Origin: an uncultured Alphaproteobacteria bacterium | GTDB taxonomy: Bacteria > Pseudomonadota > Alphaproteobacteria > Rhodobacterales > Rhodobacteraceae | Direction: 5' to 3' | DNA length: 64,000 bases | Assembly (NCBI GenBank): GCA_902599445.1 | Contig: CACKFK010000001.1 | Coordinates: 15,136-79,135, forward strand | Part shown: piece by piece, positions 1 to 64,000 of the stretch | Layout: every line of letters starts with the position of its first letter | How positions within the stretch are numbered: the first letter of the stretch is position 1 | Position numbers and translations under genes: made by a program | The notes under the pieces: generated by a model | Database searches by the model: none | The model's input: only the letters and a program-made list of their open reading frames with translations | What the model was told of the DNA's origin: nothing

Positions 1-1027
1 TCAAGTCGTAGTTTACATGGCCTGCTTGTCCAGCAAGCATTTCTGCCAAGGCTATTCCTTCATCTTCTGCTTTATGGGCTAACATTGGTCCTGCTATTAC
101 ATCCCCTATGGCGTAAACTCCTTCGACATTAGTCTGCAAGTTTTCATCAGTTTTTATCTGTCCATAATGGTTCACTTCTATTCCAGCACCATTTAAATTC
201 AGCCCTTCTGTAAAAGGTTTTCTACCGGTTGCAACTAATATCACATCAGCTTCTAATTTTTCATTAGATTTGTCTTTTATCAACTGATACTCAATTATTT
301 GTTTAGAGCCAGATTTTTTTGCGCTCTGTACAGCTGCCCCAAGAATGAATTTGATACCTTGTTTTCCTAATATTCTTCTAAATGTCTTTGCGGTTTCCAG
401 ATCTAATCCAGGTGTGATTTCATCCAAATATTCAATTACAGTAACTTTGGAGCCAAGCCGAGAATAAACTGATCCTAACTCGAGACCTATTACCCCAGCC
501 CCAACTATCGCGATCTCTTCAGGTATTTCCCCTAATGTTAAAGCTCCTGTTGATGTGACAACTTTCTTTTCATCGACTTTCAGATCTCCAAGAGCAGAAG
601 GTTCTGAACCTGTGGCTATAATTATTGATTTGCAGTCATAGGTTTTAGAATCAACTGAGACTTTCCCAGGACCTTGAATTTTTCCCCAACCTTTGATTAT
701 ATCAATTTTATTTTTTTTGAATAAAAATTCGATACCTTTTGTATTTTGATTCACAATATTGTCCTTATAGGATAACATTTCCTTCCAATTTATAGCTGGA
801 TTTTTCACTTCAATTCCCATGTTCTTAAAGTTATGATTACTTTCATGAAAAAGTTCTGAAGCGTGTAATAAGGCTTTTGAGGGGATACACCCTACATTTA
901 GGCAGGTTCCCCCTAAGGTATTTCGGCCTTCAACACAGGCGGTTTTCAAGCCTAGTTGAGCGCATCGAATGGCGCATACATATCCACCTGGTCCGGTGCC
1001 AATAATAATTACATCGTAATTTACCAT
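1..1027 (-). CDS. lpdA: Dihydrolipoyl dehydrogenase (E3), N-terminal about 342 aa; the C-terminus runs off the left edge
   Basis: Not in the ORF track because it is edge-truncated. Reverse-complement translation from the ATG (CAT at 1025-1027) reads [58 protein letters not shown]. This shows the FAD-binding GxGxxG motif and the redox-active CLNVGC disulfide motif. It lies directly downstream of sucB. Confidence 0.93.
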
Positions 1028-1053
1028 ATTTGATCCTTTAGCTAACTGAAAGT

Positions 1054-2280
1054 TTAAACATCCATTAGAAGTCTGTGAGGGTCTTCTAAAGCTTCTTTTA
1101 CTCTAACTAGAAAAGTGACCGCCCCCTTACCATCGACTACTCGGTGATCGTAGCTTAAGGCCAAATACATCATTGGTTTGATTACTACTTCACCATTTAT
1201 AGCTATTGGTCTTTCTTGTATCTTGTGCATACCTAAGATACCTGATTGTGGATAGTTTAGGATAGGTGAGGACATTAGTGATCCATAGATGCCTCCGTTA
1301 GAAATTGTAAATGTTCCTCCTTGCATATCAGCCATTGCAAGTTTTCCATCTCGCGCCTTTTTGCCTAAATCACTTATTGTCTTCTCTACATCGGCGAAAC
1401 TCATTCTTTCTGCATTTTTAACAATAGGTACTACCAATCCGGTAGGCGTTCCTACTGCAACTCCCATATTTACAAAACGGTTGAAAACGAGTTCATCACC
1501 TTCAATTTGGGCATTTACTTCAGGAACCTCGTACAAGGCATGGCAGCACGCCTTAACAAAAAAGGACATGAAACCCAATTTAACAGAATGTTTTTTTTCA
1601 AAATCTACTTTGTATTTGTTCCTTATTGTCATCACACTAGACATATCAACTTCATTATATGTCGTTAGCATAGCGGCTGTATTCTGAGCTTCTTTTAATC
1701 TTTTAGCGATGGTTTGGCGAAGCCTTGTCATCTTTATTCTTTCCTGCGGTTGTTCCAAAATGATTTCTTGATTCATTTTCGAGGTAGAACTACCTGCTGG
1801 AATTTGGCTTAAAGAGGTGGGTTCATCTTGAATGTTTTTCAAAGCTGCTTGAACATCTTCCTTCATGATCCTACCGTCCCTACCAGTACCTGAAACTTGG
1901 GAAGAATCGATGTCATTTTCCTTAAGAAGTTTCTTAGCTGATGGGGCGTGCTCAATATTACTTTGACTAGTAAGTTTTTCAGTTGATTCCTGATGATTGC
2001 TAGTAGCCTTCTCTTCAGCTTTGATTTCTTTTGGAGTTTGTTTTTCTCCCGCAGAAATAATAGCTAAAATTGCATCAACACCAACTGTGTCACCTTCCTT
2101 TGCAATAATCTCAGACAGAGTGCCTTCAACGGTAGCAGGAACTTCAACAGTCACCTTATCTGTTTCCAGTTCGCAGAGCATTTCATCCATAGTTACTGTA
2201 TCTCCGGGGCTTTTAAACCACGTAGCGACAGTTGCTTCGGTAACACTTTCCCCTAAAGTGGGCACACGGATTTCAGTCAT
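1054..2280 (-). CDS. sucB: Dihydrolipoamide succinyltransferase, E2 of 2-oxoglutarate dehydrogenase
   Basis: 408-aa ORF. It has an N-terminal lipoyl domain ([13 protein letters not shown]) and the C-terminal acyltransferase catalytic motif ([10 protein letters not shown]). It lies between sucA and lpdA. Confidence 0.95.
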
Positions 2281-2288
2281 TTTTTACC

Positions 2289-5261
2289 TCAATCAATACT
2301 TAGAGCTTCATCAATAATCATGTTTTGTTGTTTTTTATGCTGGGTTGCCAAGCCAGTCGCTGGAGAAGCAGCTGCGGGCCTTCCTACATATTTGGCCCTC
2401 TTGCACTTAGCTTTTACCCTATTTAGTGACCATTCCAAATTTGGTTCTATGAAGGACCAGGCGCCTTGATTTTTTGGTTCTTCTTGGCACCACAGGAATT
2501 CAGCATTCTTAAATCTTGATAGCTCCTTAATAAAGGACATAGCAGGAAAAGGGTAATATTGCTCTAGCCGCAGCAAATAAACATCTGTTATATTTCTATT
2601 ATCTCTCTCTGCTAGTAGATCAAAATAGATTTTACCCGAAGAAATCACGACTCTTCTGATTTTTGAATCCGATTTTAATTTGGTAGGAGAATTTCCACTT
2701 TCAGCATCGTCCCACAGAACCCTATGAAAAGTAGATCCGTTCACAAACTCTTCTTTACTTGAAACAGCCATTTTGTGTCTTAGCAAAGATTTCGGACTCA
2801 TTATTACCAAAGGCTTTCTAAAACTGCGATATATCTGTCTCCTGAGGAGATGAAAATAATTTGCAGGCGTCGTACAGTTAGCTACAATCCAGTTGTCTTC
2901 AGCACAAGCTTGTAGAAACCTCTCCAATCTTGCTGAAGAATGTTCAGGCCCCTGACCTTCGTAACCATGCGGGAGGAGCATAACAAGGCCGGACATTCGA
3001 AGCCATTTTTTTTCACCAGAAGCTATGAATTGGTCTATCATGATTTGTGCACCATTAGCAAAATCACCAAATTGTGCTTCCCAAATAGTTAGAGTGTTGG
3101 GTTCGGCAAGAGAATAGCCATATTCATAACCTAAAACTGCATATTCTGAGAGCATGGAGTCTATAACTTCATAGTTAGCTTGCGTTTTTGATATACTGTT
3201 TAAAGGATAAAATCTTTCTTCATTAGTTTGATCAATTATGGCACTATGGCGATGGCTAAAGGTTCCTCTTGTACAGTCTTGACCAGATAAACGCACTGGA
3301 TAACCTTCATGCAATAGGGATCCAAAAGCCAAAGCTTCACCAGTGGCCCAGTCAATATTCTTACCAGAATCTATCTGTACCTTCTTACTGCCAAGCATTC
3401 TCTTGACCGTTTTGTGGGCGTGTAGATGCTCTGGAATCCTTGTTAAGGCCTTACCAACAAGCGCAAAGTTTTTCTCGGAGATGGAAGTCTGCCCTCTCTG
3501 ATATTGTCCATTCTTAAAAACTGCTTCTTTTGAATATTTGCCAAGTCCTGACCATTTACCGTCTAGCCAATCTGCCTTATTAGGTTTGTAACTATTAGCT
3601 TCATTAAATTCTGCTGTTAGAAAATCTTGAAAGCGTACTTTCAAATCTTCTATTTCACCTTTTGGTATTAGGTTTTCAGAAATCAATTTCTCTGCATATA
3701 ACTGTAATGTTGTTTTGTGCTTTTTGATCTTTGCGTACATTTTAGGCTGTGTGAACATTGGTTCATCGCCTTCATTATGACCAAACCGTCTATAACAGAA
3801 CACATCAATTACCACATCCTTATGAAATTTTTGTCTGAATTCTGTAGCCACTTTAGCAGCATGAACCACGGCCTCTGGGTCATCACCATTCACATGGAAT
3901 ATAGGTGCCTCAACCATTAAAGCTATGTCAGTTGGGTATGGAGAAGACCTTGAATTATGTGGTGCTGTCGTGAAACCAATTTGATTGTTCACAATCAGGT
4001 GTATTGTTCCCCCAGTTTTATGCCCCTTAAGACCTGAAAGTCCAAAACATTCAGAGATGATGCCTTGGCCTGCAAATGCAGCATCTCCATGAAGAAGTAT
4101 AGGTAAGACCTTGGTTCTATCTTCATCACCTTTTTGAAATTGCTTTGCTCGAACTTTCCCAAGAACAACAGGGTTAACTGCTTCCAAGTGGCTTGGGTTC
4201 GCAGTCAGAGATAAATGTACATTATTTCCATCAAATTCGCGATCAGAAGATGCCCCAAGGTGGTACTTCACATCGCCTGAACCTTCTACTTCTTCTGGTT
4301 TATAACTTCCACCTTGGAATTCATTAAAAATCGCCCTGAGAGGCTTGCCCATGACATTAGCAAGAACTGATAGTCTGCCTCTATGAGGCATGCCTATTAC
4401 AATATCCTCAACACCAAGACTCCCACCTTTCTTGATGATTTGCTCCATAGCTGGTATTAAGGATTCTCCACCATCTAGCCCAAACCTTTTGGTTCCCATA
4501 TATTTGACATGGAGAAATTTTTCAAAACCCTCAGCTTCAATTAATTTATTAAGTATTGCTTTTCTACCTTCCTTGGTAAATGCAATCTCTTTCCCAAGGC
4601 CTTCAATTCGTTCTTTCAACCATGCAGATTGCTCTGGATTAGATATGTGCATATACTGGAGTGCGAAGGTGCCGCAGTAAGTCCTTTTAACGATTGCGGT
4701 AATGTCATGCATAGATGCTTCCTGAAGACCTAGGACATTATCAAGAAATATTGGCCGATCCATATCTCTTTCAGTAAATCCATAGTTGCGAGGATCGAGG
4801 GCAGGTTCCAATGTTTCAGTAACTTGTGATGATAGAGGGTCTAAATTGGCAGCCAAATGTCCTCTCACGCGGTAAGCTCGAATAAACATTAATGCTCTAA
4901 TACTGTCCAAGACTGCTCTTTTCATGGAGGGATCTTGTAATTCTTTTTCTTTCGCAGTATTCTTGTCTTCACTTTCTATCAAATCGGGTTGCACTCTTTG
5001 CCATTGACCGTCGAATGCTGCAATTTCTTCTCCTGAATCCAATGGAGGCCAATCTTGCCTTGACCAGGTTGGGCGTATATGAGCATTTTCATTCTGTGAA
5101 TTTGTTAGCTGATCAGAAAATTTCTTGAAGTATGAAGACCAATGAGGATCTAAAGATTTGGGGTTAACCAGAAAAGTTTCATACATGTGTTCAAGAAATT
5201 GAATGCTGTTTGAGTCTGGTATAGTCTCAAGATCTGGTCCATCATTACTTATCTTATCCAT
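2289..5261 (-). CDS. sucA: 2-oxoglutarate dehydrogenase E1 component
   Basis: 990-aa ORF with typical E1o motifs (LHGDAAFAGQG, IWEAQFGDFANGAQ, LLPHGYEGQGPEHSS). The suc operon context agrees. Confidence 0.96.
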   Translation of the reverse strand: MDKISNDGPDLETIPDSNSIQFLEHMYETFLVNPKSLDPHWSSYFKKFSDQLTNSQNENAHIRPTWSRQDWPPLDSGEEIAAFDGQWQRVQPDLIESEDKNTAKEKELQDPSMKRAVLDSIRALMFIRAYRVRGHLAANLDPLSSQVTETLEPALDPRNYGFTERDMDRPIFLDNVLGLQEASMHDITAIVKRTYCGTFALQYMHISNPEQSAWLKERIEGLGKEIAFTKEGRKAILNKLIEAEGFEKFLHVKYMGTKRFGLDGGESLIPAMEQIIKKGGSLGVEDIVIGMPHRGRLSVLANVMGKPLRAIFNEFQGGSYKPEEVEGSGDVKYHLGASSDREFDGNNVHLSLTANPSHLEAVNPVVLGKVRAKQFQKGDEDRTKVLPILLHGDAAFAGQGIISECFGLSGLKGHKTGGTIHLIVNNQIGFTTAPHNSRSSPYPTDIALMVEAPIFHVNGDDPEAVVHAAKVATEFRQKFHKDVVIDVFCYRRFGHNEGDEPMFTQPKMYAKIKKHKTTLQLYAEKLISENLIPKGEIEDLKVRFQDFLTAEFNEANSYKPNKADWLDGKWSGLGKYSKEAVFKNGQYQRGQTSISEKNFALVGKALTRIPEHLHAHKTVKRMLGSKKVQIDSGKNIDWATGEALAFGSLLHEGYPVRLSGQDCTRGTFSHRHSAIIDQTNEERFYPLNSISKTQANYEVIDSMLSEYAVLGYEYGYSLAEPNTLTIWEAQFGDFANGAQIMIDQFIASGEKKWLRMSGLVMLLPHGYEGQGPEHSSARLERFLQACAEDNWIVANCTTPANYFHLLRRQIYRSFRKPLVIMSPKSLLRHKMAVSSKEEFVNGSTFHRVLWDDAESGNSPTKLKSDSKIRRVVISSGKIYFDLLAERDNRNITDVYLLRLEQYYPFPAMSFIKELSRFKNAEFLWCQEEPKNQGAWSFIEPNLEWSLNRVKAKCKRAKYVGRPAAASPATGLATQHKKQQNMIIDEALSID

Positions 5262-5294
5262 TTTCTCCTCAATCTATGAACTTCAAATTAATAG

Positions 5295-6188
5295 CTAAGA
5301 TTTAAATTTTTCTACTGCAGACATTACCGCCTTACCAAGATCTCCAGGACTTTCAGTAACGACTATACCAGCAGAGCGCATAGCCTCAATCTTTTCTTTA
5401 GCACCGCCTTTGCCTCCTGCTACTATTGCTCCAGCATGACCCATTCTTCTCCCAGGCGGTGCAGTGATACCTGCAATAAAGCCAGCTACCGGTTTTGATC
5501 TTCCTAGTTTTTTTTCATCCTTTATGAATTGGGCGGCTTCTTCTTCCGCTGTCCCTCCAATTTCGCCAATAAGAATAATACTTTCAGTTTCAGGATCCGC
5601 TAAAAATAACTCTAAGACATCTATATGTTCGGTTCCTTTAATTGGATCGCCTCCGATTCCTACACAAGTGGATTGCCCAAAACCAATTTCGGTAGTCTGT
5701 GCAACAGCTTCGTATGTTAGCGTGCCTGACCTAGAAACCACCCCAACAGTCCCCTCTTTATGTATATGACCAGGCATTATCCCAATTTTACAGCCATTCG
5801 GAGTTATAACCCCTGGGCAATTTGGTCCTACCAACCGAGATTTTGATCCCTGCAGGGCTCTTTTAACTTTAACCATGTCCAAGACTGGGATACCCTCTGT
5901 GATGCAGACAATAAGGGCTATTTCTGAGTCAATTGCTTCCAGGATAGCGTCACCAGCGAATGGAGGAGGTACATATATAACTGTTGCATCAGCTTTTGTG
6001 CTGGTTTTGGCATCGAAAACAGTGTCAAAGACTGGCAAACCTAAGTGGGTTTCCCCTCCTTTACCAGGAGTTACCCCTCCGACCATTTTAGTGCCATAAT
6101 CTATAGCTTGTTTTGAGTGAAAAGTTCCTTGAGATCCAGTAAAGCCTTGGCAAATGACTCGAGTATTTTTATCTATTAGAATTGACAT
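5295..6188 (-). CDS. sucD: Succinyl-CoA synthetase alpha subunit
   Basis: 297 aa, beginning [18 protein letters not shown], with the phosphohistidine loop RMGHAGAIV. It lies immediately downstream of sucC. Confidence 0.96.
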
Positions 6189-6192
6189 TTCT

Positions 6193-7386
6193 CTAACCTT
6201 TCACTGCTTTTACAATCTTTTTGGCGGCATCGGAAAGATTGTCTGCGGCAATCACATTTAGACCACTATCATTAATAATTTTTTTGCCAGTATCTACATT
6301 AGTACCTTCCAGCCTTACTACTAGTGGAACTTGTAGGCCTACGTTCTTTACAGCTTCAACCACCCCCTCAGCAATGACATCGCAACGCATAATACCACCA
6401 AAGATGTTAACAAGTATTCCCTTAACATTTTTATCAGATGTAATAATCTTGAAGGCTTCAGTTACTTTTTCCTTTGTTGCTCCTCCTCCAACGTCGAGAA
6501 AGTTTGCAGGTTCGGATCCAAATAATTTTATAATATCCATGGTAGCCATAGCCAAGCCGGCACCATTAACCATACAGCCAATTTCTCCATCTAAAGCTAT
6601 GTAGTTAAGGTCAAATTTTGATGCAGCTAATTCTTTTGGATCTTCTTCCGTTTCATCGTGAAATGCGAGAACTGATGGTTGCCTATACATAGCATTGCTA
6701 TCAAAACCCATCTTGCAATCTAAACAAACTAGTGCACCGTCCTTTGTCAATATAAGAGGGTTAATTTCCAGCATCTCACAATCTTTTTCAGTAAATAATC
6801 GAAAGAGTTTCTGTACCAGTTTGACACATTCCTTGATCTGTTTTCCTTCAAGACCAAGGGCAAAAGCTACTCGGCGACCATGAAAGCCAGAAAGACCTGA
6901 TGCAGGATCCACAGTGAATGATAGTATGCGTTCAGGGGTATTAGCTGCAACCTCTTCAATATCCATACCGCCATCTCTAGAAGCCACGAATGCAACTCGT
7001 GAAGTTGCTCTGTCAATCAATATAGCTAGGTAGAATTCTTTTGTTATTTCGCAACCCTCTTCAATATAAACCCTGCCTACCTGTTTTCCAGCAGATCCGG
7101 TTTGTTTTGTTACAAGCGTCCTACCAAGCATTTTTTGGGCTTGTTCAGCAGCATCGGATGCAGATTGGGCCAATCTTACCCCACCCTTTGTTCCTGCACT
7201 TTCTTCTATAAATGTACCTTTCCCTCTACCCCCGGCGTGGATTTGAGCTTTAACTACCCACAATGGGCCATCAAGTTCTCCTGCAGCCGTTTTTGCCTCC
7301 TCAGCTCTTAAAACAATCCTCCCGTCCAAAACGGGAGCTCCATATTCTCTTAGAAATTGCTTGGCCTGGTATTCATGAATATTCAT
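6193..7386 (-). CDS. sucC: Succinyl-CoA synthetase beta subunit (ADP-forming)
   Basis: The ORF runs to 7452, but the conserved N-terminus [16 protein letters not shown] starts at the ATG at 7386. The 22-codon upstream extension has no counterpart in SucC proteins. ATP-grasp fold protein. Confidence 0.93.
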
Positions 7387-7516
7387 TATTTCGGTTCCAC
7401 TACTATTTTTGAAATGCAATGACTTCGGGTTTTTCCTCATTAACACTGCCATGATCAGAAAAATATTGAAGTATTTTCTAGCTTTAACAAGTGTTAAATA
7501 TGAAATTAAGGTGTTT

Positions 7517-7556
7517 TGTGATCACAAAAAATATTAATGTGATCACAAAATATTAA
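7517..7556 (-). promoter_or_regulatory. Abutting tandem repeat (21 + 19 nt), each copy starting with the perfect palindrome TGTGATCACA; candidate operator in the mdh-sucC spacer
   Basis: Plus strand reads TGTGATCACAAAAAATATTAA (7517-7537), then TGTGATCACAAAATATTAA (7538-7556). On the minus strand a sigma70-like TTGTTA (7559-7554), a 17-nt spacer and TAATAT (7536-7531) can be drawn around the second palindrome. The function is inferred only. Confidence 0.4.
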
Positions 7557-7573
7557 CAATTCTTTTCTGCAGG

Positions 7574-8551
<978 letters not shown>

Positions 8552-8805
8552 CTAAATAATCCCAATTTATAAAGCAAACCATCATTAAGTTACAAGTATC
8601 TAAAGTTGCGGTAAGGTCAAGCCATATTGATTTCAAGATTAATTTGCTATACAATAAAATCAATAAATTGGTATCTAAGTTGACTTAGCAAAGGCTCTAA
8701 ATGGACCTAAAAAGCCAATTATTTATTACAACCCCATATAACCCGATAAATAATGGTTGGGTTTTGGACATTTATTTAAGTTATAATCGTATCTAAGGTT
8801 TGTGC

Positions 8806-9366
8806 ATGACTTGGCTGATAGTTGGGCTAATATTTTTTTTCGGGGCTCATTTGCAAAAAAGATTGATGCCATCACTCAGACCACGATTAGTAGACAGATT
8901 AGGTGAGAACGCGCTTAAGGGCATTATCGCCTTGATTTCGGCAGTTGGGTTGGCCCTGATAATTCTAGGATTTCGACACGAGGGGTCTATACCACTTTAT
9001 GATTTAGGAGCATCAGGTCTCTTTTTGAATAACTTAGCAATGATGCTAGCTGTAGCCTCCTTAGTTTTAGGTCATTCTAAAAGCCGTTTAAGAAAATATG
9101 TCAGGCACCCCATGCTTTTAAGCATCATTTTTTGGTCATTAGGTCATTTGTTAGCAAATGGGGACTCAAAATCGGTGATCCTTTTTCTTAGTTTTGGTCT
9201 TTGGTCTTTTTTAGAGATTAAGCTGATAAATAGCTCCGTTCCTCATCCTCAGTCGTTCACTAATGGTAGTCTAAAAGGTGATATCAGTTTCTTGATAATT
9301 GCCACACTAGCTTACTTTATAATTTCTGTAGTACACCTTTATCTGGGGGTTAATCCATTTTATTGA
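8806..9366 (+). CDS. NnrU-family integral membrane protein
   Basis: Polytopic membrane ORF with the NnrU-like block RHPMLLSIIFWSLGHLLANGD. The ATG at 8806 is preceded by AAGG. The track ORF starts two codons earlier at a TTG. Confidence 0.65.
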   Translation: MTWLIVGLIFFFGAHLQKRLMPSLRPRLVDRLGENALKGIIALISAVGLALIILGFRHEGSIPLYDLGASGLFLNNLAMMLAVASLVLGHSKSRLRKYVRHPMLLSIIFWSLGHLLANGDSKSVILFLSFGLWSFLEIKLINSSVPHPQSFTNGSLKGDISFLIIATLAYFIISVVHLYLGVNPFY

Positions 9367-9540
9367 ACAATATATGTGTTTATAATTTTTTGAGACTAGC
9401 CTCATAGGTTTACTCACGAGTTTAGGTTAGTTCCTGGGTGACAACAGAGAAAATTGTCGTTAGGGTAACACCAAATTAAGCCTTGAAAAAAATCACGCTC
9501 TAGCTAACGAATTTAAGCAAGATTAGGAAGTTAAAATTAG

Positions 9541-9933
9541 ATGACCCGAGATCCACAAAACCGCCCCCTTTCGCCTCATCTGACCATATACAGACCTCAG
9601 TTAAATTCCGTTCTGTCTATCATGCATCGTATTACTGGGATAGTCCTCTTTGTCGGATTAGTTTTATTAATTTTGTGGTTTTTTTCATTAGCTCTGGGTC
9701 AAGCTGGTTTTGAGCTGTTTGGTATGTTGATCAATTCCCTTATAGGCAGACTAATATTGATCGGTTCTCTCTGTGCTCTTTGGTATCATTTTTTTGCAGG
9801 AGTAAGACACCTTTTCTGGGATATTGGGATAGGTTTTAATTTGTTGTGGGTACAAAGATCTTCCTATGCTGTAATTATAGCTACTATATCATTAACAATT
9901 GCTAGTGTATTGATTGGAGTGTTTTCAGGTTGA
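9541..9933 (+). CDS. sdhC: Succinate dehydrogenase cytochrome b556 subunit
   Basis: 130 aa with RPLSPHLTIYRPQLNSVLSIMHRITG, the typical SdhC N-terminus, and three TM helices. It is the first gene of the sdh cluster. Confidence 0.92.
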   Translation: MTRDPQNRPLSPHLTIYRPQLNSVLSIMHRITGIVLFVGLVLLILWFFSLALGQAGFELFGMLINSLIGRLILIGSLCALWYHFFAGVRHLFWDIGIGFNLLWVQRSSYAVIIATISLTIASVLIGVFSG

Positions 9934-10313
9934 TATTCAGATCTTCAAAGGCTTCTAAGCCCTCTTCCAATAAAGGAGCAGAAAGTACTTCACATTGGAT
10001 TAGTCAAAGGCTGACTTCTATATTATTGATTCCGTTATCAATACTTTTTGTCTTCAATTTTGTTAGGGTTATTGACAAACCTTTTGCAGAAGTAATTCTT
10101 ACATTTCAACATCCCTTTAATAATTTAGTAGCAGTACTATTTCTTCTAATAAGCTTGTGGCATTATCGTCAGGGTATAGAGGTTGTCACCGAAGATTATG
10201 TGCATGATCTTAGAATAAGAAATATTACCTTGAGAATTATAGGAATTATATGCTGGTTTCTGGCAATAGTAGTAATATATTCCTTTGTTACTATATACAT
10301 ACGAGAGGTTTAG
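9930..10313 (+). CDS. sdhD: Succinate dehydrogenase hydrophobic membrane anchor subunit
   Basis: 127-aa membrane ORF (HWISQRLTSILLIPL). Its TTG start overlaps the sdhC stop. The exact start is uncertain. Confidence 0.85.
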   Translation: MIFRSSKASKPSSNKGAESTSHWISQRLTSILLIPLSILFVFNFVRVIDKPFAEVILTFQHPFNNLVAVLFLLISLWHYRQGIEVVTEDYVHDLRIRNITLRIIGIICWFLAIVVIYSFVTIYIREV

Positions 10314-10322
10314 GAGAAAGAA

Positions 10323-12131
10323 ATGGGTTCCTATAATTATGTAGACCACATTTATGATGTTGTAGTAGTAGGTGCAGGTGGTTCGGGCCTTAGAGCAACC
10401 CTTGGAATGGCCGAACAGGGATTTAAGACAGCATGTGTGACGAAAGTATTTCCAACAAGAAGTCATACAGTCGCGGCTCAAGGAGGGATAGCAGCATCGT
10501 TATCTAACATGGGACCTGATCATTGGCACTGGCATATGTATGATACGGTAAAGGGGTCTGATTGGTTGGGGGATGTTGATGCAATGGAATATTTGTCCAG
10601 GGAGGCCCCTAAGGCAGTTTATGAGCTAGAGCATTATGGCGTGCCTTTTTCCAGAACTGAAGATGGGAAAATTTATCAGCGACCCTTTGGCGGGCATACG
10701 ACGGAGTTTGGAGAAGGGCCACCGGTACAACGCACTTGTGCAGCGGCTGATCGTACAGGGCATGCGATTTTACATACTCTTTACGGACAATCATTGAAAA
10801 ACAATGCAGAATTTTTTATCGAATATTATGCAATAGATTTAATTATGACTGAAGATGGGGTTTGCCAGGGACTCATAGCTTGGAAATTAGATGATGGCAC
10901 AATCCATCGATTCAATGCCAAAATGGTTGTACTGGCTACAGGGGGATATGGTAGGGCCTATTTTTCTGCTACTTCTGCGCATACCTGTACGGGTGATGGG
11001 AATGGTATGGTGGTCAGGCAAAACTTACCGTTGCAGGACATGGAATTTGTTCAATTCCATCCGACAGGTATCTATGGAGCAGGTTGTCTTATTACCGAGG
11101 GTGCCCGTGGGGAAGGAGGTTATCTTACTAATTCAGAGGGGGAGCGTTTTATGGAGAGGTATGCGCCAACCTATAAAGATCTGGCTAGCAGGGATGTAGT
11201 TTCTAGATGCATGACTATGGAGATTAGAGAAGGTCGAGGGGTTGGAGGCTTACGTGATCATATCCATTTACATTTGGACCATTTGCCGGCTGATACTCTT
11301 GCAGAAAGACTTCCTGGTATTTCCGAAAGCGCTAGAATATTTGCCGGGGTAGATTTAACAAAAGAACCAATCCCTGTTTTGCCAACAGTTCATTACAATA
11401 TGGGGGGCATTCCAACCAATTATTGGGGCGAAGTTTTGAATCCTACTTCAGAAGAACAAGATCTAGTCCAACCTGGCCTAATGGCCGTTGGGGAAGCTGG
11501 TTGTGCTTCAGTACATGGTGCTAATAGGCTTGGCTCAAACAGTTTAATTGACTTAGTTGTTTTCGGAAGAGCAGCTGCAATTCGAGCGAAAGAAGTTATT
11601 GAAACCAATAAATCTAATAGGCCACTAAACTTAAATTCTTGTGATCAGGCGATGGATCGGTTTGATAAACTTCGTCACGCCCGTGGGGACACGCCAACTG
11701 CAGAATTGCGTAATAAAATGCAGAGAGTTATGCAAGAAGATGCCGCGGTATTTAGATCTAAAGAGACCCTAGCTGAGGGTTGCAAGAAGATGGAGGATGT
11801 AGCCTCGGGCATGAATGATTTATCTGTCACTGATCGTTCCTTGATTTGGAACTCTGATCTAATGGAGACTTTAGAGCTCACTAATCTTATGCCCAATGCA
11901 GTCACAACTATTTTCTCGGCTGAGGCCAGACAAGAGAGTAGAGGGGCACATGCTCATGAAGATTATCCAGATAGGGATGATGTCAAATGGCGAAAGCATA
12001 CGCTTGCCGCGGTAGATGAGACGTATGACGTTTCACTTAGTTACCGAAATGTTCATACGAACCCGCTAACAAAAGAATCTGAAGGTGGGATTAATACAAA
12101 TAAAATAGCACCAAAAGCTCGGGTTTACTAG
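10323..12131 (+). CDS. sdhA: Succinate dehydrogenase flavoprotein subunit
   Basis: 602 aa with [14 protein letters not shown], the flavinylation region [10 protein letters not shown] and [11 protein letters not shown]. Confidence 0.97.
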
Positions 12132-12133
12132 AA

Positions 12134-12409
12134 ATGTATATACGCCAGGTGGGAGCAATTTTATTGTTATTTGCTTTAGTTTATTCTAGTGGATGTGCAA
12201 CAAATGAAGTAAAACAATTATCCGAAAAACAAATAGAGAATTTTTGCCAAAAGAAAAAGCTGGAAGCTTCAAAACCAATGACAAATCTTTCTCTGGCTAC
12301 TGGGAGTGAAGGTCCGAAGTACGAGATAGGAATTACTATGAGTGGTGACTATATAGCGGGACGAAAACCTGAAGAAGTTTATAAGGAGTGCAAGCTATCT
12401 TTTGGGTAA
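12134..12409 (+). CDS. Small hypothetical lipoprotein inserted between sdhA and sdhB
   Basis: 91-aa ORF starting 2 nt after the sdhA stop. It has a hydrophobic N-terminus ending in a lipobox-like SSGC. I recognise no family. Confidence 0.5.
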   Translation: MYIRQVGAILLLFALVYSSGCATNEVKQLSEKQIENFCQKKKLEASKPMTNLSLATGSEGPKYEIGITMSGDYIAGRKPEEVYKECKLSFG

Positions 12410-12451
12410 ATTACTATTATAATATGGTTAAACTAGGATGCAGGTTTTTAA

Positions 12452-13246
12452 ATGGTTGAGTTAAGGCTACCCAAGAATTCAAGAATATCTTCCAATGGAA
12501 AAGAATGGGAAGCAACTAGTAAGTCGAAAATTACTAGGTCCTTTAAGATTTATCGTTATGATCCTGATACAAAACATAATCCTAGGATAGATACCTATCA
12601 TGTTGATACTGAGCAATGTGGACCAATGATTTTAGATGCTTTGATTTTTATCAAAGATAATATTGATCCGACATTGACTTTCAGAAGGTCATGCAGGGAG
12701 GGGATATGTGGTTCATGCGCAATGAATATTGATGGTGTGAATACATTGGCGTGTACTCAAGGTTTAGCTGAAGTAAAAGGTGAAGTTCGCATATACCCTC
12801 TTCCACATATGCCCGTCATCAAAGATTTGATCCCGGATCTAACAAATTTTTATGCGCAGCATGCTAGTATCATGCCTTGGCTGGAAACAAAAACAGTTAC
12901 CCCAGAAAAAGAATGGAAACAAACGATTAAAGATAGAAAGAAACTTGATGATTTGTACGAGTGCGTTATGTGTGCTTCATGTTCAACTTCCTGTCCCAGC
13001 TATTGGTGGAATAGCGAAAAATATCTTGGTCCGGCGGCATTACTACATGCCTACAGATGGTTAGTTGATAGTCGAGATGAGGCCCGAAATGAGAGGTTAG
13101 ATCAATTAGAAGATTCTTTCAAATTATATAGGTGCCACACGATCATGAATTGCGCTCGTGCATGTCCCAAAAATCTTAATCCTGCAAAGGCTATTGCAGA
13201 GATAAAGAAAATGATGGTGGAAAGAAGATCTAACAAAAAAGCTTAG
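12452..13246 (+). CDS. sdhB: Succinate dehydrogenase iron-sulfur subunit
   Basis: 264 aa with three Cys clusters ([35 protein letters not shown]). Confidence 0.97.
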
Positions 13247-13272
13247 AATGTCTAATCTAAATACAATAGAAA

Positions 13273-14055
13273 TTAGTAGGCTTTTCTACTAAAAATTATG
13301 GATGCAATCCATCCAAAGGACACAGCCAATAATATGGCAAGTAAACCGTATAACTTAGGTTTTTCATGCGCCAAATAGTGGATCCATTGCTCGATTCCAA
13401 CTTTCTCCACAAATATAATATCTTCCTGTGTAGCTAGTACTTCTTTAAATCTGATCAAATGAATTCTTACCAAATAATCTCCTTCTGTGAGGTCCGTTGG
13501 TAGGTCAATTTCAGTAGAAAAAAGAGTGTTTTCGAGAAAGGTAATTGGTTTAGTTTCATTCGTGTAAGTGGTTTTAGACTCTTTCGTTAGAGCTATATTC
13601 TTAACTACTGAATTATCAGCAATAATGTTCTCGGTTGCTTTTATTCGTTCAAAGATGCCTATTTTGTTATCTTTTTTTGTCTCCTGAGATAAAATGTTTT
13701 CTAGAGGTTTTGTCCCTGAAATTGAATAAAAACTAGGAATAACATTAAAGGAATAGATTTTTTTATTTATCCAAAAGCCATAAAGATTTTCTTTCTTAAA
13801 AAGATCGAGGGAAATGGGAGGTCCAATTACCTCAATCAAGATATCAAATGGCGGTTGATCTATGGAGGAATCCTGGCCGAACCCTCTTTTCACAGCACCA
13901 AAAATATGGAACTTACTTCCAGAAAAATTCACATTGATAGAAATAACTTTTTTACTGAGATCTGTTACCAAAGTAGGTGGAATAACTGTTCCCAATGCAG
14001 AAAAAAATCCAGTCTGACAGAAAAGCAACGATAGAATGATCAATAATCTTTTCAT
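13273..14055 (-). CDS. Alph_Pro_TM / TIGR02186-like membrane protein of unknown function
   Basis: Signal-like N-terminus MKRLLIILSLLFC and a single C-terminal TM helix. The ATG at 14055 avoids overlap with the upstream TauE gene; the track ORF extends to 14103. Pairing with a TauE/SafE gene is the arrangement I recall for this family, which is restricted to Alphaproteobacteria. Confidence 0.6.
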   Translation of the reverse strand: MKRLLIILSLLFCQTGFFSALGTVIPPTLVTDLSKKVISINVNFSGSKFHIFGAVKRGFGQDSSIDQPPFDILIEVIGPPISLDLFKKENLYGFWINKKIYSFNVIPSFYSISGTKPLENILSQETKKDNKIGIFERIKATENIIADNSVVKNIALTKESKTTYTNETKPITFLENTLFSTEIDLPTDLTEGDYLVRIHLIRFKEVLATQEDIIFVEKVGIEQWIHYLAHEKPKLYGLLAILLAVSFGWIASIIFSRKAY

Positions 14056-14059
14056 AACG

Positions 14060-14971
14060 TTAAATCCTGCGCAAAAGCGAATAAACTTCCTGTGGTGTGA
14101 CAAAAAGCTCTAACGTAATCTTAAAACACATTGCTAAAACTAATATTGCTAACAAAATTCTAAGTTGTTCCGCTTGTAATCTTAACCCAAGTCTAGTTCC
14201 AACCTGTGCTCCAACCACACCGCCAACCAGTAATAGGACTGCAAGAACAATATCCACGCTGAAATTTTTGCTAGCATGCAGGAACGTTGTGACACCAGTT
14301 ACAAAAATTATTTGAAAAAGTGAGGTTCCTACTACTACCTTTGTGGGCATTCCCAAAATATATATCATGGCCGGAACCATGATGAAACCACCCCCCACGC
14401 CCATAATAGAAGCCAGGATTCCTACTAAGAAGCCAATAACCAGGCCAGGTATAGAGCTAATATATAAATTGGATGCTCTAAATCTCATTTTCAGTGGCAG
14501 ACCTTGCACCCATGAGTGATGCCGTTTCTTAAGTTTCCTTCTTTTTTTTGCAACATTATTGAATGCCCTCAGACTTTCTATAAACATGAGGAAACCTATC
14601 GTACCAAGGAAGAATACATAACAAATCTTTATTATTAATTCCAGTTGGCCTAAGTCCTTCAAAATTCTAAAAATCTCTACACCAAATGCAGAACCGAGTA
14701 TACCGCCTAGGATAAGCAATAGACCCATTTTAACGTCAACATTTTTTCGCTTGAAATGAGCAATAGCTCCCGAAGTAGAAGCCCCTAATATTTGGTTTGC
14801 TTCACTAGCCACAGCGACTGCTGGAGGAATTCCAATAAAAAATAGAAGTGGCGTCATTAGGAACCCGCCCCCGACCCCAAACATACCGGACAAGACCCCA
14901 ACAATTCCACCAAGGCCAACGAGTAAAAATACGTTTACCGACATTTCAGCTATAGGTAAGTATATCTGCAT
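14060..14971 (-). CDS. TauE/SafE-family anion (sulfite) exporter-like permease
   Basis: 303 aa, polytopic, with Gly-rich repeated halves (GVGGGFLMTPLL and GVGGGFIMVPAM) typical of TauE/SafE. Confidence 0.8.
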   Translation of the reverse strand: MQIYLPIAEMSVNVFLLVGLGGIVGVLSGMFGVGGGFLMTPLLFFIGIPPAVAVASEANQILGASTSGAIAHFKRKNVDVKMGLLLILGGILGSAFGVEIFRILKDLGQLELIIKICYVFFLGTIGFLMFIESLRAFNNVAKKRRKLKKRHHSWVQGLPLKMRFRASNLYISSIPGLVIGFLVGILASIMGVGGGFIMVPAMIYILGMPTKVVVGTSLFQIIFVTGVTTFLHASKNFSVDIVLAVLLLVGGVVGAQVGTRLGLRLQAEQLRILLAILVLAMCFKITLELFVTPQEVYSLLRRI

Positions 14972-15039
14972 TACGCGCCCTTAACTAGCAGTCAAAAAGC
15001 CTGCCAACACGTTGTAAGTTAAGAACGGCTCTTACGCTT

Positions 15040-15840
15040 TTATTTGAATTTACGCAACAAAGATATCAACAATTTTTCAAGTTTTTTTTCACATGAATTA
15101 GCAATTAGCTTAGTTTGTTCATGGCTTATTGTTTCTTGACTAAGTCCTGATGCCATATTTGTTATGACAGAAATAGCAGCTACCTTTAGCCCAAAAAAAT
15201 TCCCTAAAATAACCTCAGGAACGGTAGACATTCCAACTGCATCTGCTCCCAATATCCTCAAGGCTTGAATTTCAGCGGGTGTTTCAAATGATGGTCCAGA
15301 AAACCAAGCATATACTCCCTGACTGACTTCAATATTGTTTTGTTTTGCTGCGAGCAAGAGTGCATCTATCATATTCGCGTTATAAGCTTTTGTGAGATTT
15401 AAGAATCTTTCTTCTGACTTTTCACCAATTAATGGATTTAAACCAGAGAAATTAATATGGTCTTTGATAACCATAAGAGATCCAGTAGGAATGTTTTGTT
15501 TTAAGGAACCAGCAGCATTGGTCAGGAAAAGATAGGAAGTACCAATTTTAGTTAGGAATTCAATCGGCCCGCGCATAGTATCTGGCTTGCCATTTTCATA
15601 AAAATGAGTTCGGCCACTCAAGACAGCAACCTTTGTTTCAAGAACTGACCCGATTATCAATTTGCCTTGATGACCAGTGACAGATGTTTCATTAAATCCT
15701 ACCAACTCGTCGTAGCTAAACTCCTTGACTTTTTCTAAGGGAAGGACACTCCCCAACCCAGATCCGAGCACAAGAGCTACTTTAATTGGCTTTTCTCCAA
15801 TCAGTTGCCTAACATCTTTCCAATCCATTTTTTTTCTCAT
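15040..15840 (-). CDS. Purine nucleoside phosphorylase (trimeric PNP family)
   Basis: 266 aa with LGSGLG and ADAVGMSTVPEV motifs. Its ATG overlaps the upstream permease stop (TAATG), which suggests translational coupling. Confidence 0.9.
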   Translation of the reverse strand: MRKKMDWKDVRQLIGEKPIKVALVLGSGLGSVLPLEKVKEFSYDELVGFNETSVTGHQGKLIIGSVLETKVAVLSGRTHFYENGKPDTMRGPIEFLTKIGTSYLFLTNAAGSLKQNIPTGSLMVIKDHINFSGLNPLIGEKSEERFLNLTKAYNANMIDALLLAAKQNNIEVSQGVYAWFSGPSFETPAEIQALRILGADAVGMSTVPEVILGNFFGLKVAAISVITNMASGLSQETISHEQTKLIANSCEKKLEKLLISLLRKFK

Positions 15841-17099
15841 TAATTCTCCTTAATGTAGGCTTTTCCTATTGCTTGAGGGGGGCGTGCACTACCAACAATA
15901 CCTGCCACAACTATGATGGTAACTATGTAGGGTGCCATTGCCAAGAATTCGCTAGGTATGGGGGTCCTGAGGATGGCCAACTTCTGTTGAAGAGAATCTG
16001 CAAATCCAAAAACTAATGCGGCGAGTAAAGCCCCAACAGGATGCCACCTCCCAAATATCATGGCTGCCAACCCTATAAACCCTCTACCTCCTGTCATTCC
16101 TTCATCAAACCGGCCGACACTACCGAGAGTAAACCATGCCCCCCCAAATCCAGCAATCATGCCTCCAATAATCACATTAATGAATCTTGTTTTTATAACA
16201 CTTATCCCAAGAGTTTCAGCAGCTTTTGGATGTTCGCCTACTGCTCTAGCCCGCAGACCGTAAGCTGTCTTAAACAAATAAAAAGTAGTTGAAAAGACTA
16301 TTAGGATAGCTAGGTAAACAAATATATTGTGCCTGAACAACATTGGTCCAATTATTGGTAAGTCAGCCAAGATTGGAATTTGAATAGATTTAAAGACAGC
16401 TGTATCATTTAAGTGGGGGTTTTTCTTAAGTAGGTGACTGGTAAAAAAACTGGTCAACCCAAGAACAAGAATATTGATAGCTACTCCAGCTATAATTTGA
16501 TCAACACGAAATGTTACGACCAAGAGTGCTAACATCAATCCGAAAATTCCGCCAACAGCTATAGCTATTAAAAGTCCTAATACACTGCCAAATATGGATC
16601 CAAAAAATGCCCCAGCAAATGCACCGGCTAACATCATTCCTTCAATTCCTATATTTATCACGGCGACTCTTTCGCACATGATTCCAGCCATAGCTGCTAA
16701 AGCTATTGGAACAGCCCTCACAACAGTTGCCTGCAGCATTCCGGTTAGAGAAAAAGATTTACCAGCAGTGGCCCAAACTAAAAAGGTTGCTATTGCCAGG
16801 AAAAAGCTTATAGCAAAAATTACTGAATATTCTTTTGGTGCTTTAACTATTAAACGTGCTCCAAAAAAGGCAATAGTCAATGAGGCTATTCCAATAAAAC
16901 TTTCTGCTGGGAGCACCAAATTTGGTAAAGCATAAGGATCTGATGGTCTCGAAAGACGAAATGTTGCTTCACCTTCCACCCCAAATCCAAAAAGCATAAA
17001 GACCAATATAGCAAGCAAAATGAGAAAAGAACCAGAAATCAGAGAACTTTGAGTTCTGGCTATATTCATTGTCTGTTTTGATAGAGCGAATTTTCTCAT
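15840..17099 (-). CDS. ABC transporter permease (BMP/nucleoside-type importer, second permease)
   Basis: 419-aa polytopic membrane protein in an operon with the BMP substrate-binding protein and a duplicated ATPase. Confidence 0.85.
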   Translation of the reverse strand: MRKFALSKQTMNIARTQSSLISGSFLILLAILVFMLFGFGVEGEATFRLSRPSDPYALPNLVLPAESFIGIASLTIAFFGARLIVKAPKEYSVIFAISFFLAIATFLVWATAGKSFSLTGMLQATVVRAVPIALAAMAGIMCERVAVINIGIEGMMLAGAFAGAFFGSIFGSVLGLLIAIAVGGIFGLMLALLVVTFRVDQIIAGVAINILVLGLTSFFTSHLLKKNPHLNDTAVFKSIQIPILADLPIIGPMLFRHNIFVYLAILIVFSTTFYLFKTAYGLRARAVGEHPKAAETLGISVIKTRFINVIIGGMIAGFGGAWFTLGSVGRFDEGMTGGRGFIGLAAMIFGRWHPVGALLAALVFGFADSLQQKLAILRTPIPSEFLAMAPYIVTIIVVAGIVGSARPPQAIGKAYIKEN

Positions 17100-17110
17100 T
17101 GCATCTCAAG

Positions 17111-18208
17111 CTATTTTTTTCCAAAAAACCAGGGGAAAATTGATTTTACTAAAATGGGTGCAGCAACAAAAATGATAATCAATGCCTGAATCACAGTAAT
17201 TAAATCAAGGCTGACTCCAGCAGACACTTGCATTTCTCTACCTCCGGCAACCAATGCACCAAACAATATGCCAGAAAAAAGTACTCCAATAGGGTGTGCT
17301 CGCCCAAGAAGCGCAACGGCAATGGCATCAAATCCAATACCTGCAGAAAAGCCACTTGTAGCACGACCTAAGACACCAGATATTTGAGAAGCTCCGGCCA
17401 GTCCTGCACAGAGGCCAGCAGCACTCATAGCCAAAACAATGGTTAACGATGAATTGACTCCAGCGTATTTTGCTGCATTCAGGTTGGTTCCGACCATTCG
17501 GAATTCGAAGCCAATAGTTGTATGAAAAATTATCCAGTAAACTAAGATTACTGCCAAGATAGCTAGTAAAAAACCGGCATGGATTCGAAGATTTGGATCA
17601 ATAAGAACGAGTAAACGTGGTAGTTCAGCTGTATCCAATACGGATTTTGATATAGGGTCATTTCTTCCTTCTTTCTGAATAAAAGGAAGGCGCAGAAAGA
17701 AATCGAGTAACCTAAATGCAATCAAGTTTAGCATGATGGTAGTTATAACTTCATGTGCTCCAGTAAATGCTTTAAGCCATCCGGATATAAAGGCATAACC
17801 AGCTCCAAATGCAGCCCCAACAGATAGCATCAATGTTAAATGTAACATTAGTGGTAATTCAACTGAGAACCCAATAATGACTGCAGCTAAACCACCAACA
17901 ATAATTTGACCCTCTGCTCCTATATTAAAAAGACCTGCTCTAAACCCTATAGCTATACCCAAGGCCGCAAAAATGAGTGGAGTGGCAGCAGTAAGGGTTT
18001 CTGATAACGCAGATACCGAACCAAATGAGCCAACAAATAAGGCAATCAATGCAGTTAATGCAGTCTGGTAACTTTCACCTGTTAGTAATAGTAGGAGTAA
18101 TCCAAGACTTATGGCCAAGGATATAGCTAAAATTGGTATGAAAAATATATCTTGGAAGGTTGTCCTATCAACTGAAAATGCTTGTTTAATTTTGATGGAG
18201 TTTTTCAT
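17111..18208 (-). CDS. ABC transporter permease (BMP/nucleoside-type importer, first permease)
   Basis: 365-aa polytopic membrane protein. Its start overlaps the ATPase stop (TAATG). Confidence 0.85.
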   Translation of the reverse strand: MKNSIKIKQAFSVDRTTFQDIFFIPILAISLAISLGLLLLLLTGESYQTALTALIALFVGSFGSVSALSETLTAATPLIFAALGIAIGFRAGLFNIGAEGQIIVGGLAAVIIGFSVELPLMLHLTLMLSVGAAFGAGYAFISGWLKAFTGAHEVITTIMLNLIAFRLLDFFLRLPFIQKEGRNDPISKSVLDTAELPRLLVLIDPNLRIHAGFLLAILAVILVYWIIFHTTIGFEFRMVGTNLNAAKYAGVNSSLTIVLAMSAAGLCAGLAGASQISGVLGRATSGFSAGIGFDAIAVALLGRAHPIGVLFSGILFGALVAGGREMQVSAGVSLDLITVIQALIIIFVAAPILVKSIFPWFFGKK

Positions 18209-19710
18209 TAGTTTACTACTCCAGCCATAGCCATTCCAATAATCTGAGGATCTGTATTAGAAGAAAGTTCTGCAACAATTTTACCCTCAAAAAAAACGAT
18301 AATTCGATCTGACAAAGCTATAATTTCTTCTAATTCTGTAGAGTTCAATAAAATACCAATACCTGCATTTCTAGCAGAAATGATTTGGCTGTGTATATAT
18401 TCGATTGAACCCACGTCTACCCCCCTTGTTGGTTGGGATGCAATCAACAAATTGATCTTACGAGACATTTCTCTCCCGATAACTAGCTTTTGCTGATTAC
18501 CTCCTGAAAGGTTATTGGCAGGAATAGTCTCTGAGCTTGCTCGGACATCAAATTGTTTCATTACCCTCGCTGCTTCACTTTTTGCACTATTCCAATTAAG
18601 GGAGATATTATTTGAAAAAGCATCTTCATAGTAAGTATTCAAAACTACGTTCTCTATTATAGAGAATTCATTAATTAAGCCTTGCTTTTGACGATCTTCG
18701 GGTATGTGCTTAATTCCCATTTTATGAATTTTCCTAGGCGACAAATTTGTATACCTCTTATCGAAGTAAGATATTTCTCCTGAGGATATTTTTCTCAGAC
18801 CTGTCAAAGCTTCTATGAATTCTGTTTGACCATTGCCTTGTACTCCGGCAATACCAAGTATTTCGTTCTCATGTAATTTTAGATTTATATTTGAAAGGCC
18901 CATTTCTTTTTTATTAGACATTACTTGCAAATTTTTTGTTTCAAGTAATACTTTACCTCGATTTATTTTAGGTCGCTTTGTCTTCAAATTAACTGATCTT
19001 CCTACCATTAGCTCTGCAAGTTCCGAGTTGGAGGTTTTCTTTGGATTCGCCTCACCAACCATTTCTCCTCTGCGTAGGACATTTATTCGATCACAAATTT
19101 GGATTACTTCATGCAATTTATGAGTTATAAATATTATAGCCTTGCCTGATTTTTTGAGATTACTCACTATCCTGAAAAAATCTAAAACTTCTTGCGGTGT
19201 TAATACTGCTGTGGGTTCATCAAAAATTAAAAGTTCTGCCTCTCTAAATAATATCTTGATGATTTCCACCCTTTGCTGAACGCCCACAGGTAGTCTTTCT
19301 ACCAACTCATCTGGGTCAACATCCAAGTTATATTTAGAACTAATCTTTAGAACTTCTTCTCTAGCTTCTTTTTTATTGATTCTATTTACGTTTGTAATCG
19401 GTTCGTTTCCTAGAATTACATTTTCGGAAACTGAAAACACAGGTACCAACATAAAGTGCTGATGAACCATGCCGATCCCATTCTTAATGGCATCCCGTGG
19501 ATTATAGAATTTTCTTTCTTGATCTCTAATCAAGATTTGACCTGAGTCTGGTTGATATAAACCAGTTAAGATATTCATCAGAGTAGTTTTGCCTGCCCCG
19601 TTTTCACCCAGAAGTCCCAGCACCTCACCGCTGGAAACTGATAAATTTATCTTAGTATTTGCAGCAACCGGGCCGAAACTTTTACTTATTTCTTTTAATT
19701 CTATTTTCAA
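18208..19710 (-). CDS. ABC transporter ATP-binding protein, tandem ATPase domains
   Basis: 500 aa with two Walker A-like sites (GENGAGKTT and GVQGNGQTE), signature LSGGNQQK and Walker B LLIFDEPT. Confidence 0.92.
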   Translation of the reverse strand: MKIELKEISKSFGPVAANTKINLSVSSGEVLGLLGENGAGKTTLMNILTGLYQPDSGQILIRDQERKFYNPRDAIKNGIGMVHQHFMLVPVFSVSENVILGNEPITNVNRINKKEAREEVLKISSKYNLDVDPDELVERLPVGVQQRVEIIKILFREAELLIFDEPTAVLTPQEVLDFFRIVSNLKKSGKAIIFITHKLHEVIQICDRINVLRRGEMVGEANPKKTSNSELAELMVGRSVNLKTKRPKINRGKVLLETKNLQVMSNKKEMGLSNINLKLHENEILGIAGVQGNGQTEFIEALTGLRKISSGEISYFDKRYTNLSPRKIHKMGIKHIPEDRQKQGLINEFSIIENVVLNTYYEDAFSNNISLNWNSAKSEAARVMKQFDVRASSETIPANNLSGGNQQKLVIGREMSRKINLLIASQPTRGVDVGSIEYIHSQIISARNAGIGILLNSTELEEIIALSDRIIVFFEGKIVAELSSNTDPQIIGMAMAGVVN

Positions 19711-19742
19711 AGTTTTGTTTCGCCCCGGATGAATCCTGTATA

Positions 19743-20774
19743 TCAGTTCATTTTAATTGAACCTGAAATTATCCCCTTGCGAAGAGCCTCAACTTCTGAA
19801 GCTAAATCGCTAGATACGGAGCTGGATAGTTCGTGATAAGGAGCTATCCCAACGCCACCATTTTCTAAAGTACCAACTGTAAGGCCACCAGAAAAATTAC
19901 CTGACTTTGCCATCTCTATAACACTTAACGTAGTTGCATCCATATTCTTCATTACAGAAGTAAGGTAAACGCCTTTCCTTGCTGGATCCGTGACTGTCCA
20001 ATCACCATCTACTCCGATGATTTTTAGTTTATCACTTCCTAGCTCATCTGCTAGGGAAGCTGAGCCTAAACCTACTGGCCCTGCCACAGGCATAACTATG
20101 TCCGCGCCTTCATCATAAAGATTTTGAGCGAAAGCTCTTCCATCATCTAAGGAATCAAAGTTGTTAGTAAATAAGCCCTCTTTGGCTGCGGGATCCCAAC
20201 CGAGAACCTGTACATTTTTTCCTTTAACTTTATTGTAGTGTGAAACCCCCCATGCAAAACCATCCATGAACCCGGTCACTGGAGGAATATTGATACCCCC
20301 GAAAGTGCCTACTATACCGGTTTTGCTTACGCCTGCAGATACATACCCTGCTAAGAATGCAGCCTGATCAGTTGCAAAAACCTGTCCCAAAACATTAGGA
20401 ATAGTTGGGTTATAAGCAAAATCAATAATTGTAAACATAGAATCAGGATTTGCTTCGGCTGCTTTTTGAGTGGCTTCTCCCATCAAAAATCCAACAGCAA
20501 CTATGATATCACAGCCCGCTCCCACCATAGAATTCAGGTGCGGTTCATAGTCTGTGCCATCTTTTGACTCCAATATTTTTGAGTCAATACCGTGTTTGGC
20601 CACGGCATCTTGTACACCTTTCCATGCAGTTTCATTGAAACTTTTATCATCAACTCCACCAAGGTCAGTTACTTGGCAAGCAGTAAATGCATTAGCAGAA
20701 TTCACTGTTGCTAAAAGTAAGCCAGCAAATGCCCCACTTGCTAGCTTTAAAATTGTATTTAATTTCATATTCAT
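19743..20774 (-). CDS. BMP-family (PnrA/Med-like) substrate-binding lipoprotein, probable nucleoside binding
   Basis: 343 aa. A signal peptide ends in a lipobox-like AFTAC, followed by DLGGVDDKSFNETAWKG, typical of Bmp proteins. It is the first gene of the transporter-PNP operon. Confidence 0.85.
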   Translation of the reverse strand: MNMKLNTILKLASGAFAGLLLATVNSANAFTACQVTDLGGVDDKSFNETAWKGVQDAVAKHGIDSKILESKDGTDYEPHLNSMVGAGCDIIVAVGFLMGEATQKAAEANPDSMFTIIDFAYNPTIPNVLGQVFATDQAAFLAGYVSAGVSKTGIVGTFGGINIPPVTGFMDGFAWGVSHYNKVKGKNVQVLGWDPAAKEGLFTNNFDSLDDGRAFAQNLYDEGADIVMPVAGPVGLGSASLADELGSDKLKIIGVDGDWTVTDPARKGVYLTSVMKNMDATTLSVIEMAKSGNFSGGLTVGTLENGGVGIAPYHELSSSVSSDLASEVEALRKGIISGSIKMN

Positions 20775-21000
20775 TCCTCACATATCTTTTGCTTAAGAGG
20801 TGAGTATGAAACTTTTGTTGGATAGGTGCAATACCCACAGTGGCAAATTCATTTATTTTTGGATGTGTGTTAGTTATTAGATTTTTACAATACCATTACA
20901 AATTTATAGTCTAGGATGGTAGTAAATGGCCAGAATGTTTATTCTCAAACTTTAGATCTCAAAATACTGTAAGCTTTATTTAGAGATAATAGGTCATCAG

Positions 21001-21447
21001 TTATTCGACTAAGGTTTTTTTCATAATTATTGCATCAGCTTTTTTACCATTGGAGATTTGATAATAATCTTTTCTAATGCCACATTTATTAAATCCTGCT
21101 TTAGAATAAAGTCTGATCCCAGCTACATTATCAGACGCAACTTCTAAGAATATTGTCTTGCAACTAGTCTTTTCTATAAGTTGAATTGTTTTTATCAATA
21201 TTGAATATCCAATGCCTTTTTGTTGAAATTCAGGTTTGATAGCCATGGTAATTATTTCGGCTTCCCCATTCGATAACCTAGCCAAACAAAACCCTTTTTG
21301 TTCCTGCTCAATGAATTTTACATTAGGATTTTCGATTAAAGATAATATGAAAGAAGAGGAAAATTTTATACCAGGATTGCCAAAGCAAGTTTTGTGGATA
21401 GCTGCGAAGCTTTTGGCTAATGCCACGATATTTTTTTCTTTAGGCAT
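21001..21447 (-). CDS. rimI: Ribosomal-protein-alanine N-acetyltransferase (GNAT)
   Basis: 148-aa GNAT fold (QQKGIGYSIL, LEVASDNVAGIRLYSKAGF). It overlaps tsaB by 8 nt, the conserved tsaB-rimI pairing. Confidence 0.8.
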   Translation of the reverse strand: MPKEKNIVALAKSFAAIHKTCFGNPGIKFSSSFILSLIENPNVKFIEQEQKGFCLARLSNGEAEIITMAIKPEFQQKGIGYSILIKTIQLIEKTSCKTIFLEVASDNVAGIRLYSKAGFNKCGIRKDYYQISNGKKADAIIMKKTLVE

Positions 21448-22120
21448 CAGAACCTAGGATAGGTGGGTTAGGTTCTTTTGGTAATTTAGCATCGGGACCT
21501 TTCATATAAAGTGGTTTAGGAGCAGGACCACCGGTTTTTAAATATTTTAATGCTAAGGAACCAATTTTCTCCGTTCTTGGGTTGCTATCATTCTCACCAG
21601 GTTTTAAGCTCAGGGTTTTTGAAAAATGCATTGCACAATCACCGGATATGATTGTGTTTGGGGGATATTTTTCTTTGAGTATTTGGCTTGAGGTTTTTTC
21701 AACGGGTGGTTGTATGGGTTTTTGCTTTATGAAGAGCTGAGTAAAAAATGAATCACTCTGGCTTTTTATTAATGTAAGAGTTGGTTGATCACTCTCAATC
21801 AAAGTTTCAAATCTATTAACTCCAAAGACTTTTATTTTGAGAGCCATAGCTAAACCTTTAGCTGCAGAAATGCCAATACGAAGCCCAGTGAAATTTCCTG
21901 GGCCAACACCTACCCCAATGGCCTTTAGGCTTTTTAAGGGTAGGTTAGACTCCTCAAGCGTTTGTTCAATAAAAGGTAGTAGCGTCTCGGACTGACCCCT
22001 TTGCATAAAGCTAGATTTCTCAACAATAAGGCAATCATTGCGCAAAAGTGATACAGAGCAGTGATTTACGGAGGTATCAAGTGCAAGAATGATGTTGCTA
22101 GCCAAATTTTCTTTAGCCAT
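21440..22120 (-). CDS. tsaB: tRNA threonylcarbamoyladenosine biosynthesis protein TsaB (YeaZ)
   Basis: 226 aa with the ILALDTSVNHCSVSL N-terminus and GPGNFTGLRIG motif. Confidence 0.85.
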   Translation of the reverse strand: MAKENLASNIILALDTSVNHCSVSLLRNDCLIVEKSSFMQRGQSETLLPFIEQTLEESNLPLKSLKAIGVGVGPGNFTGLRIGISAAKGLAMALKIKVFGVNRFETLIESDQPTLTLIKSQSDSFFTQLFIKQKPIQPPVEKTSSQILKEKYPPNTIISGDCAMHFSKTLSLKPGENDSNPRTEKIGSLALKYLKTGGPAPKPLYMKGPDAKLPKEPNPPILGSDA

Positions 22121-22122
22121 GA

Positions 22123-22683
22123 TTAGGCAGCTATAGGTCTGACTTCCTGTACCTCTGGGATAAAATGCTTAAGCAAATTTTCAATACCCATTTTTAGTGT
22201 CATGGTTGAGGAAGGGCAACCAGCGCAGGCTCCTTGCATGTGAAGGTAGACTATACCCTCTTCATAACCGTGGAATGTAATATCACCACCATCCTGGGCA
22301 ACCGCAGGCCTAACTCTTGTGTCAAGTAATTCCTTAATTTGCTGAACAACTTTACTGTCAGGACCATCGTGTTCTGCATGGCCAGAGTTTTTATTTTCCT
22401 CTAGTAATATAGGTTCTCCTGATTGAAAGTGTTCCATTATGACACCCAGAATGGCAGGTTTAACATGATCCCAATCTATCACCTCATCCTTAGTAACGGT
22501 TATGAAGTCAGAGCCAAAAAACACCCCTGATACACCTTCAATCCCAAAAATTCTCCTTGCTAAAGGGGATTTCTCTGAACTCTCAATTGAAGGAAAATCA
22601 GCAGTCCCAGTCTGAAGCACTGTATTACCGGGAAGAAATTTAAGCGTTGCCGGATTTGGTGTGGATTCTGTCTGAATAAACAT
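22123..22683 (-). CDS. NifU-family Fe-S cluster scaffold/carrier (Nfu_N + NifU C-terminal domains)
   Basis: 186 aa with MFIQTESTPNPATLKFLPG (Nfu N-terminal domain) and the C-terminal CAGCPSS motif. Confidence 0.88.
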   Translation of the reverse strand: MFIQTESTPNPATLKFLPGNTVLQTGTADFPSIESSEKSPLARRIFGIEGVSGVFFGSDFITVTKDEVIDWDHVKPAILGVIMEHFQSGEPILLEENKNSGHAEHDGPDSKVVQQIKELLDTRVRPAVAQDGGDITFHGYEEGIVYLHMQGACAGCPSSTMTLKMGIENLLKHFIPEVQEVRPIAA

Positions 22684-22742
22684 GATGAAAAACTCCTATT
22701 CAGCATTATCATGCATTAGTTTTGTAATCAAATCAACTAAAA

Positions 22743-22759
22743 CTTAGAATCCTTCTAAA
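22743..22759 (-). promoter_or_regulatory. Iron control element (ICE)-like Irr operator candidate upstream of the nfu gene
   Basis: CTTAGAATCCTTCTAAA matches the Bradyrhizobium ICE consensus TTTAGAA-N3-TTCTAAA at 13 of 14 specified positions. It lies 60-76 nt upstream of the nfu start, and an irr gene is in the same window. Confidence 0.5.
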
Positions 22760-22766
22760 CTGAAGA

Positions 22767-23225
22767 TTAAGAAACAGCTGTAATTGCCTCTTTTGTCATG
22801 GACCCTGGGACAATTGTTACTGGCACAGGCAATGTACCTCCTTGTCTAGCTACTAGTTGAGTAACCAAGGGTCCTGGGCCTTCACTCGACATACCTGCAC
22901 CTAATACAATAATACCAACTTCCGGATCATCCTGTACTTGAGCTAATACTTCTGTAACTTTATCCCCCTCTCTTATTACCAGTTCAGGAGTTATACCTTC
23001 TTCCTTTTCTAGGATTTCAGAGAAAATCTTAAAGTGTTCTTTTATTCTCTCTTTGGCTTCAAATTTCATTTGCTCTGCAACCCCAAGCCAATGCTGGAAT
23101 TCTTCAGGAGCTATAATACCTAATATTTCAACCTGCCCGCCAGTTTTTGATGCGCGTATGGCTGCAAATCTGAGTGCATTAACAAATTCAGGACTGTCGT
23201 CCATTACCACCAAAAATTTTCGCAT
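22767..23225 (-). CDS. Universal stress protein (UspA family)
   Basis: 152 aa with a Usp-like alpha/beta pattern (VVMDDSPE ... IIVLGA ... PVTIVPG). Confidence 0.75.
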   Translation of the reverse strand: MRKFLVVMDDSPEFVNALRFAAIRASKTGGQVEILGIIAPEEFQHWLGVAEQMKFEAKERIKEHFKIFSEILEKEEGITPELVIREGDKVTEVLAQVQDDPEVGIIVLGAGMSSEGPGPLVTQLVARQGGTLPVPVTIVPGSMTKEAITAVS

Positions 23226-23379
23226 TGGGAATGCTTAGCCCTTTTCTGCTAAAATCAAAGCCGGAGAACAGATATTATTCTCTAGTTTAATTTAGTTTAC
23301 TTTATATCCTCATCATTAACAATCATAAGGATCCTCTAGTTTATTTTTTTCTTCAAACTAGTGTTTGAATATATAAACA

Positions 23380-24408
23380 TTATTTACAATTATTGGTTAA
23401 CCCAAGAATCTCATATGTCGATTTAATTATTGGATCGGAGATCTCCCTGGCATGAATTGCTCCATCATTCAATACTTTATCAATTTCGTCTGGTTGCTCC
23501 ATTAGCTCGTTAATTTCTTTGGTAATTGGGCCTAATTCGCTGATTATGATTTCAGCTAGTTTAGGTTTAAAGAAACTGAAAGGTTTGCCATTAAACTCAT
23601 TCAGAACATCTTCTGGTAAACAACTTGCCAAAGAAGCATAAATATTAACAAGGTTATTGGCTTCAGGTCTTTTTGCTAGTGATGGCACATCTTCAGGAAT
23701 AGGTTCTTGGTCTGTTTTTGCTTTCTGGATCTTGAGAGCTATAAGGTCATCATCATCTTGCAAATTAATTCGACTCATGTCTGAAGGATCTGATTTAGAC
23801 ATTTTTTTTGATCCGTCTCTCAAACTCATTATCCTTGGTGCCGTTTCTTCAATTATTGGCTCTGGGTTTGGAAAAAAATTAGGAACCTGATAGTCATTAT
23901 TGAATTTGATTGCTATATCTCTGGTTAATTCGAGGTGTTGTTTTTGGTCTTCACCTACTGGAACATGGGTGGCATGATATGCCAGAATGTCAGCAGCCAT
24001 AAGCGCGGGATAGGCAAAAAGTCCCACAGATGCATTCTCTTTGTTCTTACCTGCTTTATCTTTAAATTGTGTCATTCTATTAAGCCAACCTATCCTAACA
24101 ACGCAATTAAAAACCCATGCGAGTTCGGCATGTCCGCTAACTTGGCTTTGACTAAAAAGAATTGATTTGTTTGAGTCTAGACCACAGGCAATGAATGTTG
24201 CAGCCAATTCTCTAATGGAACTGTATAATGCTTTTGGGTCTTGCCAAACAGTAATAGCATGGAGGTCAACAATACAAAAAAGGGCTTCATTTCCTAGGGC
24301 TTGAAGTTTAACAAAGTTTTTTACGGCTCCCAAATAATTGCCTAAATGAATATTCCCAGTAGGTTGTACGCCAGAAAAAATTCTTTTTTTGTGTCTTTGA
24401 CTAGCCAT
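23380..24408 (-). CDS. trpS: Tryptophan--tRNA ligase
   Basis: 342 aa with the class I HIGH-type motif ([11 protein letters not shown]) and KMSKS. Confidence 0.95.
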
Positions 24409-24494
24409 GGATCTAATACTTTCTAAAATTGATTAGTCTTAGTGCCTCAATACAGGGAAAATTTCTCTAGGACAATAATATTATCTTTGCCAAA

Positions 24495-26012
24495 CTAACT
24501 ACTTATTTGTTTAAAAAACCCTAAGATCCAGAGTGTTAAGAAGTAGGCGGATGAGCTGAACAATATTAAGAGAAATAGGTAGAAGCCTCTCAAATCACCA
24601 GATATCAAAATCTGCAACCACTCAAAAGATGCATAAATTAAGATCAAAGATAGTACTGATGATGCTATAAATATTTTTATGCATGGATTTATTAAGGTTA
24701 CACTTATTCTAAAACCAAGTGTTCTAGATTTTCTGAATAAAAGTATAGCCATTAACCAACTAGATATAGTGGTACTGATAACAGGAGATAGGTAGCCAAA
24801 GTATTTGATCAGAGAAACTGCAATTGCTACATTTGATAACATAGAAATTACTGCTATTTTAAATGGATTGGCAGTATCTCCACGTGAAAAGAAAATGGGG
24901 GTGAAGATTTTGTGTAGTACATAGGCTGGTAATCCAACAGCATAAATAACTAAGGCTTTTGCTGTAAACTGGCTGTCAATATTTGAAAATGCTCCTCTTT
25001 CAAATAGGACTGAAATCAAAGGTAATGATATTATCATAAGGGCAGCAGTTGCGGGGATGGTGAAAATAGAAGCAATTTTTAGACATTCATTAAGGATCTC
25101 ATTCATCTTATTTGGATTATCCAAAAGTTTTTTTTCGGAGAGTTTTGGGAGCAAGACACTACCTAAGGCAATGCCAATTACACCCAATGGAAGCTGGTAT
25201 AATCTGTCAGCGTAGTTTAGCCATGCTATGGCTCCGTCAAAATAAGAAGCTATTTGTCTACCCACCAGCAAGTTAATATGTATTACACCTGCAGATAGAA
25301 CTGCTGGAAATGCAATTATGATAAGACGTTTTAGTTTCTGGTCAAAGTTTGGCCACACAAATTTTGGTGAAAAACCTAATTTGCTAGCAGATTGAATCAG
25401 AATCAATAACTGCATTAAACCAGATAAAGGTACAGAAAGGCAGATCACAAACCCCATGTCTAGATCTAACTTGTGAGCAAATAGCATGGCAAAGATTAGA
25501 AAGACATTCAGGATTATAGGTGCGGCAGAAGTGGCATTAAATTTCCCATACGAGTTAAGGATCCCTCCAAAAAGTGATGATAGAGAAACCATGAAGATGT
25601 ATGGAAAGGTAACACGGCCATAATAAACTGCTAAATCAAACCTGGAATCAGATCCAAAACCAGCTGCCATGGCTAAAACAAGTAAAGGCATAAGAAGTAT
25701 TGCAAGAGAACAAAAGGTGAGTAGTATCAAAATTAACATCGACATGGTATTTTGCGTGAATTGAAGAGCTTCATTCTTGTTGTGCATTTGCTTCCTGAAT
25801 AAGGGAATGAATGCAGCATTAAATGCTCCCTCAGCAAAGAATCGCCGAAAAATGTTTGGTAAGGCAAAGGCAATTATGAAAGCTTGGGCTACCGGTCCTG
25901 ATCCCAAAAATGCAGCCAGCATAATGTCTCTCACGAACCCGAATATTCTGCTTACAAAAGTCCAAACACCCACTGTTAAGAAGTTCTTAAAAATCGTTGA
26001 TGCAAACCTCAT
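24495..26012 (-). CDS. murJ: Lipid II flippase MurJ (MviN)
   Basis: 505-aa polytopic protein with an N-terminus (SRIFGFVRDIMLAAFLGSGPVAQAF) typical of MurJ. It lies downstream of glnD, as in many Alphaproteobacteria. Confidence 0.92.
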   Translation of the reverse strand: MRFASTIFKNFLTVGVWTFVSRIFGFVRDIMLAAFLGSGPVAQAFIIAFALPNIFRRFFAEGAFNAAFIPLFRKQMHNKNEALQFTQNTMSMLILILLTFCSLAILLMPLLVLAMAAGFGSDSRFDLAVYYGRVTFPYIFMVSLSSLFGGILNSYGKFNATSAAPIILNVFLIFAMLFAHKLDLDMGFVICLSVPLSGLMQLLILIQSASKLGFSPKFVWPNFDQKLKRLIIIAFPAVLSAGVIHINLLVGRQIASYFDGAIAWLNYADRLYQLPLGVIGIALGSVLLPKLSEKKLLDNPNKMNEILNECLKIASIFTIPATAALMIISLPLISVLFERGAFSNIDSQFTAKALVIYAVGLPAYVLHKIFTPIFFSRGDTANPFKIAVISMLSNVAIAVSLIKYFGYLSPVISTTISSWLMAILLFRKSRTLGFRISVTLINPCIKIFIASSVLSLILIYASFEWLQILISGDLRGFYLFLLILFSSSAYFLTLWILGFFKQISS

Positions 26013-26031
26013 TCTTTTCCCATGGATTAAC

Positions 26032-28815
26032 TTATTGCGTTCCTATTAAAGTTCCAGCTTCAATTGCGTTCTTAAGTTTCTCAGCAAGCTTTATCCGCTT
26101 ATTTTCTGAGTACAATTTTAACCCAAAGAGATCTTTAACATAGAAAGTATCTACAGCTTGTTCCCCATAGGTTGCAATAATTGCAGACGCAATAGTGACA
26201 TAATTATTTGTTAATGTTTTTGCTAAATCATGCAAGAGCCCAAGGCGATCCCTAGTATCAATTTCTATAATAGTATAAATATCAGAGCCTTCATTATCAA
26301 AAGTAATATTGGTTGGTACTTTAAAATCTTGTTCCTTCTTTCTAATTTTGCCTCTTTCTTTTAATTCATCACGGGGGATTATTTGTCCCCTTAACGCCTT
26401 TCTAATGGTTTGGTTCAGGCGGTTCAGGCGATTTTCCTCAAATGATGTAGACTCTTTACTCTGAAGCCAAAAAACAGCCGTCGCATAACCGTCTGCAGTA
26501 GTATAGGATCTGGCATCGATTACATTGGCGCCAGCCAGTGCGATAGCACCGGCTAGTCGTGAAAAAAGACCTGGATGATCTTCCATGAGGAAGCAGGCTT
26601 TAGTGGCATCTCTGCTCGCATCTGTTTCTATATTAGAAATTATTTCTTCAGTTTCACGCTTTTCACCTAATGTGGCGAAGACTGCTTGGGTCTCACAATT
26701 TAGCCCTAGATAGAAGCCGGCATAATGACGATTGATCTCTATGGTGATTTTATCTTCCGGCCATCCCACTAAAGTTTTTCTCAAAGCTGATTTAGCATGA
26801 TTCACTTGTTCAGGACCAGATATGGCTTCGAAATTTTCCTTTAAGACATTAACTGTTTTTGCAAACAAAGTACGCAGCATAACAGCTTTCCAATTGTTCC
26901 AAACATCTGGCCCCACCCCTCTAATGTCACATACTGTCAGCACTGTTAGCAACCTTAACCTATTTGTAGATTTTACAACGGTTGCAAAATCTCTAATTGT
27001 TTTGGGCTCGGAAAGGTCTCTTTTCTGTGAAATATCAGACATCAGTAAATGGTTCTTTATTAGCCAACTCGTTAATTCTTGCTCCTGTTCTTCAAAGTGT
27101 AGACGCTTGGTTACTGATCTTGCTATTTTTGCCCCGGCTAAACTATGGTCTTCAGGTAGCCCCTTACCAATGTCATGGAGTAGCAGGGCAATATACAATA
27201 CTTTTCGATCAACACCGTCTTCTAGGATTTTTGATACTAATGGTAGATCTTCCTTCAAATATCCTTGCTCTATTTGAGCTAGAGTTTTAATGCATTGTAT
27301 GGTGTGTTCATCTACCGTATACTTGTGGTACATATTAAACTGCATCATTCCTACAATTCTTTCAAACTCTGGGATAAATTTCCCTAGAAAACCAACTTCA
27401 TTCATTCTTCTGAGAGCTCTTTCTGGATCGTAATAGTTCAAAAGCAGATCGAGAAAAATTGATGTTGAATTTTTATTTTTTGTGAAGTTCTCATCAATGA
27501 GATGAATATTTTTGGCAACCAAATGTAGAGCATTGGGGTGGATTAACCGATTACTTTTAAGCCCATTTTGAAATAGTTTAATAAGGTTGATTGGGTCTTT
27601 AACAAATGCTTCAGAATTCTCTATATTCAATCGCCCGTGGGTTAGGGAGAAACCTTTTTCTATATTGGTATTATCCCCAATAAATGTTTTTTTAATTTTT
27701 CTTACAATATTAGGTTTCTCTTTCACGTGTTGAGATTCCATTCTAGCCAGCAAAATTCGGGTTAGTTCGCCTACATTTTTTGCATGTAGAAAATATTTCT
27801 GCATGAATTTTTCCACTGCCAAAAGCCCCCCAGAAGTCTTAAAACCCAGGGATTTTGCTATAGGGACTTGGACATCAAAACTAAGGTTTTCATTGGCTCT
27901 ATTAGAAAACAGGTGAAGAGCGCATCTAATAGTCCATAAGAAATCTTCGGCTTCGGAAAATAGGTTTAAATCATCTGATGAAAATATATTGAATCCTATC
28001 AGATCTTTTTTCTGTTTGATCTTATAGACATATTTGGCAATCCAGTAGAGTGTTTGTAAGTCTCTAAGCCCCCCTTTTCCTTCTTTAATATTTGGCTCCA
28101 ATAGATACCTTTCAGACCCTTGTTTCTCATGACGGAGGTCCCTTTCCTTCAATTTTCCCGAGATAAATTCAGATGCCGTATTTTCAAAAACTTCTGACCA
28201 TAACCTGACGTTAAACTCTTGTGCTAGTTCAATTTCGCCTGAGATGAACCGATTTTCTAGTAGAGCAGTTCTCACTGTGATATCAGTTCTAGCTAATCTG
28301 AGACTTTCCTCCACATTTCGAACTGCATGCCCAACCTTGAGTCCTAAATCCCACAAGAGGTATAAGATGCTTTCTATTACATTTTCTCCCCAAGCAGTTT
28401 GTTTGTAGGGCGTAAGAAATAGTAAATCCACATCTGAATAGGGTGCCATCTCTGCCCTCCCATATCCACCAACAGCCATAACAGCGACCCTTTCACTCTT
28501 TGTAGGGCTAACTAATGGAAACATTTTATCCAAAACTAATTTAACTATTGTTGTAACGATTCTATCATTTATAAGCGTATAGGCAGATAGTGATGAAGGT
28601 GCTAAATAGGGCTGCAATCTCAACTTACTAGCCACATTTTCAGTGGCCTGCCGCTTTACAATTTTTAGTTCAGATAGTGCTTTTGCGCGGAAATCTCTTT
28701 GATCTATTTGAGTATTTTCAGAGCTGACTCTTTTTTGAAGATCTTCTTCCTTAAGAATTTTTTCCAGCATGACAAAGGGCTTACCTAGTCTTATAGCTTT
28801 GAATTCGGAGGACAT
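26032..28815 (-). CDS. glnD: [Protein-PII] uridylyltransferase / uridylyl-removing enzyme
   Basis: 927 aa with a nucleotidyltransferase domain (GGYGRAEMAPYSDVDLLFL), an HD domain (LLLHDIGKG) and two C-terminal ACT-like regions. Confidence 0.94.
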   Translation of the reverse strand: MSSEFKAIRLGKPFVMLEKILKEEDLQKRVSSENTQIDQRDFRAKALSELKIVKRQATENVASKLRLQPYLAPSSLSAYTLINDRIVTTIVKLVLDKMFPLVSPTKSERVAVMAVGGYGRAEMAPYSDVDLLFLTPYKQTAWGENVIESILYLLWDLGLKVGHAVRNVEESLRLARTDITVRTALLENRFISGEIELAQEFNVRLWSEVFENTASEFISGKLKERDLRHEKQGSERYLLEPNIKEGKGGLRDLQTLYWIAKYVYKIKQKKDLIGFNIFSSDDLNLFSEAEDFLWTIRCALHLFSNRANENLSFDVQVPIAKSLGFKTSGGLLAVEKFMQKYFLHAKNVGELTRILLARMESQHVKEKPNIVRKIKKTFIGDNTNIEKGFSLTHGRLNIENSEAFVKDPINLIKLFQNGLKSNRLIHPNALHLVAKNIHLIDENFTKNKNSTSIFLDLLLNYYDPERALRRMNEVGFLGKFIPEFERIVGMMQFNMYHKYTVDEHTIQCIKTLAQIEQGYLKEDLPLVSKILEDGVDRKVLYIALLLHDIGKGLPEDHSLAGAKIARSVTKRLHFEEQEQELTSWLIKNHLLMSDISQKRDLSEPKTIRDFATVVKSTNRLRLLTVLTVCDIRGVGPDVWNNWKAVMLRTLFAKTVNVLKENFEAISGPEQVNHAKSALRKTLVGWPEDKITIEINRHYAGFYLGLNCETQAVFATLGEKRETEEIISNIETDASRDATKACFLMEDHPGLFSRLAGAIALAGANVIDARSYTTADGYATAVFWLQSKESTSFEENRLNRLNQTIRKALRGQIIPRDELKERGKIRKKEQDFKVPTNITFDNEGSDIYTIIEIDTRDRLGLLHDLAKTLTNNYVTIASAIIATYGEQAVDTFYVKDLFGLKLYSENKRIKLAEKLKNAIEAGTLIGTQ

Positions 28816-28827
28816 AGAAAAAACCCT

Positions 28828-30000
28828 TTAATGAAATTTATTTAAGGCAGGTTTTAAGATATTTGACTGACCATTTCTAATTTCCATTACTGCTAGAGCC
28901 TTTTCCACGGTTCGATCGGATTTGAAACGAAAAATACCGTCTATCCCTATAAATCCATTAGTATTTAATATTTCACTTGTGCTAAACGGATAATAAGTTC
29001 GATTTACATCTCTTCTTCTGACTAGCACACCCATCGCTGCGATAGCATCATAGGCTAGGCTTGATAATAAATGGGGTCTGTAACCAAATTTCTTGATGAA
29101 TTTTTCTTCATATATTTTTCTGAACCGGGTGTCAGGTATCGCTAACCAAGAACCTTGTAATGATGGCTCTGACAGCAATGAAGTAGCCAAGTCCCATCGT
29201 GACAAACCAATTATCTGAATCTGTTCATTCCCGGTGGAGTTCGTAATATCACTTAACTCTGCTGCCAGAAGAGGAATCTGCCTATTTGGACCACCAGGAA
29301 TTATTATAGCATCGATAGGTGTGGAAACTGCCTTTTCACGTACCTCTTCAGCTATATCTGACAGGCTATTTATGTTACCCGAATAATGGATATTAAAAGT
29401 TTCTATACCACCGTTTCTTTTGATCGTAGATCGAATGGATTTTTCTAATTCGCTATTACTGCTTTCGATTGAAGAAATAATTCCGAAGCGATATTTTTCT
29501 TTTTCTAATGCATATTTGACAAGTTTTTGGATTCTGTTAACTGGTGTGTCTCCAATAATGAAAGTATTATTTCCAGCCAATTCTAAGTCACTTGCAAAAC
29601 TAACAATTTTTATTCCCTTTGACTTGGTAATAGTAGAAATAGCTTTAACAACGTCAGGAAGAAATGGTCCGACTATTAGATGTGCACCACCATTTATCGC
29701 AGAATAGGCCGAATCAAGGCCACTATCTACACGACCTTTTGTATCATAAATGGTAATTTGAAGATTTAGGCTTCCCAGATCTTGTTTTGCTAATAAAGCG
29801 GCATCTCTAAGGCTTTTGCCAATATGGGAAAGCTTTTTCTCTTTTGCACCAAAGGGGACTAATACTGCTATTTTTATGGTTTCTGTAGGCTCAATAGCAT
29901 TATCGTTTATCGAACCTAGATCTGTAGAGCAAGCATTGAGAAAGATAGTGACAAATACTATGCTGAGCAAGAAATATGGAAGGTTAATAGAGTATTTCAT
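28828..30000 (-). CDS. LpoA-like penicillin-binding protein activator / periplasmic-binding-fold lipoprotein
   Basis: The ATG at 30000 gives MKYSINLPYFLLSIVFVTIFLNAC, a signal peptide plus lipobox. The longer track ORF (to 30207) would overlap rsmI. It is divergent from rsmI, as yraM(lpoA)/yraL(rsmI) are in E. coli. Confidence 0.65.
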   Translation of the reverse strand: MKYSINLPYFLLSIVFVTIFLNACSTDLGSINDNAIEPTETIKIAVLVPFGAKEKKLSHIGKSLRDAALLAKQDLGSLNLQITIYDTKGRVDSGLDSAYSAINGGAHLIVGPFLPDVVKAISTITKSKGIKIVSFASDLELAGNNTFIIGDTPVNRIQKLVKYALEKEKYRFGIISSIESSNSELEKSIRSTIKRNGGIETFNIHYSGNINSLSDIAEEVREKAVSTPIDAIIIPGGPNRQIPLLAAELSDITNSTGNEQIQIIGLSRWDLATSLLSEPSLQGSWLAIPDTRFRKIYEEKFIKKFGYRPHLLSSLAYDAIAAMGVLVRRRDVNRTYYPFSTSEILNTNGFIGIDGIFRFKSDRTVEKALAVMEIRNGQSNILKPALNKFH

Positions 30001-30091
30001 CTTAAATATCGGGTTAGCATTAGGGTTTTTTCCTACATAATGTTTCACTAATTTAATATATGATACAAACTGAACATGATTAATAACACAA

Positions 30092-30991
30092 TTGACACAA
30101 AAAATACTGTTTAGAATTTTGAAAAAAAATTTGCAAATAAAGTTTCCCCACTTAGAAACGGCACTATATTTGGTTTCCACACCAATTGGGACTGCGGCTG
30201 ATTTCACATATAGAGGTGTTCATGTGCTATCCAATGCAGATATATTGCTGGCGGAAGATACAAGAGTATTGAAGAAATTACTAAAAATATTTGATATAGG
30301 TATTAATAATAGACCTGTTCGTTCATACAATGATAATAGTAGTCCGCATGAACGAGCGAAGTGTATTGATGATTTGGATGGAAATAAATCCATAGCATAC
30401 TGTTGCGATGCTGGAACGCCATTAATCTCAGACCCTGGTTACAAACTTGTTAAAGAGGTCATTGACAGAGGGTACAAAGTACTTGCTATCCCTGGGGCTT
30501 CTTCTGTTTTAGTTGCTTTGTGCCAATCTGGCTTGCCGTCGGATCGTTTTTGTTTTGGGGGTTTTGCACCCTCTCGGCAAAGTCATAGAAGAGATTTTTT
30601 AAGAGAATTTTCATTAATACCAGCCACATTAATTTTCTATGAAAGCCCAAGAAGGATAGTAGAGACCCTGGAAGACTTACAGGAAATTTTTGGTGAAGAT
30701 CATATTATTGCAGTCTGTCGGGAGTTGACCAAGCTCCATGAAGACAATAAACGTGGGACGGTAACAGATTTGATTGCTCAATTTAAGCAGAACAAAATTT
30801 TGCGAGGTGAATTGACAATTTTGGTGAGTAGAAAAAAATGTGGAGAGCCTGATGAAAATCTAATCATAACAGAGCTTACTTCAGAGCTTACAAGATCTAG
30901 CTTAAGAGATGCTACTGCAAAGCTGGCAGATAAGTACTCATTATCAAAAAAACACATATACGCAATGGGTTTGAAAATATTAAAGAATTAG
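30092..30991 (+). CDS. rsmI: 16S rRNA (cytidine1402-2'-O)-methyltransferase
   Basis: LYLVSTPIGTAADFTYRGVHVLSNADILLAEDTR matches the RsmI N-terminal signature. The start is uncertain: TTG at 30092, or TTG at 30131. Confidence 0.88.
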   Translation: MTQKILFRILKKNLQIKFPHLETALYLVSTPIGTAADFTYRGVHVLSNADILLAEDTRVLKKLLKIFDIGINNRPVRSYNDNSSPHERAKCIDDLDGNKSIAYCCDAGTPLISDPGYKLVKEVIDRGYKVLAIPGASSVLVALCQSGLPSDRFCFGGFAPSRQSHRRDFLREFSLIPATLIFYESPRRIVETLEDLQEIFGEDHIIAVCRELTKLHEDNKRGTVTDLIAQFKQNKILRGELTILVSRKKCGEPDENLIITELTSELTRSSLRDATAKLADKYSLSKKHIYAMGLKILKN

Positions 30992-31036
30992 TATGCAAGA
31001 ATTAATCAAATCATATTATCCAGAAAAGAGAATATC

Positions 31037-31987
31037 ATGTCATTAAGGGTAGGTTTTCAGATGGATCCAATTGAAGGTGTTGACCCCAATGCTGATACCA
31101 CATTTCGTCTTGCAGAAGAGGCACAAAAAAGGGGCCACCTATTATTTCACTATCTACCTGACGAGTTAATTTTCTCTGATGGAAGAGTTTTTGCAAAAGG
31201 CCATTATATGACGGTTAACAGAGATGATAGCCCTGTTAGTACCTTTTTTGAGGAGAAGACTATTGATTTAGGTAAGGACTTGGATGTGCTCTGGCTGAGG
31301 CAAGATCCTCCATTTGACATGAGCTACTTGACTACAACCTATCTTTTGGATTTTGTGTGTAAGGAAACTTTGATAATAAATAAACCTTTTTGGGTCAGAA
31401 ACTTTCCTGAGAAACTACTCGTTTTAAACTACCCTGACCTCATTCCAGCTACTGTAATTTGTAGTAGCATTGATGCCATTCAGAAATTTAGAGATAAGTT
31501 TGGCGACATCATTATGAAACCACTCTACGGAAATGGTGGGATCGGTGTTTTGAAACTTGGTCATGACGATAAGAACCTTGCAGCAATCTTTGAACTTTTT
31601 CAAAAAACTTCACATGAACCCTTAATTGTGCAGGAATTCTTACCAGACGTTTCTGAAGGCGATAAGAGAATCATCCTTCTGGATGGAGAAGTTCTGGGTG
31701 GCATCAATAGAATTCCCAAGACAGGTGAAATACGATCTAACCTGCATGTTGGGGGGCGTGCTGCTAAAGCTGAATTGTCAATTTGTGAGCTTCGTATATG
31801 TGAAAGAATAAGCCAAAACTTAAAAAATCATGGTCAAACATTTGTTGGAATAGACGTCATAGGAAATAAACTTACAGAAATAAATGTAACGTCCCCAACC
31901 GGACTTCAGGAATTGGAAAAATTCGAAAAAAAAAACCTGGCAGCTAAGGTTTGGAGACTAATAGAATCAAAATTACTTAGCGAGTGA
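31037..31987 (+). CDS. gshB: Glutathione synthetase (prokaryotic ATP-grasp type)
   Basis: 316 aa. MSLRVGFQMDPIEGVDPNADTTFRLAEEAQKRGH parallels the E. coli GshB N-terminus, and there is a C-terminal ATP-grasp domain. Confidence 0.92.
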   Translation: MSLRVGFQMDPIEGVDPNADTTFRLAEEAQKRGHLLFHYLPDELIFSDGRVFAKGHYMTVNRDDSPVSTFFEEKTIDLGKDLDVLWLRQDPPFDMSYLTTTYLLDFVCKETLIINKPFWVRNFPEKLLVLNYPDLIPATVICSSIDAIQKFRDKFGDIIMKPLYGNGGIGVLKLGHDDKNLAAIFELFQKTSHEPLIVQEFLPDVSEGDKRIILLDGEVLGGINRIPKTGEIRSNLHVGGRAAKAELSICELRICERISQNLKNHGQTFVGIDVIGNKLTEINVTSPTGLQELEKFEKKNLAAKVWRLIESKLLSE

Positions 31988-32003
31988 CTAGGAAAAATCA
32001 GCA

Positions 32004-32645
32004 GTGAAGAAAATCATATACTCTAGAGATTTAGTATTGCCAATAATTGCCATGGCCTTGGTAGTGCTCATATCTAATATCCTTGTGCAATTTTTACTGG
32101 GAAACTTTTTAACCTGGGGTGCCTTAACCTATCCGATTGCATTCTTAATAACAGATTTGACTAATAGGTTTTATGGGAAAGGTGCCGCCAGGAAGGTTGT
32201 AATGTATGGTTTTATCATAGGAGTTTTTTGTTCATTCCTAGGCACTCAAATGGATGGAGATTTTGGCCCTTTGGTTACGTTGAGGGTTGCAATTGGTTCA
32301 GCATTAGCTTTTCTAGTTTCGCAGTTGTTAGATATCTCAATTTTTGATTTATTTCGGAAAGCAAAATGGTGGAAAGCTCCTTTTATTTCTTCATTTTTTG
32401 GGTCTGCAGTGGATACTATGATTTTCTTTTTTATTGCTTTCTCTGCAAGCTTTGTCTTCTTAGAACCTTCCAACAATATCTCATGGGCTTTAGAAAAAAC
32501 TCCCATTATAGGTATGTTCAGCATTGCTCCATTGTGGGTGTCTCTTGCAGTTGCTGATTTTTTAGTAAAAATGGTCTTAATCGGACTTGCTCTTATTCCG
32601 TTCAGATTTTTTATAATAATGAGATCTGATAGGGTTGGTGGTTAA
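32004..32645 (+). CDS. yhhQ: Queuosine-precursor transporter-like (YhhQ / VUT family) membrane protein
   Basis: 213-aa polytopic protein. The TYPIAFLITDLTNRFYGKGAARKVV block is typical of YhhQ/DUF165. Confidence 0.7.
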   Translation: MKKIIYSRDLVLPIIAMALVVLISNILVQFLLGNFLTWGALTYPIAFLITDLTNRFYGKGAARKVVMYGFIIGVFCSFLGTQMDGDFGPLVTLRVAIGSALAFLVSQLLDISIFDLFRKAKWWKAPFISSFFGSAVDTMIFFFIAFSASFVFLEPSNNISWALEKTPIIGMFSIAPLWVSLAVADFLVKMVLIGLALIPFRFFIIMRSDRVGG

Positions 32646-32655
32646 TTAATCTGTC

Positions 32656-33138
32656 TCAGCCTTTTTCTCTTAATAGACGACCTTGCTGCTTTTCCCAGTC
32701 ACGTTTTTTCTCAGTTTGTCTCTTATCAACGAGCTTTTTGCCTTTGCCGATACCCAAAAGAACTTTCACTATACCCGCGCTATTAAAATACAGTCTAAGT
32801 GGAATTAAGGTCATTCCCTGCCGCCCTTTATTTTTCATCAATTTGAAAAGCTCTCTTTTTTTTACGAGCAGTTTCCTTCGTCTACGCTCATCGTGGGTGA
32901 AAGTTTTTGCATATTTGTAATTGGGTATATAGCAATTTATTAACCACAGCTGGTTTTCTTCTATAGATGCATAACTTTCTATCACACTGGTTTTGCCTGA
33001 CCGCATACTTTTTACTTCAGATCCTTCCAGTGCAATACCACATTCAAGTTCCTCTTCGATAAAATAATTGTAACGGGCTTTTCTATTCTCAGCTATTAAT
33101 TTGATATTTTTTTCGATCGCACTCTTTTTATTCATCAA
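32656..33138 (-). CDS. smpB: SsrA-binding protein
   Basis: 160 aa. [15 protein letters not shown] and the basic C-terminal tail are typical of SmpB. Confidence 0.95.
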
Positions 33139-33139
33139 A

Positions 33140-34015
33140 TTAGCTAATCAGATTGGCATGTGCTAGTGCTTCATCCATTTTGCTTCGGGTCCTTTCATTT
33201 ATGGGTACTAAAGGTGCACGGACTTCATTTTGGCATTTCTCTAATCTGTTTAATGCATACTTAATTGGACAGGGGCTAGGTTCTAAAAAGGCTGCTCTAT
33301 GAAGTGGCAATAACTTGTCTTGTAGACTTATAGCCTTATCGAAGTCACCCTTCGACATAGCATTTTGAAAATCTGAAGAAAGTCGGGGTGCAACATTAGC
33401 TATGACTGAAATGCATCCAGTCCCTCCGTGTGCATTAAAACCCAAGGCTGAAGCATCTTCTCCAGAGAGTTGAATAAATCTGTTACCACAAGAATTTCTT
33501 GTATCTGAGGCCCTGCTTACATCTCCAGTAGCATCTTTAACCCCAATAATATTCTTTAATTTAGCTAACTTGGACATGGTTGATACTTCGATATCAACTA
33601 CTGACCTTCCTGGAATGTTGTAAACTATTATCGGTAAATCACAGCAGTCATTTAACATTTTGAAATGTAATAGAAGACCTTCCTGATTTGGTTTATTATA
33701 ATAAGGAGCAACGACAAGGGCTGCGTCAGCACCTACTCTTTTAGCAAATTTCATCAGGTCTATGGATTCTGTTGTATTATTTGAACCTGCCCCTGCTATT
33801 ACTGGTATTCTACCTTTGGTTTTTTTAACTATTATCTCAATTACTTCTTGGTGTTCCTCGTGGCTTAACGTTGGGCTTTCGCCAGTCGTTCCTACAGCTA
33901 CTAGCCCGTGGCTTCCCTCTTGAATTTGCCATTCTACCAAATCTTCAAGAGCTGGGCGGTCTAGCTCACCGTCCAAAAACGGAGTGATAAGAGCGGGAAT
34001 TGATCCATGTATCAT
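33140..34015 (-). CDS. dapA: 4-hydroxy-tetrahydrodipicolinate synthase
   Basis: 291 aa with [21 protein letters not shown] and IVYNIPGRS motifs. Confidence 0.95.
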
Positions 34016-34103
34016 TATTTTACCCCCAAATATATTATATCTTAATAGGGAATATTATTTATCACAAGGTATTGTCATGTTAAATCTGATAATTAAGTAG
34101 GGG

Positions 34104-36194
34104 ATGAATTATGTTGGGAGAGCTGTTATTAATAAAAAACATGAAAATCTAAATCCTCCAATTCTCAGGTGCCAATATTTAAAGACCGTATGGCGAAGTC
34201 GGTTACTTTTTTCTCTTTGCTGGTTTCTTTCTTTTTTTCTTTTTTGCGGCTTTCTATCGGCTCAGACAGAGGGTGCTAGAGAAAGCGATGTGGTCTCTGT
34301 AGAGGAGACTCTAAAATATGCAGATGCACGAATGTGGGATAGAGCATATGAATCGGCAAAAGATTTAAATAGGCCGCTTCTTAAAGAGTTGTTGGACTGG
34401 CTTAGATTACGAGCAGGGGACGGTAGGGTCAAGGAGTACATAGAGTTCATAACCCTAAATGAAAATTGGCCAGGGATGCCACTCCTAGCAAAAACAGGAG
34501 AGAAGAAGATAAAATATGGAGAAGATCCTGAAACTATTCTTGATTATTTCAAGTATTCTTTTCCTAAAACTGGACATGGATCATTAGTTTTAGCTAACGC
34601 TTTAATGCAGTTGGAACAAACTCAGGATGCAAAAAAGGTAGCAAAGATCAGTTGGCTGGATCAAGAATTCTCGGATGATGATTTCCTATTGATGCTCAAA
34701 AATTTTGATGACGTGCTTTCGCAGACTCACCAAATTCGTTTAGAAAACTTATTATGGAGCAAGGCCAGAAATTCAGTTTTACAGATGGCAACGGTTATGT
34801 CAGAAGAAGAACTTTTGCTGGCAAGAAAAAGATTAAAATTGCAGAAGTCAGTCAAAGTTTCTTCGAAATCAATTAAGGTTTCTCAGGAATATTGGCAGCA
34901 TCCGGGAGTTTTATGGGATCTTAGTAATAATCTTCAACGACAGAAAAATTACACTGAGGTCTCAAACATTCTTAAAAAAGTGTCCAAATCTTTCGATCTG
35001 TTAGGTAGGCCCAGGAATTGGAAAAGATTGAGGGTTTATCATACTAGGAGAGCTCTTAGATTAGGAAAAATCAAAACAGCTTATGAGTTAGCGAGTAATC
35101 ATTTCATAGAGCCCAATCAGCTCACAAATGTCAATTATAACAAAGTATACGAAGATTATGTTGATTTGGAGTTTTTGGCAGGGTTTATTTCATTAAATTT
35201 TCAAAAAAAGCCAGAAATAGCTTCGAGACACTTTGAAAGGGCTATTAAGCTAGCAAAGAAAAAAGTAAATGTGAGTAAGCTTAATTATTGGTATGGTCGG
35301 AGCCTTAAAAAACTAAATAGACCGAATCAAGCGAGGGCTGCCTTTGAATTAGCTTCTAGGCACTCAAGTACTTTCTATGGCCAACTATCTGCCGAGAGAA
35401 TAGGGAAAAAGGACGTAAGTTTGGATCCTCTCGCAAAGCCTAGATTAATTTGTGACAAAGAAAAAATGTTACAAAACGAGATTTTGAAGGTTGGGGTCTT
35501 ATTACTGAAAGCAAATAGAATTGTCCTTGGTGTTCGTTTTTTTAAACATGCCGCTGAAACCTTGGATGTAGATGGAAGAATTTGTATCTTGAAATTTTTG
35601 CATGACTCAAAGCATTGGTCAGGTGTTATTGGTATAGCAAAAAAATTTATTTCAGAAGATGACATTATATTTAGTTATTCATATCCAGTTCTAAATCTGA
35701 CCCAGGAAAATTTGGGTGCACCTTTACCCCTCGTATATGCTATAATTAGGCAGGAAAGCGAGTTTTATTCGGGTGCTAGATCTGTTGCTGGTGCCTTAGG
35801 TCTGATGCAAGTTATGCCCAACACTGCTAAGTATTTGGCTAAACGCTTGGGCTTAAAATATGATAAGAAACGAATGTTGAGGGACGAACTTTATAACATC
35901 AAAATTGGGACTCAGTATGTGAAGGAACTATTAAGGTCTTTCCGAGGTTCAACTGTACTTAGTATTGCAGCTTACAATGCTGGGCCGGGAAGCGTCAGAA
36001 GTTGGATTAAAAGATACGGTGATCCACGGCGCAAAGGTGTTGATCCACTCATTTGGATTGAAATGATACCATATACTGAGACAAGAAATTATGTCATGCG
36101 TGTTTTAGGAAATGAGTTGATTTACCGAGCGCTAATAGAGAAAACCCCCCTAAAGTTTGATCGTGCTATGAAAAATTTTGGTCATGAATTTTAG
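34104..36194 (+). CDS. slt: Soluble lytic murein transglycosylase (Slt70-like)
   Basis: 696 aa with a signal-like N-terminal TM segment, a long helical superhelix region and a C-terminal SLT domain (RQESEFYSGARSVAGALGLMQVMP, AAYNAGPG). The start codon is uncertain. Confidence 0.85.
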   Translation: MNYVGRAVINKKHENLNPPILRCQYLKTVWRSRLLFSLCWFLSFFLFCGFLSAQTEGARESDVVSVEETLKYADARMWDRAYESAKDLNRPLLKELLDWLRLRAGDGRVKEYIEFITLNENWPGMPLLAKTGEKKIKYGEDPETILDYFKYSFPKTGHGSLVLANALMQLEQTQDAKKVAKISWLDQEFSDDDFLLMLKNFDDVLSQTHQIRLENLLWSKARNSVLQMATVMSEEELLLARKRLKLQKSVKVSSKSIKVSQEYWQHPGVLWDLSNNLQRQKNYTEVSNILKKVSKSFDLLGRPRNWKRLRVYHTRRALRLGKIKTAYELASNHFIEPNQLTNVNYNKVYEDYVDLEFLAGFISLNFQKKPEIASRHFERAIKLAKKKVNVSKLNYWYGRSLKKLNRPNQARAAFELASRHSSTFYGQLSAERIGKKDVSLDPLAKPRLICDKEKMLQNEILKVGVLLLKANRIVLGVRFFKHAAETLDVDGRICILKFLHDSKHWSGVIGIAKKFISEDDIIFSYSYPVLNLTQENLGAPLPLVYAIIRQESEFYSGARSVAGALGLMQVMPNTAKYLAKRLGLKYDKKRMLRDELYNIKIGTQYVKELLRSFRGSTVLSIAAYNAGPGSVRSWIKRYGDPRRKGVDPLIWIEMIPYTETRNYVMRVLGNELIYRALIEKTPLKFDRAMKNFGHEF

Positions 36195-36296
36195 AAAATA
36201 GCAAATTTAGATAGGAGAACCTATATATATGATTGAAAATCGTATATTATCAAGATATGGTATTCCCCAACATTTCTAGCTCTTTTTTTTCAGTGA

Positions 36297-39200
36297 TTGG
36301 AAATTACATTGAATTTCACTAGATTACGTCTTAATGGCTTTAAAAGCTTTGTTGATCCGACCGAATTACAAATCCTGCCTGGCCTTACTGGGATCGTTGG
36401 GCCAAATGGCTGTGGTAAATCAAATCTTTTAGATGCCTTAAGATGGGTGATGGGTGAGACTCGACCAACGTCCATGCGGGGTGATGGCATGGATGATATC
36501 ATTTTTGGAGGTAGTGATTTAAGACCAGCTAGGGCATTTGCAGAGGTGGTGTTGGGATTGGAAAAACTTGATCAAATAACTTTGCCCATAGAAGCAAGCA
36601 ACGATTATATTGAAATCGTAAGAAGAATAAACCTTGATGCGGGCTCTACATATAGGATTGAAGGTAAAGAGGTGTTGGCAAGAGAAGTTAGGATGCTTTT
36701 TGCTGATTCTTCCATAGGTTCCAACTCTCCTTCACTTGTACGACAGGGGCAAATTGCCAGCTTAATTAATGAACATCCAAAAGCGCGTCGCAAGATTCTT
36801 GAAGAAGCAGCAGGAATTGCGGGTATCTACCAAAGACGGCACGAGTCAGAATTAAAACTGAATACTTCGGAGGACAACCTTTTACGTGTCAATGACATTC
36901 TTTCGAAGCTTCAAGATCAGCTTAAAGTCTTAGCAAAGCAAGCCAGCCAAGCCAGCGAATATCGTTCTTTGGGTGTTTCAATTAGAAAAAAAGAAGCTTT
37001 ACTACTCTATACTCAATGGAAATATAAGAAGGAAGAAGTTGAAATAGCTGAGAAAGAGTTAGGGCAAATTTTAAAATCTAGGAGTGAAAGGCAGAAGATT
37101 AACTTAGATTTAAGTGGGGAAAGAGAAAAAAAAGAGGGAATTATACCCAGCAAAAGAGAAAAGCAAGCAGCAGATCAAATTGGATTTCGTCAATTGCATT
37201 CTATGAAAGACAGTTTTGATGAAAAACATAGGTTAGCAGTTTTGAAGATTGATGAACTAAAGAAAAGGATTGCTGACCTTAATCAGGAATATCTTAGAGA
37301 AGTTGAAATAAGTAGAGATGCGGAAGGGGTTCTTCAAAAGTTGAGTTTAGAAATAAATCAGTTAGAGTTAGAAAGGTCAACTCTAGAGGAAAGATTAACC
37401 CAGGCTCAAAACGAATCGCAGGCATCTGAAATAGAATTTAAGAAACGGGAACTCGATTATGATGAGAAAGCTGCTGATTTAGCCAATTTACTGGCTGAAA
37501 AAAATACTACAGAAAAACGCCGTGAAGATTACAAAAAAAATCTACGGCTAATAGAGGAAAAGCTTTCACAAGTAAAAGCAGATCAGGCCAGTGTTGATAT
37601 CAGGCGGGGTGATATAGAAATAGAGAAAATAAAGGAAGCAGAATCTTTAGCCGAAACTGATCTATTAGTAACTGCTAAAGCTAGTTCTTTAGAAAAATTG
37701 GAAAATGAGTGCCAGAAGGCTATGAAAGCAGAGGCCGAAGAGAATGAAAAATTATTGGAAAGCAAAAGCAAGCGTGCGGCAATAATCTCAGAGATTGAAA
37801 CTCTAAAAGAACTCGCCCAGGATAGGGTGCTACCCTCCGATGCCTTATTAAATAAAGTGTCTGCCACCCCAGGATATGAGTTGGCATTAGGAGCTGCAAT
37901 GTCTGATGAACTTAATTTTCCAGGCAATGTAACTGGAGTTAAATCCGGTTGGATGGATTTTCACGAAAGATTTCAGGTTAAAGATCTGCCTGAGGGTATT
38001 AGAATGTTGGCTGACTTTGTTAAATATCCACCGGAGTTGTCTAGTAAAATAAAGAATATTGGGATTGTTAGTATCGAGGATGGTCCCAAGATGCAGCTAC
38101 AACTCTCGAACGGTCAGAGCTTAGTATCTAAAGAAGGTGATTTGTGGCGGTGGGATGGTTTTGTTAGGAGATCGGTGGACATAAGTTCAGAAACGGCTCT
38201 TAAGCTAAAAAATATTAATCGTTTAAAGAAATTGCAGAAAGTACTTAAAGAGTCAGAACACTCGGTAATTACTAACCAGGAAAAACATCGATCATTGGAA
38301 ATGAAATATCAAGAAAAAATATTTTTAAGAGAGAATACAAAAAAAGAATACATACAACTTGAAAACCAATTGGCAGGGTTGAAATTGAGTCTTAGCACCC
38401 TTGAGGCTGAATTTGAGATAAATCGGGCACAGATGGAAGGACTTGCTGACAAATCTGAACAGCTGCAGAAAGATAGAAAAGACTTTTTAGATCTTGTGGA
38501 TACGAATGAAATCGACAAGGAAACTAATGAAGACCTAATCACCAAGGAAAAGAGCCTCAATGATCAAAAAGATAAACTTGAAATTTTTAGATCTAAGAAT
38601 TTGGAACTTCGTTTGCGACTAGAAGACATTGTTTCAAAAGACAAACATGGTCAAGCTAGATTGTCTCAGATATCAAATGACATTAAAGAATGGGAGTCGC
38701 GACAAAAAAGGTCTTTGGATCAACAGTCTAATATTATGACGAAACAAGAAGAATTTAAGGTTCTATTGGATCTTGCGGTCTCGGAACCGGGAAATATTGA
38801 ACAAGAAGTTGAAACACTGGCTGAGAAAATTAATGAAGCAGAGAAGCAGTGCGCTAATTCTACAAATGCATTAGTAGAGGCCGAGAAAAACCTTAGGGAA
38901 GTAACATTTGAGGAGAGAGAATCTCAAAAACTTGCAGAAGAATTAAAAGAAAAATATGTGCGAGCAGAGGTTGGTTTAGAGACAATGAAACAAAGCATGA
39001 AGGAAATGGCAGTTGCTTTGCAGGAAAGTACTGGATCAAACCCAAAAGATTTTGAGAACAAATATAAAGAAGAAAGCAGCAATAATTGGGCTATTTCCTC
39101 TATCCAAGAGAATTTGGATAAACTTAAGAGGAGAAGAGAAATTATTGGTCCTGTAAATTTGCGAGCAGAGGAAGATGAAAAGGAGATTAAAGTTGAATTT

Positions 39201-39767
39201 GAGATGTTGAATTCCCAAAAGGATGATCTTGAGGCCGCTATAAATAAACTTCGGAAGGCTATTTCAGATTTAAATAAAGAAGGACGAGGGAAACTAATAG
39301 GTGCTTTTGAGCAAGTAAATAAGAATTTCCAAGAACTATTCCAAACTTTATTTGGAGGAGGTTCGAGCAATTTAATGTTTGTAGAAAGTGACGATCCTCT
39401 AGAGGCAGGTCTGGAGATAATGTGTCAACCGCCAGGAAAAAAACTCTCAAATTTGTCATTATTGTCGGGTGGTGAGCAGACTTTGGCTGCAATCTCATTA
39501 ATTTTTGCAGTTTTCCTCGCTAGGCCAAGCCCAATCTGTGTTTTGGATGAGGTTGATGCCCCTTTAGATGATGCAAATGTAGTAAGGTTTTGTAGATTGT
39601 TAGATGAGATGAATTCCAAGACGGAAACTAGATTCTTAATAATTACACACAACCCTATCACAATGGCTAAGATGAACCGATTATTCGGTGTGACAATGGG
39701 GGAAAAAGGGGTAAGTCAATTAGTTAGTGTAGATTTAGATAGGGCTGAAGAGTTAGTCGAAGCCTGA
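36297..39767 (+). CDS. smc: Chromosome segregation protein SMC
   Basis: 1156 aa with Walker A GPNGCGKSN, a long coiled coil with a hinge, signature LSGGEQT and Walker B VLDEVDAPLD. The start may instead be the TTG at 36309 (MNFTRLRLNGFKSF). Confidence 0.95.
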   Translation: MEITLNFTRLRLNGFKSFVDPTELQILPGLTGIVGPNGCGKSNLLDALRWVMGETRPTSMRGDGMDDIIFGGSDLRPARAFAEVVLGLEKLDQITLPIEASNDYIEIVRRINLDAGSTYRIEGKEVLAREVRMLFADSSIGSNSPSLVRQGQIASLINEHPKARRKILEEAAGIAGIYQRRHESELKLNTSEDNLLRVNDILSKLQDQLKVLAKQASQASEYRSLGVSIRKKEALLLYTQWKYKKEEVEIAEKELGQILKSRSERQKINLDLSGEREKKEGIIPSKREKQAADQIGFRQLHSMKDSFDEKHRLAVLKIDELKKRIADLNQEYLREVEISRDAEGVLQKLSLEINQLELERSTLEERLTQAQNESQASEIEFKKRELDYDEKAADLANLLAEKNTTEKRREDYKKNLRLIEEKLSQVKADQASVDIRRGDIEIEKIKEAESLAETDLLVTAKASSLEKLENECQKAMKAEAEENEKLLESKSKRAAIISEIETLKELAQDRVLPSDALLNKVSATPGYELALGAAMSDELNFPGNVTGVKSGWMDFHERFQVKDLPEGIRMLADFVKYPPELSSKIKNIGIVSIEDGPKMQLQLSNGQSLVSKEGDLWRWDGFVRRSVDISSETALKLKNINRLKKLQKVLKESEHSVITNQEKHRSLEMKYQEKIFLRENTKKEYIQLENQLAGLKLSLSTLEAEFEINRAQMEGLADKSEQLQKDRKDFLDLVDTNEIDKETNEDLITKEKSLNDQKDKLEIFRSKNLELRLRLEDIVSKDKHGQARLSQISNDIKEWESRQKRSLDQQSNIMTKQEEFKVLLDLAVSEPGNIEQEVETLAEKINEAEKQCANSTNALVEAEKNLREVTFEERESQKLAEELKEKYVRAEVGLETMKQSMKEMAVALQESTGSNPKDFENKYKEESSNNWAISSIQENLDKLKRRREIIGPVNLRAEEDEKEIKVEFEMLNSQKDDLEAAINKLRKAISDLNKEGRGKLIGAFEQVNKNFQELFQTLFGGGSSNLMFVESDDPLEAGLEIMCQPPGKKLSNLSLLSGGEQTLAAISLIFAVFLARPSPICVLDEVDAPLDDANVVRFCRLLDEMNSKTETRFLIITHNPITMAKMNRLFGVTMGEKGVSQLVSVDLDRAEELVEA

Positions 39768-39834
39768 TATGTATGACCCTTTACATGCAGGTTTCGAAAT
39801 CAGAATCTGAAATTGATGGTTTGCGAAAAATATC

Positions 39835-40677
39835 ATGACATCGGATAGGAACAAATATTTGGTATCGACGAATTGGTTAGACAAGAAACTGAACGATCCA
39901 GATGTTAGAATAATTGATGCAAGTTGGTACTTACCGGATTTGAAGCGATCTCCATATGATGAATATAGGGAAAATCATATTACTGGGGCATTGTTTTTTG
40001 ATCTTGATGAGTTCTCTGATCCCAATTCTAAGCTTCCTCACATGGCGCTAGATCCTGATCTTTTTGGAAAAAAAATAGAAAATTTTGGTATCAATACAAA
40101 GGGTACGGTAGTAGTTTACGACGGCTTGGGCCTATTTTCATCTGCAAGATTATTGTGGTTATTCCATTTATATGGATTCAGCAATGTTTTCATCTTGGAT
40201 GGAGGCTTGCCGAAATGGGTGGAAGAAAAAAAATCTGTAGATTCTGAATTAAAAATATTTGATCAGTCCCGTTTTCCCGTGTTCTATGAGAAAGAATTAG
40301 TAGTAGGTTTAGATCAAGTTAGAGCTTGCATCGGATCAAATGAGATTCAGATAATTGATGCTAGGCCGCCAAAGCGATTTGCAGGGTTGGTCCCAGAACC
40401 AAGAAAAGGTGTGAGCAGAGGGAACATACCAAGCTCAATAAATTTGTATTACGGAGACTTATTTAACCCTGATAATACACTGAAGCCAAATAAATCCCTT
40501 CAGAAAATTGTCGAAAGTGTTGGAATTGATTTGGAAAAACCTCTAATTACTTATTGTGGTTCTGGTGTTACAGCAGCCATTCTCTATGTGGTCTTAAAAG
40601 GCCTAGGTGCCAAAAGGGTCTCGGTTTATGATGGTTCTTGGTGTGAGTGGGGTAGTGTAGAGAATCAAACAGTATGA
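39835..40677 (+). CDS. sseA: 3-mercaptopyruvate sulfurtransferase (tandem rhodanese)
   Basis: 280 aa with two rhodanese domains and the active-site loop YCGSGVTAA. Confidence 0.88.
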   Translation: MTSDRNKYLVSTNWLDKKLNDPDVRIIDASWYLPDLKRSPYDEYRENHITGALFFDLDEFSDPNSKLPHMALDPDLFGKKIENFGINTKGTVVVYDGLGLFSSARLLWLFHLYGFSNVFILDGGLPKWVEEKKSVDSELKIFDQSRFPVFYEKELVVGLDQVRACIGSNEIQIIDARPPKRFAGLVPEPRKGVSRGNIPSSINLYYGDLFNPDNTLKPNKSLQKIVESVGIDLEKPLITYCGSGVTAAILYVVLKGLGAKRVSVYDGSWCEWGSVENQTV

Positions 40678-40742
40678 CAGTTAATAGGGGCGAACATCTT
40701 TAAGGCACATTTTAGAAAATTTTAAGTAAGGATAGAGCAAAA

Positions 40743-41939
40743 ATGTTAGATAAACTGAAGGAGCAACCCGGAGACAAAATTATAGCTTTAATGGCCTTGT
40801 TTGCGGCAGACCGTAGGAAAGAAAAAATTGATTTAGGGGTTGGTGTTTACAAAAATGATCAAGGCAAGACCCCCATTATGAAGGCTGTATCTGAAGCAAT
40901 GTCAATTTTGAATGTAAAACAAGAATCTAAAAGCTATGTTGGGCTTTTAGGTAACATGAGTTTCATTGATCAAATGATTCGATTAGTTCTTAAAGACTCT
41001 GTTCCAAGAGATAGAATTTTAGGAGGGCAAGCCCCTGGTGGGACCGGCGCTTTACACCAATTATTACTTTTAATTCGATCACTTGATACAGATTCTAGAG
41101 TATGGATTTCTTCTCCTTCTTGGCCAAATCATGCAGCAATCCTAAATCATTTAGGCATGAATTGCCTTCAATATTCTTATTTTGATGAGGAGACATGCGA
41201 AGTCGATTTTGATAGTATGATGAACGATTTGGGCTATGTTAAGCCAGGTGATGTAGTGCTTTTACACGGTTGCTGCCATAATCCTACAGGAGCCAATCTC
41301 TCAAAGGAGAACTGGATAGAACTGACTAATTTTTTTTCGCAAAGAGATGTATTACCATTAGTGGATTTGGCGTATCAAGGTTTTGGTGATGGAATCGAAG
41401 AAGATGTTGCTGGGTTGCAGCATATGGCTTCAAATTTACCTGAGATTTGTATTGCAGTATCTGGTTCCAAGAATTTTGGTTTGTATCGGGAAAGAGTGGG
41501 AGCCGCAATTGTAGTAATTTCAGACAAAAGGCAGCATAAAAGAACCGAAGATAACTTAAAATCCTTTAACAGGCTAACTTTTTCTTTTCCTCCCGACTAT
41601 GGAGCTTCTGTTGTGAACTTGGTTTTGTCCGATTATGATTCAGATAAAATTCCGTTGGCAGATCTTTGGAAAAAAGAGTTAATGGAAATGCGTTCCCGAA
41701 TGTTGAAACTACGGGTTTCCTTATCTGATTCACTCAGGCGTAGTACCAATTCTAACAGATTTGATTTTGTTGCCAAGCATCGTGGTATGTTCTCTCTTTT
41801 AGGTTTAAGTCCCAATGAGGTTTTGAGGCTTAGAGAAGAGCATGGGATTTATATGGTAGGAGATTCTAGGATAAACCTAGCAGGATTGAATCATAACCAA
41901 CTGGATAATTTTTCCAGGGCTGTGGCAACAGTAATTTGA
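40743..41939 (+). CDS. Class I aspartate/aromatic-amino-acid aminotransferase (AspC/TyrB type)
   Basis: 398 aa with IDLGVGVYKNDQGKTP, CCHNPTGANL and SGSKNFGLYRERVG (PLP-lysine region). Confidence 0.9.
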   Translation: MLDKLKEQPGDKIIALMALFAADRRKEKIDLGVGVYKNDQGKTPIMKAVSEAMSILNVKQESKSYVGLLGNMSFIDQMIRLVLKDSVPRDRILGGQAPGGTGALHQLLLLIRSLDTDSRVWISSPSWPNHAAILNHLGMNCLQYSYFDEETCEVDFDSMMNDLGYVKPGDVVLLHGCCHNPTGANLSKENWIELTNFFSQRDVLPLVDLAYQGFGDGIEEDVAGLQHMASNLPEICIAVSGSKNFGLYRERVGAAIVVISDKRQHKRTEDNLKSFNRLTFSFPPDYGASVVNLVLSDYDSDKIPLADLWKKELMEMRSRMLKLRVSLSDSLRRSTNSNRFDFVAKHRGMFSLLGLSPNEVLRLREEHGIYMVGDSRINLAGLNHNQLDNFSRAVATVI

Positions 41940-42042
41940 GTTTTTTTGGGGAAAGGTTTATTTGTGCTAGCGCAGTTGTGTCTCTAACAGCGTTAAATTA
42001 CGGATAGAAAGTTATGTATATGAATATGAGGAAGTCAAATTA

Positions 42043-43986
42043 ATGGAAGAAAAAATTTATCAGCCTAGTGAGAAGATCATAGAGGCATGTAGTTTAAATG
42101 ATCAACAATACAAAGACATGTATCAAGAATCCTTGTTACAGCCAGAGAAATTCTGGGGTGAGATTGGAAAGTCAATTGACTGGATTAAACCTTATAGTAA
42201 AGTGAAGAATACTTCTTTTTCTCCGAATAACGTCGCAATAAAGTGGTACGAGGATGGATCGCTCAATGTATCTGCTAATTGCGTTGATAGACATTTGGAA
42301 AAACGTGGTGACAAGATCGCCATAATTTGGGAGGCTGATGAGCCAGGATTTTCGAAAAAAATTACTTATAGTGAGCTCCATTCAAATGTTTGTCGATTGG
42401 CAAATGTTTATAAGGAATTAGGTGTAAGTAAGGGCGATAGGGTTATTATATATATGCCAATGATCCCAGAAGCTGCTTATGCTATGTTAGCTTGTGCACG
42501 GATTGGAGCGGTTCATTCAGTAGTCTTTGGAGGTTTTTCTCCTGAAGCTCTTGCTAGTAGGATCACTGATTGTGGTGCAAAACTAGTAGTTACAGCCGAT
42601 GAGGCCCCAAGGGGCGGTAGGCCCGTACCTTTGAAAGAAAACGTTAATAAAGCTCTGGAAATTTCAGGTGACAGGAAAACATTAGTGGTAGCCAGAACAG
42701 GTTCAGACGTTTTTATGAAGAAAGGGAGAGATAATTATTTTGATGATCTTACCAAAAAAGCATCTGAAATATGTGTAGCTACAGAAATGGCAGCAGAAGA
42801 TCCTTTATTTATCTTGTACACGTCAGGGTCAACAGGTAAGCCAAAAGGGGTTCAACATTCAAGCGGAGGTTACATTGTATATGCTTCCTTAACCCACAAA
42901 TATGTTTTTGATTATAAAGATAATGACATTTATTGGTGTACAGCTGATGTAGGATGGATAACGGGGCATAGCTATATTGTCTATGGTCCCTTAGCAAACG
43001 GAGCAACAACTTTGATGTTTGAGGGTGTTCCAACTTATCCAGATAGTTCGCGTTTTTGGCAAGTGTGCGAAAAGCATAAAGTTAACCAATTCTATACAGC
43101 TCCAACAGCTATTAGAGCATTGATGGCACAAGGCGAAAATTTTGTTAATCAGTGTGATTTGTCTAGCTTAAGAATCTTAGGTACAGTCGGGGAACCTATT
43201 AACCCTGAAGCTTGGGAGTGGTATAATAGAGTTGTTGGTAAAGGTTTGTGCCCTATAGTCGATACATGGTGGCAGACTGAAACAGGGGGGATATTGATAA
43301 CGCCCTTGCCAGGAGCTACAGCAACAAAGCCAGGATCTGCAACACGGCCATTTTTTGGAGTTAAACCGGTAGTTTTAGACCCTAGTTCGGGAAAAAAATT
43401 GGATGGTAATGACGTAGAAGGCGTACTAGCAATTGAAGACAGTTGGCCTGGTCAAATGAGAACAATCTTTGGTGATCACGAACGATTCATTAAAACCTAT
43501 TTTAGTGATTATAAGGGGTACTATTTTTCTGGTGACGGTTGTAGGAGAGATAAGGATGGTTATTACTGGATAACCGGTAGAGTTGATGATGTTTTAAATG
43601 TCTCTGGCCATCGTATGGGAACAGCAGAAATTGAAAGTGCATTAGTAGCGCATCCATTAGTGGCTGAAAGTGCGGTGGTTGGATACCCACATGAAATTAA
43701 AGGACAAGGAATTTATGCTTTTGTAACTTTAATGGTGGGTCAAGTGCCTTCCAGTGATCTTAGTAAAGAACTAGAGGGGTGGGTGAGAAAGGAAATTGGG
43801 CCTATTGCCAAACCAGACGTCATTCAATGGGCTCCAGGTCTTCCAAAAACACGCTCTGGAAAAATAATGAGAAGAATTTTACGTAAAATCGCGGAAAACA
43901 ATTTTGGAGATCTTGGTGATACATCGACCCTGGCTGATCCTAGTGTAGTTGAAAATTTGGTCGAAAATAGGTTGAACAGGTCATGA
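42043..43986 (+). CDS. acs: Acetyl-CoA synthetase
   Basis: 647 aa with [19 protein letters not shown] and the C-terminal [17 protein letters not shown]. Confidence 0.97.
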
Positions 43987-44026
43987 TGTTTGGTTATCTT
44001 TTTGAAGAGAATTTTGGAAAGGTAAA

Positions 44027-44365
44027 ATGGTGATTAGTACAAAGTTTAGTTGTGTTATTATAATCTTCTTATTTTTGTCAGCGTGTAATTCAGGTTATCA
44101 GGGTGGATATACTGAGTATGGTGCTCCAGTTCAATTAAAAGTAGAAGTTGAACCAAGTAAAAGTACTGTAAAAGGAGAATGTTTGGCGGACACCCTTAGT
44201 TTCCTTGTTGGACAACCGGAAACAGCTTTGGCGGCCATGGAGTATCCTGCTAATACTCGTGTATTTTCACAAGGGCAAGAAGTGAATTTTGAAAATGACA
44301 ATCCCTCCAGGTTAAATTTAGTTGTTGGTGCGGAGCGAAGGATAGTGAATATTTTTTGTGGTTAG
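44027..44365 (+). CDS. Peptidase-inhibitor I78-like small lipoprotein
   Basis: 112 aa. A signal peptide ends in the lipobox LSAC. The C-terminal pattern LVGQP...TRVFSQGQEVNFENDNPSRLNLVVGAERRIVNIFCG resembles the I78 family signature ending in CG. Confidence 0.6.
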   Translation: MVISTKFSCVIIIFLFLSACNSGYQGGYTEYGAPVQLKVEVEPSKSTVKGECLADTLSFLVGQPETALAAMEYPANTRVFSQGQEVNFENDNPSRLNLVVGAERRIVNIFCG

Positions 44366-44389
44366 AGGTTATACAGATGAAACCGGATA

Positions 44390-47194
44390 TTATATCTTAT
44401 CAAGTATAGGTCTAAGAAGTTTTAATGGATGATCTCTTAAAGTTAGACCAAATGTCTTTAGGTCTTTTTTAACTTGCTTTCCTGCTGATAGACTGGGGAG
44501 TTTGGTTGCTTTATTAGGTTTTTCATTTTTATCAATAAGGGGCATTTTTTTACTCGAATTAAGAGCATATATTTCCCATAAAGCTTCATGGCGGTTTTTA
44601 TTCATGCATGCGAAACAATCGGCTTTAGCTAAAAGAACCATGGTTGCATAGTTCACTTTTGTTTTATTCCAAAACGTCTTAATTGTTGCGTAACTTCTTT
44701 TTCTTTTTTCTTCAATTATTACTGCATCTACTCTTAAAAAGCCTTTTATGAGACGAAGTCCTAAACGCAAACCTATATTGTGCGAAGACCTTTTTTCTAT
44801 TTTGTGATCCCAGTTACTATGGTTTGCTGAAACCGGATAGATTTTTACACCATGTCTTTCTGCATCTTGTATAATTTGGTAAGGTTTATAAAATCCCATT
44901 GGCTGAGAATTAAGTAATGCACACGTGAAAATCTCTGGATAATAGGCTTTTATCCACGCCGAGGCATAAACTAATAAAGCAAAGCTGGCTGCATGACTTT
45001 CTGGAAAACCATATTCTCCAAAACCCTCTATTTGAGAGAAACAGCGTTCAGCAAATTCATTTGTGTATCCATTATATAACATTCCTAATATGAATCTTTT
45101 TTTGAATGTTTGAATTTCTCCTTCTTTCCTAAATTTACTAAAAGCTTTTCTTAATTGATCAGCTTCTTCAGCAGAAAAGTCTGCAGCCACGATAGCAATT
45201 TTCATGACCTGCTCTTGAAATAATGGAACACCTAGTGTTTTTCCTAAAACTGAACCCAGTTCATTAGATGGTAGAGTGATTTTTTCAATTCCTTGCCTTC
45301 GTCTTAAATAGGGATGAACCATATCTCCTTGTATTGGCCCTGGTCTAATAATTGCAATTTGGATAACTAGATCATAGAAGCATCTCGGAAGCATTCTTGG
45401 TAGAAAATTCATTTGAGCACGACTTTCAACCTGGAATATCCCAATGCTATCTGCCTTACATAACATTTCATAAACCTGGGGTTCTTCTTTCGGGATAGTG
45501 GATAAAGAATATTGGAGCCCATAAATATCGTTAATAAGGCTAAAAGCTTTGCGAATACAAGTAAGTATTCCAAGGCCTAAAATATCAATTTTGAGTATTC
45601 CAAGTACTGCAATATCTTCTTTATCCCAGCAAACCATTGTTCTATTTTTCATACGTGCAGCTTGAATGGGTATAAGTTCATCTAATCGCTGGTTAGTAAT
45701 TATAAAACCGCCTGTGTGTTGTCCTAAATGACGAGGAAAACCATAGATTTTAGAAGCCAGAATCAAAATTTTATTTATTTGAGGAGAGGCAGTTTTTGTA
45801 CTCAACTTTTGCCGGTATGAACCTTTGGTATACTCAATATTCCCCAGATTATATTGTGTAATGATTGTATTACTAAGATCTTTTGAAAGGCCCATTACCT
45901 TGCTAACTTCACGAAGCGCCTGACGTTTTTTATAATGAATAACAGTGGCACAAATTCCAGCCTTATATCGACCAAACTTTTTATAGATGTATTGGATTAT
46001 TTCTTCACGTCTTTCATGTTCAAAATCAACATCAATATCTGGAGGTTCATTTCTGGCTTCTGATATAAACCTCTCAAAAACCATTGTACCGATTTCAGGA
46101 CTTACAGCGGTAATCCCTAGAGCATAGCACACCACTGAATTGGCCGCTGAACCACGGCCTTGGTATAAAATAGCTCTTGATTTTGCGAACGCCACAATAT
46201 CATAAACAGTCAGAAAATAAGGAGCATAATTTAACTTCTTTATTAGCTGCAATTCACGATTCACTTGTGATTGTATTTTTGAGGGTATTTTTTGGGGATA
46301 ACGGAATTTCAAACCATTTGCTGTTAAGTTAACAAGTCTTCTTTGTGGGGATTGGTTTTTTATAATTTCACTAGGGTATTCGTACTTTAATTCGCTCAAA
46401 GAAAAGTTGCATTCAAGTAAGATTTTTTGGTTATTTTCTAGAGCTGATTGATATTTTTGAAATATTCTTTCCAGTTCTAAAGGGCCTCTTAAGTATTGTT
46501 CGCCATTTAGTGTAGCTTTAGTACCAAGTTCCTTTACAGTACATTTATTTCTGATTGCACTTAGTACATCGATCAGATTCTGACGTGATTTATCATGCAT
46601 TATTGGCATGCATGAGGCTACAAGCCTTAACTTGAAAATTGAGGATAGTCTGGCGATATTTCGAAATCTAGTGCTGTCTAAGCTGTCATATTTAGGAGAT
46701 AATATCATATAAGAATTTGATAGGTTTTTGGATAACTTTTGGGTGCTCCTGATCCAGTTTTTTAATATTAGTGGATCTTCAGATTCTTCTGGTGGGTGTA
46801 TTAAAAAAATTAATCCCCCTCTTAGGGAAATAATTCTTTGTAACGATGGATGTCTTATATCATTGTAGTTTGTGGAAGTGATTGTTGTTAATATACGGCA
46901 CAAGTTTTTCCAGCCCTTAAGATTTTTTACTATAGTAGTAATTGAAAAGTTATCTTTTGTAATAATTCGAGCTCCAAAAATTAATTTGAGTAATGATGAT
47001 TTATTTTTAGATAAGCTGCTAATGGCAGAGTATGCTTTTACTACACCAGCAACTGAATTTTCATCAGTGATTGCCAAACCACTAAGATCCAATTTTATAG
47101 CTTGTTTGACGTATTCCTCAGGATGACTTCCACCCTTTAGAAAACTAAAATTCGATAAAACACCAAACTCTGCTAGAGATCTTTTGTTCACCAT
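44390..47194 (-). CDS. dnaE2: Error-prone DNA polymerase DnaE2 (ImuC), apparently lacking the C-terminal OB-fold region
   Basis: 934 aa with an N-terminal PHP domain (LSNFSFLKGGSHPEEYV), the Pol III alpha core (GRGSAANSVVCYALGIT, PPDIDVDFEH, SRAQMNF) and the HhH region. The ORF ends DHPLKLLRPILDKI, where homologues continue into an OB-fold. Confidence 0.9.
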   Translation of the reverse strand: MVNKRSLAEFGVLSNFSFLKGGSHPEEYVKQAIKLDLSGLAITDENSVAGVVKAYSAISSLSKNKSSLLKLIFGARIITKDNFSITTIVKNLKGWKNLCRILTTITSTNYNDIRHPSLQRIISLRGGLIFLIHPPEESEDPLILKNWIRSTQKLSKNLSNSYMILSPKYDSLDSTRFRNIARLSSIFKLRLVASCMPIMHDKSRQNLIDVLSAIRNKCTVKELGTKATLNGEQYLRGPLELERIFQKYQSALENNQKILLECNFSLSELKYEYPSEIIKNQSPQRRLVNLTANGLKFRYPQKIPSKIQSQVNRELQLIKKLNYAPYFLTVYDIVAFAKSRAILYQGRGSAANSVVCYALGITAVSPEIGTMVFERFISEARNEPPDIDVDFEHERREEIIQYIYKKFGRYKAGICATVIHYKKRQALREVSKVMGLSKDLSNTIITQYNLGNIEYTKGSYRQKLSTKTASPQINKILILASKIYGFPRHLGQHTGGFIITNQRLDELIPIQAARMKNRTMVCWDKEDIAVLGILKIDILGLGILTCIRKAFSLINDIYGLQYSLSTIPKEEPQVYEMLCKADSIGIFQVESRAQMNFLPRMLPRCFYDLVIQIAIIRPGPIQGDMVHPYLRRRQGIEKITLPSNELGSVLGKTLGVPLFQEQVMKIAIVAADFSAEEADQLRKAFSKFRKEGEIQTFKKRFILGMLYNGYTNEFAERCFSQIEGFGEYGFPESHAASFALLVYASAWIKAYYPEIFTCALLNSQPMGFYKPYQIIQDAERHGVKIYPVSANHSNWDHKIEKRSSHNIGLRLGLRLIKGFLRVDAVIIEEKRKRSYATIKTFWNKTKVNYATMVLLAKADCFACMNKNRHEALWEIYALNSSKKMPLIDKNEKPNKATKLPSLSAGKQVKKDLKTFGLTLRDHPLKLLRPILDKI

Positions 47195-47200
47195 TTGTTC
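47186..47200 (-). promoter_or_regulatory. Alphaproteobacterial-type LexA (SOS) box overlapping the dnaE2 start codon
   Basis: Plus strand reads GTTCACCATTTGTTC, that is GTTC-N7-GTTC; on the coding strand GAACAAATGGTGAAC. The dnaE2 ATG lies inside the spacer. The flanks are nearly identical to the box at imuB. Confidence 0.7.
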
Positions 47201-47244
47201 TATTTTCTTTGCAGTTTACTATATTTTTTGTTAAAGGGCATAGG

Positions 47245-48162
47245 TCATTTTTGGAGAGGTTTTAGCTTGAAAATCATATAATGATTATATTTAAGGAATA
47301 AGTCTTTGGAACGTGTGTTCTCAAATAATCTATTTTCCAGGCGTAGTCTCCTTCGTTTACTGAGTAATAGTTTATACAGTATACCTAGGAATCTTAAACT
47401 CATAGGTCGGGTGGTTTTTAGACTGCGAATTAACCTATTTATAGAAAATCCAATGATATTATAAAACTGCTGTTCCAATTCAATTGAGGGTGCAACATCC
47501 TTGGTTATTTCTTCCTCAGTGATAATTTCGAGTTGTTGTCTTTTAATTTCAGATTCCATACTAGCCAAGGAAGGACCTCCTCCCGGTTTACGGAATATGC
47601 CAGTGTGTTTTTGTGCTGATCGAAAACAATCAGCGATTAGTATCTCCCCATCTTCGCTTAACAAATGTATTGCTTTTTGAAGTGCGATCTTCACTGGTAT
47701 ATATTGAAAACTTTCTGCATATAGACATAAATCGAATTTAATATTTTTTTTTGGGGTGTATTCTTCAAATGTAATAGGGTGGATCTTAGCCTTTCCCTTC
47801 GTGTTTTTTTCTGCACGCTCTGCCAATATACAGCTAGGTATTACTATTGTCACTTGATGACCTAGGTCTATTAAATACTTGGCTATCTGGCCTGAACCTC
47901 CACCTATATCTAATATTCTTAATTTTTTATTGGTCTTTTGCCTAGGCAAATATTTGAACAAATACTGGGTATAAGCTTCTTGCGCCTTCCCTAAGTTTTC
48001 TAAATTTACGTCTAATCCCTTCCAGTACCCATAATGCAAGTGTTCTTTCCCTGTGATAAAGCTCACAACCCTGAGAGCTATATCCAAACCGACTGCCCGA
48101 GAACTTTCCTGGGATTTTTTATTCTTACTATTTGTCGTCATACTAACTTTGAATCCTTCCAT
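47245..48162 (-). CDS. Class I SAM-dependent methyltransferase of unknown substrate
   Basis: 305 aa with SAM-binding motif I (ILDIGGGSGQIAKYL), an upstream HLHYGYW block and post-I acidic residues. It sits between imuB and dnaE2 on the same strand. Confidence 0.8.
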   Translation of the reverse strand: MEGFKVSMTTNSKNKKSQESSRAVGLDIALRVVSFITGKEHLHYGYWKGLDVNLENLGKAQEAYTQYLFKYLPRQKTNKKLRILDIGGGSGQIAKYLIDLGHQVTIVIPSCILAERAEKNTKGKAKIHPITFEEYTPKKNIKFDLCLYAESFQYIPVKIALQKAIHLLSEDGEILIADCFRSAQKHTGIFRKPGGGPSLASMESEIKRQQLEIITEEEITKDVAPSIELEQQFYNIIGFSINRLIRSLKTTRPMSLRFLGILYKLLLSKRRRLRLENRLFENTRSKDLFLKYNHYMIFKLKPLQK

Positions 48163-48195
48163 GCAATTACAATAAATGCATAATAATATATTTCA

Positions 48196-49740
48196 TTAGC
48201 AGAACTGGCCTTGTATTAACCAGGTATTTTTATAATCATTTACTCCAGAATTTTTTCTTGAATTGAATAACCAAAAATGAGATCCACAAGTTGATTTGAC
48301 TTGCCAATAATGACGTTCTGCATTTTCATGATTTTTTTTAACCAACCACCAATTTGATGAAATCCGTTCAGGACCTATAGCTTTTGAAATTTCATATTTT
48401 TGACCACCCCAAGAAAACAATCTTGGAGGTTTATCACTTCCCAATTTTGAGATTTGTTTTAACATTATTATTGGTTGGGGTTCAAAGAGTATTTTAGGTC
48501 TTGCTTTATGTTGTATAGGCCAATTGTCTATTTGCAAATTATTTGCTGGTGATGTGAAAATATAACTTTTTTCAGGTATGTGGCTTTCTCTTGGGGAGAA
48601 AACTCTTACCGCTTCTTCCCCTAATCTATTTTTTAGTTTTTCAACTAATTGATAAATAACATCACTATCCTTTTCTAACTTAGTGAAAGTTTTTTCTTTT
48701 TCTACTTTAGAGTCAAGGAGCTCTTCTTGTTCCTCAATTACGGGATAAGTTTCTGGAATTTCAACTTTAATACTAAGTATTTCAGGCAGATCTTTTTGCT
48801 CAAGAAGTTTTGTCGCAAATATATTTACTATCCGTATATCAGAATTAGTGGGTGTAGCTGAACGTATTTTTATTATTTTTTTAAGTTTCTTCTCACTATT
48901 GAATATTATATTTATAGTTTGAGCTCTCATATGTGAATTTTTCAATTCAATACATAGTGCTTTTATCAGTTTTTTGCTTAAATTGATGACTTGGTATTTA
49001 CAATTTACATACCTAACAAGATCTATTTTAACGTGAAATTTTGGTTCAATTTTTACAATAGTAAGAGGCTCATCTGCTTTGCCAGTAGCTTTATCAAAGA
49101 AGTTAGATACTTCACTATCAAATCGGAGATATAATTCATTTTTTGGTATTTTCTCTAGCTGATTAATAGTTTCAATACCAACATTATTTAATTTTTCAAC
49201 TGAGCTATGGCTAATACGTAAAGATTTAATTGGTAGATTAGTAATTGAATCATCAATTGAATTTCTACATATATTTTTTTCTGGGAAATGGGATTTAGCC
49301 CATGCGGCTCCAACAGTATTCGCTATACCAATCTTTGCCGTTATGTTGGAATCTCTGAGAAAAGATTGCATTTTTTTAATGCAAGAGCGCCTAATGGTAT
49401 GAGGTATATCTAATATTAAAGTAGAATCCTTTGCTACAGATATTCTAGGTGTAATACTTGAGAGCCAGAATATTATTTTGTTTAGATAAAGTTTTTTTTT
49501 CCTAAGTGGGAAGTCTTTTTTCACAATTAAATCTGGTTTTATTATCATAGCATCACTTAGTTTACTCCCTTCAATTAAGTTTGGTGTTTTACATTTATTG
49601 TTTAATTTGGAAATAAATTTTTGTTTTTTATAGGTTCTCAAGATGCAAAATGGCTTATCTCTTAACGTAGGATTCTCCATTAAGATGAGGTCTATGGATA
49701 AGTTAGAAAACCAAATTGATACGAAGAGATTTTTGTTCAT
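48196..49740 (-). CDS. imuB: ImuB (Y-family-polymerase-like accessory protein of the ImuB-DnaE2 mutasome)
   Basis: 514 aa. The N-terminal pattern (LFVSIWFSNLSIDL ... KPFCIL ... SKLSDAMIIKPDL ... LILDIPHT ... KIGIANTVGAAWAKSHF) follows the ImuB layout. It is adjacent to dnaE2 and carries an SOS box at its start. Confidence 0.8.
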   Translation of the reverse strand: MNKNLFVSIWFSNLSIDLILMENPTLRDKPFCILRTYKKQKFISKLNNKCKTPNLIEGSKLSDAMIIKPDLIVKKDFPLRKKKLYLNKIIFWLSSITPRISVAKDSTLILDIPHTIRRSCIKKMQSFLRDSNITAKIGIANTVGAAWAKSHFPEKNICRNSIDDSITNLPIKSLRISHSSVEKLNNVGIETINQLEKIPKNELYLRFDSEVSNFFDKATGKADEPLTIVKIEPKFHVKIDLVRYVNCKYQVINLSKKLIKALCIELKNSHMRAQTINIIFNSEKKLKKIIKIRSATPTNSDIRIVNIFATKLLEQKDLPEILSIKVEIPETYPVIEEQEELLDSKVEKEKTFTKLEKDSDVIYQLVEKLKNRLGEEAVRVFSPRESHIPEKSYIFTSPANNLQIDNWPIQHKARPKILFEPQPIIMLKQISKLGSDKPPRLFSWGGQKYEISKAIGPERISSNWWLVKKNHENAERHYWQVKSTCGSHFWLFNSRKNSGVNDYKNTWLIQGQFC

Positions 49741-49749
49741 GTTTTGTTC
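49735..49749 (-). promoter_or_regulatory. Alphaproteobacterial-type LexA (SOS) box overlapping the imuB start codon
   Basis: Plus strand reads GTTCATGTTTTGTTC, that is GTTC-N7-GTTC; on the coding strand GAACAAAACATGAAC. The imuB ATG lies inside the box. Confidence 0.7.
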
Positions 49750-49789
49750 TATATTTTAATTTGATGTTTCTAATAAGATTGAAAGAAAA

Positions 49790-50212
49790 CTAATTCTTTT
49801 CTTTTAGCCGGATTATTATATCAACACTGGTAATTTCAGAATTGATAGGTGGTTCTGGTAGGTTCTTAATCTCTAAGAAATTTCCTGGGGTATCAGTGAG
49901 TTGTCCGGTGTCTTCCCAGTAAAAATGAGAATGATTATCAAGTCTGGTATCGAAATAGCATCGTGCTCCATCCACTATCACTTTATTAAGAAGCCCTGCC
50001 TCTGAGAAAGTATGAAGAGTATTGTATACTGTAGCTAAAGATACTGAAATCTTTGCTTCTTTTGCTTTCTCAAATAACCTCTCTGCAGTAATATGTTGGT
50101 GGCTGTTGTTTCCTACTAGAAGGTTTGCAAGCTCAATTCTTTGCTGAGTTGGTCTCAATCCAACCTTATAAAGCCAATTGGTGACACAGAATTTATCTTG
50201 AGTATCCATCAT
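49790..50212 (-). CDS. irr: Fur-family regulator, Irr-like (iron response regulator)
   Basis: 140 aa with a winged-helix region (LRPTQQRIELANLL ... ITAERLF ... SLATVYNTLHTFSEAGLL). It has no CxxC zinc motifs and carries an HxH motif (HSH). It is divergent from fabA-fabB-fabI, the position of irr in several Rhizobiales as I recall. Confidence 0.75.
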   Translation of the reverse strand: MMDTQDKFCVTNWLYKVGLRPTQQRIELANLLVGNNSHQHITAERLFEKAKEAKISVSLATVYNTLHTFSEAGLLNKVIVDGARCYFDTRLDNHSHFYWEDTGQLTDTPGNFLEIKNLPEPPINSEITSVDIIIRLKEKN

Positions 50213-50426
50213 TTCAAAAAAATTATACTTAACATCTCAATAATATTATTAAACTTCTTTAACTTCAATATCAAATTCTATTCACTGTCTGATTGAGGTA
50301 TGAATTTTGACAAGGTTAAAGATTTCTAATTCTTAGAACAATTACGGTAAATGTTGCACCTAACTTAATAACAGTGATAAGACTAGCTAGTCATAAGAAA
50401 TAAGTAAAATAGAATTGGTTCTAAAA

Positions 50427-50918
50427 ATGGCTATAGATTTTGAGGATTTGCTAAAGTGTTCACGCGGAGAAATGTTTGGTCTTGGTAATCCACAGTTACC
50501 TTTGCCCCCAATGTTAATGTTCGACAGTATCAAAGAAATCTCAGATGACTCTGGTCTACACGGCAAGGGCCATGTCATTGCAGAACTGAAAATTAAACCA
50601 GATTTATGGTTTTTTGATTGTCATTTTGTAGGTGATCCTGTGATGCCGGGGTGTTTAGGCTTAGATGCCTTATGGCAACTAACAGGTTTTAATTTGGGTT
50701 GGAGAGGTTTCAAAGGGCGTGGAAGAGCACTAGGAGTCGGAGAAGTAAAATTTAAAGGTATGGTCACTCCAGAAACAAAATCTATAACTTATGAAATAAA
50801 CTTTGTTAGAGTATTAGATAGAAAACTTAAACTTGGGATATCTGATGGCCAAGTTTTCGCAGATGGTGAAGAAATCTATGTGGCCAAAGGTTTAAGAGTT
50901 GGTTTATTTGAAAGTTAA
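50427..50918 (+). CDS. fabA: 3-hydroxydecanoyl-ACP dehydratase / trans-2-decenoyl-ACP isomerase
   Basis: Close to E. coli FabA throughout ([39 protein letters not shown]). The ATG at 50427 is preferred over the TTG at 50415. Confidence 0.95.
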
Positions 50919-50975
50919 GGATCTTCCAAAAATAGAAACCAATGCAAAATTTCTATTAACCAGGAGATTAAAGTA

Positions 50976-52203
50976 ATGCACAGAGTAGTTATAACCGGTT
51001 TGGGAATTGTATCTTCGATAGGGAACAATGCAGGTGAAGTTACGGAATCTTTGAAAATGGGTTGTTCTGGTATCACATTTTCTGATGAATATGAATTTCA
51101 CGGCTTTAGATCACAGGTTCATGCTAAACCAAGAATAAAACTAGAGGATTCTGTCGACAAGAGGCAGTTACGTTTTATGGGTGATGGAGCAGCCTATAAC
51201 TATATTGCAATGGAGCAAGCCATTGCTGATAGTGGTTTGACGGAGAAGGATGTTTCAAACGAAAGAACAGGTTTAATAATGGGGTCAGGGGGGCCATCAA
51301 CAAAAAACCTTTTCGCAGCACATCAAATCGTCCTTGAAAAAAGAAGCCCAAAAAGGATGGGACCTTTTATGGTGACGCGGGGCATGTCATCTACTAATTC
51401 TGCATGTCTGGCTACACCTTTCAAAATAAAAGGTGTTAACTATTCAATTTCATCAGCTTGTTCTACTTCAGCTCATTGTATTGGCAATGGTTTAGAGCAA
51501 ATACAGCTAGGTAAACAAGACATTGTCTTTGCGGGTGGGGGGGGAAGAATTAGATTGGACCCTATCCTGTTTATTTGACGCAATGGGTGCTATGTCGAGC
51601 AAATATAATGACAAACCAGAAACTGCTGCAAGAGCCTATGATCAAGATAGAGATGGATTTGTGATTTCAGGTGGAGGTGGGGTTTTGGTACTTGAAGAAC
51701 TTAATCATGCTAGGGCTCGGGGTGCAAAAATTTATGCTGAGATAACTGGATATGGTGCCACTTCAGACGGTCACGACATGGTAGCACCTTCTGGAGAAGG
51801 AGGAGAGCGTTCAATGCGATTAGCATTGTCAACTTTAAATAATCGAAAGATATCCTACATAAATAGCCACGGAACTTCAACTCCAGCAGGTGATATTGTT
51901 GAAATTGAGGCAATAAGGAAAATAAGTGATAGTTCTAAAATTCCGCCAGTTTCATCTACAAAGTCTCTTACTGGGCATAGCCTTGGTGCGGCAGGGGTTC
52001 ATGAGGCCATTTATTCTATATTAATGATGAAGGGTGGTTTTATAGCAGCTAGTGCAAATGTTTTTAATTTGGATGAATCATTAAAGTCAAAGGAAATAGT
52101 TACAAAACGCCAGGACGAGGTTCTTTTTGATACAGTTCTGTCGAATAGTTTTGGATTTGGAGGCACAAATGCTACTTTGGCTTTCAGCAAGCTGATTGAC
52201 TGA
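50976..52203 (+). pseudogene. fabB: Beta-ketoacyl-ACP synthase I (fabB) interrupted by a +1 frameshift in a G8 run; true pseudogene or assembly error
   Basis: ORFs 50976..51578 and 51523..52203 are the N- and C-halves of FabB. The first reads ...[11 protein letters not shown], and the second resumes with [23 protein letters not shown] (E. coli: [32 protein letters not shown]). The frames meet at G8 (51537..51544); seven G would restore the frame. Confidence 0.9.
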
Positions 52204-52207
52204 CCAA

Positions 52208-52996
52208 ATGACTATGTTAATGAAAAATAAGTGTGGTTTAATTCTAGGCGTAGCTAATGAAAGATCTATTGCTTGGGGGATAACAAAAGTTTTGGCGGAA
52301 GCTGGAGCAGAGATAGCTTTAACTTATCAAAATGAAAATCTCTTGAAGAGAGTTGGTCCATTGGCAGAGACCATTAATTCAAAAATTTGTATGCCTGCAG
52401 ATGTTCAAGATAGTAAGAGTTTAGATAGGCTCTATAAGAAAATTACTCAAGAGTGGGGACGATTAGATTTTCTGGTTCATGCACTTGCTTATGCAGACAA
52501 ACAAGAATTGACTGGTAGATTTGTCAATTCAACGCGGGATAATTTTTTAAAATCTATGGATGTTTCTTGTTATAGCTTTGTAAATTTAGCGAGGAGATCG
52601 ATTCCTCTAATGGTTGATGGCGGATCTATTCTTACTGTAACCTATATGGGAGGGCAAAGAGTTACCCCAAACTACAATGTTATGGGTCCTGCTAAAGCCG
52701 CTCTCGAATCTAGTGTAAGGTATCTTGCTAATGACTTAGGCCCGGAAGGCATTAGAGTTAATGCGATAAGTCCTGGCCCTATGAAAACATTGGCAGGTGC
52801 CGCTATTGGAGGGGCAAGACAGGTGTTCAGGAGTACTGAGAAAAATGCGCCACTGAGGAGGAATGCTGGCCTAGATGCCGTTGGAAATGCTGCACTCTTC
52901 CTTCTGAGTGAAAATAGTTTGGCAACCACTGGTGAAATACTTTACGTAGACGGAGGGTATCACGTGATGGGATTACCTCAACTAGAGAACTTATAA
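52208..52996 (+). CDS. fabI: Enoyl-ACP reductase [NADH]
   Basis: KCGLILGVANERSIAWGI is the FabI N-terminal signature, with catalytic region YNVMGPAKAALES. The ATG at 52208 follows the fabB stop; the track ORF starts at 52196. Confidence 0.93.
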   Translation: MTMLMKNKCGLILGVANERSIAWGITKVLAEAGAEIALTYQNENLLKRVGPLAETINSKICMPADVQDSKSLDRLYKKITQEWGRLDFLVHALAYADKQELTGRFVNSTRDNFLKSMDVSCYSFVNLARRSIPLMVDGGSILTVTYMGGQRVTPNYNVMGPAKAALESSVRYLANDLGPEGIRVNAISPGPMKTLAGAAIGGARQVFRSTEKNAPLRRNAGLDAVGNAALFLLSENSLATTGEILYVDGGYHVMGLPQLENL

Positions 52997-53073
52997 GATT
53001 ACTTCCAGCTATCGTAGTTTGGTGGTTATAGTAGTTAGATATAAGTTTGTGTGGATTCATTGGAGTGAGCAAG

Positions 53074-53751
53074 GTGAAAAGGATAATAGTATTTGATGCG
53101 TATGGTACTTTGTTTGATGTAAATGCTGCAGCTAGAACTTACGCAAAAATGACGGATGATGATGATTTTCTTAGTACTTGGGAAAAACTATCATCCCTAT
53201 GGAGGGAAAAGCAAATCAGCTACACTTGGTATTATACAAGTATGGGGTATAAGACAAATTTTTGGAAAGTTACAGAGGATGCCTTAGATTATGCACTGGA
53301 ATATTACCGATTAGGTACTTCGACTAATTTGAGGGATGATCTCCTAAAACTTTATAGAGAACTAGATCTGTTCCCAGAAGTTCTCTCAGTTCTTAAACAG
53401 CTCCAAATAAAAGGATTTCGTTTGGCCATCCTTTCCAACGGAACTAATTATATGCTCAATAGTGCCGTAAAAAATGCCAAAATATCTGAATACATGACAG
53501 CAGTCCTATCAGCAGAAGATACAGGGTTTTTTAAGCCGCATGAAACGATTTATGCTAAGGTTTTAGAGTTTTTTTCTTGTGAACCTAATGAAGTAATTTT
53601 TGTTTCTTCTAACGGCTGGGATGCAGCTGGGGGATCAGCTTTTGGGTTTTCTACTTTATGGGTTAATAGAAATAGTTTACCTGAAGAAAAAATGTTGTGG
53701 CGCCCTACTTGGAGTGGAAATGATTTGAATGCTGTCTTGGCTTTACCATGA
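53074..53751 (+). CDS. Haloacid dehalogenase type II (HAD superfamily)
   Basis: IIVFDAYGTLFDV nucleophile motif, LSNG, and the fold pattern of L-2-haloacid dehalogenases. The GTG at 53074 is preferred; the track ORF starts at 53047. Confidence 0.8.
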   Translation: MKRIIVFDAYGTLFDVNAAARTYAKMTDDDDFLSTWEKLSSLWREKQISYTWYYTSMGYKTNFWKVTEDALDYALEYYRLGTSTNLRDDLLKLYRELDLFPEVLSVLKQLQIKGFRLAILSNGTNYMLNSAVKNAKISEYMTAVLSAEDTGFFKPHETIYAKVLEFFSCEPNEVIFVSSNGWDAAGGSAFGFSTLWVNRNSLPEEKMLWRPTWSGNDLNAVLALP

Positions 53752-53782
53752 TATTATCTCCAGTTAGTGTAAGGAAATAGCT

Positions 53783-54769
53783 TTGAGCGAGATTGAACTA
53801 ATAAAACTTGCAAAGAATAATTCGGTTAATAAGGTAGTTGAAACTCCTCTTTTGTCCAACGAGAAAATCAATCAAATTATAGGAAAGAATGTCCTAATTA
53901 AGGCAGAATGTTTGCAAGTCACAGGTAGTTTCAAATTTAGAGGAGCCTGGTCGGCCTTATCCTATCTAAAAAGCAAAAATAAAATTCTTGATGGAGTAGT
54001 TGCATACTCCTCTGGAAATCATGCCCAAGGGATAGCAGCGGCAGCAAAGGCACATAAGATTCCTGCGATAATCGTTATGCCTAGAGATGCCCCTAGCATG
54101 AAAATTGAAAACACTCTTGATTATGGTGCGGAGATCTTTTTTTATGACCGAATGAAGGAAGTTCGGGAAGATATAGGTGAAAGAATTGCAAAGGAAAAAA
54201 ATTTACAATTAATCCGGCCTTACGATGATCCATTAGTGATAGCAGGTCAGGGCACTTGTGGTCTGGAAATAGCTGCTCAAGCGAAAGCCCTAGGTATTAA
54301 AGAGGCGGAAGTTCTGGTGTGCTGCGGTGGAGGCGGTCTTTCTGCTGGTATTGCATTGGCCTTGGAAGAATTTGCCCCATCATTTTATGTAAGGACCTGC
54401 GAACCCAAATTCTTTGATGATACTGCGAGGTCACTAAGGTCTGGGAAAAGGGAAAAAAACTCTAAATTAGTGCAATCGATTTGTGACGCTATACTTACCC
54501 CAACTCCTGGTGAAGTGACATTTCCAATTCTCAAAAGACTTGCTGGACATGGACTTGTGGCCAGCGATGATCAGGTTTTGCGTGCTATGAAATGTCTGTA
54601 TGAAAATTTTAAGTTGGTCGCTGAACCAGGAGGTGCCGTAGCTTTAGCAGCAGCATTATTTTCTTCTCAAAGATTGGAGAAAGAAAATATAATTGTTGTC
54701 GTTAGTGGTGGTAATGTTGATAGTAATATATTTGCTCAAGCATTATCTAAAAAGTCTATTACCAGATAG
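53783..54769 (+). CDS. PLP-dependent threonine/serine dehydratase-family enzyme (threonine ammonia-lyase or hydroxyaspartate dehydratase-like)
   Basis: 328 aa with the PLP-lysine motif GSFKFRGA, SSGNHAQG and the glycine loop CCGGGGLSAG. There is no C-terminal ACT regulatory domain. Confidence 0.8.
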   Translation: MSEIELIKLAKNNSVNKVVETPLLSNEKINQIIGKNVLIKAECLQVTGSFKFRGAWSALSYLKSKNKILDGVVAYSSGNHAQGIAAAAKAHKIPAIIVMPRDAPSMKIENTLDYGAEIFFYDRMKEVREDIGERIAKEKNLQLIRPYDDPLVIAGQGTCGLEIAAQAKALGIKEAEVLVCCGGGGLSAGIALALEEFAPSFYVRTCEPKFFDDTARSLRSGKREKNSKLVQSICDAILTPTPGEVTFPILKRLAGHGLVASDDQVLRAMKCLYENFKLVAEPGGAVALAAALFSSQRLEKENIIVVVSGGNVDSNIFAQALSKKSITR

Positions 54770-54777
54770 TTTCCCAA

Positions 54778-57264
54778 TCATTTATCCAATATCTTCATAT
54801 TTTTGGTATCATACGGACTGTCTTCAGTGATAATAGCCGGCCACAATTTATTTAGGATTTTTACTTCAACATTTTGCCCAACTTTGCAGAACTCTTTCTC
54901 CAAATAGCCCATAGCAATAGATTTATTATAAGCTGTCGAATATCCGCCAGACGTTAACCGGCCAATTTTTTTACCATCCTTAAAGACAGCTTCCCTTCCC
55001 CAAGGATCACAGTCATCAGGACCTTCAACAAGCATCGTCACACAGCCCACTGCTATAGTCCTTGTTGCTAGTGCTTCTTTTCCAAGAAAATCTTTTTCCA
55101 TATACATAAACCTAGAAAGTCCTGCTTCAATTAGAGAAGCATCTCGTCCCAATTCATTACCAAATGCCCGATAACTTTTTTCTTGGCGTAACCAGTTTTG
55201 TGCTCTTGCCCCAACCAGCTTAAGATTAAATTCTTGCCCTGCGGCCAAAAGTAATTCAAAGAGCCTATTTTGAAATTCTACTGGATGATGTAACTCCCAG
55301 CCTAATTCCCCAGTATATGCCACCCTGATCGCTAGCGTTGGGATCATATCCAGTTCTATATCCTTACAAGAAAGCCATGGGAAATTCTCGTTTGAAAATT
55401 GATTTTCTGGTTCTAAAGCTGTTACAATCTTTTGAAGTAACTCCCTCGATTTTGGTCCCGCTATGGCAAATGCTCCAAACTGGCTAGTAACGTCGTGAAT
55501 TTCTATATAACCAAATTCTTCATACTTGTCCTGAGCATTTTTAACTAAATAATCTTGATCATAGGTAGTAAGGGCTCCCGCAGAAATCAGATAATATTCG
55601 TCAGTATCTTTTCGAACTATTGTATATTCAGATCTCACAGTTCCAGTAGACGTAAGTGCATAGGTCAAATTTATTTTATTCACTCTTGGTAGCTTATTAC
55701 ATGTAAACCAATCTAGAAACTGGGTTGCACCGGGACCTTTTATGATATGTTTGGTAAATGCAGAAATATCAATTAAGCCTACATTTTGTCTTATGGCTAC
55801 CGCCTCAGATTTTGCATATTTCCACCATTCTCCGCGCCGAAAGCTCCTTGCCTCTTCATCATTAAACTTATCTTCAGCAAAGTAATTAGGTCTTTCCCAT
55901 CCGTTAACTTGACCAAATTGGGCACCAAGTTCTTTGAGTTTTTCATAACTCGGATAAGTTCTCAATGGGCGGCAAGCTGGTCGTTCTTCATCAGGGTGAT
56001 GCAGAATATAGACATGTTCATAGCATTCTTCATTTTTCTCAGCTGTATATCCTGTTGTAATCCATGGTCCATAGCGTTTGGGATCTAAGCTAGTCATATC
56101 AATCTCAGCTTCACCATTGACCATCATTTGTGCCAAGTAATATCCTGCTCCGCCAGCTGCGGTTATCCCAAAAGAAAATCCTTCAGCCAGCCATAAGTTT
56201 CTTAGCCCATATGCTGGTCCCAATAGTGGATTCCCATCTGGAGTATAACAAATAGGCCCATTAAAATCGTCCTTTATTCCTAGTGTCTCACTAGTTGGAA
56301 TACGTTTTATGAAAGATAGGTATTCATTTTCTATTCTCTCTAAGTCAAGTGGAAATAGATCTGCTCTAAATCCTTTTGGTACTTCATATTTAAATCTTGC
56401 AGGGGCATTTTGTTCATAAGGACCCAAAATCCATCCACCCCTTTCTTCTCTCACATACCATTTTGCATCTGCATCCCGTAAAACAGGATGTTCATTATTA
56501 TTTTTTCTATATTCAAGCAACGCAGGGTCTACTTCCGTAACTATATATTGGTGTTCCACAGGAATAGCTGCTATTTTTTGGTTTAGAAGTTTTGCTGTAT
56601 TTTGAACATGGTTCCCAGTGGCAGTTACAACGTGTTCAGCAAAAAAATCAATTGTTTCTTCCGATGGTATGAGGTTACCACCTTTTTCAATCATTCTAGA
56701 ACATGAAACAACCCACTCTTTACCATTCCAGGTATAGGAATTAGCCTGCATTTTCCTTTCGATCCTAACATCATTTTCTCGCGCACTTTTTGCAATTGCT
56801 TGTGTAAGGTCAGCTGGATTTATATAACCATCTGTAGGATGTAAAATGGCCCCTCTTAGGTCTTCCGTATATACTAGCGGCCACTGCTCTTTTATTTCCG
56901 CTGGAGTTTTCCATTCGTAGGGAATTTCTACTGTGTCAGCAGTGGAACTATAGAGCATGAATTCATCCATCCGCTCTTTCGTTTGGGCCATTCGTAGGTT
57001 CCCAACTACTTTAAATCCAATATCTAAACCACTTTCTTTTTCTAAACGCTTATAAAATTTAATCGAGTAATCATGAATGTGGGTTGTGGCATAGGACATA
57101 TTAAAAAGAGGCAATAGACCTGCAGCATGCCATGTTGAGCCTGCAGTCAATTCGTCTCTTTCTATTAACACTATGTCATCCCACCCTGCTTTTTTGAGAT
57201 GATATGCTATGCTTGTTCCAACAACTCCACCACCTACAACAAGTGCTTTAACATTCACTCTCAT
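54778..57264 (-). CDS. Dimethylglycine/sarcosine dehydrogenase-like FAD oxidoreductase fused to a GcvT aminomethyltransferase domain
   Basis: About 828 aa from the ATG at 57264 (MRVNVKALVVGGGVVGTS, a DAO FAD-binding motif). The C-terminal half has GcvT-like folate-binding domain features. The track ORF starts 5 codons earlier. Confidence 0.85.
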   Translation of the reverse strand: MRVNVKALVVGGGVVGTSIAYHLKKAGWDDIVLIERDELTAGSTWHAAGLLPLFNMSYATTHIHDYSIKFYKRLEKESGLDIGFKVVGNLRMAQTKERMDEFMLYSSTADTVEIPYEWKTPAEIKEQWPLVYTEDLRGAILHPTDGYINPADLTQAIAKSARENDVRIERKMQANSYTWNGKEWVVSCSRMIEKGGNLIPSEETIDFFAEHVVTATGNHVQNTAKLLNQKIAAIPVEHQYIVTEVDPALLEYRKNNNEHPVLRDADAKWYVREERGGWILGPYEQNAPARFKYEVPKGFRADLFPLDLERIENEYLSFIKRIPTSETLGIKDDFNGPICYTPDGNPLLGPAYGLRNLWLAEGFSFGITAAGGAGYYLAQMMVNGEAEIDMTSLDPKRYGPWITTGYTAEKNEECYEHVYILHHPDEERPACRPLRTYPSYEKLKELGAQFGQVNGWERPNYFAEDKFNDEEARSFRRGEWWKYAKSEAVAIRQNVGLIDISAFTKHIIKGPGATQFLDWFTCNKLPRVNKINLTYALTSTGTVRSEYTIVRKDTDEYYLISAGALTTYDQDYLVKNAQDKYEEFGYIEIHDVTSQFGAFAIAGPKSRELLQKIVTALEPENQFSNENFPWLSCKDIELDMIPTLAIRVAYTGELGWELHHPVEFQNRLFELLLAAGQEFNLKLVGARAQNWLRQEKSYRAFGNELGRDASLIEAGLSRFMYMEKDFLGKEALATRTIAVGCVTMLVEGPDDCDPWGREAVFKDGKKIGRLTSGGYSTAYNKSIAMGYLEKEFCKVGQNVEVKILNKLWPAIITEDSPYDTKNMKILDK

Positions 57265-57484
57265 AAAATGCACTCCCATGGTTGTCTAAAACAAGTTCTA
57301 CTATTATGGATAACAAAGGATTGTAACAAGAACAATAGTTGTTCAAAGATTGATAGATTCTACGTTTTTTATATTTCACTTCATATTTTCAATAGGTACG
57401 TGTATTAGTTAAATGTTTCTCATGATAATGTGAGTTTATGGGAAGTATTCTCTAATTAGATAGAACAAATATTTCAAAAAAGTT

Positions 57485-58819
57485 ATGAAGATGGGTAAAA
57501 AAATAGAAAAAATTTTTGTCAAGACATATGGTTGTCAGATGAATGTATTTGATTCTGAAAGGATTGAAGACTCACTAAGTAATTTTGGAATAAGAAAGGT
57601 GAAAGAACCTCAATGGTCTGATTTAATACTTCTTAATACTTGTCACATAAGAGAGAAAGCAGCAGAGAAGGTATATTCAGAATTAGGTCGTTTTAAGAAA
57701 ATTAAGAGAGAAAACCCAGGAATAAAAATTGGTGTCATAGGTTGTGTAGCTCAAGCTGAAGGGCAGGAGATAATGCAGCGATCTAAAATTGTCGATATGG
57801 TCCTTGGTCCTCAAGTTTATCATAGATTACCAGATATTATTCAAAAAATTCAAAATGGAGAACGTGTAGTAGACACAGAGTTTCCACTTGAGGATAAATT
57901 TGAAAAACTACCACAAAGTAAGCAGGTTAACAGACCATCTACGTCTTTTCTTACTGTACAAGAAGGATGCGACAAATTCTGTTCTTTTTGTGTTGTTCCC
58001 TACACCAGGGGAGCTGAAACTTCTCGGTCACCAGAAGTAATCGTTCGAGAAGCAATGGAATTGGTGGAATCAGGGGTGAGAGAACTCACTCTTCTGGGAC
58101 AAAATGTTAATGCATACCAAGCTCAAAGAAAATCTGGAGAACTTTTAGACTTGGCGGGGCTCATTGAGGAAATTTGTGTTATTGAAGATTTAAAGAGACT
58201 TAGGTTTGTTACTTCCCATCCAAAAGACATGACGGATGATCTTATTTTATTATTTGGTAAAGAAAAAAAACTTATGCCTTATCTACATCTTCCCATTCAA
58301 TCTGGTAGTGATAGTGTCTTAAAGAAAATGAATAGGGGCCATACAGTAAAATCTTATATTGAGACCATCGAAAAACTCAGGTATTTAAGACCTGATATAG
58401 CAATCTCTGGTGACTTCATTGTGGGATTCCCAGGTGAAACTGAAGAAGATTTTTCTTTGACTTTGGATCTTTGTGACCGCATAAAGTATGCCCAGGCGTA
58501 TAGTTTTAAATATTCTCCTCGAGCAGGAACGCCTGCTTATGAAAGAGATGATTTACCGGAAGGAGTGAAGACAAAAAGGCTAACAAAATTACAGGAAAAA
58601 CTCAAAATTCATCAGAAAGAATTCCAGAGAAATTTAGTGGAAACTGTCCAAGAAGTACTCATAGAGAAATGTGGAAAATTCAGCGACCAGTACATAGGTA
58701 GATCTCCATATATGAATCCGGTAGTAGTAGCTTCGCCGAGGAACATAATAGGGAAAATAATAAAAATAAAGATCTTGAGTTCTAATGGACTTACTTTGTC
58801 TGGAGAAACTATCGGGTAA
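57485..58819 (+). CDS. miaB: tRNA-2-methylthio-N6-dimethylallyladenosine synthase
   Basis: 444 aa with an N-terminal UPF0004 domain (KTYGCQMNVFDSE), the radical-SAM motif CDKFCSFCVVP and a C-terminal TRAM domain. Confidence 0.94.
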   Translation: MKMGKKIEKIFVKTYGCQMNVFDSERIEDSLSNFGIRKVKEPQWSDLILLNTCHIREKAAEKVYSELGRFKKIKRENPGIKIGVIGCVAQAEGQEIMQRSKIVDMVLGPQVYHRLPDIIQKIQNGERVVDTEFPLEDKFEKLPQSKQVNRPSTSFLTVQEGCDKFCSFCVVPYTRGAETSRSPEVIVREAMELVESGVRELTLLGQNVNAYQAQRKSGELLDLAGLIEEICVIEDLKRLRFVTSHPKDMTDDLILLFGKEKKLMPYLHLPIQSGSDSVLKKMNRGHTVKSYIETIEKLRYLRPDIAISGDFIVGFPGETEEDFSLTLDLCDRIKYAQAYSFKYSPRAGTPAYERDDLPEGVKTKRLTKLQEKLKIHQKEFQRNLVETVQEVLIEKCGKFSDQYIGRSPYMNPVVVASPRNIIGKIIKIKILSSNGLTLSGETIG

Positions 58820-58919
58820 GTACAATATGATTATTTTTATTTAATTATTCTTCTTGCACAATAGTTCATTTAAGGTTTAGTTAAAGTTAGTCACCAATCA
58901 AAGGTAGATTTAGGTAAAA

Positions 58920-59933
58920 TTGTCCAAAGTTGATATATTACAAAGTCAGTCTTTATATTTAGAAACACCCTCCGAAGTAGAATTCCCAAATAATAGTGTT
59001 TTGGCTGAATTATGTGGTGCTGGAGACATAAATCTACAGAAGTTGGAATATAAGCTATCAATACAAATCAGTAGAAGAGGGAATATATTAAGTTTTTCTG
59101 GTGATAGAAAAGCAAGAGAGAATACGGCAATTATTCTTAACAAGATTTACAATCATTTGGAAGAAGGTCGTTCATTAGATCTTATTGACCTAGATTCTCT
59201 GGTTGAAGCGACGTTAAAGAGAAATTCGACGAAATGGAAAATACCAGTCAATAAAGAAAAATTTAGAGAATCGGGGTTAGACAATCTTTCCGTTAAGACA
59301 AAGAAAAAAATCGTAGAGCCACGCAACATTAACCAGAAAGATTTTATTCTCAATCTTCTAAATTATGATTTGGCATTTGGAATTGGGCCCGCTGGCACGG
59401 GGAAAACTTATATTTCAATAGCCTTAGCAGTTTCTATGTTCTTAAAGGGACAAGTTGATCGGATTGTCTTGACTCGACCGGCAGTTGAAGCTGGTGAGAG
59501 GCTAGGTTTCTTACCTGGAGATATCAAAGAGAAAATTGATCCATACATGCAACCACTCTATGATGCGCTTGAAGATTTCTTACCAAATCGGCAAATTTCT
59601 AAAATGATAGAGGACAAGAAAATTGAAATATTACCATTGGCTTTTATGCGTGGTAGAACATTGTCTGATTCATTCTTAATTTTAGATGAGGGTCAAAACG
59701 CTACTTCAAACCAAATGAAGATGTTTCTCACCAGACTCGGTAAGAATTCTAAGACGGTAGTGACTGGTGATTTGACCCAGATTGACCTTCCTAAAGGTGT
59801 ACCAAGCGGTTTGACAGAGGCCGTCTCCATTTTAAAGGAGATAAAGGAGATTGGTTTCACCCAATTTACGGCTAGAGATGTTGTTAGGCACAAACTTGTT
59901 GAAAAGATAATAACAGCATACGATAAAACCTAA
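58920..59933 (+). CDS. phoH: PhoH-family ATPase (YbeZ-like)
   Basis: 337 aa with Walker A GPAGTGKTY and LDEGQN. It sits in the conserved miaB-phoH-ybeY-corC-lnt order. TTG start. Confidence 0.9.
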   Translation: MSKVDILQSQSLYLETPSEVEFPNNSVLAELCGAGDINLQKLEYKLSIQISRRGNILSFSGDRKARENTAIILNKIYNHLEEGRSLDLIDLDSLVEATLKRNSTKWKIPVNKEKFRESGLDNLSVKTKKKIVEPRNINQKDFILNLLNYDLAFGIGPAGTGKTYISIALAVSMFLKGQVDRIVLTRPAVEAGERLGFLPGDIKEKIDPYMQPLYDALEDFLPNRQISKMIEDKKIEILPLAFMRGRTLSDSFLILDEGQNATSNQMKMFLTRLGKNSKTVVTGDLTQIDLPKGVPSGLTEAVSILKEIKEIGFTQFTARDVVRHKLVEKIITAYDKT

Positions 59934-59956
59934 AATGTTATTGCTTAAGTAGTTTA

Positions 59957-60478
59957 ATGGGAATCAAGATCAACATCAATTTTGATGATAAAAGGTGGTT
60001 AACTATAAATTTTAAAGCTATGGCCAGAAAAGCTTTTGAGACTACTCTTACGTCTTTATCATGGCCAGAACTTTTAGTAAGAACAGAAATATCTGTTTTG
60101 GCATGTAATGACCGTGCAATAAGGAAATTGAATTGTAAGTTTAGAGGAATAGATGCTGTTACCGATATCCTAAGCTGGCCAAAAAATAATCAATTGGAAG
60201 AACAAGTGAATAGGTTTTACAAATGTAATAGATGGGACGATGATTTCAAAAATGAGTTCGGCGACTTAGGAGATATAGCAATATCATATGAGACATGTAT
60301 CAAACAATCTAAAGAACTAGGTGTCAGGCTAGAAAATCATGTGGTTCACTTGCTTGTACATGCTTGTTTACATTTACTAGGTTTTACCCATCAAGAAAAT
60401 AGTGATTTCCAAACAATGAAAGAATTAGAAATTAAGTGTTTAAAGGCTTGTGGTATTGAAAATCCTTACGCCTTGTAA
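59957..60478 (+). CDS. ybeY: rRNA maturation endoribonuclease YbeY
   Basis: 173 aa with the zinc-binding motif HLLVHACLHLLGFTH. Confidence 0.92.
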   Translation: MGIKININFDDKRWLTINFKAMARKAFETTLTSLSWPELLVRTEISVLACNDRAIRKLNCKFRGIDAVTDILSWPKNNQLEEQVNRFYKCNRWDDDFKNEFGDLGDIAISYETCIKQSKELGVRLENHVVHLLVHACLHLLGFTHQENSDFQTMKELEIKCLKACGIENPYAL

Positions 60479-60542
60479 TTGGAAAGACCCCAGTAATATT
60501 ATTAATGTAAAGAAACTAACTAATTTAGGATATAGTATTTAA

Positions 60543-61361
60543 ATGCAGAATTTGGATAAGAAAAAGAAAAGAATTCCTTTTTGGAAAAATATTTTCGGTG
60601 CAGATGAGAGCGTTACTTCTCCAGAGAGCGTGGTAGGGAACCTACCAAATTTGAGTGATCTGAGGGTAGATGATATAGCCGTTCCGAAGGCTGATATTAT
60701 AGCCGCATCAGAAGAGTCTTCCGCTAAAGAAATATCTGAAATATTTAGGAAGTTTAGATTGTCTAGAATTCCAATTTTTAAGGAAACCTTAGATAACCCG
60801 TTAGGTTTTCTGCATTTGAAGGACTTTGCCCTCGGTGATGGATTTAGTCAGGACAATAACTTTGAGATAAAATCTAAAGTCAGACCATTGATTTTTATTC
60901 CGCCATCAATGAATTTAGGTACCCTTTTGCAAAAAATGCAGGCTGAAAGAATACACTTGGCATTGGTAATTGATGAATATGGAGGGGTTGAAGGGTTAGT
61001 TACTATCGAAGATTTATTAGAGGAGATTGTTGGTGAAATAATTGATGAGCACGATGAAGATGAAGATCAACTTTGGACCGAAGAAAAACCCAATCTTTTT
61101 TCTGTTAATGCGAGATTAGAATTGGATATGTTTAAAAATCAAACTGGTGTTAATCTTCGATATGACTCAGAACAAGACGAAGAATATGAAACAATAGGTG
61201 GTCTTGTTAACTCTTTGACTAATCGGATTCCCGTAAGAGGGGAGATAATCAAAGACCAGATGGGGAATGAGTTTAGTATTGTGGAGGCAGATGCTAGAAG
61301 AATAAAAAGGTTAAGATTGCAGTTATCTAAGAATTTTGTAAGAGAAAATGTGGATAGTTAA
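60543..61361 (+). CDS. CBS-pair / CorC_HlyC domain protein (CorC/TlyC-like)
   Basis: 272 aa with tandem CBS motifs followed by a CorC_HlyC-type C-terminal domain. It holds the conserved position after ybeY. Confidence 0.85.
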   Translation: MQNLDKKKKRIPFWKNIFGADESVTSPESVVGNLPNLSDLRVDDIAVPKADIIAASEESSAKEISEIFRKFRLSRIPIFKETLDNPLGFLHLKDFALGDGFSQDNNFEIKSKVRPLIFIPPSMNLGTLLQKMQAERIHLALVIDEYGGVEGLVTIEDLLEEIVGEIIDEHDEDEDQLWTEEKPNLFSVNARLELDMFKNQTGVNLRYDSEQDEEYETIGGLVNSLTNRIPVRGEIIKDQMGNEFSIVEADARRIKRLRLQLSKNFVRENVDS

Positions 61362-62877
61362 TAGACCTAATTTTTCACTATTACTCAAAACTGATTATCT
61401 TATTTTTTCTATCGGTGGAGCCCTATTATCTGCAGCCCATCCCCCATTATCAATACCGTATGTCACAGTATTGGTTTTGGCGAGTATTGGTCAATATTGG
61501 CATAGAAAGAAACCTAATCACGGTGAATCTTTTATTTGTGGGTGGTTGTTTGGATTGGGATATTTCTCTTTTTCTCTTATTTGGATTATTGAACCATTCT
61601 TAGTCAAACCTCACGAGACAGCAATATTTGCACCCTTCGCACTAATTTTGTTAACAGCAAGCTTATCACTTTTTTGGGGTTTAGCATTTTGGGGTGCAAG
61701 TCTAAAAAATGATTATGGATCTAAGTTCTGGTCACTAGTACAACTGGCCGCATTTTTATCTTTGGCGGAGTTGTTACGTTCTTTCATTTTCTCAGGATTT
61801 CCCTGGGTCATTTTAGGTATAGCTTTTGTTGATACGTCTTTAGGCCAGAGTTTATCCCTTTTTGGGCCATATTGGTTAACCTCATTAATTATTTTTTTTA
61901 GCTTTATAAGCTTAAGTGGATTTAGGGGTGTATTAATCTCGTTGATAGGTTTTATGGCGCTATTTTTTTATGGAGAAAGTAGATTTAAAGAGATTGAAAA
62001 CTTAGAACCAGCTGTGAAAGTTAGAGTTGTTCAACCAAATATTGATCAGAGACTTAAGTGGAAGCCCGAATTATCAGCTTTACACCTAGAAAAGTTATTT
62101 GACCTGAGCACAAATAATCTGGAGTCAGTAGATTTAGTCATTTGGCCAGAAACAGCGATACAACTTTTCCTAGAGAATCAAGAGGATTTTTCTCACCAAG
62201 TATCAGAAGAAATTGGCAAACCAATTATTTTGGGTGCTAGGAAATATGTGAGGGAAAGGCATGAATTGTTTAATTCAGCCTATGTTTTGGATCATTTGGG
62301 GCAAATTCGAAATAGTTACGACAAAAAACATTTGGTACCATTTGGTGAATATGTACCTTTTTCCTCTCTAATGAGCAAAATAGGTGTCAAAATGTTTACA
62401 AGCAATGGTATATCAGGATTTACTGTTGGGCAGCGTCAGAGTCAAATGCGAGCCGGCGGGAAAATACCACCATTCACCATAATGATATGTTATGAGTCAA
62501 TTTTCTCTTATGAAGTAGATGAGAGTACATTAGGGGTGGACTGGCTCATACATTTGACAAATGATGCTTGGTTCGGATCCTATAATGGTCCCCAGCAGCA
62601 CCTTATGCATTCTCAGGCTCGAGCAATTGAACAAGGTTTACCACTAATTCGATCCGCTAATACTGGAATTTCTGTCTCAATTGATCCATATGGACGAATT
62701 ATACGACGGTTAGATCTTAATGTTGAAGGACATTTTGATGCAAACCTTTCCAAAAAATTAGACTTCACTATTTATTCAATGTGGGGGGCAAAAAACTGGA
62801 ATGGTCTCTTATTTTCTTTAATTGTGCTCACTATTTTTTTGTGCTTAAAGAAAACTAGAAGTAACGTTAATATCTAG
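61348..62877 (+). CDS. lnt: Apolipoprotein N-acyltransferase
   Basis: 509 aa with an N-terminal polytopic region and a C-terminal nitrilase-fold domain (VVQPNI, IWPETA, ICYESIF). It overlaps corC by 14 nt. Confidence 0.92.
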
Positions 62878-62899
62878 ACGAGTTCAGGAGTTTTTTTGC

Positions 62900-64000
62900 A
62901 TGGGACATGAAAGAAAGGATTTTGTTTTTACTTCAGAGTCTGTTTCAGAGGGGCATCCTGATAAGGTATGTGATAGGATTTCTGACTCTATACTAGATGA
63001 AATTATTGGCCATGATCCTATGGCTAGAGTTGCATGCGAAGCATTTGCTACCACTAACCAGGTAGTAATAGGAGGAGAGATAGGGTTTGCAAATAAGACT
63101 ACTATTTCCTCTCTTTCAGAGATAGTTATAGATGTTGTTCGTTCAACTGTGAAAGACATAGGATACGAACAAGAAGGATTTCATTGGAAAAATCTGGATG
63201 TTATTAATCTCCTTCACGAGCAATCTGCTGATATAGCACAGGGAGTTGATCGAGATGGTGCTGGCGATCAAGGCCTTATGTTTGGATATGCTGTTGATGA
63301 AACACCTGAATTGATGCCAGCACCGCTACAGTATTCGCAGGCAATCTTAAAACGTTTAAGTACTGCTAGAAGAAATGAACTTAAAGGTATACTGGGACCA
63401 GACTCAAAATCACAACTTACTATTAGTTATAAAGATGGTGAACCTAACTCGGTTAAATCAATAGTAGTCTCAGCACAACATTTAGATGAAAAATTGACTT
63501 CTGAAAATATTAAGGAATTAATTTTGCCTTATGTCACAGAAGTGATGCCTTCTGGTTGGTTGAGATCAGACACGGTTTGGCATGTAAATCCAACTGGAAA
63601 ATTTGTAATTGGAGGACCAGATGGCGATGCTGGTCTTACTGGCAGGAAAATCATAGTCGATACATATGGAGGTGCTGCTCCGCATGGTGGTGGTGCTTTT
63701 TCCGGTAAAGATCCAACTAAAGTAGATAGATCAGCAGCATATGCAGCAAGATACCTGGCAAAAAATGTTGTTGCTGCAGGTTTGGCAAAAAAATGTGTGC
63801 TGCAATTATCTTACGCTATAGGGATAGCGCAACCTTTGTCTATCTATGTCAATACTTTTGGGAGTAATTCAGTTCCAGAAGAACAAATTGAGTTAGCTAT
63901 TCAGAAATGCATGGATTTGAGTCCAAAGGGAATAATTGAGCACTTAGATTTGCTCAAGCCAATATACGCTAAGACTTCTGCATATGGACATTTTGGTCGG
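62900..64000 (+). CDS. metK: S-adenosylmethionine synthetase, N-terminal 367 aa; runs off the right edge
   Basis: Not in the ORF track because it is edge-truncated. Translation from the ATG at 62900 gives [29 protein letters not shown], later [28 protein letters not shown], and ends [11 protein letters not shown]. Confidence 0.95.

Follow-up and report, generated by a model that had tools for sequence, protein, structure and literature searches.

In the 64-kb stretch of DNA analyzed here (the window), a methyltransferase gene (MT) lies between imuB and dnaE2, which raises the question of whether its product belongs to the damage-induced mutasome or is an unrelated neighbor. The original prediction had proposed a new, damage-induced mutasome accessory and had named an incidental insertion as the alternative. 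The genes are encoded on the minus strand in the order irr, imuB, MT, and dnaE2, with intervening gaps of 49, 33, and 50 nt, and a convergent gene follows. The coordinates, gaps, and gene identities given in the original prediction were all reproduced by our ORF map and profile matches, as follows:

44027..44365, plus strand: convergent 112-aa gene weakly resembling peptidase inhibitor I78, at a score slightly under the Pfam cut-off (PF11720, 22.5 bits)
44390..47194, minus strand: dnaE2 (imuC), error-prone C-family polymerase, 934 aa (NF004225)
47245..48162, minus strand: MT, class I SAM-dependent methyltransferase, 305 aa (Pfam Methyltransf_23/11/25)
48196..49740, minus strand: imuB, 514 aa (Pfam IMS and DUF6504)
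49790..50212, minus strand: irr, Fur-family iron response regulator, 140 aa (NF045678 IrrA, 178.7 bits; cut-off, 150)

The locus is bounded upstream by irr and downstream by the I78-like gene, both of which are kept at equivalent positions in the three clades compared here, namely, the window's clade (clade A), its sister clade (clade B), and a deeper low-GC clade (clade C; L091 and L092). Conservation in relatives suggests that dnaE2 starts with the GTG at 47191; by the same reasoning, MT may start at its second ATG (48141), which would give a protein of 298 aa. Judging from the sequence comparisons described below, the locus very probably consists of two autonomous LexA-repressed translesion genes, imuB and dnaE2, that flank an unrelated, constitutively needed gene for a small-molecule or lipid methyltransferase.

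The regulatory sites provided the first indication of two separate units. The direct repeat GAAC-N7-GAAC occurs just twice in the window, in both cases on the coding strand and over the start codon of a translesion gene:

47186..47200, minus strand: candidate LexA operator 2, GAACAAATGGTGAAC; the dnaE2 GTG (47191-47189) occupies box positions 10-12
49735..49749, minus strand: candidate LexA operator 1, GAACAAAACATGAAC; the imuB ATG occupies box positions 10-12

By chance, the two strands of the window together should contain approximately 1.4 such sites, and the probability that both boxes would fall within 15 nt of the imuB and dnaE2 starts is ~1e-7 (rough estimate). The motif is identical to that of the Caulobacter SOS box (GTTCN7GTTC; PMC9578287, Table 1), and imuB and dnaE2 each carry, as judged by motif, the alphaproteobacterial direct repeat at the gene start that marks the LexA regulon. 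Both boxes are conserved in the five clade A genomes (L001/L008, L009, L010, and L011). The imuB box is invariant and the spacer upstream of it is variable; the dnaE2 box has fixed half-sites and a variable spacer within the box. Boxes are also present ahead of imuB and ahead of dnaE2 in clade C, and outside these clades, an equivalent box precedes imuB in L088, L090, and L093 or lies directly upstream of dnaE2 in L020/L021, L094, and L095/L096.

The original prediction had read imuB, MT, and dnaE2 as one cassette. Its observation that MT has no SOS box of its own is borne out, the only sites in the window being those at the imuB and dnaE2 starts, but it had missed that dnaE2 as well as imuB carries its own box. 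Given a conserved LexA box dedicated to dnaE2, there is no need to assume that the three genes constitute one operon. In place of the single LexA-controlled unit of the canonical cassette, we found two conserved candidate operators with an unrelated gene between them, and imuB and dnaE2 look like two LexA-controlled units that do not need MT as a bridge.

Regarding transcription signals, sigma-70 promoters and intrinsic terminators predicted in the region 44000-50500 were no more numerous than in shuffled controls, and none fell in the two short gaps; the scans are therefore silent on co-transcription. No terminator-like site was found between imuB and MT or between MT and dnaE2 in this region, and no recognizable MT promoter was found in the 33-nt gap. 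Given the lack of an intervening terminator and of a recognizable MT promoter, imuB and MT may be co-transcribed, and SOS induction may bring about read-through from imuB into MT in clades A and C.

The profile search and structure prediction that had been suggested for the MT product gave a small-molecule or lipid methyltransferase fold, with only generic models at the subfamily level. Searches of Pfam and NCBIfam yielded generic SAM-methyltransferase models, and no NCBIfam equivalog reached its cut-off; neither the DNA-methyltransferase motif IV ([DNS]PP[YFW]) nor a Pfam DNA-methylase domain was detected in the protein. The best PDB sequence match was 3BUS, which has an N-terminal (E/N)LH(Y/F)GYW motif in common with the MT product, and the best Foldseek matches were TleD, BezA, PcaA/CFA synthase, PfPMT, and AtmM (probability, 1.0; TM-score, 0.55 to 0.65; sequence identity, just 14 to 20%). 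By type, the proteins matched in PDB and Foldseek are methyltransferases of natural products, isoprenoids, lipids, and phosphoethanolamine. With RebM/AtmM, TleD, BezA/GPP methyltransferases, and cyclopropane fatty acid synthases, the MT product shares a Rossmann-type SAM fold, a GxGxG motif, and a C-terminal helical cap, whereas its low sequence identity and the lack of an equivalog match set it apart from them. On the basis of the structural model, it looks like a small-molecule or lipid-type class I SAM methyltransferase. The earlier statement that it is not a diverged ImuA was confirmed: ILDIGGGSG is present, a P-loop is absent, and the fold is not RecA-like.

The distribution of the genes bears most directly on the question. 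The order irr-imuB-MT-dnaE2 is present in clades A and C, which are low-GC marine Rhodobacterales (pelagic Paracoccaceae). The imuB-MT-dnaE2 order reported in the original prediction is thus real, and because it is conserved in both clades, the arrangement is not a one-off. In the clade B sample (L003-L007 and L012-L019; at least eight species-level genomes or single-cell genomes), irr and MT run in the same direction next to fabA and converge with I78 and acs, and imuB, dnaE2, and the box are all missing. Searches of protein databases detected no copy of a B-type imuB or dnaE2 product anywhere; identities drop straight across the range expected for clade B copies (from 63% to 27% for ImuB; from 76% to 54% for DnaE2), whereas clade B MT clusters were abundant. 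The MT tree has the topology ((A,B),C), with 100% bootstrap support at both nodes, and sequence identities for FabA, Irr, Acs, the aminotransferase, and I78 fit the same branching. We therefore infer that clade B lost imuB and dnaE2.

A tally of MT homologues, as had been called for originally, revealed linkage in clades A and C and proximity to dnaE2 in a third lineage (L020/L021), where a single gene separates MT from a dnaE2 that has an SOS box and the upstream context differs. Besides clade B, the homologues are unlinked in the loci of about 36 other Paracoccaceae species (L022-L057). There, MT neighbors gpmI-ctpA-NUDIX or has other surroundings, no imuB or dnaE2 match adjoins it, and no box lies upstream of it; L025 and L027 have a dnaE2 fragment ~6.8 kb from MT. 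The homologues are likewise unlinked to imuB and dnaE2 in 30 loci from other phyla, and no box was found for the non-Paracoccaceae homologues. In other Roseobacter-type genomes, translesion genes without an adjacent MT were observed as an imuB-dnaE2 pair (L093), as imuB alone (L088 and L090), and as dnaE2 alone (L094, L095, and L096).

These data allow the accessory proposal to be weighed. In its full form, the MT product is a lineage-specific accessory of the ImuB/DnaE2 mutasome that is co-induced with imuB by damage and that replaces ImuA or modifies a protein, nucleotide, or small molecule. Selection for linkage could explain, beside inertia, why the imuB-MT-dnaE2 order survives the deep divergence between clades A and C, and the proposal also draws on the position of MT near dnaE2 in L020/L021 (coincidence or not), on the failure to find imuA in the window, including the locus itself, and on the lack of a terminator-like site between imuB and MT. 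We nevertheless consider it very unlikely. MT in clade B is under equal constraint after the loss of imuB and dnaE2 (dN/dS per clade: A, 0.12 to 0.14; B, 0.09 to 0.13; C, 0.085; a different computation gave 0.06 to 0.08 for MT), and the gene is unlinked and unboxed in the L022-L057 set and in every homologue from outside the Paracoccaceae. Moreover, the six loci listed above (L088, L090, and L093-L096) have imuB, dnaE2, or both with no MT next to them, dnaE2 carries its own candidate operator, and the fold is that of a small-molecule methyltransferase. A variant of the proposal, in which the MT of clades A and C is co-transcribed with imuB after damage as a recruited helper of an ImuA-less, OB-less mutasome and has a second, housekeeping role that explains its retention in clade B, strikes us as equally doubtful; such a helper may, for example, methylate a small molecule, lipid, or protein during the SOS response. 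The function of the MT product instead looks independent of the mutasome, and the alternative of an incidental insertion fits best, provided that the insertion is taken to be old and stable.

The age of the arrangement could be disputed if imuB and dnaE2 had been acquired recently by the window's clade around a resident MT, which would make the order young and accidental. The irr-MT neighborhood of clade B without imuB and dnaE2 would fit this scenario, as would the G+C content of imuB (~0.30), which is below that of the neighboring genes. However, the outgroup clade C shares the order irr-imuB-MT-dnaE2-I78-acs, and an insertion of imuB and dnaE2 around a resident MT was dropped after clade C showed this full order. 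The MT tree and the flanking-protein identities also speak against it. No close donor is present in the databases (identity of ImuB outside clade A, at most 27%), and identities between clades A and C are 27% for ImuB, 51 to 54% for DnaE2, and 51 to 53% for the MT product. Furthermore, dnaE2 is found in the same smpB-dapA/rhodanese-aminotransferase neighborhood in other Roseobacter-type genomes. A recent acquisition is thus extremely improbable.

The two translesion proteins retain the features of their families. ImuB has a Y-family core (Pfam PF00817 IMS, 30.2 bits; cut-off, 23.2) and a C-terminal ImuB-C domain (PF20114 [DUF6504], 30.9 bits; cut-off, 24.2). It aligned over its full length with named ImuB proteins, keeping SHIPE and GPERI..WW..R.YW..G..WL, the latter motifs being invariant. 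Its N terminus, SIWFSNLSID, resembles those of other ImuB proteins in the alignment, which presumably read in this way where active DinB has D-x-D. The imuB product is predicted to be a catalytically inactive homologue of Y-family polymerases with the ImuB C-terminal domain. As a separate observation, no clearly conserved beta-clamp-binding motif of the QL(S/D)LF type stands out in the ImuB alignment.

DnaE2 matched NCBIfam NF004225 ("error-prone DNA polymerase") with 1107 bits (cut-off, 939), while the replicative DnaE models remained below their cut-offs, and it retains PDIDVDF and KIDILGLG as catalytic motifs, with the aspartates of the active site intact. The protein terminates at LLRPIL-DKI, just short of the OB fold of the L089 DnaE2, and the NF004225 match stops at profile position 939 of 1047. 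There is no room for the missing C terminus because the convergent I78-like gene forms the downstream edge of the locus. DnaE2 thus lacks the OB-fold domain, and its family membership by NCBIfam score is unaffected. The best 120 Roseobacter-group homologues are 920 to 1020 aa long, and none has PF01336.

The missing OB fold and imuA, together with the dispensability of imuB and dnaE2 in clade B, could indicate that both genes are decaying, non-functional relics on their way to a clade B-type loss. The fast evolution of imuB (dN/dS, 0.29 to 0.33; product identity within clade A, 67% versus 85% for MT) points in the same direction. We regard this explanation as very unlikely, given that ORFs of 514 and 934 codons have stayed intact despite an AT-rich background in all genomes of clades A and C, with no stop codons in imuB, and that dN/dS is well below 1 for both genes (dnaE2, 0.13 to 0.21). 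Both candidate operators are conserved as well, DnaE2 retains its catalytic motifs and ImuB those of its ImuB-C domain, and a short, OB-less DnaE2 is the norm in the Roseobacter group, as the best 120 homologues illustrate.

We also considered the whereabouts of imuA. The claim that the locus has no room for this gene agrees with the 49-nt gap between irr and imuB; no canonical imuA (or imuA') lies directly upstream of imuB. None of the 20 mid-size window ORFs scanned with NCBIfam profiles matched an ImuA or LexA model, and a tblastn search that used the probable L089 ImuA as its query gave no match in the window or in related loci. The sensitivity of this search is low because ImuA is poorly conserved; the probable L089 ImuA itself scores 26.6 bits against NF033429. 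An imuA-like gene adjoining imuB was not recognized in the other Roseobacter-type loci sampled, where imuB and dnaE2 often lie apart, and the absence of imuA at the locus is not special to the window. As an ImuA substitute, the 161-aa gene between MT and dnaE2 in L020/L021 was rejected: it has no family match and a secreted-like start, and it is parted from dnaE2 by 200 to 480 nt containing an SOS box. As a hidden partner, DUF2794, whose gene follows imuB in L090 and precedes dnaE2 in L095/L096, is unconvincing: an SOS box separates it from dnaE2, and no copy is present in the window.

The locus shares features with several described systems. Like the imuA-imuB-dnaE2 cassette (imuABC) of Caulobacter crescentus and other alphaproteobacteria, it has an ImuB-C domain, an error-prone DnaE2, and a GTTC-N7-GTTC operator (PMC9578287), and by analogy it would have the same role in damage-induced translesion synthesis. 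It differs from imuABC in the absence of imuA, in its non-contiguous genes, and in having two operators instead of one; relative to the canonical cassette of L089, the OB-fold domain is missing from its DnaE2. Another known layout is the split cassette with a separate SOS box for each part, for example, imuA'-imuB and the separate dnaE2 of Mycobacterium tuberculosis (Erill et al. 2006, summarized in PMC3901139). The window likewise has a candidate operator for each of imuB and dnaE2, a pattern also seen in L088, L090, L094, L095, and L096, but its two units are only ~1 kb apart, with one co-oriented unrelated gene between them, an arrangement conserved in clades A and C. ImuA-less mutasome variants have been described, with RecA proposed as the ImuA substitute (Timinskas and Venclovas 2019, PMC6511836), and the imuB-dnaE2 pair of Streptomyces has no imuA (PMC3901139). 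Both imuA-less and split configurations have been published (PMC3901139 section 6, PMC6511836, and PMC9578287). The ImuA-less variants resemble the window in pairing a Y-family protein with DnaE2 and having no imuA nearby. Unlike the published ones, which are without a typical ImuB, the window encodes a typical ImuB to which the ImuB-C domain is fused, and the absence of imuA here refers to the locus and the window.

With two autonomous units flanking an unrelated gene, the locus could operate as follows. As the motif and its conservation suggest, LexA would bind the GAAC-N7-GAAC operators that overlap the imuB and dnaE2 start codons. DNA damage leads to RecA-stimulated cleavage of LexA and derepression of SOS genes, and this cleavage would derepress imuB and dnaE2 alike. 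By analogy with Caulobacter and mycobacteria, ImuB, which has the ImuB-C domain and is predicted to be inactive, would then recruit the catalytically intact, OB-less DnaE2 for lesion bypass; candidates for the role of ImuA would be the product of an unlinked gene or RecA, as proposed for imuA-less variants. The second operator would keep dnaE2 damage-regulated whatever transcription runs from the upstream MT, and it may also stop read-through from that gene. MT would have entered the interval between imuB and dnaE2 before clades A, B, and C split and would have been held there by conserved gene order, with clade B later deleting imuB and dnaE2 and retaining MT.

Overall, the locus looks like a split imuB/dnaE2 cassette that has long hosted a conserved guest gene, a minor variant of a known system. 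It serves as a warning for annotation that a gene long resident in a well-known cassette may be unrelated to it, gene order not being function. The clades also offer a clean natural experiment: within a set of streamlined marine bacteria that are close relatives, imuB and dnaE2 disappeared jointly and the intervening MT was kept. This pattern supports the view that ImuB and DnaE2 depend on each other and that MT is independent of them. In the sampled Roseobacter-type genomes, imuB and dnaE2 appear to behave as separate LexA-controlled modules, with no recognizable adjacent imuA and with a short, OB-less DnaE2. If imuA is absent genome-wide, these would be useful organisms for testing whether RecA replaces ImuA beside a typical ImuB.

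Four minus-strand open reading frames (ORFs) were found exactly at the coordinates of the original prediction, with gaps of 50, 33, and 49 nt between dnaE2, the methyltransferase (MT) gene, imuB, and irr, respectively. The locus also carries two candidate LexA boxes.

Features of the imuB-dnaE2 locus
44390-47194, minus strand: dnaE2 (934 aa)
47186-47200, coding strand: candidate LexA box at dnaE2, GAACAAATGGTGAAC, with the dnaE2 start inside the box
47245-48162, minus strand: MT ORF (305 aa)
48196-49740, minus strand: imuB (514 aa)
49735-49749, coding strand: candidate LexA box at imuB, GAACAAAACATGAAC, with the imuB ATG inside the box
49790-50212, minus strand: irr (Fur-family regulator)

Profile matches (Pfam and NCBIfam) confirmed the three identities proposed, i.e., imuB, a SAM methyltransferase, and dnaE2. 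DnaE2 matched the "error-prone DNA polymerase" model NF004225 (1107 bits; cut-off, 939), and no replicative DnaE model of NCBIfam reached its cut-off; the catalytic motifs PDIDVDF and KIDILGLG are retained. ImuB matched Pfam IMS and DUF6504 (the ImuB C-terminal domain) and retains the invariant motifs of that domain. The MT protein matched only generic class I SAM-methyltransferase models, and its sequence has no P-loop, in line with the original prediction, and no DNA-methyltransferase motif IV. The surrounding genes (fabA-fabB-fabI, irr, acs, and TCA-cycle genes) and the names of homologues place the host among low-GC marine Rhodobacterales/Paracoccaceae. The fabB gene of the window (50976-52203, plus strand; 408 aa in relatives) consists of two overlapping ORFs with a frameshift at an eight-G run (~51535-51545), which reflects either a sequencing/assembly error or a genuine break in a gene for unsaturated fatty acid synthesis. 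Two other ORFs (8800-9366, plus strand, 188 aa; 22767-23225, minus strand, 152 aa) had no NCBIfam match.

In Caulobacter, the published SOS box is a GTTC-N7-GTTC direct repeat (PMC9578287, Table 1), which reads GAAC-N7-GAAC on the opposite strand. This motif occurs twice in the whole 64-kb window and nowhere else in it. The total is not above chance (2 observed versus ~1.4 expected); the evidence rests on placement. In both cases, the box lies on the coding strand and includes the start codon of an SOS-type gene, a coincidence for which we roughly estimate a chance probability of ~1e-7. Both are kept in four related genomes, where the imuB box is identical and the spacer upstream of it varies; at dnaE2, both half-sites are fixed and the 7-nt spacer changes. 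Thirteen boxes (from the window and from loci L020, L021, and L088 to L096 of other genomes) gave an extended consensus of approximately (T)AGAACAAAAnAnGAACA(A/T)AA. These patterns suggest that LexA binds at both boxes and that both genes are damage inducible. In the window's own group (clade A), the start codon falls within the box, so the 5′ leaders may be very short or missing; no promoter was identified.

MT has no GAAC-N7-GAAC box of its own. The original prediction had overlooked both boxes. With a conserved box of its own, dnaE2 would be independent of the operator at imuB, and imuB, MT, and dnaE2 are therefore not bound to form one operon. A sequence scan of the 33-nt imuB-MT gap detected no terminator-like site and no clear promoter, and MT may also be transcribed from the imuB promoter, as would suit the proposal that it is an accessory factor of the mutasome.

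That proposal was weighed against the distribution of MT. More than 1,200 homologues were detectable, and contigs were retrieved for several; screening one genome per GTDB species yielded 80 further MT loci, which were tabulated by tblastn with the window proteins. Clade C, a deeper low-GC outgroup, was found by a DnaE2 protein search and contig look-up.

Clades carrying MT in the irr neighborhood
Clade A: window, L001/L008, L002, L009, L010, L011; GC 0.36-0.37; fabA / irr>imuB>MT>dnaE2> / <I78-like<acs
Clade B (sister of A): L003-L007, L012-L019; GC 0.31; many single-cell genomes
Clade C: L091 (GCA_001757005.1; GC 0.33) and L092 (GCA_036337105.1; GC 0.38); fabI-fabB-fabA / irr>imuB>MT>dnaE2> / <I78<acs<aminotransferase...<rhodanese<SMC

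The clade B neighborhood matches that of clade A gene for gene, except that MT comes immediately after irr, with the convergent I78-like gene next; imuB, dnaE2, and GAAC-N7-GAAC are all absent throughout the locus. Clade C has a box ahead of imuB and another ahead of dnaE2, and its proteins are 51 to 53% (MT), 51 to 54% (DnaE2), and 27% (ImuB) identical to those of the window. In a neighbor-joining tree of MT (200 bootstraps), A, B, C, (A,B), and ((A,B),C) each received 100% support, and the identities of FabA, Irr, Acs, the aminotransferase, and the I78-like protein ranked the clades in the same way. The clade C gene order, the MT tree, and the neighbor identities agree, indicating that the common ancestor of the three clades already had imuB-MT-dnaE2 and that clade B deleted both flanking genes, rather than clade A having gained them. 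Clade B seems to lack them genome-wide, because search matches dropped from 63 to 27% identity for ImuB, with no intermediates, and from 76 to 54% for DnaE2, while clade B sequences made up most of the best 120 MT matches.

In higher-GC Paracoccaceae (L022 to L057), MT (39 to 47% identical) follows gpmI-ctpA-NUDIX or occurs in other contexts, with no adjoining dnaE2 or imuB match and no box upstream of MT; two of these loci (L025 and L027) have a dnaE2 fragment ~6.8 kb away. The exception, and a second instance of MT near dnaE2 that favors an accessory role, comprises two high-GC Paracoccaceae loci with the order NUDIX-MT-(secreted-looking protein of 158 to 161 aa)-(200 to 480 nt with an SOS box)-dnaE2. 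The secreted-looking protein and box lie at 8842-9318 and 9696-9710 in L020 and at 8739-9224 and 9367-9381 in L021. In L021, a transposase-like ORF at the contig end comes straight after dnaE2, and the region may thus have been rearranged. Remoter homologues (30 to 35% identical) occur in Planctomycetota, Cloacimonadota, and other phyla. The supposed linkage therefore holds for clades A and C, and for dnaE2 in L020/L021, but not for clade B or L022 to L057.

All five genes compared between the window and its clade A relatives are intact, with dN/dS values of 0.06 to 0.08 (MT), 0.055 (acs), 0.03 to 0.08 (fabA), 0.13 to 0.21 (dnaE2), and 0.29 to 0.33 (imuB). For MT, dN/dS was 0.09 to 0.13 within clade B, 0.12 to 0.14 within clade A, and 0.085 in clade C; as judged from these ratios, selection on MT was not relaxed once imuB and dnaE2 had been lost. 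A constrained MT in a clade without the mutasome, together with its unlinked occurrence in L022 to L057, makes a mutasome accessory function very unlikely. imuB has the lowest G+C content of the region (~0.30; neighbors, 0.36 to 0.43) and evolves much faster than its neighbors (67% identity inside clade A, 27% to clade C).

By MT family profile, the closest solved relative was RebM (3BUS), with an N-terminal (E/N)LH(Y/F)GYW motif in common. An AlphaFold2 model (mean pLDDT, 74; first 60 residues of low confidence, core confident) was compared with the PDB by Foldseek, which returned TleD, the GPP C6-methyltransferase BezA, sarcosine/dimethylglycine methyltransferase, mycolic-acid and cyclopropane fatty acid synthases, phosphoethanolamine methyltransferase, and AtmM/RebM (TM-scores, 0.5 to 0.65). 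From these profile and fold matches, MT is predicted to methylate a small molecule or a lipid and to carry a helical cap over its substrate. Motif, profile, and fold searches gave no link to DNA, a RecA-like fold, or protein methylation.

The locus had been called non-canonical, and no imuA lies beside imuB. However, no imuA-like gene was recognized beside imuB in the sampled Roseobacter-type loci, and the best 120 DnaE2 homologues (Roseobacter group) are all 920 to 1020 aa without an OB-fold Pfam domain; thus, this appearance is common to those loci rather than peculiar to the window. Unlike the window, L089 (a Defluviimonas/Albidovulum relative) has a canonical cassette of a probable imuA (weak NF033429 match), imuB, and a dnaE2 whose 1115-aa product includes an OB fold; the window DnaE2 terminates where that OB fold starts. 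The L089 box (6945-6959) falls within the 3′-terminal part of the ORF annotated as imuA, 56 nt upstream of the annotated imuB start, which points either to inaccurate gene calls or to a separate imuB operator in this locus as well. Short DnaE2 proteins without the C-terminal OB fold, with catalytic motifs intact, were seen in the window, L001, L091 to L096, and the homologues P0242 to P0360; the OB fold is present in Cypionkella (L025, L027) as in L089, and is missing from L021 through an internal deletion.

L088 (Tropicibacter oceani) and L090 each have a solitary, boxed imuB, and L094 (Marivita), L095, and L096 each have a solitary, boxed dnaE2. In L093, imuB and dnaE2 are separated by 560 nt with a small antisense ORF, and an opposite-strand MFS gene takes the place of imuA upstream of imuB. 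A highly conserved DUF2794 gene (74 to 76% identity between genomes of GC 0.55 and 0.39) is the next gene downstream of imuB in L090 (8696-9037) and immediately precedes the SOS-boxed dnaE2 in L095 (5629-5967) and L096 (5573-5911). It may be a second housekeeping gene that lies beside, or once lay between, imuB and dnaE2; the window has no copy. In published work, the cassette can be split over loci that each have an SOS box, and some members can be absent (PMC3901139, section 6); ImuA-less variants are known, with RecA as a possible substitute (PMC6511836); and composition differs among species (PMC9578287).

We consider it likely that the locus is a split imuB/dnaE2 system, i.e., two autonomous halves under LexA control, ~1 kb apart, on either side of an MT gene that is unrelated to them and has a housekeeping role. 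Under their predicted operators, imuB and dnaE2 would form two separate units, and the second operator may protect dnaE2 against transcription running on from MT. This arrangement would predate the divergence of clades A, B, and C and have been kept through conserved gene order, and ImuB and DnaE2 presumably cooperate as in Caulobacter and mycobacteria. The components and regulatory logic of the locus are already known. What is new is that a guest gene separates imuB from dnaE2 in a conserved arrangement with duplicated operators, and that both genes were cleanly lost together from the most streamlined sister clade; these findings are of modest relevance to SOS evolution and marine genome streamlining.
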